Shown: positions 1 through 64,000 of the stretch, one piece after another
Position numbering within the stretch: the stretch's first letter is position 1
Layout: every line of letters begins with the position of its first letter
Source: Octopus vulgaris
Taxonomy: Eukaryota
Direction of reading: 5' to 3'
DNA: 64,000 nt
Assembly: GCA_951406725.2 (NCBI GenBank)
Contig: OX597818.1
Coordinates: forward strand, 70,990,001-71,054,000
Position numbers and translations under genes: made by a program
Notes under the pieces: model-generated
Told to the model about the DNA's origin: nothing
Seen by the model: the letters and a program-made list of their open reading frames with translations, nothing else
Database searches by the model: none

Positions 1-144
1 GAAGCACGATATAAAAATAAAAGTACTGAATAATAATAATAATGTCACAAGAGAAGGCACCACTTGAAACCTTTAGTGATTTGTTATTGGTTGCTTTCAA
101 GTAAAGAATAACCAGTAACTAAGAACTATCCGAGAGTCTGTCAG

Positions 145-193
145 AATAACAATAATAATAATAATTATGATAATAATAATAATAATAATAATG

Positions 194-227
<34 letters not shown>

Positions 228-300
228 TAATAAAAATGATGATGATGATGACAATGATGATGGTGATGGTGATGATGATGATTATTAATTATATTATTAG
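145..300. repeat. (TAA)n/(GAT)n microsatellite
   Basis: Directly visible trinucleotide runs; source of the poly-I/Y/H ORFs. Confidence 0.95.
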
Positions 301-398
301 TCATAAGGGCTTATATAAAACAACATTAAATGACATGCAGCAACATAAAATCAAAAATGGGACAATACAATGGGTTTTTTCAGCATGTAAACAATAAA

Positions 399-1798
399 TC
401 ATCATCATCATCATCGTTTAACGTCCGCTTTCCATGCTAGCATGGGTTGGACGATTTTAACTGAGGGCTGGCAAACCAGATGGCTGCACTAGGCTCCAAT
501 CTTGATTTGGCAGAGTCTCTACAGCTGGATGCCATTCCTAATGCCAACCACTCCGAGAGTATAGTGGGTGCTTTTTACATGCCACCGGCATGGGGGCCAG
601 TCAGGCAGTACTGGCAACGAGCTCGCTCAAATCCTTTTACACATGCCCCCCGGCACAGATGCCAGTAAGGTGACTTTGGTAATGATCACACTCAAATGGT
701 GCCCTTTTACGTGCCACTGGCACAGAAGCCAGTTGGCTGCTCTAGCAATGATCACGCTCGGATGGTGCTCTTGGCACCCTGCTAGCACGGGCACAAGTGC
801 CAGTAAGGCGACGCTGCTAACGATCACGCTCAAATGGTGCCCTTTAAGTGTCACTGACACAGAAGCCGGTTAGCTGCTCTGTCAACGATCACACTCGTAT
901 GGTGCTCTTTGCACCCTGCTACCATGGACACCAGTCATCGAATTTGATTTTGATTTTGCTTTTGATTGATTTGATTTCGCTTGCCTCAACAGGTCTTCGC
1001 AAGCAGAGTTTTAGGAAAAGGTACGCATAAGTGGGCTGGTTACGCCCCTGGCATAGGTCATGAGATTATGGTTTCATTTGGCTTGCTGGGTCTTCTCATG
1101 CATGGCATATTTCCAAAGGTCTCGGTCACTAGTCATTACCTTGGTGAGGCCTAAAGTTCGAAGGTCATGCTTCACCACTTCATCCCAGCTCTTCCTGGGT
1201 CTACCTCTTCCACAGATTCCCTCAACCGCTAGGGTGTGGCACTTTTTCACACAGCTGTCCTCGTCCATTCTTGCCACATGACCATACCAGAGCATGCATC
1301 TCTCTTGCACACCACATCTGATGCTTCTTAGGTCCAACTTACATTCTGTCGAGTATGCACACTGACATTACACATCCATCAGATCATACTGGCTTCATTT
1401 CTTGTGAGCTTACGCATGTCCTCAGCAGTCACAGCCCATGTTTCACTGCCATGTAGCATGACTGTTTGTACACATGCGTCATACAGTCTACCTTTTACTC
1501 TGAGCGAGAGGCCCTTTGTCACCAGCAGAGGTAAGAGCTCTCTGAACTTTGCCCAAGCTATTCTTGTTCTAGCAGCTATACTTTCAGTGCATCCACCTCC
1601 GCTACTGACTTGGTCACCTAGGTAACAGAAGCTATCAACTACTTCTAGTTTTTCTCCCTGGAATGTGGCAGAAGTTGGTCTCTGCACATTTTCAGTGTTT
1701 ATTGCTCCCAAGCATCTGCCACATACAAAAACTTTCTTCCCAGTTAGCCTCCCTTTGATATTACTGCACCTCTTATGTGTCCATTGGTTACACTGGGT
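399..1798 (-). mobile_element. RTE-clade LINE, 5'-truncated 3' part with repeat-bearing 3' UTR and (GAT)n tail
   Basis: Minus ORFs 1379-1825 (FCYLGD, AWAKFREL, MLHGSETW) and 1074-1337 (WYGHVARM, GRGRPRKSW) are typical RTE C-terminal motifs. 400-950 is the 3' UTR with ~60-bp tandem units ending in (GAT)n. Confidence 0.9.
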
Positions 1799-2039
1799 AA
1801 AAATTAAACAAATTAAAACTCCCAATAGGGAAGCACTCTAAGGTCCTCGTGGAAAAACCCACAAAAGCTATGGCTGCCTGATCAACAGGGCAAAAGCCCT
1901 TCTCCTTTAATTCCTTTTTTTACCGGTTTATGAGCAGAATTGGTCCTTTCACACTGGCCTTTCTTCCAACATTCACCCACCTTTCAACAAACTTGCTAGA
2001 AGGCAACACTTTCCTCTCCACCCTATCCCAAACCCTAAC

Positions 2040-2990
2040 CCAAAGTAAGGAAACCCTCCTTGTGACAGTTAAGAATGAGAGAGTATTGAGAGCAGAAACA
2101 AAAGGGAATAGAAAGGAAGAAGTGCAAAAAAGGATATGAAGAAGAATTATGCAAGAAGGAACTACACAATCGATTCCATGGAGCTACAACAGAAGTTGCT
2201 GGAAAACAGAGGTGGGATTGGCTAAAGAAAGGAACACTGGAAAAAGAGACTGAGAGCATTATACTGGCAGTGTAAGACCAAGCTTTGGCCATGGATTGGA
2301 GGGTCAACCTTTGGAATGAGCAAGTGTCTCTGCTCTGCTGCATCTGTAGAAGAGTGGATGAAACCATTGCCCATATCATGAACAAATGCCATAGACTTGT
2401 CCAAAACCACAATCAGGTAGCGAAAGTGCTACATTGGAAACTGTGCAAAAAGTGGGGTCTAGAGGGAGGCAAGACGTGGTATGATCACCAACTGCAGAGA
2501 GTGGTGGCATTGGAGACTAGCAAAATCCTGTGGGGATTTTCCAATCAAAGCATATCAGGGGCTTGAGCATAACAAACCAGACCTAGTGGTAGTGTATATG
2601 ATGCACCATATATGCTATATAGTTGATGTTGCATGCCCCTTTCACCCACAAATACTCAAGAAGGAAGGCAAAAAGATAGATAGATACAACCCTCTTAAGT
2701 ACAAAATAGCCCACCCGTGGAAAATGAAGAAGGTGAAGATAGTACCAATTATCATTGGGTCCTTGGGAACAGTTTCCGAGGGCATCAAGGAGAATATAAA
2801 GGAAATTGGAATAGAGTGTCCAGTAGAACTGTTACAAAAGGTTTGCCTCCTCGGCATGGCCAGAATAATCAGGAAAGTATTATATAGCTGAAAAGAATGG
2901 ATAGCTTGGTACTGTGGGCTGCAGGTAGCAAGCCAGCTATGCATATAAGACTCCAGGAGCTCCAACAAAACCTGTGATAAAGATAAATAA
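2040..2990 (+). mobile_element. R4/Dong-like non-LTR retrotransposon 3' fragment (CCHC knuckle + restriction-like endonuclease)
   Basis: CCICRRVDETIAHIMNKC, HNQVAKVLHWKLC, HNKPDLVVV..YIVDVACP, IVPIIIGSLG motifs, with stops and frameshifts. Confidence 0.85.
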
Positions 2991-3164
2991 TATGATTAAA
3001 AACATCCAGACAAATCCATAAACAAACACTGGGACTTACGAATGTGTATAACACACAGAAAGTAACACTACCAGGCACTGTGCACGTTGTACATGAAGCA
3101 CTTTCACTACAGTGACAATAATAGCACCACAACAAACCACATACTCAAGACATGCAAAGCTGTG

Positions 3165-3444
3165 CTCAGTAAAGGTCATGCCTATAATATTTGGTTGATT
3201 GGGAAGAGTAAGCCAAGATGTAGACAAATTACTGAGGGAGATTGAAATAGAATGCCCAGTAGAGCTCCTTCAGAAAGTTTGTCTGTTAGGGACAGCAAAG
3301 ATTGTCAGGAGGGTTCTAAGCACTTGAAAGACTGCTAGAAACTTGTGGATACCTAAGGTTACAGATAGTAGCCATCTATCTGCATAATTCCTACCAGGAA
3401 TAAGACCAAACCTGAGCCAAGCCATAATAATAATAATAATAATG

Positions 3445-3500
<56 letters not shown>
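3165..3500 (+). mobile_element. Second R4/Dong-like 3' end followed by (TAA)n
   Basis: gaaatagaatgcccagtagagctccttcagaaagtttgtctg resembles 2805-2850, then runs into a (TAA)n tract at 3424-3500. Confidence 0.75.
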
Positions 3501-3502
<2 letters not shown>

Positions 3503-6059
3503 AGGAGATGACAAAACATTGGTGATTGGCAATATTCACTGCTGAAGCAAACTCACTCACACATGCAAGCACAATGAAACATAAAAATAAGACAGAGATT
3601 GTAATGTGTAATTGTAATAAGTTTGCATATATTTGGGTCTCTCATTTAGTATGTTTGCTCTTAGCATCTCTCTATTTAATCCTACAGCCCCTGAAATAGC
3701 CAATCATTCACTCTCTCTCCTGTTCATTGTGCCACACCACCCATGTTACGAAGAATAACATATGTTCTCCTTTTTTAAGATGTATGATTTGAGAGAGAAG
3801 GAGAAACCAGAAATAGATTTTATACAAAATATTTTAAAAGGATTTTATCTTTTTAATTATACACAAAATTATTTTTTTGCACTTGTATTTTTTGAGTTTG
3901 AAAGAGTTAATTCTATGCTAAAGAGACAGCACACAATCTCCCAATCAGGTTTGCTTTGTACTTCCTAAGAAGGCAAAACAAAATGTTATATTGTAATATC
4001 AAAGGAATATTCATTGATTTATGATAGGAGCTATATTGTTTTGAAGCAATGTTATTGATAATCTAAGAGTTACAAAACTCTACGATAAAACTCAATTATG
4101 TTCCTTGATATAAGATATCTAAACATTCAAAATCCAATATGTTAAAATTAGGTCTTTTGTGATGATATATGAAACGTTGCTTTTCTTCATATTTCATAAC
4201 ATACCTGATATTTTTATGTAAACAATATGCAAAATAGAATATTATGTGTCATACTGTAGATATATTTATTGTACAAACCATGGTATAAAACCTTAACTAT
4301 CCTGTTTTGTGTCATATAGCACTCGTGAAATATAACGTTCTCCACACAAATCAATGTTATTGTGATTTATGATCATCATCATCATAAAATACAATAGAAA
4401 TTAAGGCAGAAAACATTTAAGCAACAAAATACTAAAATTTTACATCATATGTGAGTAGAAGAGAGATTTACTAAAAATGACCAAAGAACCTACTCTGGGA
4501 TAAATAGTTAACTCTTTCATGTTCAAAGGTATTTGTCAATGACTGACCAACCCAATTAACTGTTAAAATTTCCTCAGATAATCTGGTATCCAATCTTGGC
4601 AGCAACATAAACTGGGGTTATGAATTAACTGTTAAGAGTCTTATGTAGTTTATATTAGACATATATCCACCATATTTGACAGACACAGAAAAAAACCAAC
4701 TGGTCTCACTGACAGGATTTCATGCATTTATCTGTCAATTGCATTAAAATCTTAGTAGTTAGTTAATAATTTGGTTCATTGCTAACATCAAAATAAAGGG
4801 GAACACATCACTACATCAGAATAATCTTTCTGCTAGCACAAAATGATTGTTCAACTATTTTGTGAAGTAAAAATAAGAAACAATTGTAGAAACCTTAATT
4901 TGAAAAGGCAGAATGACAAGTATTCGATGGTGTAATTAGCTATGCATTCACTTGGTAAACAATAGATAAGGGGATCAAATACTGGCAATGGGCCTGTTTG
5001 AGTATTGTCAGTGTAAAATTAGTGATTATAATATGTTTTCTTTCCATGTTGGCATGAGCTGGATGGGATCTGCTTCATCATATTATTTTATCCTTTGTGA
5101 GAATTCAGCCTTCTGAGAGCAGCTATTGGCACTGATTTCCATGTCTTCTTTCATCTTGCTTCTTCCATGCAGACTAAGGAGTCGACTTGGGTTTACTTGA
5201 CCGGTTTTCACCTAAATATCATCCTTCAATGATCAAGTTTCCTATGCCATTAGTAAGAATTCCTGTTTCCCACTCCTGTAGAAATAGGATTCCCATTGAT
5301 GTTCCCTTTATTGTTATAGTTTAACCCCTGATCAAGCAAACCTATGTTAAACATTCTCATCATAAAAATCCTTCCTATTTTCAAGCATAGTATATGCAGG
5401 ACTGCATTAACTATAAGGATTATAGGGTGATACAGTTATGACCATCCTGTCTTTTCTTAAAAGGTATCTAGGACTACATTATTCAATATGACCTTCTGGT
5501 TGGAGGTGCAGTTTGAAGAAAATTTGCATGCGCTTTCCAGCAAGATGAGTATCTACATACATAGTCCCCCGTTGTCTTGTTATACCATGTAAAATGCAAA
5601 TTTTTTAAGTGGATAACGTATTGGTCAAGCTGTCCATATGTGGAGAGTAAAAATCTGCAACTGATTGTTCTGATGTGTCAGTGGACACACAAATTCCACA
5701 CACTTTACATAGTTTGCTTAAACTATCAAGAATTCAAATTCAGATTTTCTGGAAAAATTTCATGATTAGACAGGAATCACATCCAAGAGTTAGTGTATCA
5801 TTATCTCTCATTCACTGAATCCCATGATATCGGACAAAAACCTGAAGCCCAAGAAAACTTTAGGACACTTTTAGACATAAGAGTTTATTGGAAAAGAAAT
5901 ATTGGCCCCACTATATTTGCTTGCATAGATTACATATAAGAGGGGCAAAATGAAATTTTGTCAGATTATTTATATGAAAATCTAACCCATTTTGCCTTCT
6001 ATTTTAGATTTTTCCTTCTTTAATTATTTTTTTAATGATTTATTTATCCACTTATCCAG

Positions 6060-6168
6060 ATCCTCCAGATATTACAATGAAAATAAATATTACAGGAAAA
6101 ATTAGGCAAGGAATGAATGTACAGTTAGCATGTGAGGGTTTTGCTAATCCACAACAGATTAAATGGAA
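6060..6168 (+). CDS. KIRREL: Kirre/Neph-like gene, internal exon: N-terminal half of an Ig domain (probably Ig3)
   Basis: Polypyrimidine tract + cag acceptor at 6057-6059, gtaagt donor at 6169. Reads (x)PPDITMKINITGKIRQGMNVQLACEGFANPQQIKW(K), with the B-strand Cys and ANP motif. Phase 2 end joins 21914 in frame. Not in the ORF track. Confidence 0.88.
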
Positions 6169-7189
6169 GTAAGTAGTTAAATTATTTTGTTTTTGATTTT
6201 TTCTTTGTTTTTGTTTTGTTTTGTTTTTTATATATATATTTTTCACTTCTCATACAAGTGAGATAATTAAATGACATATGTTGTTTTATCAATCCCACCA
6301 CCAAATGTTTCTTTTACAACTGGATTTTCTTCCTGCTTTTAATTGTTCAACCTTGAAGTAGAAACTAAATTTGTTATGGCCAATGATGTAAATTACAACA
6401 ACTTAGTTGTATCAGAGATGCATTTAGACTTTTATATGCCTTGCATGGTTCATGGAAACATTTGCAAAATGAATATAAAAATTATACAGAGAGAAAGAAC
6501 TTTCTAAGACACATTGTCTAACGGCAAAACAAATCTAGGTTTTAAGCAAAAAATATACAGTAGGTATATTGTATAATCTTTATAAGAGAAATGACATATA
6601 CTTGATAAATACACATCAATAAAGATTTTCTCTATCTTATGGCATTCAGACATTTTAATTTAACAAAAATTTTCCAACATCCCTCCATTTATGTATTAAA
6701 AGATGTATGCATATGCGCGCACGCACACACACGAACACACACACACACACAGTGGAAATGACAGTCTCTGTTACTTCTCAGAGTTTTATGTTTATTGCTG
6801 TTTGTATAACAACAATAAATGCAGAAGACATAGAGTTTTTGTGAATGAATTGATGTTTAGAAGTTAAAACAACACCAAAGGACATCTGATGTCTGAAAAC
6901 TTTAAAAGTAAAGTGTCTCTTGAATTCTTGATAGAATAGTAAAGTGAACTTACAATTGGTTTTGATCAGCTGAACAATAAATTAATGTATAAGTGGCTGA
7001 GTATCACACAGACAGCTTTACTCTTAACATAATTCCCAAACTGAATCTGCAGGATGCAAAAGGTGATGAGGCTGGACCTTTGAATTCAAGATACAAACAC
7101 ACCTTTAGTGATGAGAACAATCATTATTAAAATGATTGAGTTAAAAAGAAAAGGCAGGGGGATAAAACATTGAAATTTTAATTCATCCT

Positions 7190-8370
7190 CATCATCATCA
7201 TCATTTTATGTTCATCTTCCATACTGGCCTGAGTTGGATGGTTTGACAAGAACAGGCAAGTCAGAAGAATACACCAAGCTCTGCTATCTGTTTTGGCATG
7301 GTTTCTATAGCTGGATGCCCTTCCTCACATCATTCATTTTTCAGAGGGTACTTGGAGGGTACTGGGTGCTTTTTATGTGGCACCAGCAGCAGCAGCAGCG
7401 AGATCACCAAGTAACTTGCAAGGCAAGACTCCTTAACTGAGGAGGGGGGGGGGGGGGTAGTATGAGGGGAGAAAATGCTTTGCATTAGAAGAGAGACCTG
7501 GCTCCCTTAGATGGAGAAGAGACAGAGAGAGGGGAGAGAATGATGGTGAAGATGTAACAGAGAAGGGGCAGAAGCTGTACACCAAAATGACAGTGTCGTG
7601 TATATAGAGAAGTAGACCAGGATTGGAGAAAGAGGTTGGTGGGTGAAGTCAGGAGATTTTGAGAGAGAAGGGGAAGAGAAAGGGGAAGGATTTAACTGGG
7701 GCAAATCGTTGGACGCTTGAGGGAGAATGGAGGGTAGAGGTGGGTACATCTATAATGAACATGGATGGGTTGTGGGAGAGAGGTGGACATCAATAAAATA
7801 TGGATTGAGGCAGGAAAGTGAATCTGGTCTTTAACAGACCAGTGACAACTCCGGACACTGAATTCACTGCATCAAGTATGTTAACATCCAGGCTGGATGC
7901 CTTTCTTGTTGTCAATCCTCACCTGCTTCTAAGTAATCATCATCATCATCATTTTTTAAAGTCTGCTTTCCATAGTGACATGAGTTGGATTGTTTAACAG
8001 GCAGAAGGCTGCACCAGGCTTCCCCATCTGTTTTGGCACGGTTTTTACGGCTGGATGCCCTTCCTAATACCAACCCCTCCAGATTTGACTGAATGCTTTT
8101 CTTATGTGGCACCAGCACAGACGAGGTCACTTTTGGCAATCTTATTTTTATAGCTGGATATCCTTCCAAATTCCAACCATTTTACAGTGTGGACTGGATA
8201 CTTTTTATGTTCCGAGCGCATTTGGTAGAAAGAAACTGAAGGAAGCCCGTCGTATATGCGTATGTGGTTTTGCGTGTGTTTGTCCCCCACCATCGCCTGA
8301 ATACTGGTGTTGGTGTATTTACGTCCTCGTTATCTTAGCGTTATCTGCACTGGCAGAGTCACCAAGTAAC
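7190..8370 (-). repeat. Cluster of old RTE 3'-UTR and SINE fragments
   Basis: Several copies of (CAT)n...gttggatgg...gctggatgcccttcc at about 7190-7440 and 7885-8210; SINE fragment at 8215-8345. Confidence 0.7.
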
Positions 8371-8619
8371 TTACAAGACAAAGATCCTTTGAGAGGGGAT
8401 GTGACAGAAACAGGTGTCTTGCTGTAGGGGGAGATGCATGAATAAACAGTAAATAGCTGAACATGATTTAACAGGAGATTGTAAAAGAAAGACAACCTGA
8501 CACTCATTGACAAATACCAATATCACACACACATGCATATATGTGTGGATGGGTGGGTGGCTGTGTGTGTGTGTGCGTGCATGTACGCATGTATATATCA
8601 ATGTATATGTATATGTATG

Positions 8620-9190
8620 TGTTATCAATACCTGCAAAATCCTGACACCAACTGGGAACTTCCACAGAAACAGTGATGTTGACAGGCTCTACTTAGGAAG
8701 AAATGAAGGTGGTAGAGGCCTGAGACCAGTGCAGACGGCCTTCGAATGTTATATGGTGTCACTCAGGCAGCACCTGTTAAACAACAGCAGTAAAAATAAA
8801 TATATATAAATGCAGTCTTGAAAAGTGAAGTGAGCAACATTGTATGAGTTGGCAGTGAACTCCTCAAGAAACATTCCCTTCCTGATGATCTCCTATACAG
8901 CCCCAAAACAGCTGGGCTCTCTTACCTCAGAGAAGACCTGGATGGAGAGCGCTCAGCATACAGAATAAAGACTATGCAGGGTATGTTGCCTGGAAGCTTG
9001 AAGATGACAGTAGAATTGACACGAAGCACAGCCTCTCTTGGACACAAGACCACTACATTACATCCCACTGGTGGACAAGAGACAGGGATGCTCTTGTAAT
9101 CCCAAGCTGCCACTGCATGTGTCGGCTGTGTCATGTTTCTGTGGAAGACATTACGCATGTGATAAGCAGCTATCCTAAAATGTCACATCC
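8620..9190 (+). mobile_element. R4/NeSL-like RLE LINE fragment
   Basis: FHRNSDVDRLYLGRNEGGRGL and, further on, a CRLCHVSVEDITHVISS knuckle. Confidence 0.75.
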
Positions 9191-9202
9191 AGTTTGTGGA
9201 TG

Positions 9203-9238
<36 letters not shown>

Positions 9239-9809
9239 ATATATATATATTTGTTCACACACATCCACAAACTGGATGTGACATTTGCTGACCTACAGTA
9301 GAAGAGAGATGTCACCATTTTTTTCCATAGAAGTTGGAATGATTCCCTCTTTGAACTTCTCTGCATTAAAGATCTGAAATGTAAGATTTTCTGAAGCCTG
9401 ATGATAGAGGCTCGTCTCATCCAATGTTGATTGTATCCATTATGGCCACATACTGAGATAAATTACATCTGCCAGCATTATCAGGGATCTCCAAACCCCA
9501 AGAAACAGCTGTTGGTCTTATAACACCTTTCTTCCACCCCTTTTTCTCTGTCGTTTGCACTCTGTGTAAGTTGTATCTATTGATATAACTATCTGGATAT
9601 TTATACTTAAATATTCATCATCTGTAAGTCTCCACCTTTGGCTTTCTCTCGTTTTGCATGGATACATAAATACATTTTTTTTCATACCAAAACTATTATA
9701 TTTAATATATTTAATATAATTAATGTACCAAATTTGTTTATCTGCATAATTGCCTATATATATATATATAAGCATACATAAGCATATATTTACATATATA
9801 TATATATAT

Positions 9810-10355
9810 AAATATTAATAAATATAAGGGTAGCAAAAAATTCTAGAAAAAATCTCCGCTACCAGCGGTCTAGCGAGAAAGGAAAGATAGTCAAAGACTA
9901 TATAATATACATTCAAAAATATAAGAAATGGCCATAATAGGACATTCGACTCACTAGAAAGAGCAGCCAAACTCAAACCGCTAATAGTTGTAATTCTGAA
10001 ATTGAAAGAGAAAATTTAATTTATATATAGCAAGAAGTTGAGGTTATAAGAGATAATGGTGTCACTGAGACCCAAAGGTGTCAGGTAATGCTGAATAAGT
10101 GCTAGAGACAGACCATAGTTAAGTTCCAGATTCGGTGATATTGCAAATAAAGGGTTCAACGTTGGTTCTATGTCAGCGTATGTATATAAGAATTTTTTGC
10201 GTAATAAGATAAAAAAACCAAGGCTGTGTAGATATTAGAGCATTTATAGATAGAAGGTCTTATCCTAGAAACAGCTGTAAGACCTTCTATCTATAAATGT
10301 TCTAATATCTACACAGCCTTGGGTTTTTATCTTATTACGCAAAAAATTCTGATAT
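9810..10355. mobile_element. Penelope-like terminal-repeat fragment in (TA)n, with terminal inverted repeat
   Basis: Flanked by (TA)n. 10205-10262 is homologous to 58805-58864. Inverted arms about 10183-10262 and 10278-10357. Confidence 0.6.
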
Positions 10356-10384
10356 ATATATATATATATATATATACATGCACT

Positions 10385-10439
<55 letters not shown>

Positions 10440-13400
10440 TTATTAATATACATAGTATTAATCAACATTGAGATATATATTTCAAAATTTCTCAGTTTTG
10501 CATTTCTGCTGCTCATTGGTGTTAAGCAAAAATCTGAAATCCTGTTTTCTGAGGGGGAGAAGCTTCAGCTTTGAATAAATAAACTATCCTGTATGTATTG
10601 AGTACTCTACCTCTTTGTAAATTCAAACATGAGTGTGTATGTATGAATATAGACAGACAGAGAGCCAGAGTGATAGAGAGAGAAAGTAAGAGTGATAGAT
10701 AGATAGAGAGAGAGAGCGGGGGGAGACAGACAGACCCTGTTAATTTCCATTCTGTGGTTTAATGCATATTGGTTGATGTCAGTCTTCTTTGGGAAGAGAT
10801 TGATAAATCTTTGCTTTTCCATTTCATTGTGAGTGGTTGTCCATGATCCTTCTCTCCAAGAATATACCTGATTCTTGGAGACAAACAAAGAAGGAGAATT
10901 ACTGACTCTAGTTCTTGACTGGTATCCTTTATTTATTGGCCCAAGAAGGATGACAGGCATGCTGATCGTGGCAGGGTAGGAACTCGAGAGGCAAAGCATT
11001 CCATCCAAAACTATAATGGTTCTGCCATTTCACAGCCTAAGTGTGCACACACACACACGTGTGTGTACGTGTGTGTGTGTGTCTGTGTGTTTAATACTTT
11101 TGCATATGTCTACATCTCTCTACACATTTGTTTGCTTTCCTTTACTTCTCATATAAGGGCTTCCCCCACCATCACCACTGCCATTGATCCCCACCCACAC
11201 ACTGCATATCCATTATTTAATGTATATATATATATACACATATATATCTATACATACAGTATATATATATATATATATATATATTAGTTTCTATCTAATA
11301 TTCTGCCTTCCTTACTCTCCATCCCCTCCTCTCTCTCTCTCTCTCTAATCACTCTCTGTCTATCAATCTCTTTCTTCCCTCTCTTCTTTCTAATCTAATT
11401 ATTTCATGCCAACTTCATTAATTATTAATTTTATTTACACTGTGTAGCCACAATTAATTGATTCCCTCCTTTTTCTCTCTCATCATTTGTATCTTATACA
11501 CACACACACACACACATTCTGGGATCTTTATCCCAAAGGATCCATAAATATTAATCATCTGTTTTCTCCATGATTCTACTGAGCAAAGATAATCTCATAA
11601 TTTCTCTCACCTTTCTCAGTCTCATCCCCTCCCTCCTTCTCCCCCTCTCTCTCTCCCGCTCTCTCGCAAGTTTTACTCACTCGCTCTCTCATCTTATCTA
11701 TTTGTCTATCCACACATTCTTTATTACTTCATACCTGGCCACCATATATAAACTCACACACATACTAACACATACACATACACACACACATGCACACACA
11801 CGCACACACACACACACACACACACCTTGCACACAAACTAACAATCTCACATATACAATGTACACACACTGAAAATTATTACATACACTCACCCAAACAA
11901 AGGGATCTTTGTTTTCCCTACAGATCTATAAACAATAATCATGTTTTTCTCCCCGATTCTGCTGTGGTAAAATAATCCAATAATATACCCCCGTCCCCTT
12001 TCCCACACACACTTTCCTCTCCCCTCCATTTGTCTGCTAATCTACTTGTGTTACTTCATGCCTGACCATTCATGCATGCAAACATACACACACACCCCAC
12101 AGGCAAAAGTCTTTGCATGGTTACCGGAACTGCTAGAAATAGCATCAAGTTTTCCTCAATTCACAGCCTATAGTCTCACAAAAAACAAAAGAAAGCAATA
12201 ATGTGGTCCTAGCTGTACTGTTTTGGGAAAGCAATGGAATGGTTTTGCTGCTGGAATATCTTTGATTATGGCTACTTCTCGTTTCAGAACTACTTTGGGG
12301 TTAAACATCAGCAACAGCACACAACGTCTGTTGCTTCAAATTCCAGGACAGGAAGTATCCATCCATGGGTGTGCAAGCAACTTGCAAGAGAAGACAGAAT
12401 CCCCTCCACTAGGAGGGTGGGGTAGTATTGAGGGAGGTGACTGCGTGCCAATTGATGAGAGATTAAAAGAATAATAGAGGGAGGGGAGATAGATGCCTTG
12501 CTGTAGAAGAGATGCAAGGATTCCACAGTTGGAGAAGAGGAGAGAGAAAGAGAGACAGAGTAAAAGAGTATGGGAGAGATGGTGGTGGCGATGTGCCAGA
12601 ACATAATCTCAAACTAGAGAAGGATTCGTGTAAAGAACAATAGAAGTCATTATCCTGACTATCAGTCATTCTGGAATTAACAGAGTTCTAGTGAATTACT
12701 GGAGTTAATAAAGAGAGGGCCAATCAAGTTGTGAGGTTATTAAAGCACTAGTCAAATAGTGGGGTTGACAAAGAAAATACCAGCCAAATACTGGGGGTTG
12801 ATAAAGTAACAGTCAAGTAGTGATAGTTTATCAAGAGTATAAAAATTGATACAAATGACCGTTGCCTCCTCCCAAATTCCTGGTTAGGTGCCTCTGTAAG
12901 TTGTAATATTAGTAATAGTAGTAAGAACAGTGTAATTGGTAAAATTGTTAGAGTATCAAACAAAATACCTGCAGATCTTTACACTCTGAGTTCAAATCTT
13001 GATGAGGTCAACTTTGCCTTTCATCCTTTCAGTGTCACTAACATAAAATACCAGTCAACTACTGTGGTTGGTTGAATTGCTTTGATGTGTGGCCTTGTGC
13101 CTATCTTAGAAAGTAGTAGTAGTAGTTGTAGTAGTAGTAGTAGGGGGAGGAGGAGGAGGGGGAAAGAGGGACAGTAGCAGCAATGCAGCTATTTGCATTC
13201 TTGCCATTGTATAAATTACTCGTTTGATGCTCTTAGAAAAGAAGATAATTCAAACATTTAATGATGTTGACTGAAAGATTTAAGAGCTGGATGATTTTCA
13301 AAGCCTTTGAAAGTGGTTTCAAACCTCTTTGAAAGTCATGTACAACTTTCAAAGCCTCGCCACAAGCATTATGTACTGAGGCAAGGCACACAGTATTCTT

Positions 13401-13771
13401 TAAAAAAAACAAACAAACAGGTATCACACGTTCTCTGCTGGTTTGTTACTATTAATTTTGGCTCAGAGAAGCAAATTAAAAAGACCAAATAAAATTATAT
13501 GGTTTCAATAATCACATTTTATAGAATTGTTTGTGTGTGTTTTCTTTTTGGTTGTGTGTATGGTTTTGTGTGTGCTTGTGTCTGTGGGCACATTTGTGTC
13601 TCTTTAGTTCTGCGTGTGTGTATATATATATGTATGTTTATTTCTTTATGCATGTACATATGTATGCTCATATGCTAGTGCGTATCTAGGAGGACATATC
13701 TGTGCACATTACGTGCTTGTGTGTCTCAGTAACTTGGCATTTCTCTTTGTAGGTGTATGTGTAATCTGTCA

Positions 13772-13842
<71 letters not shown>

Positions 13843-14200
13843 ATGTCTGTATGTGCATCTGTTTATAAGTGGCTATATTCCCCTGTATGTGTGCATGCAT
13901 AAATGAAGGCAAGTGATTGTGTGTGTGTATTGTAGTAGAATGTATATTAGACACCAGTATGAGGTTGCTATTGTAAAAAAGCAGACATATAAAACCAGTA
14001 TGTCACAAGGCTATCCTATCAAACCAGATATATATTGTATCCACACTGACACTATATACCAACTTCTCTTCAGTATACTATTCATCTATTTCCTTATTCT
14101 TATTTATCAATTTTCCCCTATATCTACAGCTATAATCACTATTTTTTATTATTTTAGTAGACTTATTGTTATTGCTTGCTTTCAGTGTTTTTGACAGAAT

Positions 14201-14254
14201 GCAGCTCCATGTGTCTTTCAGCTCCATGTGTCTTTCAGCTCCATGTGTCTCCAT
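14201..14254. repeat. 17-bp tandem repeat, about 3 copies (cagctccatgtgtcttt)
   Basis: Directly visible. Confidence 0.9.
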
Positions 14255-15301
14255 GGGGCCTACAGCATGTTTTTTTTTGTTTTGTTTTGCAAATAGTTTT
14301 CATAATGTATGTGTGCAGTGGCTAACTGTGTTATTTTTTACATGTGCATGCGCTATAAGTTTTGTAGTTCTGGGATGTGTGTGTGAGTGTATAGATAGAT
14401 GGGTATGCATATATATATACATATATGTATATACACACACACGCATATATATATGTGTGTATGTATGTATGTGTGTATGCATGGTTGTGTGTGTAGATAA
14501 ATATACATATATATATATATGTATATACACATGTATATATATATGTGTGTGTGTCCCAGAACTACAACACTTACATGACATGCACAACATGTAGAAAATA
14601 ACACAAACAACAATATCTAAAATATATCCTCTTCTATCTTTCCTAAGGCACTTGTTAAGGATTACAATAAGCATCCTGAATGACTCTGCTTCCAACACAT
14701 TAGAATTACATTTGTTGTTGTTATCATCGTTATCGGTATAACGAGTGTAGTATATTGGCAGAATCACTACATTGAACAGAATGCCATGCAGTTACAGAAC
14801 TTTATATTCTGTGTTCAAATCCCACCAAAGTCAGCTCTATCTTTTATCACTCTTGAGTTGACAATGAACTTGTCAAGAGATGAGTTTGATGCAACCAACT
14901 AACATCTCCACCACGGAACATTTCTGACCTTTTGTGCCGAAATTAGAAAACTACTATTGTCATTTGTCATAAGAGAGCTATGAATGAGCCAGCCAAATAG
15001 TGAGAACATTTGCAAAAGAAATGCTCGAAGCCATTTTCTTTACCTGTGCTAATTTATTGCAGATAGAATTTTGAAAACGAAATCTTATATGAACCACCAA
15101 CGGTCATATGGACCCTAGTCGAGAACCACTGCTCTAAATGCTCTATTTCTTGAGGATCTTTATGTTCTGAGTTCAAATCCTGCTAAGGTCAACTTGGTCT
15201 TTAATCTTTCCAGGGTTGATAAAATCAAATACTAAGGAGATTGTATCAACTAACTTCATACTTGCAGGCTTTGTGCCTAAATCATCATCATCATCATCAT
15301 T

Positions 15302-15515
15302 AAGGTGGCCAGCAGACAGAATCATTAGCACACTGGGCAAAAGGCTTAGCAGTATTTCGTCCATCTTTATGTTCTGAGTTTAAATTCCACTAGGATCAAC
15401 TTTGTCTTTCATCCTTTTGGGGTCGATAAAATAAATACCAAGTGAGCACTGGGGTTATTGTAATTGACTTACCTCCTCCCCCGAAATTACTGGCCTTGTG
15501 TCAAAATTTTTGATC

Positions 15516-15520
<5 letters not shown>
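15302..15520 (+). mobile_element. tRNA-derived SINE (same family as 30735-30975)
   Basis: A-box-like ggtggccagcagacagaatc, B-box-like gagtttaaattcc, central ctttcatccttttggggtcgataaaataa. Decayed copies also at about 12960-13110, 14755-14950, 15155-15280, 21740-21830 and 35575-35735. Confidence 0.8.
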
Positions 15521-15557
<37 letters not shown>

Positions 15558-15558
<1 letters not shown>

Positions 15559-15750
15559 GAGTGAGAGAGCAGTGCATGCCATGAAAGTGACACTGGGGTA
15601 AAATATACGAAGCCCAGTATACTCATCATGACTACCCATCTGATAAGGGTACACTAGGCACATGCATCACAACCATATGTGCGTGACATGGTGATCTCAT
15701 ATCAAGATAAATAGCACATGACCTTGCAGGTGGGGCCCAGTTAGAATCTT
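15558..15750 (+). mobile_element. Non-coding repeat associated with (ATT)n tracts, partial copy
   Basis: Homologous to 54836-55030 and, in reverse, to 45310-45440; starts right after (ATT)n. Confidence 0.8.
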
Positions 15751-15969
15751 CAATGACAAAGAGCACAGGCTGTATCATACATGTGATCACAAAAGTACAA
15801 ATTTTACAACATGTGAAGTAAACACAGCAATGTCACTTGGAACACTGCCTCATGAAGGTCACTGCTGGCTCTCACTGCATGCACAACCATGTGCTGCCAT
15901 CTGTTGGCAGGCTACAGAACTAGATCCAGGAACTTTTTGATATGACCTTCATACAATCCATCTGTAACT

Positions 15970-16630
15970 ATCTTTTATCTTTTACTAGTTTCAGTCATTA
16001 GACTGTGGCCATGCTGGAGCACTGCCTGGAAAAATTTTTTGGTCGAATGTATCGTCTTACTATTTTTTTAAAGTCTGGTACTTATCAGTCACTTTTGCTG
16101 AACTGCTAAGTTATGGGGATGTAAACATATCAACACTAATTGTCAAGCAGTGGTGGGGGATAAACACAAACAACACAAAGACACACACACACATAGACAT
16201 ATGAATACATATATATATAGTCACTTTATTTCCATAACTTACAAAGCCTTCTGGTTTGTTTACAAATATTATTCACACACACACACAAGCACCCACTACA
16301 CTCTTGGAGTGGTTGGTGTCAGGAAGGGCATCCAGCTGTAGAAACTTTGCCAGATCAAGATTGGAGCCTGGTGCAACCATCTGGTTCGCCAGCCCTCAGT
16401 CAATCGTTCAACCCATGCTAGCATGGAAAGCGGACATTAAACGATGATGATGATGATGATGATATGATGGGCATCTTTCAGTTTCCATCTTCCAAACCCA
16501 CTCACAAGGCTTTGGTGAGCCCAAGGCTATAGTAGAAGACATTTGGCCAAGGTACCACGCAGTGGGACTGAACCCAGAACCATGTGGTTGGGAAGCAAGC
16601 TTCTAACCGTGCAGCCATGCCTGTGCCTGT
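15970..16630. mobile_element. Nested repeats: tRNA-SINE (- strand) interrupted by an RTE 3'-UTR tail (+, 16285-16463)
   Basis: 16465-16630 is the reverse complement of the SINE head seen at 53612-53760. 16285-16463 ends in (GAT)n. Confidence 0.75.
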
Positions 16631-16755
16631 CTTGACTTTATTTCAGCCAAAGTTTATCTTGGACTACAATATTCTATATGTCCCCTGTTTCAGATAGTTA
16701 ATGTAATTTGTGTGAAGTTTATAAACTTATAAACATATAAACTTACCATGTATTC

Positions 16756-16805
16756 AATAAGGTGTGTCATTCTTGGTTGAAATAAGGTGTGTCATTCTTG
16801 GTTGA
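16756..16805. repeat. Perfect 25-bp tandem duplication
   Basis: aataaggtgtgtcattcttggttga twice. Confidence 0.95.
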
Positions 16806-17646
16806 AAGAAAAAGTTTGTCAGCTTAGTGTAGTGTGGTAGACAGCTCTTTGGGAAACTACAGTTTGGATAACAAGACAACTTCAGCCTTAGATACATAAT
16901 TCCAAGACAATTCCAAGTTAAGATATAAATGCTTTAGCAAGTGTATCCAGCTGTTAAAACATAGCTTGATAGTAATGTCTCCACATGACTAGAACAAGAG
17001 AAAAATCTCTGTATTAACAAAGGCAAGCCACCATGAAAAGAAAAATATCCAGGAGCACTGACGCTCTCAGAAATGGTGTGTGTGTGTGTGTGTGTGTGTT
17101 TCCCCACCACACACAGATAAAAGAGATGTATGTATAATATATAACCATTCTCTTTCATTGTGGAATACCACTAAGGCTGTCTAGTACAGAGATATGTGAC
17201 AGGGGGGGAGGCGTTGTAGTGGGATTGTGGGGGAGGGGGTGCAATGCAAAGAGAAGTAAATTTGAGCTAGGAGGAAAGAATGAACAGGTAGGATAAGGAG
17301 GTGATACTTGGGGGGGGGAGTAGCAGATTATCAATGGGGAAACCAAGGGCTGAGGGTGAGAGATGGTAGAATAGAGCAAGGGAAAGAAAATCATGGAGAA
17401 CTGATAAAATAGAAAATTGAAAAATGAAGAAAGAAAAACTGGAAAAAAATTGTTTTAAACATTCAAAAAATACTTTAAAGTATTTTTAAAACACTTTCTA
17501 TGATCAGTGAGAAGGTCTTTGGAAATCCATGTTTGAGAAAATTCAGAAAGTTGTTTCTTTTTTTCTTTTTTTCTTTTTTGAATTTCTAAAGTTTGAAGGT
17601 TAAAAGGTTCAGAAGTTTAGAAAGTTTAAAAGGTCTAGCAGTACAT

Positions 17647-17799
<153 letters not shown>

Positions 17800-17814
17800 C
17801 AGACAGATAGATAA

Positions 17815-20440
17815 CTTTCTTTATTGGCCACATAGGGCTGAACACAGAGGGAACAAATACAAATGTAGAGCTTTTCTTTTTGAAAATGAAAAGCAAAAGG
17901 GCAAAAAAAGAGAAAAAAGTAAAATTCCGATCAAAAGGGATCGGAAAATAAAAAGAAAAGGTATCACAGAAGAATTTTAAAAATGTAAAAAGCAAAATTA
18001 GGTTTGTCAGTGGATAGAAAAGCCTACAGAAAAGACCACGGTAACCTCAGGCAGGAAGGGAATATACACAAGAGCAAAGTTCTCTCTCTCTCTCTTTTTT
18101 CGATTTATAGGATCATACTCAAAGTGGTTTCATTACTCGCACGCACCATCTTTGCTACATTCACCCACCTTTTTTTGAAACTTTCACGAGACAAAACCTG
18201 CCTCTCCATTCTCACCTTCCTTTTCAAGTGGTACTTGAAAAAGTTGATGAGCAATTGGCCAGAGAATAAGTGTTTGTCTCTAATCCTTTCACTCGAGTCC
18301 ACCACACACATTCTTTCACCATGGCCACCAGTACAATGAAGATTGAGGGTAGGTGGCAGAGCAATTGTTCCGCTAGACTCAACTGACAGGCAGGCTCATA
18401 CCACACATGACAGCAGCCGTTCGGCATAAGAAGCGGAAGAGTATGCGTTCCAATTTGGTGATGGTAGGGTCGGGACAAGGCACGACAGTCAAACGGTAAT
18501 CGATGATGGATGCGATGTACACGTTCGCCACCTCCGCCCAACCTTTTAGGGATAGCTTCCTCTCAGCCCATTGCTGTGTGAGAGTGGCCATCCTTGATGA
18601 ACTGAACACATGATGTAAAAAGGTCTGGATTGATGACCATTTATGTGAACTACCAAGCGGATGCTCTATAAGGCAGTGATCCAACTGCAGAAGATGGGAC
18701 TTAAACCAACCGCTCTAAGGACAGCTTCCAAATAGTGGTGGTCTATCCTATCGAAAGCTTTTGATCAGCACCCTGGAGGTTGTCATGGATACTCCTACCT
18801 GCCATGGTGCACATTTGCATCTTGTTGACTAGTCTCTCGATGACAAGCGCCAACCTCTCAGCTAACACCTTGGCCAAAATTTTCAAATCTGCATCGAGCA
18901 GAGTGATGGGCCTGAAGTTATCTATGACGTTCCCCTTGTTTAGATCTTTCTTTAGTAGTGCCACCACTCCTTGCTTTACAAAGACTCCTGTTTTACTGCC
19001 AGTTGCAGTAGACAGCTGCCAAGATGCCTCCAGACAAGTCTGGCATATGACAATAAAGTTTGTAAGGCAGCCCATCCAAGGCTGGTAACTTGTTTCCCAC
19101 GCAGCCTACCATCACATCCCATACGTCCGTGGCTGTAGTGGGTCTTTCACAACACTCCACCTCTCTTACTGAGAGTTGTAGCAGGCCATGCAGATAGGCA
19201 TTAAAGTCCACTCTGCATTCTGACCCATCAGTCGTCACGAACAGTCGAGCAAAGCATTGTTGAAAGGTCTCACACATCCTTTCAGGCTCGAGTACTTCGT
19301 GTCCCTGTTCATCTGTCAGGGACCTAATGGTGGCTCTGTTGCCTCATTGCACCTCCACCACTCGGGCCTCTCAGGTGGCTCCAAATCCTTCCTTCCTCAG
19401 AGCATGCATCCTAGCTCTGACAATGCATCCTTCATGTTTGGCGTTGAAGTATTGGTCAAGGGCCAACCTTGCTGCCAGTACATTGGACATGATGCCAGTT
19501 CTAAGTGCCTCTTCTAATTTCTTAACTAGGTATCCCTCTATTCTATTTTGGTCTAATGCTAGGACCTAACTGATTCTGCTTTAATTGCTTTCTTTAGGGC
19601 ATACCACCATCTGTTATTGATGATGGCACCCGTCAGTGCTCTCTTAACTAATGTGCTAATCCAGTCCCTGTAAGCCTGTCATGCCGTGAATGACGTGTTA
19701 AGCTTCCAGTAACCAGGACCCTGCCTATGTGTCTTATCTAAGTCAAGTGTACAAGTCACAAATTTGTGGTCTGTGTAGCTGACTATATGGAATTGTGGAC
19801 AACCTACACTATATCTTTATCTACTGTCCTATGGAATACTCTATCTAAATACAATCTGGACAACCTGATGCGGTTGGTCCATGTCCACACTGGCACATTC
19901 AGGTGGTCCAGTCGGTGCCTGTCAGACAGTTGGAAACGTCTGGGCAGGTCTTTGAGGCATTTGCATCCCTTCCTATTACTGTCTCTTCCCACATAGTCTA
20001 GATGTGTGTCCAGGGTAGCATTCCAATCCCCCACTAAAAGTAAAGGTCAAGACGTTCCCAGGAAAACCTCTAGACATTGAAAGAAATCTGGCTGGCCTGT
20101 TAAGGACAGTGCATAAACTGTTATCAGTTGAAAAGCACACCCATTGCTGCCATCGGCATCCAAGATGACCAGCCTACCCTCCGGGTCTAGGAAAATTACT
20201 CTTACTTTGAGGTCCAGACTCTTCTGAAGAAGTACTGCGGTACCTCCTCCGCCCATTCTCGGTAGACGCAGAGAAAAATAAATGTCAAAATGTCCACTGA
20301 ACATTTGCTGGAGGGCCCGCAGTCTGTGGAGTCTGGTCTTGCTGATGGCTATGATATGCAGATTTTGTGACTAGATGTTGTTTAACAGGTAGCCTTGTTT
20401 CCAAGGCGACCCCAAGCCACGTAAATACTGCCTATTTTGA
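17815..20440 (-). mobile_element. Tx1/L1-clade LINE remnant (APE endonuclease + RT) within (GATA)n
   Basis: GGGTAVLL, PEGRLVILD, GDWNATLD, SRLYLDRVF (APE); NFRPITLLDADLKILAKVLAERL, GRSIHDNL (RT); aataaa at the 3' end. (GATA)n/(GACA)n tracts at 17650-17812 and 20865-21118. Confidence 0.88.
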
Positions 20441-20864
20441 GCATGTTCCTGTCAAAGGTTGCGTTTTACACACAAAAGGAGACAAAAGAGAAAGAGAGAG
20501 AGAGAGAGAGTTACTTGCTGTCCGAAAGTTCTTTGTCCTTCACCTCACAGTCTTCTTTTCAGAAGGTTTTTATATAGTTTTTAGAAAGGTATTTTTGTAA
20601 TCTCCCAACTGCATCCGGGTAGAGAGATTTCAGGGTGCTGTGTATGTTCTGTGTTATGTGTATGATTTTAATGTGTTGCGGTGGTGTTGTGCGTGGGTGA
20701 TTCTTTGTTTTGGTATCATTTTCTGTTATTTTCATGAGTGGCTGTTTCATGTACTTTTGTTTTTGTGTTGAGTGTCTTGTAAATGATTGTTTTTTTTTGC
20801 AATATTTTTTGTAATGTTTTCAGGTGTCTGTAATTGAATGGTGACTTCATTTTTTAGATCGATC

Positions 20865-20926
<62 letters not shown>

Positions 20927-21035
20927 CAGACAGATAGACAGACAGACTGACAGACAGACAGACAGATAAAAAGATAGATAGATAAAAAGATAGACAGACA
21001 GACAGACAGGCAAGCAGGCAGATAGATAGATAAAA

Positions 21036-21066
<31 letters not shown>

Positions 21067-21913
21067 TAGATAGATGGATAGATAGATAGATCTATGGGTG
21101 GACTGACAGACAGATGGATGGCCCTTGGTTTCCTCATCAATAAATTGCTGCACCCCTCCCCCGAGTAGCTCCTCCACCTTCTACTTGTTCATTCTTTCCT
21201 CCTAGCTCAACTTTACTTCTCCTCTTTGCAAAGCTACCCCACATCTCACCATCCTACTATGGTGTCGACCTTTGTATTAGACCATGACCATGTTGCCTCA
21301 GATACACCAATATCTTCCACGAAGGCTGTATCTTAAATTATTTTTTCTCTAATTATTTAGCATTTAAACAGGTTGTATCAGGCCCAAATATCTGACCTGC
21401 CTTATGTTCAAACTGGTGAGGGATGGCCTCTTACATGTACCCAACTGTTGTTCTGAAAATAAACAATCACATCATCAACGTTTTGAAGCTATGAGATAAG
21501 GCATTAATTAATTTGAAACAATGGGAATAAATGAGCATTACATTTGACAGAGTAGTCAGAATACTAAAGGTTTAAAAAGATTAAGTAAAATTTCTGCCTT
21601 TCACATTTTATAATTTCACAGGAGAGAAAATCCAAAATCCCAATCTAATTAGGTAACTGTTAATTATTGGTCATGGATTTGTAGAATCAATAAAGCATCA
21701 GAAAAAAATATGTTGCATTATTTAGTCTCACTTTTTCAAGTTCTGAGCTCAAAAGCCACTCAGCTTTGCCTTTCATCTTTCTTTCCTAGAGGGGTCAATG
21801 AAATTAAATAGCCATCAGGTACCAAAGTCAAGCCTTCTGACAATATTCAAATCATTTATTTTATTATTGCTGTCAGATAAATAATTTCAATTTTATTTAT
21901 TTGTTTTTTTCAG

Positions 21914-22065
21914 ATGGTATCGTAATGGGAAACACTTAGCTCGGCAAACAGCAAGTGTTTTGAATCTGCCGTCCATATCTCATGTGTACCATGACAATAC
22001 AATCACATGTGAAGCTACAAATTCAATTGGTAGTACGCGCAAAGAAAAAAGGCTGGATATCAAAT
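21914..22065 (+). CDS. KIRREL: Kirre/Neph-like gene exon: C-terminal half of the same Ig domain
   Basis: ttttttcag acceptor, gtaag donor. Reads KWYRNGKHLARQTASVLNLPSISHVYHDNTITCEATNSIGSTRKEKRLDIK(Y), with the C-strand Trp and ITCEATNSIG F-strand. 152 nt, phases 2/1. Confidence 0.93.
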
Positions 22066-22361
22066 GTAAGAACATCACCAGATCCTTCTGGAGTTTCTTT
22101 GTTAGTTTATGTTCTGTATGCGTGTGTGCGTGTGTGCGTGTGTGTGAGTGTGTGAGTGTGTGAGTGTGTGAGGGGTGACAGTTACTTTGAAGTTTTACCA
22201 AGTAAAGCTTTTCAAGCTGTGGTGAAGGAAGGGATGTCAATGAGTGGAATTATTGTAAAAAAGATTAAAGAAGCATCACAACTGGCCAGAATAAGGTTGC
22301 ATTTAATATAAAATTAATAAGAGAATTTATGAGGTTTCTTTCTTTGATGTTTTGTTTCAAT

Positions 22362-23751
<1,390 letters not shown>

Positions 23752-23967
23752 CTGTAAAGATATACATCTAAATTGAATTAAGAGAATATGGAGTACGCCA
23801 TAATAATTATTTAATAGTCTTGTATAATTTTAATTAATAAATGCCTTGTAAGATACTCCTCCAATTGCTTATGACTGCCCAAGATCATCTTGCCCAGAGT
23901 TAGCAAATATGCTAAACGAAAGGTTAGTGGGACTGTGCCCACCTCTGTATATGTGTGTGTGTGTGTG

Positions 23968-24128
23968 CGGAGTGGTTGGCGTTAGGAAGGGCATCCAGCT
24001 GTAGAAACACTGCCAGACCAGACTGGAGCCTGGGGCAGCCCCTGGCTCCCCAGACCCCGGTCGAAACCGTCCAACCCGTGCTAGCGCGGAAAACGGACGT
24101 TAAACGATGATGATGATGATGATGATGA
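23968..24128 (+). mobile_element. Young RTE 3'-end fragment with (GAT)n tail
   Basis: CpG-rich and nearly the exact reverse complement of 28160-28315. Confidence 0.85.
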
Positions 24129-25535
24129 TATATATATATATTGGATGAACATGAGTTTGTCCTTTAATTGGAGTAAATTTCAAAAATTGTTTCTTCATAT
24201 TTTACTTTTGAATTTACTAATGTAAGTTTGTATAGGTATGAAAACTTATATAGAAATAATCAGTTTATGATTTAACTTATTAAACACCGTTCAACACAGT
24301 CATTTGTATTTATGTAATCGAGGAGATTAGATGTTAAAATGGATTATAGTTTTTATCATTCCTGTTGCTATACAATTTGTTTCATACAAAAAGACGCAGA
24401 TATTCATAATAGAAAATCAGAATACTCAGATTTGTACTCGCCGGTAGCTGCGATAAAAACTAAAAAATACATTAGAAGTACATAGATTTTTCTCTTAGTA
24501 ATCATATTGTATTAATGTTCGTTCTTGGAGTCATGCCTATTTTAAACAAGACTTGAGAACTAATTAAAAGGTTACGGATGTGAAATGGTAAATCAATCAA
24601 TTAATAAATAAAGTGAACTACAATCAGCTCATTTGGTTTTACTATTGGCAAAAATGGCTCACCCTAAATACAGCAATATATGTTTCAATATACAGGTTTA
24701 CCTCAAGAATCTTATGAAACAAATATGTGTGTGTGTGTGTGTGTGTATTTATATATATAGAGAGAAAGAGAGAGATACATACACAAACACATGTATCAGA
24801 TATGTGTGTGTGTATACATGTGTGTGTTTATACACATTTTTATTTCTTTAGTTGTATGTGAATCAGAGAGTGTTTGCTCACACACACTTACATCCTGGCA
24901 TTCACATGTAGACATATACCCACTTTCTTGCTGTAAAGATATACATCTAAGTATGTTCAATACCCAAAAACTGAATACCAATCTAAACATTGATTATATG
25001 TCCAAATTATTCAAGTTCTCTGGCTTATTCTAGCTAAAGAAAAATCTCCAAAGTGAATCAATATTTTTTAGATTTTTTCTGTGACTAGTTTGGGTATGCT
25101 TTTTTCTAAGAAGAAAAAAAAATTCTTTCTACCTTTTTATTTTCAACATTTGACATAGAGAAATATATTCATATAAATATAATATGTGTATATATGTGTT
25201 TCTTTTTTGTTTTTATTTTATTTGTTTATTTATTGCTAAAACGTTTCTTCTATTCAAGAGTCTTTGATTCCTCTGTATTAACTTCTTCTTCTGTTCTTTT
25301 CCTTTGTTTATTTCCATCTTACCTGCTTTGCAATGTCATTCTTTTGTTTTGGGTTTTGTTTTTTTTGTTTTCGATCTTCTTTAAAGGTTTAATATGTGTG
25401 AAAGTGTTTTCTTTCTTTTGCCTTTTTTTTTTATCCCATATCTTGTTTTATGCATTGACATTTGTAGTCACATGACTACATAAATAATGCTCATTTCTAA
25501 CATTCTAAAACACACACGCACAATATATATCTATA

Positions 25536-25574
<39 letters not shown>

Positions 25575-26269
25575 GGCAGGGGGAGAGAATGTATGTGTGT
25601 GTGCTGGTCGGTAATTATATTTGTAAGTGTATATGTGTTTGTCATCATCATTGTTGTTTAGCATCCATGTTCCATGCTGGCACGACAGTCTGACAGGATT
25701 CAATAAGCCTGAGGTCTGTGTTCGTCTCTTGTGTCTGCTTTGGCAAGGTTTCTATAGCTTTAGAGAATGCACTGGATGCATTTTTTATGGCACCAGCATT
25801 AGTGAGGTTACCAAGACTCCTTTACAGAGAAGGGATGCAGTATTGAGGGAGGTGGCTTTGAACAAGGTATAGAGAGGTTAAAGTAAGGAAAGGGACAGGA
25901 ATATGTGTTTGCTATAGAGGAGGTATTAGGACATGCACTTAAGGTAAGAGAAGGTAGATAGGGAGAACCTAGGAGCAGAGAATTAAGGTGAAATGGGTAT
26001 CAAAAGGAATGATTCCAAGAAGAGGAATTATAGATAGCTATTAAAAAGGCGAGGAATATGTGCAGGTGTACTCTCATATAATTACAATAACTGAGAAATA
26101 CCTTGAGTAGTGAGGTAGGAGCAGGTGTTACAAAGGTAGTTTGCTGGGAAGATCTGACAAGTACAGATTGAGTGTTCTTGCAGTGAGGCCATGGACACTG
26201 ACGATATGCTTCTAGGGCCATATTTTTGTTAAGAGGGAGAGGTCCTCTTGAATACAGGGAATCACTATT

Positions 26270-26555
26270 CACCTCGATCCTTTACCACCTTCTCCACGAG
26301 ACTCAACAACCTAAGGATGGGCTTCACTACTTTGTCTTGCATCTTCCTGGTTCTCCCTCTTCCACGAGTTCCATCAACATTTAGTGATTGGCACTTGCTT
26401 GTACAGCTGTCCTCATTACAGATGCATCATATGACTACAGCAGCACAGTCTTCTCACTTCCACGTCTGATACCTCTCCTGCCCAATTATTCTCTCAGTGT
26501 ATTTGCACTTTGTCATACATATGCACTGACATCGCATTGAGCCATGTGCCTTCAC
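26270..26555 (-). mobile_element. Old RTE C-terminal fragment, inverted relative to the adjacent copy
   Basis: Resembles 1170-1380 (cttcctgg..ctcttccac..acagctgtcctc). Confidence 0.65.
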
Positions 26556-26603
26556 TGGTGGAGAAATATGCTCACACACACACACACACACACACACATA
26601 TGT

Positions 26604-28148
26604 ATATGGTTAGTGAGAGCTGTACAAGCCATGTACAGAGATGCTGTCAGTAAGATGTGGGTTGGCAACAAGTACAGTGAAGAATTCTGGGTAGGGGTAG
26701 GGGTCCACCAAGATTCAGTCCTCAGCCCCCTCCTATTTATCATAGTCCTCCAGGCAATAACAGAGGAATTCAAGACAGGATGCCCCTGGGAGCTCCTCTA
26801 TGCTGATGACCTTGCTCTAATTGTTGAGTCACTATCAGAACTAGAGGAGAAGTTTCAGGTGTGGAAGCAAGGATTAGAATCGAAGGGCCTTAGAGTCAAC
26901 CTAACAAAAACCAAAGTCCTAATAAATAGGATGGCAGACAGCCCACAAATCTCTTCATGTAGATGGCCCTGCTCGATCTGTAGAAAAAGCATAGGTAGAA
27001 ACTCCATAAGATGTACCCAGTGTAAGCTATGGACATATAAGAAGTGCAGCAATATCAAAGGAAGGCTAACTGGGAAGATAGTTTTTGTATGTGGCAGATG
27101 CTCAGGATCAATAAACACTGAAAAATGTGCAGAAAACAGCTTCCATCACATTCCATGGGGTAAAACTACAAGTAGTTGATAGCTCCCGTTACCTAGGTGA
27201 CCAAGTCAGTAGCGGGTGGTAGATGCTCTGAAAGTGTAGCTGCTAGAATAAGAATAGCCTGGGCTAAGTTCAGAGAGCTCTTACCTCTGCTGGTGACAAA
27301 GGGCTTCTCACTCAGAGTAAAAGGTAGATTGTATGACACGTGTGTGAACAGCCATGCTACATGGCAGTGAAACATGGGCCGTGACTGCTGAGGACATGTG
27401 TAAGCTTGCAAGGAATGAAGCCAGTATGCTCTGCTGGATGTGTAATGTCAGTGTGCATACATGACAGAGTGTAAGCGCCCTGATAGAAAAGTTGGACTTA
27501 AGCATCAGATGTGGCATACAAGAGAGATGACTGCACTGGTATGGTCATGTGTTGTATATGGATGAGGAGAGTTGTGTGAAGAAGTGTCACACACTAGTAG
27601 TAGAGGAACCTATGGAAGAGGTAGGCCCAGGAAGACCTGGGATGAAGTGGTGAAGCACGACCTTCACACACTGGGCCTCACCGAGGCAATGACGAGTGAC
27701 TGTGACATTTGGAGATATGCTGTGCATGAGAAGACCATAACCTGTGGCCTATGCTAGTGCAGTATAGCCAGTCCATTTAAGAGTACCTTTCAATCATTGG
27801 GCAATAAACTGCGCTTGTGAGGACTTGTTGAGGCAAGTGAAGTCGTTGTTGTGGCCACTGGCAGGAGTACCATCTGATTGGCACTCCTGCCACTGGCACA
27901 TAAAAAGCACCATTCGAGCATGGTCGTTGCCAGTGCTGCCTGACTAGCTCCCGTGCCAGCGACATGTAAAAAGCACCCACTATACTATCGGAGTGGTTGG
28001 CGTTAGGAAGGGCATCCAGCTGTAGAAACTTTGCCTGAGTGGATTGGATCCTGGTGCAACCATCTAGTTTGCCAGCCCCCAATCAAACCGTCCAACCCAT
28101 GGCAGCATGAAAAGCAGACATTAAATGATAATGATGTTGATGATGATA
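26604..28148 (+). mobile_element. RTE-clade LINE: RT, C-terminus and 3' UTR
   Basis: GVHQDSVLSPLLF, LLYADDLAL, GLRVNLTKTKV, GRGRPRKTWDEVV; the 3' UTR ends in (GAT)n. Frameshifted. Confidence 0.92.
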
Positions 28149-28153
28149 TGTAT

Positions 28154-28735
28154 ATCATCATCATCATCATCATCATCATCGTTTAACGTCCGTTTTCCGT
28201 GCTAGCACGGGTTGGACGGTTCGACCGGGGTCTGGGGAGCCAGGGGCTGCTCCAGGCTCCAGTCTGATCTGGCAGTGTTTCTACAGCTGGATGCCCTTCC
28301 TAACGCCAACCACTCTGCAAGTGTAGTGGGTGCTTTTTACGTGCCACCTGCACAGGCGCCAGAGGGGTCTGGCATCGGCCACGATCAGTTGGTGCTTTTT
28401 ATGTGCCACCGGCACAGAAGCCAGTCTAGGCGGTGCTGGCATCAGCCACGTTCGGATGGTGCTTGCCACCGGCGAACCAGTCTAGGCGGTGCTGGCATCA
28501 GCCACGTTCGGATGGTGCTTTTAACCGGCCAGTCGGGGCGGTGCTGGCATCGGCCACGTTCGGATGGTGCTTGTTATGTGCCACCGACACAGAAGCCATT
28601 CGAGGCGGGGTTGGCATCGGTCACGTTCGGATGGTGCTTTTTATGTGCCACCGGCACAGAAGCCATTCGAGGCAGGGTTGGCATCAGTCACGTTCGGATG
28701 GTGCTTTTTATGTGCCACCGGCACAGGTATCACAA
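28154..28735 (-). mobile_element. RTE 3' UTR with ~60-bp tandem array, tail-to-tail with the preceding copy
   Basis: (CAT)n, conserved tail, then about 6-7 units of cacgttcggatggtgctttttatgtgccaccggcacagaagcc. Confidence 0.88.
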
Positions 28736-28739
28736 CTAC

Positions 28740-31240
28740 TGTTGATGGAATCAATTGTTACTGCTTCCTGTTTATCTTCTGTAGAGGCAAAGAATTCTAC
28801 ATGTTTGTTAACTTGCATGTGCTGTATGAGTGAGGTGAAGACACTTTGGAACTGTTCATTCAGTGTTTCACTTATCCTCATTGTGTTTCCCCATGAGGGA
28901 ACCATCTTTTTGAAGGAGTGGCCTTACCCTGCAATGCACAGAGGCAGTCTCCTTGGTGTACCTAAAGAAGGCTCAAAGGTCTGATTTTATATTTCTTATG
29001 ACTCAGGCTTCTTTTTCTGGTTTTTCCTTGTCATGGGAGTCCTTCAGTTGTTTCTCCAGCAATGCTGTTTCCAGGAAGGGTTTCTCACTTATGTTGAGTT
29101 CTCTGCTGAGGCAGTTTGCAATCTTTGTATGCCATCTCATGAGAACTTTTCTCTCCCTGAGAATCTTGTTTTTATGTGCAGTGGCCCTTCTCTCTGGGAC
29201 AAAATTGTAGCATATGGCTTGCATTATGGACATGAAGGCTTTCAATTTCATGCCTAATTCAGGTGTAGAGAGACATTGGGACCAATCCCATTCAGTGATC
29301 TCTTAATTGATTTCCTGTCTGCTTTGTGGTAGTTCAAACTGGATAGATTTTGGGTGCTTCTCATAAGCTGCATGTCTGTGGGATCCTTTGGTCCATACAT
29401 TGTGAGCTCTGTTATGTTGTGATCTGAGAGACTAGTGTTGGTGTCACTTTCACATCATGGATGCAATGCACATTGTTTGTGAAGCAGAGATCAAGTATAT
29501 TGTTTGCCATGGTTGGTTGGAGTATTGTTCGTAAGGTTGAGTAGGGATTCCACCTGACTTTACTCACATCATTTCATTCCTAAGAGGAAAAGGACTTTGG
29601 GCCATTTCACATTGGGCAGGTTGAAGTCACCAATGAGAAATATACTGATATGCTCTTCTATTGTTGTTAAGACTTCTATTCTTGTAAGGCTGTCTTCGAA
29701 TAGGCCTGTGTGATATGTGGCATCTGGTGAGCAATATGAAGTACATATAACTATGTCAAGTTGTCTTACATGTACAATTAGTGAGTTTGAGTGTGGCAAA
29801 AGGATCTGGGGTGTGAGATCTTCATGGATGTACATTGCAACTCCACCATGGCTCCTGTCTTTTCTCTCGCTTTGCAATTTCCCGTACTTTGTTATGTGTA
29901 CTTCTGCATCTGCGATTTTGGGTTTTAAGTGCATTTCAGTGAGTGCTATGCATAAGGCTTGATTGAAAGTCACTAGGTCTCACAGGAATACAATTTTAGT
30001 TCTGTTACTGCGTTGTAACAGTCCTCTTACATTTAAGAAGTATATTGATGTGACCTCTGTGTTGATGCCAGTGGTGGCCACCATGGATCCATTGGTTGTG
30101 GCAATCTTGCATGTTGGCAGGGATGGTTCCTATTCTGGAACTGATGAAGCAAGGTTAGTTGTTGCACAATCTTTTGAGCTATGCATAAAAAAGATTGTTG
30201 CTCAGCTGCAACCCTTATGATGGCTTCTGGGTAGGGCTGGTCTTTAGAGATAGTGTGTACTACATCAGAGCATTTTAGCTTTGATGCAGGTGATGCACAA
30301 CTTTTTCCTCTTTGGAATACTCCTGTGTCTTTTGGAGGAAGGTATTTGCTTTTGTTCTGCCAGTTTGGGATGCAGGAAGCAGCAGTTTGCACCATCATTT
30401 CCATATCAGCAGTCACCATGCAGGAAGAATTTACAAACTCGTGATTCCTAACTTTCTGTGGCTTTGCAAATTGACTGTCTGATGTTTTCATTTTATTTGG
30501 AGGCCCTCTTTTGCTTTTTGCTTAATTTTTTCTTCTTTTATCCTCATTGTTTAGCCCTTTATTGGCTCTTTTGCACTTTTGGGGGTTGATATTGGTGGTA
30601 GTAGGACCATCAGTGCTAGTATCTTCTTCCTTGGCAGGTCTCTCAATTTTGGCTTATGTTTCAAGTGTTCATTTGTGGATTAGTGTGGCCAGGGGAACAT
30701 CTGTCACTCACATCAGGGTCCCCATCCTTGTCATCCTTTTTTTTTTCTTTACTACCCAAAGGGGCTAAACACAGAGGAGACAAACGAGGACAGACAAACA
30801 GATTAAGTCGATTACATCGACTCCAGTGCGTAACCGGTACTTAATTTATCGACCCCCCCAAAGGATGAAAGGCAAAGTCGACCTTGGCGGAATTTGAACT
30901 CAGAATGTAATGGCAGACGAAATACAGCTACGCATTTCGCCCGGCGTGCTAACATGTCTGCCAGCTCGCCACCTTCATCCTTGTCATATTTTTTGAGTTT
31001 CTGTGCAAAGACGGTGTCTAGTGTGCTAATGTGAGTTCTGATGAGAGCATAGGAGCTGATATATTCTTGTCTTCTTTTGCTCTATCTGAGCTGTGGTCCT
31101 TATACAGACATTGCACTTTAGAGCTGCCATTATAACATTATTTGGATTGTCTCCTCCAGCTATTTGCCACCTTCTCAATAACCGCTTCAGTTCTTCACTG
31201 ACCCAGTGAATATATCCAGCATGGCCACAGCTCATGAGCT
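28740..31240 (-). mobile_element. CR1/L2/Jockey-group LINE remnant (5' region + APE endonuclease)
   Basis: IALTEMHL, RSHGGVAMYI, LIGDFNLPNVKW, followed by ETLNEQFQSVFT, typical of CR1-group ORF2; Cys-containing ORF1-like piece at about 31030-31235. Confidence 0.75.
30735..30975 (-). mobile_element. Full-length tRNA-derived SINE with 12-bp target-site duplication
   Basis: Minus strand: GGCGAGCTGGCAGA (A-box-like), GAGTTCAAATTCC (B-box), A-rich tail. TSD catccttgtcat at 30723-30734 and 30976-30987. Confidence 0.92.
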
Positions 31241-31329
31241 GAAACTAGATAAAATAATATAAATACATACATGCATACATACATATGTATACAGATACGT
31301 ACATATATGCCACATGTTCATTTTTTAAA

Positions 31330-32010
31330 TGAACCGGTGCCGGTGACACGTAAAAACACCATCCGTTCGTGGCCGTTTGCCAGCTCTGTCTGGCCCCCAT
31401 GCCGGTGACACATAAAAGCACCATCCGTTCGTGGCCGTTTGCCAGCCCTGTCTGGCCCCCATGTCGGTGACATGTAAAAGCACCATCCGTTCGTGTCCGT
31501 TGCCAGCCTCGCCTGGCCCCCGTGCCAGTGACACGTAAAAGCACCATCCGTTCGTGGCCGTTTGCCAGCCCTGTCTGGCCCCCATGTCGGTGGCAGGTAA
31601 AAGCACCATCCGTTCGTGCCCGTTGCCAGCCTCGCCTGGCCCCCGTGCCGGTGACACGTAAAAGCACCATCCGTTTCGTGGCCGTTTGCCAGCTCTGTCT
31701 GGCCCCCGTGTTGGTGGCACGTAAAAGCACCATCCGTTCGTGTCCGTTGCCCCGTGCCGGTGACACGTAAAAGCACCATCCGTTCGTGGCCGTTTGCCAG
31801 CTCTGTCTGGCACCTGTGCAGGTGGCACGCAAAAAGCACCCACTACACTCACGGAGTGGTTGGCGTTAGGAAGGGCATCCAGCCATAGAAACACTGCCAG
31901 ATCTGACTGGGCCTGATGAAGCCTTCCAGCTTCACAGACCCCAGTTGAACCGTCCAACCCATGCTAGCATGGAGAACGGACGCTAAACGATGATGATGAT
32001 GATGATGATG
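31330..32010 (+). mobile_element. RTE 3' UTR with 8-unit ~62-bp minisatellite and (GAT)n tail
   Basis: Units of gtgccggtgacacgtaaaagcaccatccgttcgtg... at 31337-31815, then the conserved tail. Confidence 0.9.
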
Positions 32011-32194
32011 TATTTATATGTATATATAGTTACATTTATCTATACTGGTGTGTGTATCTATACATGTGACTGTATGTGTGTATCTATGTGTGTGTGTGTG
32101 TGTGTATGAACAATTTTATATATACACATATATTTCCGTACATTGAGCTTTTACAAGATTCTTTTCATCTCTTCTTTATCTTTCTCCCTGACAG

Positions 32195-32449
32195 ACGGTC
32201 CACGTTTCATTAGTGCTAGTAGTCATGTAGCAGTAGACCCGAGAGAGAATGCTAAGCTGAAGTGTGAAGCTGATGGTAATCCTCAACCGAGCATCATTTG
32301 GCGGAAAAAAGGTTCCCATAATATCTTGGGAAGTGGTTCGACCTTGGAGCTTGTAGAAGTCAATGATGCAGACCTAGGCACCTACTATTGTACAGCCACA
32401 GTTGTTGGTTTTAGTGAAATCAGTCGAGAAGTACTGCTTTTAAAGAATG
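32195..32449 (+). CDS. KIRREL: Kirre/Neph-like gene exon: Ig domain (probably Ig4)
   Basis: ctgacag acceptor, gtaagt donor, 255 nt, phase 1/1. Reads YGPRFISASSHVAVDPRENAKLKCEADGNPQPSIIWRKK...DLGTYYCTATVVGFSEISREVLLLKN(G), a canonical I-set pattern. Confidence 0.95.
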
Positions 32450-33771
32450 GTAAGTCATGCTACTTCCTGTATTTCAGTGGTTTTGAAATCAGTAGTGTAG
32501 AAGTTCACACCTAAAAAGGAAAGTCAAAGCAAGTTTTTGTTGAGACTTGGGTCAGTTTTGGTTGAGCAGACCCATGGTTTGTTTTAGAACAGAAGATGTC
32601 AGATATTTCAAACATAGTTTGTGTATGCATGGTCAACTAAACCTCTGTACTATCAAAATCAAATCCCACTGATAAAAAAAAAAGGAGAAAAAGAAAAGAA
32701 AAATAGGATGAACAGGGATAAAGGAACACAATTCACTGATAGTCAGGAAGAGTTGAACTTAGTGGCTCATGGTCACTCACATCAAAATGTCAAATAACAA
32801 CTTTACAGTCAGCTTGTATGCCTTAAACATTCAACAACAGCAAAACGAAAAGAGTAATGGAAAACATCTGAAACTTGTAAAACTCCCCCAGTAACTAATT
32901 TTCAACAGCTGTAGTTGAATTGCATTAATATTGACAAATGTGATAACATTTTGGCCCCCTTAACTAAATGAAAAGTGAAAATGAGAGTTTTTGCTTGCTC
33001 TTAGATAGCTAAAATGGTTTCTCAACTAAGTAATTGCTATAAGTGTTTTAAGCTATAAGATTGATTTCAGTCTGGGCATATATGACTCTCGACTTTATTG
33101 AGAAGGTAAAATGAGATTGTGTAGCATTCATGTCTTTCTAAAAGACATTTGTGAGGAAGGGTAAGAAGTGAAATTGCTTCAGTTGGGTATCAACATCAGA
33201 TTTTGACTGAATCTCTCTGAAAGTATAAAACATTATCAACAACAAATCATCATTATCATGCACTTTTTTCCTTATATTGGCCCTGGTTAAACAAGTCTAC
33301 AGCAGAGTTATGGAAATGCATGTAGGTGATACCTGAAATCTTAGATTTAAGATCTGATATCACCCATATATTCATATATCTTTCTTGGTCTTTCTCTACA
33401 ATGAATTTCTCTCCTTTTGAATACTAAGCACTCTTATCTATCAATCACAGCTCTTCCATAATCAACACTTTTGCTTATAGTTGAAATTAGAGCAAAACTA
33501 TTCAAAATATATTCTAACATGAAAGAAAAAAAATGTTTCTTTTTTTAAAATAGGGAAGTTTAAGAAACTGCATTCTTTCTTCAATGGCTGTAGTCAATCA
33601 AAACCTATTGCCAAGAGAGTTCATCGTTAAGTATACAGCAAGAGACACAAGTTCCCCACCTTCTATTTTCCTCTTTGTCAGTCAACTTCATGCCTGTGTG
33701 TGTGTGTCTGTATTCCTCCCTATCCACACATACATGTTCATATAATTCTTATTTATTTTTTTAATTTTCAG

Positions 33772-34068
33772 GTCCTCCTCGCATTATGAGTGACGGAAAA
33801 TTTTATACAAGTCAAGAGAAAACAGCACACATTGAATGTATTGCTATATCCGTCCCGAAACCAGTCAGTATGTATTGGATGAAGAATGGCAGAACGCTTG
33901 ATAATACAAACTCAGACCGTTTTTCAACGAATAATGAAGAATTACCATATGGTATGAAGAGCACATTAGAAATCCTTAAAGTCCACAAAGAGGATTTTGG
34001 CAGTTACAACTGCAGTGTGGCCAACAAATATGGTGAAGATATAGCCATTATTACACTGGCTGAGAAAG
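33772..34068 (+). CDS. KIRREL: Kirre/Neph-like gene exon: membrane-proximal Ig domain (probably Ig5)
   Basis: ttttcag acceptor, gtaagt donor, 297 nt, phase 1/1. Reads GPPRIMSDG...AHIECIAISVPKP..MYWMKNG...STLEILKVHKEDFGSYNCSVANKYGEDIAIITLAEK, matching the pattern of the last Ig of Neph/Kirre proteins. Confidence 0.95.
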
Positions 34069-36375
34069 GTAAGTCCATCTCAGAATAATTCTTTTGTCAA
34101 TTCTTCAAAAAAATCTGTCTCCTTAAGTAGTTGTTGTTAAACCCCAGGTCAGCTTTCAATAAGAAGACTTGATCAAAGACACTCAAGCTATGATCATCTC
34201 TATTTATTTCAAACATATCATATGTAGGGCTACATTATGCTGTGGAGCTCCATTATCCAATGTGTCATGCCTTTTCTGTGCTTGTTGTGAATCATGAGGT
34301 CAACTCCAATTGAGTAAACCTACAAACAAAGATGCTGTGACCCCTTTTTTATTCAGATGTAGTAAATGAACAGCTACAATATCCAAAGTAACCTTTTTAA
34401 GACAGTAAGATGTAATTTGAGCTGCTCAGCATAGTAAATGGACAATCAAATAAAAAGGTGTGATTTGAGAGAGAATTCGATGCTTTTTATAGCATTTTTA
34501 GTGCTCCCAAAGATGGTTCCTATGTTGGCCTCAAGAGTCTTTGCAACTATTTCTGCTACCATGGTTAATCTGATTGGTCAGGTTAAGTCAAGTTTAGTGA
34601 GCACAGAGAATATTTTGTTGCTTAATACATCATAGATAAAAGAAGTCTTTAGGCTGTTTTTTAGGGCTATCCTGAGTGAACGAATCTGTGATCAAAATAT
34701 TCCATCTATGACCATCCCATTATCTTTTTCTTAATTCAACATAATGAACCTACATGTGTATTATCCTTTTTAAGACAATAATAAGTGATTTTGAGGAATA
34801 TGTACTTATTATTTTTAGCAAGTCAAGTGACCATATAGAAACTCTCTCACTGGCTCATAAAAAATATCAATAAAGAAATAAAAATCAGGGATAGAATGAT
34901 TCATTTATGTAATGTTCATGTAATGTATTTGCAAGGATAAATAAAACAGCAATGAGCAGGAGTTAACCACGACTTGCAAAAGGCTTCTGTCATTCATGGA
35001 TTGTGGCAGAAGGGAAGTAGCATATCAAGATATTGAGTGATCTTCAGACAGGGGGATCTGCTTTGAATACTTACAACAAAGAGGATTTACACTATAGAGA
35101 TTAAGGATTTAGGGAGATGTTAAACCTAGCAACATTATATAAACCACTTTTAAAAGGTACATGACCATTCATCAGGCTAGAAACAGCAATTAACTCAGTC
35201 TACCATTTTAAAATAAATACACAGACTCATTTGAGAACCTCTAACACTGCCTAAAATAAAGATTGCATGGACAATCTTTAATAAAAAAAGATGCTTGATT
35301 AGGGCTGATGTAAATGTAGTGGAAAAGGTGTATCAGAATGTGTTGAGGTAAACAGATGCGATAGGCATGTGGATGCCTTCAAAGTAAACAAATAAATAAC
35401 ATGTTTATGTTGAATGAACCACACAACCATGTCTGCACATACATACATATGTTGTTAACATCACATCATAAGAATTTATAAACTTTTGACAGATCCTAAA
35501 ATAACTAATTTTTAACAACTGAACTCAGTGTAGAAAAGTTATAAATAATGCTTTCTGCTATAGGCACAATGCCTGGAATTTGTGGGGAGGAGGATAGTCA
35601 ATCACACCGACCTCAATACTTGGCTAGTATCAACCTCGAAAGGATAAAAAGCAAAGTCAACCTCGGTGGAATTTGAACTCAGAATGTAAAGACAAACGAA
35701 ATGCCATTTTGTCCGGCATGCAAATGAATCTGCCAGAAAAGCTATAAATAGTAGCGTATAAATATTGAGATGAAAGATCCTTTGAATCAAAAATTTCAAA
35801 AGTTGTTTGTTTTCTTAAACAATGGTCTTCTGGTTATTTCTTAAACAGAGAACCAAATTTGCAAAATTGGTTTTGATTCTTGGTTGCAACAATTTCACTT
35901 CGTATATACCCTTAATCTTCTTAATTGTAGAAGCCATAACTTTCTCAACTTCTATAAATAAAGAGAAATATAATTAATATCACTAAAGGAAGACAGCTGT
36001 CTAAAAACAGGTTAACTTAGCCATTCAATGAGCAGAGATTGATAAAATGAGTAGCAGACATAAATATATGCATATTGATGTAACTATTTTACTGAAGCAC
36101 TTGTTAGTGGTGCTCCAGCATGGCCACACCACCAATGACTGAGGCCAGTAATAAAAGAATAAAACTGTAAAATGATGATGATGATGATGATGTTCGCACA
36201 TGAAGGCCTAGTATACTGGGGATACAACAACCCATCTTCAACTCAATGTCACCATTGTAATTTCCATGAAATACTGATATGACATTCTCGTTACTAACAA
36301 ATACTCAATGAATTTACCTTTTACATCAAAACAACTCTCTCTACACTGTTGCTAATGTTCTTTCTTCTATTGCAG

Positions 36376-36486
36376 ATGTCTTACCAATGCCATATATAAT
36401 TGGTGGCGCCGTAGGAAGTGTAGCAGTCATTTTAATCATTATTTTAGCTTGTGTGATATACCATAGATATAAAAACACTGACTCAG
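36376..36486 (+). CDS. KIRREL: Kirre/Neph-like gene exon: transmembrane helix and stop-transfer segment
   Basis: ttgcag acceptor, gtgagt donor, 111 nt, phase 1/1. Reads DVLPMPYIIGGAVGSVAVILIIILACVIYHRYKNTDS(G). The VLP..II.GA juxtamembrane pattern resembles NEPH proteins. No FnIII domain between last Ig and TM, which argues against nephrin/Sns. Not in the ORF track. Confidence 0.92.
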
Positions 36487-37342
36487 GTGAGTAGCTGAAG
36501 AAGATTAATGATGCATGTTGAAACTATAAACCTTACTCACCCAGTGACTAAGCATCAACATGGTGGTAGTGGTAGTGATGGTGGTGGTGGTATGGAGTAA
36601 TTCTAAAATGAGTTTTCAGGACATATATTAAACCATCTGAAAAGAAGACATCAAAGGAATTGCTTATATTCCATATCATCATCAATGATACCTGTAATTC
36701 CATAATCTGTATACCAGAGTTAAGTCACTGGAACTGTGACGTCTATATTGGTCAAGCTGCTAACGTTTTCTTTCTTTATATATACACCTCACAGTTTAAT
36801 CAGTATTTTCTGATGGACTCCAGGGATTACAACCTCTACAAAGATACACATGCATTCTAACACTTGCACAGATACAGACTCTTTTATAGATATATGTCAT
36901 TGTATGGAATGATTATCTTTATGAAAACACTTCAGTACTTTTGCTTTTACAACTTTGCTACAATGTTGCAAATTTTCAAAGTCACTTACATTCATTTAAG
37001 CCTGCAATGATACAGGGTTACCCTTACCCTATGACACAATCAGCAACTAGCTTTAATACCCGCTTCCCACTGTGAAACTTTCATCATAGTCATTTCTATA
37101 ACAAACTTATTTGTCCTTTTTCCAAAAAGTCAAAGATAATCATATATACTGCTCATATATGTATGCACACACACACACACCGATTTTATTTAATAGCTCT
37201 GTTGGTGAGCAATATCCTTATTGGTTCCAAGGGAGTATATGTAACTCAGTGTAGAACAAATATTACAAATATTATATGGGATTTTAAAGAAATTTTTTCT
37301 GCTTTGTCACTACTGTTTATATCCTTTCCTCATGCACACTCA

Positions 37343-37399
<57 letters not shown>

Positions 37400-37403
<4 letters not shown>

Positions 37404-38615
37404 GGTATAAGAAGTATTTGAGGACATAGCTGATAATTAATAAAATAACTCTAATTTAGCAAAACCCAAATGTATTTTAATAAAACTGTGTGTACATATT
37501 CTCAAAAGGCTTTCTTATACAATTATTCTCTGAATTCACCTTCAGTTTTAATCATTGCTTCAATGCAGGACCAGAATTGTTGATATGCCTGCCCTAAGTG
37601 ATCCTTATACATTTTCGGACATCATCTGGACAATGGCAGCCTTCAGTGCTGCTATGGTATTATAAGGATGTTGATCAGTCTCCCTTCCAACAGTGCTCCA
37701 AACACAAGATTTACATCTTTCAAGTTTGCAGGCCACAAGTTTGGTGCTACATAAATATCCTGATTGTCTGGCATCCATTCTTGGACTACGCTGGCTTTGT
37801 GAGAAGGTGCTGAGATTTGTTGAAATACATATGGTCTTCTACTGTGTACTTCATCAATCCAAGGCTTAACAACTGTCTCCAGCACCTCAATGACTCCAGC
37901 AGCATTAATTCTAAGAATCTATGGAAAGATGTGAGGTGGCATGACATGACCTTCATTGTTCACCATCACAGTTTCTGGAAACTTGGCGTGCATCATTATG
38001 GGAAACACCAGAAGGATCTGCACATTTGTTATTTGAATCTGTTAGACTTTTGGTCTCAGTTGAATTTTTTCTGATCAGAGAAGAGACATGTTCATGAGGA
38101 TTTTTAACATTTACAAGTAACCACTCAGTATGATTCAAATGATCCTCCCGTGTCTTTGCAGACATAAATTGGCCTTTCTTCAGTACACACACAACATGTA
38201 TTGAACGTTCTTATGCACCACAGTTCTAATAGTCCACTCCAACACTTGAAACCTTTTAACGATGGCCTTCATTGATTTTCCAGAATCATTATTGACAACG
38301 TTTTGAACTCAATGGATAAATTGCAGTGTCCTTATAGTCTTAGAATATTTTTTCTCTTTGATATAGTTGAAACATTCCTACCAGAGGCTTCCAATTCCAC
38401 TGGAACTTTGTGTACAAAACATCTTGCAGCATTTAGAAAGTTAGCAATTTCTAAATTGCTGTGCTTCACACATGTGGCAACAATAACTGCATGTCTTTTC
38501 ATTTCTTGTATTAGCAATTTATCTGCCATGCGGTTTCTAAAATAAACTTGTAGATTGGTTTGAAGAGAGTAATATACTGATAATTAAGTGTCCTCAAGTA
38601 CACCTCACATCCTGT
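37400..38615 (-). mobile_element. Tc1/mariner-superfamily (maT-like) DNA transposon fossil
   Basis: Degenerate TIRs: actgggtataagaagtatttgaggaca and tgtcctcaagtacacctcacatcctgta. Transposase pieces: HTH (SNLEIANFLNAARCFVHKV), VVKPWI..RPYVFQQISAPSHKA..VQEW, WPANLKDVN. Confidence 0.85.
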
Positions 38616-39014
38616 ATGTAAATATATATACACACAATTAAAGGAATATTTCAAAGACACAACTCAGCTTGATACAAATATCAATATAAGGGAAAGAATA
38701 GACAACAAAGAAATTGTGTTATAGCTTAAGATGTCAAATAATTTATGCAAAGAGAAAGATAGAAAACATATGAAAATCAAATTACATATATCTATACATA
38801 TGAGAGGGATGACTACTATGTGGTCAACCCTTATGCTAGAAGTAGATCCGCTATGGTTGCCCACATAGTGGTCATCCCTCTCATATGTATATAATACAAT
38901 TTACTAGACCTTCAGATTTTAATATGCTAGACCACTAGTGTTAAATTGATGTTAATTAAATTAATATCCAATTTCTCACCTTCATTTTAAATATATATAT
39001 ATATGTATATATCC

Positions 39015-39420
39015 TCATCATTATCATAATTTAATGTCTGTTTTCCACGCTGGTATGGGTTGGATGGTTTGACAGGAGACTACCCTAAGTTCCAGTCATC
39101 AGTTTTGGTATGGTTTCTACGGTTGGATGCCCTTCCTAACACCAACCATTTTACAGAGTGTACTGGGTGCTTTTTATGTGGCACCATGCAGAAAGCACCC
39201 AGCACACCCGAGTACCTTTTCATGTGGCATTGGTATGGGTGTTCTTTACATGGTGGCAGCATGAGTGTTTTCTATGTTGCCCCAGGATGAGTGTTGTTTA
39301 CATGACACTGGCACAGGTGCTCCCTATGTGGCACTGGCACAGGTTCCACTAATGTTGCACCTGCACGAGTGCCTTTTGACAGGATGTTGGCATGGCTTTT
39401 TATGTGGCAACAGCAGCTGA
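39015..39420 (-). mobile_element. Old RTE 3' UTR with decayed short tandem units
   Basis: gttggatgcccttcctaacaccaaccatttt followed by repeated ~25-bp tttatgtggcac units. An RTE coding remnant lies at 39900-40060. Confidence 0.7.
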
Positions 39421-40619
39421 GAGAGGGTGAGGAACCTAGAGAAAGAACCATATGCCAGGTGAGAGGCTGGAGTATGATAGAGGGAGAGGCATGGCTGTCT
39501 TACTACTGAGGAGATTTATGGGTCCCCCCCCCCGGTTGGGCAAGGAAGCAGAGGGAAGTGGGAGAGACAGAGACAGTGCGAGTGAGAGAGGGAGAAGGCC
39601 TACACATAGAAAACAGTGGTGCAGGGAGTGTGAGTAGGGGGCAGAGGAGATGTTCCATTAGAGTGAGAGAGATAGCAAGTGATGTTGAGGGGAACTGAAG
39701 GGGTGGTGTTGGGGATTATGGGGAGATGGGTTGCAGGTGATTTTTGCCAGGGAACAGAATTGTGTGTGTGTGCATGCACGTGCACGTGCTTGTCTGCATG
39801 AGGGGAAGGGAGTTATGGCCATAAAGGACATGCCTGTATATATGGAGGACTTTGATTTACTTAGCTTGATGAGTCTTCTCAAGCACAGCAAATCACCAGA
39901 AGTCTGACTCCCTCGTCATCTCCTCTTTGGGGCTCAACGTATGAAGATCCTTTCTCACCACTCTGTCCCACATCTTCCTGAGTTTATCCCTCATGCCGGT
40001 TCCCTCCACAATTAGAGATCAGCTCTTCTTTAAACAACTGTCCTCATCCATAAGCATCACAGACACATGCACACACATATAAATATATACATATAATATG
40101 TATATATACACACACACACACACACATATATACACACACACATATACATATATATATATATATTATTGTGGTCTGGGGAGAGTCTTTCTCTTTTAGTGCC
40201 TTATTAATTTAACACACTCACCAGTTCGATTTCCACTCATTTACTTATTTATTTCTACTAAAATTTTCGTTGCGTCTTGCAACCTTTTCAATAGTCATTA
40301 ACTCTGTCTGTTATCAGAATTGTGTTCTTTTTCTTTTATTTGTTTGTGCGCATGCAAAAAATGAAATATCTGTCTATATATATATATGAACCTGGTGTTC
40401 ACCATATTAAGCTCATTCGCAAATGCTGGCTACCAGATATGGCTGCATACTTGAGGTTGTTTGTTCTACTAAGCAAATATCTGAAAATCTTCAAGTATCC
40501 ATAAAGATTTTATTATGACAAATAAGAAGAGTGGAGTAAGAAAGTAATGCTATTACAATTGTTCAAGGCTGGTTCAATATTGTCAGTTTTGTAAAGTTAG
40601 TTAATAATGCTTGCAAATA

Positions 40620-41270
40620 TTGATTACTTCAAGAGCAGAAGGAAGAACAATAGAACAAACAGATGGAAAGAAATAGAATTACACGAGCAATTTATGCAAG
40701 AAACTGAGGAGCTTGTAAGTAAAGAACACTGGTTATGGCTGACAGATGGAAACCTGAAACAGGAAACGAAAGTGCTACACAGGAAGAAGCCATCAGGACA
40801 AATCTGATAAAGATGGATAAAATTCAGCCAGACAGCAAAGAGAATCTGCAGGAGGAGAGACAAAAGTATTAACATCACCTGAATTGATGCAGTAAGTTAA
40901 CACAAAAAGAGTATAAGCATTGGTATAGCTGTAGATAAAAGAGTGCATTGGGATGTTAGCTAAGTGAGTGGCTTTGAAATAACAGGAAAGGGGTAAGAAC
41001 ACAAACTAGAGACTGAATCAAGGGGACAGATATGATTAAAGAGAACAAGACAAATGGACAGTATAAAATCATAGACTTCACAATACCATATGATAATAGG
41101 AGGGATATCAAAGAATTTTTAAAAATTGAGGCATACCAGGACCTAGCCAGAGAGAGACGAAGAGATTGTGGAAAACTAAGACAACAATTATTCGTGGTAA
41201 ATGGGGGTACTTGGCATATCGCCCAAACTGTGAGCTATGAAAAAGAAAGATATTGGAATTAAGACTCTAT
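40620..41270 (+). mobile_element. Decayed R4/Dong-like RLE LINE 3' fragment
   Basis: WKEIELHEQF, WLWLTDGNLKQET, IIDFTIPYD, YQDLARE motifs. Confidence 0.75.
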
Positions 41271-41662
41271 TATCTGTTTTGACATGGTTTCTCGAAGTGG
41301 ATGTCCTTCCTGGATGCTTTATACATGGCACAGTTCTCCAGCTTACCAGTTCCAATCAAACAGTCAAGCCCAGCAAGCATGGAATGCAGACACTAAATGA
41401 TGTATGACAGCCTTTACATTTCTGATTCTTTTATGGATTTCAACCAAATAACTCAACCCCAGGACTTATCTTTTAAAGCCTGGTACTTATTTTATCAGTC
41501 TCTCATGCTGAACCGCTAAGTTATGGGGATGTAAACTAACCAACACCAGTTGTCAAGCAGTGGTGTGGGGCAGACACACACACATAGATATATACATACA
41601 CACATACACATATAAATATATATATATAAACATACAACAGGCTTCTAGTTTCCATCTACCAA

Positions 41663-41709
<47 letters not shown>

Positions 41710-41717
41710 AATATATA

Positions 41718-42413
41718 TCTATATATATAAAACTCAACTTGTGTGTCTGTGTGTGTATCTGTGTGTGTGTGTCTGTGTGTTTAGCTTCCCGGCACATCTC
41801 CTCCTAGCCAACAAATCGTAGAACCACCAAAAATGGGTCACTTAAAGTTTAGGCGGATGAAAATTGAACTGCGCTATTTCTGTTCCAAAATTCATCTCGC
41901 AAGTGCAAAAATCGATAATGTGTTTGTTTAGGCCTTATCCCATGCATTGAATAGTGAACTTTACTCAGTCAGTTGTTTGACGTGAACTGTGTTCACCATG
42001 CGCGCAAGCATGCATAAATTGCATGAAAAATAAAATATATATATATATATGTATAAAGCTGAAGTTGTCTGTGTGTGGCAGGTTTGATAGCCTTTAACTA
42101 ACACTATCTCCTCCAAGACCCTGCGGTGCAAGTTGACTAAAATTGAGAGTATGATAGAAGAAAGCTTGCTCTTCATTCTGTACAAGAAAAAATTCAAATC
42201 GGACCAAAAATTATTTACATCAAAAAGGTGCTTTTTTTCTATGGAAATCTCTATTTTTTATGATTTTTTGACTGCTGTGTTGCCATTTTTCAGTGTATTT
42301 AAGCTAGTAAAAATGTTCACTTAAAGAGAATAACAAGCTACATAATGCAAACTTTTTAATTTTCAAAAATTCCAATTCTAAAGGGTTGAAACAAAACCGG
42401 GCGATACTGCTAG
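41718..42413 (+). mobile_element. Non-autonomous Helitron-like element(s)
   Basis: 5' TCTATATATATAAAAC followed by (TG)/(TCTG) repeats; 3' ccgggcgatactgCTAG followed by T; a second 5'-like start near 42050; no TIR or TSD. Confidence 0.6.
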
Positions 42414-42414
<1 letters not shown>

Positions 42415-42464
<50 letters not shown>

Positions 42465-42795
42465 TGTAAGATCCAAGGATCTTATCTCTTAACTTTTATA
42501 TATCTTATATATATTACTATATATATATATATATATGTGTGTGTGTATATATATATATATAAGTGTAAAATCCAAGGATCTTAACTCTTATATATCTTAT
42601 ATATATTAATATATATATGTATGTATGTAATATGTATATATTACATATCATGTATATATATATATATATTAAGCATATACATGTGTCCACCTTCATGTGC
42701 ATTTGGGATATATACATGTGTATGTGTGTGTGTGTGTATGCATATATGTATGTAAGTACATACATATGTACATATGTATGTATGTGTGTATGTAC

Positions 42796-42826
<31 letters not shown>

Positions 42827-42870
42827 TGTATGTATGTATGTATGTATGTATGTATGTATGTATGTATGCA
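42415..42870. repeat. (TA)n/(TATG)n microsatellite with an internal ~100-bp-period duplication
   Basis: aagtgtaa.atccaaggatctta occurs at about 42462 and 42561. Confidence 0.9.
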
Positions 42871-43541
42871 TGCATGGATCAAAACAATTTGATTCAAACT
42901 CCTTGGTGCTTTATGCTTCAAAGTGTAATGTTAATGCTCAGGCATTGGAAATTTGAATGAGAGACCAGTTGGAGAAAGTCAATTGTTATTACCAGAAGGT
43001 GGGCTGCAATTGGTCAAGAAAGGTCATGCAGGGTCACAGTTTGATGTTGGTATTTCAGCAACAACAATTACTTGGGAAATACTGCATGGTGAAGAGAAAA
43101 TCAACCGTTTAGTGGACAGGAAATCAGTCGTGTGGTTGGAGAAGTATGTATATATATATATATGAGTGTGTTTGCAGTATTTTGGTTATTTTTTAATTCT
43201 GATTTCTTGTGATAGAATGGATCAAATAAGTTCTTGTTGAAGAATTCATTTTGCTTTCTTATTTATTTTTCTTGTTGTGCTTTATGTTTTTTTTTTTTGC
43301 AACTGGATTCCCTTCCTACAATTAATCTCCAAACCACAGCAAACAATATTATATGTCATGTTATGTCTTATACATGTGGTGTGGTGTAATTCACATTTTA
43401 TATGCAAACTTACATGGAAATAGCCAACCTCCACTAAAAAATAAAATAAACAAAATATTTTCTTTATGTAATCATAGAATAGATTAACCACCAGGAACGA
43501 AATTAAATTCAAGTGTGAAATTTATAGAGCATAGATGAAAT

Positions 43542-43579
<38 letters not shown>

Positions 43580-43584
43580 AATAT

Positions 43585-44282
43585 CATTAACTACATATAT
43601 TCTTAACATATATGCTTCAAATATTTTCTCGTGGCTGCAATATTGTGGTAGAGCATATATACTCTCAAAGCACTGGGTGTCAAAACATGTCAGAGTCATA
43701 GAGAGGTAAGATAACGCACCTTCAATCTCATCTGAGAGTGATGGACACTGATGTTTTGCTGTTTTTGTGGCCTGTCAACATCACGTACCCACCAGGGTTG
43801 AAGACAAGTCACCTGGCCAGTGCACAACTTACATGCTCATAGCTTGTAAAACCATGTGCTGGCATGTCTGGAAATTGCATACCTAAGAGAAAATTAATCT
43901 ATGAAGTAAAGCAGCTCTACTATAGTAAATATTATTAACCACATAGACATAATGTATATGCTTTGTGTATTTTCTGTTGGCTACAATAGCATTGTGGAGA
44001 ATATACACTCTCAAAGTGCCAGGTGTTAGAAAACGTCAGTCATCGACAGGACTGGCTTTGGGGACTTGGCTTCAAGCCCGCTGAGTACATGATGTTGACA
44101 GGCCACAAGAATGGCAAAACATCAGTGTCTGTCACTCCTAAATGGTATTGAAGGTGAGTTACCTTACCTATCCATGACTCTGATGTGTTTTAACACCCAG
44201 CACTTTGATATCTTCCACCACACTATTACAGCCTCCTCCAGAAAGTACACGAAGCATGTGCATTAAGTATATGTGGTTAATC
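43585..44282. repeat. Composite direct + inverted repeat element
   Basis: 43585-43820 is inverted at 44050-44282; 43585-43693 is repeated directly at 43934-44040. Confidence 0.8.
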
Positions 44283-44549
44283 CTATCTATTGTACTAGAG
44301 ATGCTCTTACTTCATATGTAGATCATCATCATCAACATCATTTGGCATCCGGCTGGCAAGGGTTAGACAGTTTGACTGGAGCTGGTAAGCTGGAGAGCTG
44401 CACCAAGTTCCCATCTGATTTGGCATGGTTTCTACAACTGGATGCCTTTCATAATGCCAACCACTCCAAGAGTGTAATGGGTGCTTTTTACCAGCACAGG
44501 CACTTTTACATTCCACCCGCACAGGTATCGATTATGTGACATACCTTAG

Positions 44550-44935
44550 ATGACCCAAGTTATTTAAACAAGCAATGGAAAAAAAAAGTGGAGAAAAACA
44601 GAAAAAAAATTAATATGAGAAGTATAGAAAATATAGCAAAGTACCAGGACCGAGCTATTGAATTAGAGAGACTATGGAAAGTGTGGGTAAAATGTATCCC
44701 AGTAGTTCTAGGTGCATTGGGAACTATCCCTAAAGATCTGAACAGATAGATAGAGGAAACAGAGATAAAACCCAGTTTAGAATAACTACAGAAAACAGTG
44801 TTATTAGGGAAAGCTAGGATAATGAGGAGGGTTCTTGGCTTCGAATGCTGGTTGTTGTAGCCTGATGTTGGGATTCTTTTCTTTTCCAACAGTCTTATCT
44901 GTTGAGTGTATATGAATAATAAGAATGATGATAAT
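44550..44935 (+). mobile_element. R4/Dong-like 3' end running into TAA repeats
   Basis: KYQDRAIELERLWKVWVKCIPVVLGALGTIPK reading on the + strand. Confidence 0.75.
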
Positions 44936-45004
44936 TCTTCTTCTTATTATTATTATTATTATTCATATTGATCTTATGTAATAATAATGATAACAATAAT
45001 AATA

Positions 45005-45445
45005 ATAATCATGTACTTGTTTTGTCTTGGTATAGAAGATGGGCTACAGTAAATATTCTGCTCAATACTATAGATTTGCTTGTCAGTTGATTGACCATAA
45101 CCAGTTGAGCATGTCCATTAGTGGCTGCCAATATGTGTATCTCTGATCACAAACAGAAGTAGTTGGGGAGCATCATAGCCATGTATTGAGAAGAATTCTT
45201 TGGGGTTTGAATAATTCACCTCTGGAAGCATGGGTGTTTCATTCAACATCCTTAAATAACTCTTATATTGGGAGTTTTTGAGCAGGGTGGGCTTAAGAAA
45301 ATTGTTACTGAGTCCCACCTGCAAGGTCATGCACTGTCTATCTTGATATGAGATCACCATGTCGTGCACATATGGCTGTGATGCATGTGCCTGATGTACC
45401 CTTATCCGATGGGTAGTCATGATGGGTATATTGGGCTTCTATAAT
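45005..45445 (-). mobile_element. (TAA)n-associated non-coding repeat
   Basis: Reverse complement of 54890-55310; flanked by TAA repeats. Confidence 0.8.
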
Positions 45446-46282
45446 AATGGTACTCATCTCACATCCAGTTTTCATGCTGTCTCATGGTGAATGGTTTGAC
45501 TGGATCCAGCAATTCACAGAGTTGCATTAAGCCCTAACATTAGTTTTGGCATAACTCATATACCTGACTATTCCTCCTAATGGCAAGTACATTATAGTGT
45601 GTACTGAGTGGCACCAGTACAAGTGAGGTCACTAACTTTCTTTCGAAACAAGATCTTCCAATCTAAGAAATATTCCTCCCACACATATTTTAACACTGAG
45701 AGAGAAGGGTGGGGCAAGCCAAACCACATTACAGTGGTGCTTCCTTTTACAGGTATTAGGCCCCAATGCTCCAATGTTTCACAGATGTATGAACTACTGA
45801 TAGTACTATATATATATATATATCTATATACACACACACACAGACATATATACATTTTTTATCTTTTCTTTTATCTTCTACTGGTTTCAGCCAAAGGCTA
45901 GAGCCATGCTGGAGCATTGCCTGTAAATGTTTTGGGGTCTCCTTTCTTTAATGTTTTAGTGAAGAAGTGAGTTGGATGGAGCCGCTCTTCTTTGTGCCTC
46001 CAGCTACAATGCAGGTTCATCTGGGTTTTACGTTAGAAACTTGTTTGGGTGCTTTTTGAAAGTTTCCAAGTCTACACTGCTCAAATCTCTGGGGTTATTT
46101 GGTAGGATGTTAAACAGTCATGGTCCCCTGAAAACCAAGCTGTTGCAGTACTGGGTCCTTATCCAAAATGAAGAGGATGGGATCTTTGGCATTATGCAGT
46201 ACTGTCCAGTTTGGTGGTTGGTATAGCTTTTAATTCCAAAGTTGGGAGTTAGACCTTCCAGGACTTTCCATATGTATGTCAC

Positions 46283-46323
<41 letters not shown>

Positions 46324-46906
46324 CTCTTTATCTCTTTCTCTCTCTCTATCAATCTCTCTCTATCTCTCTCTCTTTCTCTCTTGATATATATATATATCGA
46401 GTGAATGATGAACAAATACATATATAAATGCAGCTGTAGAGACCATGTTACAACAGACAAGTGGAGTCTGGACAGCTTTTCAGCTGGTCAGCACCAGTTA
46501 AACCGTCCAACCCATAACAGCATGGAAAATGGACAACTAAATGATGATGATGATAATATATTGGCCACTTCCTTGTTCTCAAGAATAACCATCTGTTGAA
46601 GTATTTCCAAATTAATGCCATGGGTGAGCAGCACAGGTGTGACTTTGCAGGTCAGAAAGTGACCTACACTCTTTGGCCCAGATGTTACATACATGATTGC
46701 CCCCAACAAAAGGAGCCACTTGTTGGCCATCATTTTCGTCTGTCATTTCAGGTTCCCAGCAGATAGGCAAACCTTGCAGCGTTCATAGCATGTTGCCATG
46801 GTGTCGGTAGCAGAATGAGATTCCACTTGCTCTACGTCACTTCTTTTCTGACTTTTCAATCCTGTTCTGCTGAAGCAGAATCTAAAACACACACACACAC
46901 ACACAA

Positions 46907-46945
<39 letters not shown>

Positions 46946-47319
46946 CTTTCATCAATAATAATAGCCTGCTGGCTATTTGCAACATCAATATCTGAAAAGA
47001 TGCTGACATTCTGTATATCGTAGCAGCAAGATTTGACTGGCATCTGGTGACAGACACCTCCCACTGATGATTTCCAGCAGAATGGAATCGTATATGGAAG
47101 TTCTGCTGCCCATGACAGACGAGTCTCATCTTCTACAGTTTATGTGTGTTCTTTTATACATAAAGCACATATACGAGAGGATCTCTCTAGGTTAATAATG
47201 TTGTATTCAGTGTTCTAACAAGACATCCACATTAAGTTGGATATAGAGATTACCTTTTGGTATTAATTCTCCTTCCATCACTAATATTTGATACTTGTAT
47301 ATATATATATATATATAAA

Positions 47320-47348
<29 letters not shown>

Positions 47349-47350
<2 letters not shown>

Positions 47351-48115
47351 CAGAATGTTGAGGCTAAATTTGACAGCTTGCACAAAAGGAAAAGAAGATA
47401 TCCCAGCCAAAAATAAAAGCATTTCAAAAGCAATCAAAACCTATCAACTAGATTATGGTTGAGACAACAAATTACTGGCCACCATCAGATTCCACCATGG
47501 TCTCAAGACAGCTCCAGAATCTGGAGCATGCATTCCTCACTGTGTCCCAGGGAAGATCTTTGACCGCTAGCTCAGCTTGGTGTTGCAGATCATCCCTGAT
47601 TCTATAGGATGCTTCATCTTGTTCAGGAGCTCCTTTGCTCTCATCAACTAGTTCTCCTTGGCTGTTGGAATTTGGCTCGTGCACTTCTTGTATGAATGGT
47701 AGCAAAGATCCTTATTCAACTTCATGGTGGTGACTAACTCCCTCACCAAAGCCTAGATTCCCTTGCTCGGATCTTTCATCACCTTGACCAACAGTTGTTA
47801 GATGAATTTTGGCCATGCAGATGCAGTCCAAACATCTGTTGTGCTGCTTCCAGCTGGCCTCAGCTTTGTAGTCCCCCTTTTGGCTGTACATGTCTCACAA
47901 CCTTTAAGGTGTTCACAGAGCATTTGAGCAGCAGCACTCATGAAGTCAGCAAATCCTCATGATACAGGTAACTCTTTACCAATGTTCAGCTGATTCTCAA
48001 TTACAACTTCAATCTTTATGCTCTCCAACGCCATTGACTGTTCAGCAATAGATCAAGTTGTTCCTGTAAAAAGAATACAGGAAAAAGATCCTCAAATTGA
48101 GCCCAAACCCTGTAC
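47349..48115 (-). mobile_element. Internally deleted Tc1/mariner (maT-like) fossil
   Basis: TIR-like tacagaatgttgaggctaaatttga and tcaaattgagcccaaaccctgta; transposase C-terminal TVRNACSRFWSCLETMVESDGG. Confidence 0.7.
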
Positions 48116-48199
48116 TTATATACATCCATCATCATCATCATTTAACGATGATGTACTGGTGAACAGTCAATGGTGTTGGGGAGCATAAAGATTAAAGTT

Positions 48200-49380
48200 G
48201 TAATACATGTATTCATATATCTCCCTCTCCCCCCTCTTTTCCCCTGCCCACTATTCTTGGGAATATCATGAACATATACATAATAAAGAATGGTGTTTGT
48301 TAATTAGTTTGGAGTACGTAAGCAATTATTATAGCTTGCAGTGTCTAGAAAATTCATATAAATTCCTGTTTTTATCCAAAGGTGGTATTCAAAAACCTTT
48401 TGCCATTCCTGGTGCAATCACAAAACTACCTTTTATTCATTGTAACATTGTCATTTTGCACCAGAAAGAAAGTGATTTTTAATGTTTCCCTTGATATGTC
48501 TAGAAATGTTAAGGTCGCACAAGTATTTGCAGAGTTACTGTCTACAAGACTGCTCAGACCGAATGTTTCTCCAAACCATAAGTTTAATCCAGCATCAGCC
48601 AAATTATATTGATTCCAGTAATCCTTCAAATTTGTTAGGTGTTGTTGAAATCTGAATAAGAAAATTGATGTTAATTTACTAATGTTAATTGTGCCAAATA
48701 TAACCATGTCTCATTCTCTTTCAACTGAAGTACCTCCCCATCCAACTGTCTTTACTCATAACTTTCTGAAAAATGGTTTTCATGTTGTGCAGATTACGAT
48801 TATATTGGAATATCTATTGTTGTTTTGTTTGTTTGTAAAAAGATTTGTTTTTTATTTTGGAGCAGGGCGGAGATTTAAAGAATTCATATAACTTACTTTT
48901 GCTTCCTCATAACTTTCATGTCTTCATGATGTTGATTACAATTATGTTTTAAAAAATTACTCTTGAGGACAATTCCACCATTTCCCTTCTCCAATTCGAT
49001 AAAGGAATATTTTCAATAAAGTTGAAATTTTCCAAAGATTCAGTGTTAATGTGGGAGAAAAAAAGAATTATCAGAGCTGAATTTGTCGGTATGGCTGCTT
49101 GGCATGCTATTATAGGCCATGGAACATACACGCATGGTCCCTGTTATTTCTATTTTTCTAAATAACCTGATAGAGGATAGGCTATCTGTGAGTTTGTATA
49201 AAAGAGAGAGATTATCATGACTAAATTAAGTCAACATAATGACTGATTTCTTCATAGATTCTAAAACTGTCTTTGAATGCTTGGTATAATTTTTAATGTA
49301 TTTTCTAACTTAGTTGATAATATTAGACAAATAATGATATTAAGGAAAATTAGATATAACATAGATAAAATTATACAAAC
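48200..49380 (-). mobile_element. Penelope-like element RT remnant
   Basis: Minus-strand reading with LTFLDIS in an RT motif-7-like context; heavily decayed. Confidence 0.45.
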
Positions 49381-49927
49381 TGGGAATCAAATGTGTAAAT
49401 ATCATTCAGCGACCAGCAGAAAATTGCCCAGAAGGAAATCTCTCTGCTGGTATATGCATGTAGGCATATGTATATGTACAACAAGAATGGACAGCCACAG
49501 TTCAGAGTGACATGTGTATTTGACGTGATTACAGTTTGAATGTAAGCATGATCAATTTTGTTAACTGGCAGTTCCATACCTGAGATGGAGGGAAATTATA
49601 TTATGAAGTAATACACATGGAATTGATGAATACTTTACTTCTGAAACCTGTACCACACTGGACTGTGATTGTCCATTCTGGTCATTTTATATATGTACAC
49701 TTACTACATACTGTGCAATGTACATTGCGACTGGAACTGGAGATGTGCAGCACTTGTCATCTTGTCAAAATTATAACAAATTTTGTAATTGGACAAAATG
49801 AATTCTAGACATTGATTAATAATTTTATTGATCTATTAATATTCCTTAGATCGTTCTACACTAACCAATTGAATTGTATAATGGTTGCAAATGAGCTAAT
49901 GACCATGATCTACTTGATCCCTATTAA

Positions 49928-49958
<31 letters not shown>

Positions 49959-49963
<5 letters not shown>

Positions 49964-50268
49964 CAACAATTGAGGGTAAAATTAATTAATTATTAATCAA
50001 TTTCACCAAGTGTTCAGTATGCAAAGGGACCATTTAAGGCGAATTCAAATTATTACATTATATAAAAGGGCTTAGTAAAATAAATTACTTGCGCATACTG
50101 AACTCATTAGAAATACAGCTAAAAACTTTTTAAAGCTATTTCTAATACTTAAAGAAAATTTTCTTTAAGTATTAGAAATAGCTTTAAAAAGTTTTTACTG
50201 CTATTTCTAATGAGTTCAGTATGCGGCAAAGTAATTTATTTTACTAAGCCCTTTTATATAATGTAATA

Positions 50269-50272
<4 letters not shown>
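49959..50272. repeat. (TA)n-flanked element containing a ~226-bp spacerless palindrome (50047-50272)
   Basis: Centre aaagaaaa|ttttcttt at 50158/50159; arms complementary with few mismatches. Confidence 0.92.
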
Positions 50273-50317
<45 letters not shown>

Positions 50318-50330
50318 TGTATGTATATCG

Positions 50331-50643
50331 ATTTATAATAGTATAAAATACAATTATAATTAAGGGCATAAAAGCGACTATGCCTATGATGAAAATAGAC
50401 ACCAAATCATCAAACCACTTAAAAATGATCACTTTTATAATACCCAACATGTTGAAATCAAGGGAGTAGGCTCACAGAAATTCATAAATTAGTTAGCTTT
50501 GGATTGATCAATTTCTGGACTAGTCCAATAACTTTTCCTCAGTGGTAATTTTTAAGTGGTTTGATGATTTGGCATCTATTTTCAGCATAGGCACAATCTC
50601 TTCTATGTCCATAATTATAATTGTATTTCGTACTTTTATAAAT
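50331..50643. repeat. Diverged foldback (arms about 100 bp) between (TA)n tracts
   Basis: ccaaatcatcaaaccacttaaaaat pairs with atttttaagtggtttgatgatttgg; outer parts also pair. Confidence 0.8.
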
Positions 50644-50693
50644 CTCTATATTATATGCTGGCCACTGATAAAATCCATAACAGTTTTATCCTT

Positions 50694-50732
<39 letters not shown>

Positions 50733-51022
50733 AATGAGAAGGCCTGTCAACCCAAGTGAGATCATTGTCATGGCTGATGGTGATGTTTCGTAACTGGCAC
50801 CTGTGCTGGTGGCACATAAAAATCAGTCACTACACACTTGGAGTGGATGGCATTAAGAAGGGCATCCAGCTGTAGAAACCATGCCAGATCAGATTGGAAG
50901 CTGGTGCGGCTCCCCAGCTTATCAGGTTTTTAAAAATAGAACTGGGGTCAATTACTTTGACTAAAATCCTTTAAGGTAGTGCCCCAGCATGTTTCAGTCG
51001 TTGGTCTGTGACCATGCTGGGG

Positions 51023-51078
<56 letters not shown>

Positions 51079-51458
51079 GTCATTAGTAAGGTTGAGTCTA
51101 AGTCGGAGTTCATAACACAGTTGGACTGGATGGTTCTGTTGAAACTGATATTCAGTATTTGGTGACCCAGGTTGCAAGATCCTGCTATCCTTTTAGAATT
51201 ACTTAGCATAGGAGAGTCATTAGTAGTTGTTGTACTATTATTGTCTAGATTTATATTTAATACATTTTTAAGTGTATTTATATATCTATATATTTTGAGT
51301 ACATGATTTATTACACAATAATTTTACAACAAAATACATTTTAGGAACCTAGCTTTTGTCTCTCATCCTTACTTTTCCTATTTTCCTGTGCCTCAAATAT
51401 ATTGAGCATTTCGATGAGTCCTAAATATATAGAGAAAATTTTATCTCTTGGAAATAAA

Positions 51459-51499
<41 letters not shown>

Positions 51500-51529
51500 T
51501 GAATATACACATATTTATATGTATATATA

Positions 51530-52430
51530 CACAGGCCATGAACAGGGTGTTATTAATAAGTAAGAGTTAGCCATAGGTACAGTGGTGAATTTAGTGTACA
51601 GGTAGGTGTCCCCCCCCCCCCATTTCATCGTCGTCCTCCAGGCCATAACAAGAAGAATTTAAAACTATGCAAAGGATTCTGCCTTCATAGCAGAATCTAA
51701 AATAGAATTAGAAAAGGAATTCCAGGTGTGGAAAGAGAACCTAGAATGAAAGGGTCTTAAAGTAGACATTGTGAAAACCAAAATCCTAATAAGCAAGAAA
51801 TCAGAATGGACCCTTCACCCTTCAGGTAAATGGCCCTGCATGGTATGTAGGAAGGGTTTATGCAGAAATTCCATTTGGTATACCCAGTGCAAGCTATGGA
51901 CACATGAAAAGTGCAGTGAAATAGTTGGAAAATTAACAGAGAAAGTAGCGTTCATATGTGATAGATGTACAGATGCCATACAAACTACAGATACATAGGA
52001 AACTGATATCTTCAAATGTCCTGGTGGCTCTCAGGAAGTTGTAGATAATTTTCGCTACCTAGATGACCTAATTAGCAGAGGAGGATGTTGTACAGAAAGT
52101 GTAATTACTAGAATTAAGAATATAATAGAGAAAGGTCAGAGAAATTTTACCTCTTTTAGCAACCCAAGGTCTTTCTCTTTGAATCAAGGGAAGATTGTTT
52201 GATGCATGTGTACAAACTGCAATGCTGCATGGCAGTGAGACATGAGTCCTGAATGCAGAAGAAAATCAAAAGCTGGAAAGGAATAAAGTTGGTATGCTCC
52301 ATTGGATGTGCAATGTCAGTGTGAAGTGCAGTAGAGCACTGGTGTATTGAGGGAGAAGTTGGACATAAGAAGAATTAGATGCAGTGTGCACTAGTATGGT
52401 CATGTGATGCAGATGGATGAAGACTGGAGG
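51530..52430 (+). mobile_element. Decayed RTE LINE fragment
   Basis: KTKILI, WPCMVCRKG..CKLWTHEKC..CDRC, FRYL and MLHGSET remnants; homologous to 26620-27570. Confidence 0.85.
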
Positions 52431-52444
52431 GCTATGATGAATAA

Positions 52445-52770
52445 GGGGGGGCTGAGGGCTGATCCATGGTAGACCCCTACTTATACCTGGAATTCTTCAC
52501 TATACTCATTGCCAACCATAACCTTCCTAACGGCATCTCTGTATAGGGCCTGTACAACCCTTATTAACCATTCGTCAATCCCCAGCTTCCACATTGCCCA
52601 CCAGATAAGGGATCAGAGGACCCTATGAAAGGCTTTTTCCAAGTTCACAAAAGCCAAGTATAGGGGTTTATCTTTGGCTAGGTATTTCTCCTGCAGTTGC
52701 CATACCAGGAATATAGCATCAGTGGTGCTTCTACCTGGTACAAAAGCGAACTGCATCTCATCTAAGCAGA
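52445..52770 (-). mobile_element. RTE RT N-terminal fragment, opposite orientation
   Basis: Minus reading [42 protein letters not shown]. Confidence 0.85.
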
Positions 52771-52776
52771 CTCTCT

Positions 52777-52836
<60 letters not shown>

Positions 52837-52892
52837 TATATTTATATATTTATATATTTATACATATATACATATATGTGCAGATGCATATA

Positions 52893-52923
<31 letters not shown>

Positions 52924-53611
52924 CATACATACATACATAAGTAGGAAACACCCAATCATAAAACCTATACTGAAGCTGACAGACACTCCATCATCATCAT
53001 CATCATCATCATTCATTTTACATGTTTGCGTTAATTAAACAATCTGACAGATCCACCAAGGCTCAGAACTGCATTGAGCTCTTGTGTCAGCTTTAGCATG
53101 GTTCCTCAATTTACTTGTCCTTCTTAATGCCAACCACCTTACAGTCTACACTGGGTGCTTTTTTATGATTAGCTAATGAAGTGAATATTTTGCATTTAGT
53201 TGTAAAGTACATGCTAATGTGGGCTAAAAAGTGCCTCTTAAAATCCACAGAAGAACCAATATATATCTTATTTGACTTTTATTTTCTATTGTGTATATGA
53301 CACATTTATGATCAATATATACCTCTGGCAGTAACCATTCAACTGGCATTTATCAGGTATTCTCAGGTTGCATTTATTTTTTATTCCATATTCAATTATA
53401 ATAACTGTTAGTCCTTTCATTGTTATTATTCATGCTCAAGTTTAAACTAGTATTTTTAATGCTTGAACTATTAATAGCGGTCAAAATACTGTTATTCATG
53501 TTGTGATTACACAGACTATCATTATTAGTCACTTGAATACAACTATCGCTAAGAATAAAATGAATAGTCATATTGATACCCATCTTTTTGTTGCTATCAT
53601 TTAATATAGCT

Positions 53612-53790
53612 AGGGCATGGCTGTGTGGTTAGGGAGCTTGCTTCCTAGCTACATGGTTTCAGGTTCAGTCCCACTGCGTGGCACTTTGGGTAGGTGTCTT
53701 CCACTATAGCCCCAAGCCGACCGGAGCTTTGTGATTGAATTCGGTAGGTGGAAGTTACTGCCGTGTGTGTATGTGTGCGTATAGCTGCTC
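53612..53790 (+). mobile_element. tRNA-derived SINE head (second family)
   Basis: ggcatggctgtgtggttag (A-box-like), ggttcagtccc (B-box-like); homologous to the reverse complement of 16465-16630. Confidence 0.8.
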
Positions 53791-53989
53791 AGCGCCTCTC
53801 CGAAAGTGAGAGAGGGAATGTGGTTGCTACTATTATCAATGCATACAATATTATTGCCACCAACATGGTCCACATTAATTTTAATAATAGACATCAGCAG
53901 GAAGAGGCTGCTGAGTCAGTAATAGCAAGTGTATAAAGGAATAAAATCACCAACTTTAAGGGGAGAAATATGATTATTATTATTATTTA

Positions 53990-54745
53990 TTGCCTTTGCA
54001 CAGCTTCTAACACTGGAGATGTTCTACGGTGTCAGTTGTTCACTACCAGTGAACTAAGGTAACACCCCTTATTTTTCGAACACCATCCGGAATATTCAAG
54101 CGGTTTCAAGCAGTGCTGATTTCTGCAAGTGTTCCACCCTTAATGCAGCCCCTATTTCTTCCATGTAATTCTCAGGATTTTTACTCACTGTTCCCAGGGC
54201 TTCGACAATTATTGGTACTACTACCACCTTTTTCAGTGACCACAACTGCTTAACCTCCCAAGCTAACATGTCATATCTATCGCCTTTACTTTCTTCCATA
54301 TTTCATACCTTGTTGTCAGCTGGACATGCTATATCTATGATCCAGCATCGTTTGCTTTCTTTCTCAATTAAGACTATGTCTGGTTTCCTATTTTCTATCT
54401 CATGGTCACACTGAATCATAAAATCCCATAGGATCTTTGCATTATCATTTTTGATGATGCCTTTGGGTTTATGTTCATACCACTTTTCTGTTCTGTCAAA
54501 TCCGAACTTGTTGCAAAGTGTCCAATGGACAAACCTTGCTATATTGTCATGACGTCTCATATATTCTTTCTGGGCTAGTGGCATATATTGACTGGTAATA
54601 TGTCATACGGTTTTGCCATTTTGTTCACAAATTCTGCACTTATCACTTCCTGATGTGTTGTCTATTCTGTATTTGATGTAATTCGTTCTTAATGCTTGCT
54701 CTTGGACAGCACAGATTAGAGCCTCTGTTTCGGTTTTTTTTCTAC
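53990..54745 (-). mobile_element. R4/Dong-like LINE 3' end (zinc knuckle + RLE)
   Basis: TETEALICAVQEQALRT, CRICEQNGKTV, RRHDNIARFVHW, RKPDIVLI..IIDIACP, VVVVPIIV. Confidence 0.9.
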
Positions 54746-54782
<37 letters not shown>

Positions 54783-54786
54783 GTTA

Positions 54787-54835
<49 letters not shown>

Positions 54836-55372
54836 CAGTGAGGGAGAGAGCAGAGCATGCCATCAAGGTGACACTGGGATAAAATCTATGGAGCTCAGTA
54901 TACCCATCATGACTACTCATCTGATAAGGGTATATAACAGGCATATACATCACAACCATATATGCACAAGATGATGAACTCATCTCATGATTAACAGCAC
55001 ATGACCTTGCAGGTGATGCCCAGTTAAAATGTTGATCAGGTCGAGTAGCCCATCCCACTCTAAAGGTCCCTGAATAATGATGTTCAATGAAACACCCATG
55101 TTTTCAGAGATGAATTATCCAAACCTCAACACATACCTTTGGTGCTCCCCAACCATTTCTGCTCATGATCAGAGATGTACATATCATCAGCCGCTTAGCG
55201 ACATGCTCAACTGGTTACAGTCAAACAGATGAGAAGCAAATCTGTGCTATTGAGCAGAATATTTGCTGTGGCCCATCTTTTATACAAGGACAAAACAATA
55301 TACATGATAACACTTCCAATTAGTTAAGATCAGAAGCCATGAGAGCCACTACCTGGTACTGCATCAAGGCAA
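54836..55372. mobile_element. Longest copy (~540 bp) of the (ATT)n-embedded non-coding element
   Basis: (ATT)n on both sides (54746-54834 and 55373-55417); partial copies at 15558 and 45005. Confidence 0.85.
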
Positions 55373-55374
55373 TA

Positions 55375-55417
<43 letters not shown>

Positions 55418-55419
55418 TA

Positions 55420-58080
55420 CTTTTAATCTGCATGTTTGTTACAATCACTCACCAAGACACACCCAGCATCCTAGGGGCAAGTGAAGGGTAAGAGATGTTA
55501 TAGTATAAATGTAAGTTTGCGGAGGGGAAGTGGCAGGGGCAGTAGTGGAATATCTTCATGTAATACAACACAGACATTTAAGTCACTGGTATGGCTAAAG
55601 TATTGATCGCTTCAATCTTGTTTCTTGCATTCAGCTGTCTTGAGTATTGCCCTTACCCTGTGATAGCATTCTTTTTTTACCCTTTCCTCATCATTGAATG
55701 TTTAATTCCATCACCTTCAAATACCCCTAGATATTTGTATCTCTCTGCTTGTTCTAATTCCTTTATGACATTCTGTTGGTCAAGATTAACGTTGGGTGTT
55801 TCTGTCATTTTCCCTTTGATAAAGATAGCTTTTGCACATTTATCGAGGCCAAATTGCATCCTGATGTCATCACAGAATTGTTTAACAATTGCTAGTAAGC
55901 CCTGTAGCTGTTGGTCAATTTTTGCAAAGAGCTTTAAATCATCCATCTAAAAAAGATGATTTAGATTTTTATCAAACATCTTTTAGCCATATTGTACATC
56001 ATTGAGCATTCGAGAGAGGTATTAAGGCTAGTCTCAAGAGAAGTAATGATAGAGAGTCACCCTGGAAAATGCCACATGAAATTATTACATCGCCAGCATT
56101 GAGAGATTCATTGCCACTGTTCAAAGTCTGAGTGGTTCTCCAAGATCTCATACTTACAGACAAGAAGTTTCGCAGAATAGATGCTATTTTATAAATTTCC
56201 AGACATTTCTTAATCCAGTTTTGTGGTAGACTATCAAAAGCTTTTTTTATAGTCTATCCAAGCTATCAACAAGTTCTTGTGTCATTTGTGATAATCTTCC
56301 AAGATCATCTTATTGATGAGTAGCTGATCTTTACAACCATAGGACCCACGTTTACATCCTTTTTGCTCATTAGGGAATATAACACTTTCTTTTAAAAAAG
56401 CTATAGGTGTATTCAGTCAAGACAGATGTTAGTATTTTATAGATTGTTGTTAAGCAGGTTATGGGTCTATCATTTTTGGGTTCATTTGTTTCTTCATTTT
56501 TTGGAAGTAGGAATGTAATGCCATTAACTTGCTGAGAAGGAATCGTATTAGGTTGCTGCAAAACATTGTTGTAAAGTTCTGTTAGCAGTTCATGACTCTC
56601 TGACAAGGCATTCAACCAGAATTTAGGAATTTTATCCTTTCCTGGAGACTTCCATTTGCTTGACTTCTTGAGAGCAGATCTTACATTTTCTACATTGATA
56701 CCGTCCCACTTTTGCTCTTCTAAGGAGTCTAAGTCAGTAGATATTCTAAGAATCCAAGGGATGCTTTTATTGTGTATCTTTTCTTCTGCCCAGATTTTAT
56801 TCCAAGATTCTTGCACTTCTTCTTTTGATGGGACAGACTTTACTGTAACTGGGATTTTCCTTATCTTTCCGTTAAAGATTTCTTGGGTTATTTTTGAACA
56901 TGTTGTTGTCCTTGAAGAATCTAACCTGCTTTTCATACCATGCTATGGGGGCAGCTTTAGTAGATACCTTTATAGTTTCTATGGTGATATCGATGTCAAG
57001 GATGGTTTTCATGTATACTTTTTCTTTAATTTTCAGATTTTTGTTGGTTTTGATATTCTTGTCAAACTTAATGTTTTTAAACATTCTATGTCAGACCTAA
57101 GTAACTGAATGTGGTGTTGAATACATTCTTGCCAAATAGGCTTTTTGTGAGAATGTTGTTCTTCTAATCTTTTCGCCACTTAGAGATCTTTGCAGATGCA
57201 TAGTACAGGTGATTGAAATTGGCAACATCAACATCATTAGCTGAAATTATATCCTTAAGTGCAAGGTGGATTTTACCAATTACTTTCAGTTTTTGGAAGA
57301 GTGTCATGTTCATTCATACTGATTTCTTTAATCTTCCACCATTCAATCATGTCCAGTTAGGTCAAATTCTGTGTGATTTTCTTCATCAATTTGATTTTCA
57401 TCTGCCTCGGTGTTTATCGTTGGTTTCATTCTGCTTATCAGTTACATTCACTCTTTCTATCATTACTGCATTTTTATCAGATCTGGGTTGGTCTATAATT
57501 ATTTCCTCTGTAGTATCTTCTTTAGCTGCAACTTCGTTCCTTTTATCTCTTACTGATTGTTTAATTTGGTCAATCTCTAATTCAGTTAGTAATTTCTTTT
57601 TCTTAATGTTTCTTCTGAAGTTGGCAAGTTTGTTACTGTCTATGTAGGATCTTACTTCAAGGTTCTTCTCTCTCCAGTTTAGGGAGGTTTGTTCAGTATT
57701 AGATTTATTTGTGGGGAAATACGTGGCACAATAGAAGGCACTAAGAACTTCTTTATTATCTCCCCTTGACCATCTTTCATTCTTTTTCCTTTGGTTGTCT
57801 GATGATGAGTGTGGATGGCCATCTGTTGGAATATTCCAGTTGTGGGGTACTTCCAGCTTCTGTGTTTCAGGAAGATTTGAGCCAGTAGCTGATTTTTGCA
57901 CCCTGTCTGGTTCCTCACTGGGGTGTGCAACCCTTGTTGATTCAGGCAACGGCAGATCTAGTGTGTATTTTGCTGTTATTATTGAGGCATGACGAGCTTG
58001 GATGTTGACATTAGGGGACAGATCTGTCTGTTTAAGGTTAACTTTTTGAGACAACACCGCCTCCAAGTTCTCTGAATGAA
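55420..58080 (-). mobile_element. R4/Dong-like LINE remnant (N-terminus + RT)
   Basis: WKSPGKDKI..FWL, RPITCLTTIYKILT, MDDLKLFAK, DIRMQFGLDKCA, YKYLG; many stops. Confidence 0.9.
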
Positions 58081-58731
58081 AATATTGCTTGTAACATAGC
58101 TTCTTGAGGCTAACAGATCTGTATTCGTCTGTATTTTTGTTGTTGACAGATTTATTGTTATTTCTACTATTGTTATAGTTGTTAATATTATTACACTTGC
58201 CATAATTATGTTTACCAGGGTTATAAAGCTATTATCAAGCATGGCTTGGTTATAATAAGAGTTATGGTTATTAAATATAGCTTCATAAGTGGCTAAGATA
58301 GAAAATTCCAATAAAAATATTATTATTACACTATGCAGTACAGATCTAGAATGGTTAGATCACATATTGATGTATTTGAGATATTTGTTAGCTCTACAGA
58401 AAGAATGAATATCAAGCCGGATTTAAATTTGAAGAGACATCAAGAAAGGTCGCAATTTTATGGCTATTGGGGATTGTTATAGATAAATTAAAGTCAACAA
58501 AAAACTTAAGTAAATCTTTCCTAGTATGTTTCAAATCAGAGTTAGACAGTTCTAGGACAACATGAAGGGCATCATCCTGATAAAGACTACCTTTAATATT
58601 TGGAAATCTGTATCTATTGTACACCTTTCAACATACCCATTAAATACATACATACACACACACACACACACATATACATACGGGCACACATATACATAAA
58701 TAGAGATATATATTAATACACACACACACAC

Positions 58732-58795
<64 letters not shown>

Positions 58796-59095
58796 TAGAC
58801 AGAATGAGATAAGAAATCCAAGGCTGTGAGGAGTTTTCAGGACATTTATAATGAAACAGTCTTACAGCTGTTTCTAGGATATTATGGATATCCCTTCATC
58901 AGAGACGGTGAGAAAAAATATTTGAGTTTGAATTATTGTGGAAAAGATGGGGAATATAGAGGGAAATAAGAGAATGAAAGTAGAAATAAAATACATAATG
59001 ATATTGTAGTTGCATCTCCACTATTCAAGGAAAATGGTGTATAAAAGTGGTAAAAAAGTTTGTTGTACATGGTGTGTGAGTTCCAATAGCAGTTA
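58080..59095 (-). mobile_element. Penelope-like element remnant: terminal repeat with hammerhead motif, RT fragment
   Basis: SLYQDDAL...RKDLLKFF..FNLSIT...TFLDV (GLYRDD/FLDV-type PLE RT) at 58412-58624; hammerhead motif upstream on the same strand. Confidence 0.7.
58857..58908 (-). ncRNA. Minimal type-I hammerhead ribozyme motif (Penelope-associated)
   Basis: Minus strand: CCGUCU-CUGAUGA-A-GGGAUAU-CCAUA-AUAUCCU-A-GAAA-CAGCUG-UA-AGACUG. Intact core boxes, 7-bp stem II, palindromic minimal stem III, GUA cleavage triplet, GUCU/AGAC stem I. Confidence 0.75.
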
Positions 59096-59154
59096 ATATT
59101 TAGTGATTTCAAAGCATGGAGCAGTGGAATCAGTGTTGCTCATTCGAAAAGGAT

Positions 59155-59214
59155 TTGTTGTGTGTGTGTGTGTGTGTGTATACATATAAACATACATATA
59201 ACTTACATATATAC

Positions 59215-59293
<79 letters not shown>

Positions 59294-59300
59294 TATACAC

Positions 59301-59395
<95 letters not shown>
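59155..59395. repeat. (TG)n/(TA)n microsatellite
   Basis: Directly visible; similar tracts at 60050-60335 and 61100-61265. Confidence 0.95.
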
Positions 59396-59398
<3 letters not shown>

Positions 59399-59523
59399 AT
59401 AATAACGATTTTTATTACAGCATATTCCTAACTCCTTACTAATCAGAAATGCTGCACCAATTTTTTTTTTGATCTTTTAAGCCAATTTATTAGTGCTTTT
59501 TTTCTGCCACGTTTTTCTGCCAG

Positions 59524-59675
59524 GTGCTGACTCTTATACAGATTCTGATAGCACTATGGAGAAAAAGAAAGATGTAAAATCAGAATCACCAACACTGATG
59601 GGACAATGGCGCCAGGACTACAACAAAGACCTTTACCGTTATTCAGATAACTTCGATGAAGTTTATAATTCCAAG
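59524..59675 (+). CDS. KIRREL: Kirre/Neph-like gene exon: cytoplasmic tail (partial)
   Basis: tttttctgccag acceptor, AAG|gtacgc donor. Phase 1 start matches the TM exon. Reads GADSYTDSDSTMEKKKDVKSESPTLMGQWRQDYNKDLYRYSDNFDEVYNSK, open and non-repetitive amid microsatellites. Confidence 0.8.
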
Positions 59676-60048
59676 GTACGCTTTTCTCAACATTACCACA
59701 CCTATCTGGTATGACACAGTTTTTGGGCAGCTCTCTTTGAAACAAAAAATAACAAAAAAAAATCCAAAACCACAGAAGCTTTATACTAATCCTTTAATAT
59801 CAAAAACTAACAAGAATTAGGCTGCATTTTCCTGGCTGTCTGTCTTAATGCTGCCCCTCTTTTTTTTGTTGACGATAGAAAAGGAACAAAGCTCCCCCTG
59901 CACCCCCAGAAAAACAACAATAATAATACTAATAAATGAATAAATAAAAACTATTACTAAAACATGCATGCATGCTTGATTGCATGTCCTGAAGTTCAGG
60001 TGCATTGTATCTCTTCATAAAATTATAAATGCTTGCATTTGTCTAAAC

Positions 60049-60133
<85 letters not shown>

Positions 60134-60158
60134 ATATATATATGTATATTTATATATA

Positions 60159-60206
<48 letters not shown>

Positions 60207-60207
60207 C

Positions 60208-60256
<49 letters not shown>

Positions 60257-61101
60257 GTATATTATATATGTATATATTATATAATTTTATATGTGTGTGT
60301 GTGTGTGCATGCGTGCGTGTGTGCATATGTATATAATGTAAATATTAAAAGACTAAGAGAGAGAGAGAGAGTAAAAGGAAACAAAAAAAAAAAACAATAT
60401 CAAGATGACCGTTATTTTCAAGGCTTTGGTTTATTAACTCTGCTTCCTGTAAGATCAACCACAAATATTAAGAAAACATAGTTCTCTAACAGTTTGGTTT
60501 AGTGATGTCAATATGGAGACAAAATATTCATGTCAAAAGCAAATACCTGCATGTAAGCATGTAATAATTGTATTTATTATGATTTATAAAGAAATGTGAA
60601 AGAATAAATCAAACAAAAAAAAAGGGTAGTAAAATGAAAAAGAGAACAAAACTGGTTTGTTTAATAACACCGTTTTTCAAGAAGAAAAATGTAGTTTTGT
60701 ATTTATTTATTTAATTATTTATTTATTTTTTGGCTTTTGATAACCTGGTTATTGTTGGTTCCCTTCCCCAGTTACTACCATCTTCAAAAAATATTAAAAT
60801 TTTCTTTTGCTATGTGCAAGTGTATAATACATTTTTAAAAAGAGTAAATTTTTTAAAAATTACCAGAGAACTGTCCCAAACTTATATTTTTAAAACCAGT
60901 ATTACATTGTGCCAAGGTCTTGACCAACAACTAAAAGGACAGCTTCATCTCATAAACATGGCAAAGTACATATTTTTTAGAAACTGGAATTTTTTAGGGA
61001 CTTATTTTATTTTTTATTGAAGTTTTTTAATGTTTTGCATTTATTTCATTAATGTACAAGCTTTACTTTTTATAACAATCCTGTGTATACAAATATATGC
61101 A

Positions 61102-61153
<52 letters not shown>

Positions 61154-62757
61154 TGTGTGTAAGTGTGTGTATACTTATGTATATATATATATATATGTGT
61201 ATATATATATATGTGTGTGCATGCATATATATATATATATATATTTATGCACACACACACATACAAACACATGAGCAGAGACTTTTTTCAAAATTATTCA
61301 ACAGACTTCACCATAGCAGTTCTATAGCTACCCACTTTGTCGCATTTTTATATACTTCTGCAAATTCAAATTCTTTAGACTATCATTAAAATTAGTTGAT
61401 ATGACTTCTGGTGCTTCAAATTCATTCTCTACAAATCAGCCTTCTTCAGTTTTAATTAGTATACTTATATTTTCTGGTATTATGTTATCTTTTTACATAC
61501 TATAGATGTAAGTAGATACTAGGTTTTTATTGCAGCATTTAACATATGAAGCATTGTTTCTTCCCTTGAGAAAATAAATTTCCCAGAAAACCAGGGAAAA
61601 TATTCTCCAGGTAGTTAAAACAAGGCAAACAGATAACTTGTAGGTTATAGCTCTTTATTCAAATGATAGATTAAAGACATTTCTACCAAGGCAAAGAAAA
61701 TTTCCCAAAATTTTGGCTAAAATTATCTCCGGAGAGCTAAACCAAGGCAAATTGAGGGCTAAATTTCTTAACACAAGATGTCAGCAACAACCTATGAACT
61801 TGGGACCAAAGGGATAAGAGTTCAAAACTTTATCTAGTCTAATACCTTTATTTTTACAGAATCCTTAAAATAACTGAATTATGGGAAGATAGTGCCCCAA
61901 TGATGGAATACACAATCTCTCATGCTCACTTCATGTAGACAGAGTAATTTTAACAATTATTAGATGTTCTACATATAACAACAATGATACACAGTCCATA
62001 TACTGCCAATGTTTTGAAATGTCATTAAAATGTCCAATCTTAGAGCGACATAGTAGTAGAAAGTTGTTGGTGATTATAGTAAGATTATTGTTCCTAATTA
62101 ATTTGGTATACAGCAGATTTAACAGTGCATAGTTCAGGCATTGTCAGAGTCAGCCTAACACTTCTTTCCTCAAAGAAAAAGTAGAATTGAATTTTTTTTA
62201 AATGCACTGTATTAGTAAAATTTAGTTATGGAAGAGATATGGAATTGACAATATCATTGACCCTCATTTCTGTGTTAGATATAGGTCACTTTATGTCCGC
62301 AAATTGTGCAATTTTACTAAGTATCAAAATAACATTTGTTTTCTTATGTTTTTCTTATATGTATTTTGACAATGTCATCATTATTTTATAAGCTCATTAT
62401 GGTTGTTTATATCAAGTAGTTAATCTGCCTATGCACAAAAATTATTAAGAGTTAGAGGAAAAAATATTGACCCCCCCCCCCCATCTACTATGTTTGTTTG
62501 GGCTACAGTTCTCTTGTACATAATACACATACAGTTATATTTAGAGCAAGGAGGTTTAATTTATAGTTAATCACAATGACTTTGCTTTCCATTATATCCA
62601 AAGATAACTCTTTAATCCAGTATCATATGATATCCAACTAATAACTTTGTTTTACAATCAATACATGCATTCAGGCTAAAAATGGTGGAGTCTGTGAGTT
62701 GGCTCAGATGCTTGAAAGAAGCATTCAGTGATTGTTACTATTATTCCTGCTTTTTTA

Positions 62758-62818
<61 letters not shown>

Positions 62819-62861
62819 GCTTTTTGTATTATCATTATTATAATTATTATTATTGCTTTTT

Positions 62862-62913
<52 letters not shown>
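62758..62913. repeat. (ATT)n microsatellite
   Basis: Directly visible. Confidence 0.95.
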
Positions 62914-62914
<1 letters not shown>

Positions 62915-64000
62915 TAACAAAATAAATATTTTGCAAAGAGAATCACATTTTTCAGAGCTTCTAAAAGCATAGATAAAATATCCATTCATTCCCCACTAAA
63001 CCCTCTTGTGTTTATATATCTTAATCTGTAGGGTGCTAGAAGTGAAATATTGTATTTAAACATTTAAACAAGTGCAGGTAAAAACCTTGAAAAGCATAGC
63101 TTCAATATTTAAGCTTTAATTATAATCAGATGAAAGCAATTTTAGAAGTTCTGTGCAATTTTCACTCAGCCACATGCAAGTAAGACTTAAAATAACAAAT
63201 AGTTTTAATGGATACAAAAATATGCTTCAGCTTTGTTATTTTACAAGCAGAAATTGTAAAAGGCATCAATATAATATATATGTTGCAAGTATAAGCTCAT
63301 ATGTTGCAAAGAGGAAGGACATTTTAGTACAGGATAGATATTCAAAACTGATTGCCTGAAATAATTTTTTTTTAAACCACACAACTTCCTCTAAATTATT
63401 AATATGGCTAATATTATTTGAAATGTATCTTCCATGCTAAAAATTAATACTATTACACTTCAACTAACTTCCTGTTTCTAGTTGTGTTGTTTATATACAC
63501 CTAGCTAAGGCTGGATTCCTAGTTGCACATTTCTTACTTCAAGCTCTTAACTGTAGTATCATTACACTAGATACTTTACTTTATATACTTAGCTTAATGT
63601 TTTGCTCTTATGTCTACCTTTTTGCTATACTGCCTAATGCCATGTCCTCAGAAGTGTTGCTCCTACTGCTATGTTGTCAGCACTACTGACACCAAACTAA
63701 AATCTCCTTAGGTGTACCATTACTGTATTATATTCTTCTTGACTTTTTTTCACTATATGATATAAATATCTCTTAATCCTTAAACGCCTTGAGGACTTTC
63801 AAGGTACAATCTTAGCTCTGGTTTTATAACATGATCCAGATGGAAAATTAAGTTCACCTTAATGCCTACTCTTTCTATAGGATAGTGGTTTATCATAAAA
63901 AAAAAAAAACTTCTCACGACACTTGGTGCAAACTCCCTGAAATACAGATGAATTAAAACAGTACAAAATAACATGTTATATTCCAGAGACACAACGAAAG

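Follow-up and report, generated by a model that had tools for sequence, protein, structure and literature searches.

A locus in the genome of Octopus vulgaris carries two inverted arms that meet close to the predicted cleavage site of a hammerhead ribozyme motif. It lies in a window, i.e., the whole stretch of 64,000 nucleotides of contig OX597818.1 that was analysed. The initial annotation proposed that reverse transcription had run off the 5' end of a self-cleaved RNA and switched template. It also proposed that such cleavage defines the ends of the element and yields its inverted repeats. The question is thus whether this junction, and others of its family, record ribozyme cleavage in vivo. 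The function of hammerheads in Penelope-like elements (PLEs) is called unclear in the accessible text of PMC8557442, and that of PMC4209133 reports no in vivo evidence for their role.

Structure and parent family of the insertion

The hairpin is real and is a part of a larger insertion at 10028-10350 (Table 1). As initially described, inverted arms exist; they align at 10179-10262 and 10278-10360, with 79 of 84 columns identical and 5 different. A hammerhead 3' half indeed opens the right part at 10261, and the predicted cut falls at 10279|10280. Positions below are given relative to this cut, +1 being the first base after it. The last unambiguous base of the left arm is 10260, i.e., the complement of +1, and the TA at 10261-10262 can be assigned to either arm. 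The left boundary, initially set at a TATATA at 10183, was wrong. The left arm runs on for 156 bases, to about 10028, through a tail found across the family, which borders a TA-rich target at about 10022-10027. This tail matched the inverted tail of a locus bearing reverse transcriptase (RT), L489, in 113 of 114 columns (98% identity to that of the window), and was aligned with about 240-280 segments among the collected loci.

Table 1. Features of the insertion and of the related hammerhead copy, in window coordinates
Feature	Position	Strand	Remark
Tail	10028..10182	-	Left arm only; extension past the short 3' end; common to other family copies
Left (tailed) arm	10183..10260	- (element sense)	Spans +1 to the TATA site at the short end
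Junction microhomology, 2-nt TA	10261..10262	.	Left arm at most to -2, right arm at most to -19 (L124)
Hammerhead 3' half	10261..10279	+	Part of the stem II 3' strand, GAAA core, palindromic stem III region, GUA triplet
Right (short) arm	10280..10350	+	Downstream of the predicted cut; ends at the short 3' end
(AT)n microsatellite, right-hand target	10352..10377	.	
Complete minimal type I hammerhead, related subfamily	58859..58906	-	Core starts at 58902; predicted cut 58863|58862

Other features were noticed in the window. The left flank, 9810-10020, matched at 74-77% a repeat that L047 carries in both orientations and L095 in one copy, and is a separate element. The segment 9483-9512 resembles the hammerhead region weakly (78%, E 0.31) and is possibly a decayed copy. 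ORF-like fragments at 1379-1837, 2463-2891, 26541-27179 and 56370-56942 are presumably of LINE-type RT/endonuclease, and an exon-like Ig-domain ORF was seen at 32110-32514.

The repeat is not due to chance, since a 21-mer of the arm had 708 exact matches in the genome versus 0 for the reversed control. The first 30 of the 708 matches, taken unselected, comprised 18 plain 5' truncations (-24 to -345) and 12 inversions, and none of the 30 began at +1. Copies have one of two 3' ends, a short one at about +73 or a tail end between about +210 and +240, and both lie at TA. In longer copies, about 1.1 kb of non-coding DNA separates the arm from an ORF that encodes a cysteine cluster and matches GIY-YIG weakly; parent loci with RT motifs and GIY-YIG carry the same arm at 85-94%. 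In L489, upstream of the arm, collinear with it and on the same strand, a frame interrupted by two stops resembles RT and has a YRDD motif; it matched a neighbouring PLE-type ORF at 44% (tblastn). This frame is presumably RT, as judged by its motifs; its stop-free pieces gave no Pfam RT hit.

The GIY-YIG match (Pfam PF01541, E=0.0027 and 0.036, below the curated cut-off) is C-terminal, about 1.1 kb before the ribozyme. The element may be Neptune-like. The GIY-YIG is preceded by a four-cysteine cluster, whose spacing is not exactly the CX2-5CxxC described for the Neptune/Nematis RT-EN linker in the accessible text of PMC8557442. The hallmarks of EN+ PLEs are present, i.e., inverted pseudo-LTR (pLTR), tail at one end, 5' truncation and microsatellite targets, and the family is most likely an EN+ PLE with a weak C-terminal GIY-YIG match.

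PLEs typically have an inverted pLTR and a tail on one side only, as far as PMC3846280 and PMC8557442 were accessible, and the locus adds one more copy to this known layout. The EN+ PLEs described there share with the present family 5' truncation, head-to-head inverted repeats, a tail at one end only, microsatellite targets, a hammerhead in the pLTR and palindromes at junctions. They differ in the tail, which has about 140-170 nt in this family versus 30-40 in theirs. A non-LTR retrozyme, i.e., non-coding tandem hammerhead monomers, was rejected, as the copies are dispersed truncations of an ORF-bearing element.

Two candidate parents were also discarded: the search from the flank of L340 ended in a different repeat, and the RT fragment in L127 belongs to a neighbouring element. 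Local duplication was seen once (L340). At L489:3450-6830, a 3.3-kb direct segment with RT and GIY-YIG is joined to a short inverted tail; this long form of the two-ended layout lies outside the census described below. Another abundant TA-flanked repeat with many inverted pairs (L414-L441) is probably a further PLE-type family.

The hammerhead motif

The hammerhead was identified by pattern and stem counts. An Rfam scan of the window at E up to 1 found no hammerhead, only microsatellite-driven matches, and monomer folding gave neither a hammerhead fold nor unusual energy (z -0.7 to 0.8). The minimal type I features are present in the family, i.e., the core C3-G5-A6-G8-A9, GAAA, the UH triplet and the palindrome 15.2-16.2. 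Across 123 copies, helix I has 4 bp, with pairs intact in 96-117 and the fifth pair absent, and helix II has 7 bp. The 8-nt palindrome is intact in 107 of them and pairs between two molecules in a co-fold, i.e., a dimer fold. These helix lengths, an extra nucleotide after A9, the palindromic helix III region and the dimer fold are shared with the minimal type I PLE hammerheads described in the accessible text of PMC4209133.

Unlike those hammerheads, most copies have C in place of U4 (82/123, with U in 27), the first stem II pair (10.1-11.1) is mostly G-U (91, versus 22 with G-C), and an extra unpaired purine precedes GAAA. Because of these three deviations, ribozyme activity is uncertain. At the locus itself, 10261..10279 lacks the 5' core, without which it cannot form a ribozyme on its own. 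The copy at 58.8 kb, initially placed in the same family, is indeed kin (76-80%), within a related subfamily, and its hammerhead has U4. A sister subfamily (L356-L383) has a G-C first stem II pair, a shorter loop II and often U4.

Census of inversion junctions

In the accessible text of PMC3846280 and PMC8557442, there is no histogram of junctions against the cut site, and none for PLEs was found in the literature searched, which held few of the subscription papers. A term search of the main text of bioRxiv 10.64898/2026.07.22.740005, as far as accessible, found no 'cleavage site', 'junction' or 'breakpoint'. Junctions were collected by three pattern searches with exact anchors on both arms, a spacer of 14-400 bases and a tail anchor, which gave 89 + 43 + 74 = 206 hairpins, and were called by split alignment in all of them. 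Nine of the 206 rows were dropped, i.e., seven duplicated events (one conservatively) and two double-counted both-tail loci, and 197 independent hairpins were kept. The census leaves out longer inversions (over 400 bases) and any copy whose anchors are mutated, and the pairing of a short with a tailed arm is partly built into it, because the tail anchor was required.

The junctions were scattered. An arm ended exactly at +1 in 13 of the 197 hairpins and within -2..+1 in 23, whereas at least one arm read to -3 or beyond in 114 and both arms stopped at +2 or later in 64. Tailed arms peaked at +9 (15), +1 (12), -7 (10) and +5 (8), and short arms at +9 (11), +10 and +13 (8 each) and -7, +7 and +17 (7 each), with only 3 at +1. 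Among 108 clean junctions, 98 had microhomology of 1-12 nt and 10 were blunt. Insertions were found at 89 of the 197 junctions, many of them resembling nearby arm sequence. Downstream and upstream positions of the short-arm end relative to the tailed-arm end were equally frequent (87 hairpins each), and the two ends coincided in 23. The median gap between arm ends was 11, versus 35 when permuted, and none of 2000 permutations was as low.

Expected counts were taken from a conditional model whose terms were smooth position, closeness and microhomology. Tail ends at +1 numbered 12 against 7.2 expected (p=0.024), and short ends 3 against 3.1. Tail ends were also in excess at -7 (10 vs 3.3, p=8e-4) and +9 (15 vs 7.5, p=0.004). 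Since these sites beat the null as much as +1 or more, the null under-fits and the p-value at +1 is optimistic; with several such sites and no excess over the region -2..+4 (20 vs 23.7 expected), that p-value alone is weak. With base-composition terms added, z was 3.0 at -7, 2.5 at +9 and 2.5 at +1. Looser junction calling raised the tail count at +1 from 12 to 13 and left -7 at 10. The tailed and short arms differed at +1 (12 vs 3, p=0.035), with 10 vs 7 at -7. Ends of tailed arms are modestly concentrated at +1, to no greater degree than at -7 or +9.

Arms beginning at +1 after a non-matching base were searched genome-wide. The 63 rows comprised 20 point or indel variants, judged by eye, and 43 true breaks, which represent 37 independent ends. 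Both arms ended at +1 without overlap in 5 of the 25 hairpins from this search (4 by script, 1 by eye), where 0.74 were expected (P=5e-4), the expectation using probabilities taken from two events. Among overlap-free hairpins, equal ends made up 5/9 at +1, versus 4/94 elsewhere (p=1.6e-4) and 3/32 nearby (p=0.007). Four further overlap-free double ends at +1 were seen by eye, in L108, L121 and two other rows. The simplest reading is that both cDNAs were copied up to a hard RNA end at +1, with RT stalling in the folded core as the alternative. One hairpin junction has been multiplied inside a larger repeat or duplicated segment (L175-L178, L181 and L227; G000 C27, C29, C6) and accounts for at least 7 rows of the search.

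The same search at -7 (window 10273) gave 75 rows and 28 true breaks. Normalised by exact-match rates (54/107 at +1, 41/107 at -7), the sites were equal, i.e., 37/0.50 versus 28/0.38. The -7 site is a second hot spot of both arms, lies inside the palindrome, is often free of microhomology and is preceded by A in about half of the cases. This stop may mark the dimer core. Five hairpins (L126, L133, L137, L012 and L013) are perfectly symmetric around the 8-nt stem III palindrome, and two (L119, L130) are centred on a palindrome in loop II. Plain truncations genome-wide, under the patterns used, numbered 11 at +1 and about 6 at -7; several run into (AG)n or (TA)n, and overlap explains those. An AGA-matched control at -13 gave 2 true breaks by eye among 100 of 124 matches listed; it is colder than +1 but biased, because its partner AGA sites follow T and were filtered out. 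The list was also dominated by a second subfamily that the script labelled wrongly, and the control was given little weight.

The breakpoints are thus not spread uniformly, and the peak at +1 that the initial annotation anticipated is found, in tailed arms and in microhomology-free double ends. However, it is small and matched by -7 and +9, and therefore cleavage neither defines the ends of the element nor accounts for its inverted repeats, as had been claimed; more than half of the hairpins read through the site.

Probable origin of the inverted repeats and possible role of cleavage

We consider it probable that the insertion is a 5'-truncated, inverted product of two-ended priming in a family where a minority of stops fall at the cut. 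Both ends of a cut TA-rich target would have primed reverse transcription, one at the short end and the other at the tail end of the RNA. Synthesis of both cDNAs would proceed towards the 5' end of the RNA and usually halt at nearby positions, and at the window copy the two cDNAs were likely joined through the 2-base TA overlap. Most cDNAs would be copied from RNA continuous across the ribozyme, and a few per cent of arms would stop exactly at the predicted cut, most likely on self-cleaved template. The layout, i.e., one short arm and one tailed arm, both ending at TA, supports the view that PLE inverted repeats stem from two-ended priming. According to the census, inversions form independently of the ribozyme and uncut RNA is the main template, although the read-through could alternatively stem from re-ligated or circular RNA.

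On balance, we lean towards self-cleavage as the cause of the excess at +1. An explanation without cleavage is less probable and still a real possibility: AGA microhomology, trimming of longer cDNAs to it, and RT stalling in the folded, uncut ribozyme would produce the ends at +1, as for -7. A 3-nt overlap was indeed called by script in 14 of 28 hairpin rows at +1, among them most tailed ones. The equal frequency of -7, the lack of a regional excess around the cut and the variant ribozyme core also agree with it. However, neither the overlap-free double ends nor the tail-only asymmetry at +1, absent at -7, is readily explained in this way, and microhomology-free double ends are the best sign of cleavage.

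For the window copy itself (L124), the short arm reaches -19 and the tailed arm -2, with the TA overlap. It is unlikely that synthesis of its tailed cDNA reached a self-cleaved 5' end at +1 and ran off there before a blunt join, the TA match being coincidental. The junction interval, -2..+1, does include +1, and on the tailed arm, where the excess at +1 is found; blunt joins at +1 are also known (L135, L307). Against this, blunt joins are rare in the census, and the right arm extends 19 bases past the cut. Under a microhomology-only model, 1.66 junctions of this kind were expected and 2 were seen, whereas look-alikes from cleaved RNA, blunt at +1 with a chance TA, were expected 0.06-0.45 times, which leaves 3-21% for run-off at the cut. 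The junction more likely used TA as microhomology. The initial reading of the copy as a run-off product is compatible with the junction; it is, however, probably not an example of a stop at a self-cleaved end. The template switch that was to follow run-off fits less well than two cDNAs from two target ends, as the arm ends are symmetric (87 vs 87).

Fold-back of a single cDNA, in which the tailed cDNA primes itself and its second strand becomes the short arm, is very improbable. The arm ends are correlated, several junctions are centred on local palindromes, and junction palindromes are taken as self-priming in the accessible text of PMC3846280. However, fold-back needs the short arm always downstream of the tailed arm; it lies upstream as often, including in the window copy, and zero-loop symmetric junctions are impossible as fold-back tips. 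Because arm ends are close and equally often in either order, two cDNAs joined at their 3' ends fit and a one-sided fold-back does not. Long palindromes and microsatellite flanks are prone to assembly error, yet an assembly artefact or a post-insertion rearrangement is hardly credible, as the arms differ at 5/84 columns and their ends fall at two distinct sites used across the family, and each of the 197 independent copies has its own flanks and junction.

The two-ended account resembles the activity of PAc, a PLE protein (Poseidon, Anolis), which in vitro cuts both strands and extends them from two internal start sites bounding the tail (PMC11167929, as far as accessible). The two systems share the two RT start sites, extension of both strands, AT-rich targets and uncut RNA as the dominant template. 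Cleavage was unnecessary in vitro, and no RNA-seq ends were reported at the ribozyme site, whereas a minority of genomic ends sit there in the present family. For R2, with its 5' HDV-like ribozyme, genomic junctions are established as a record of template self-cleavage (PMC3774820, as far as accessible). Junctions as cleavage record and joining by microhomology are common to both; however, cleavage sets the 5' end of full-length R2 copies and concerns a few per cent of ends here.

A dimer-type reading of the stops is doubtful; if true, it would be in vivo evidence for PLE ribozyme cleavage and dimer formation. A junction census is a cheap test of what PLE hammerheads do, and overlap-free double ends at the cut site may be a small, candidate in vivo footprint of cleavage.
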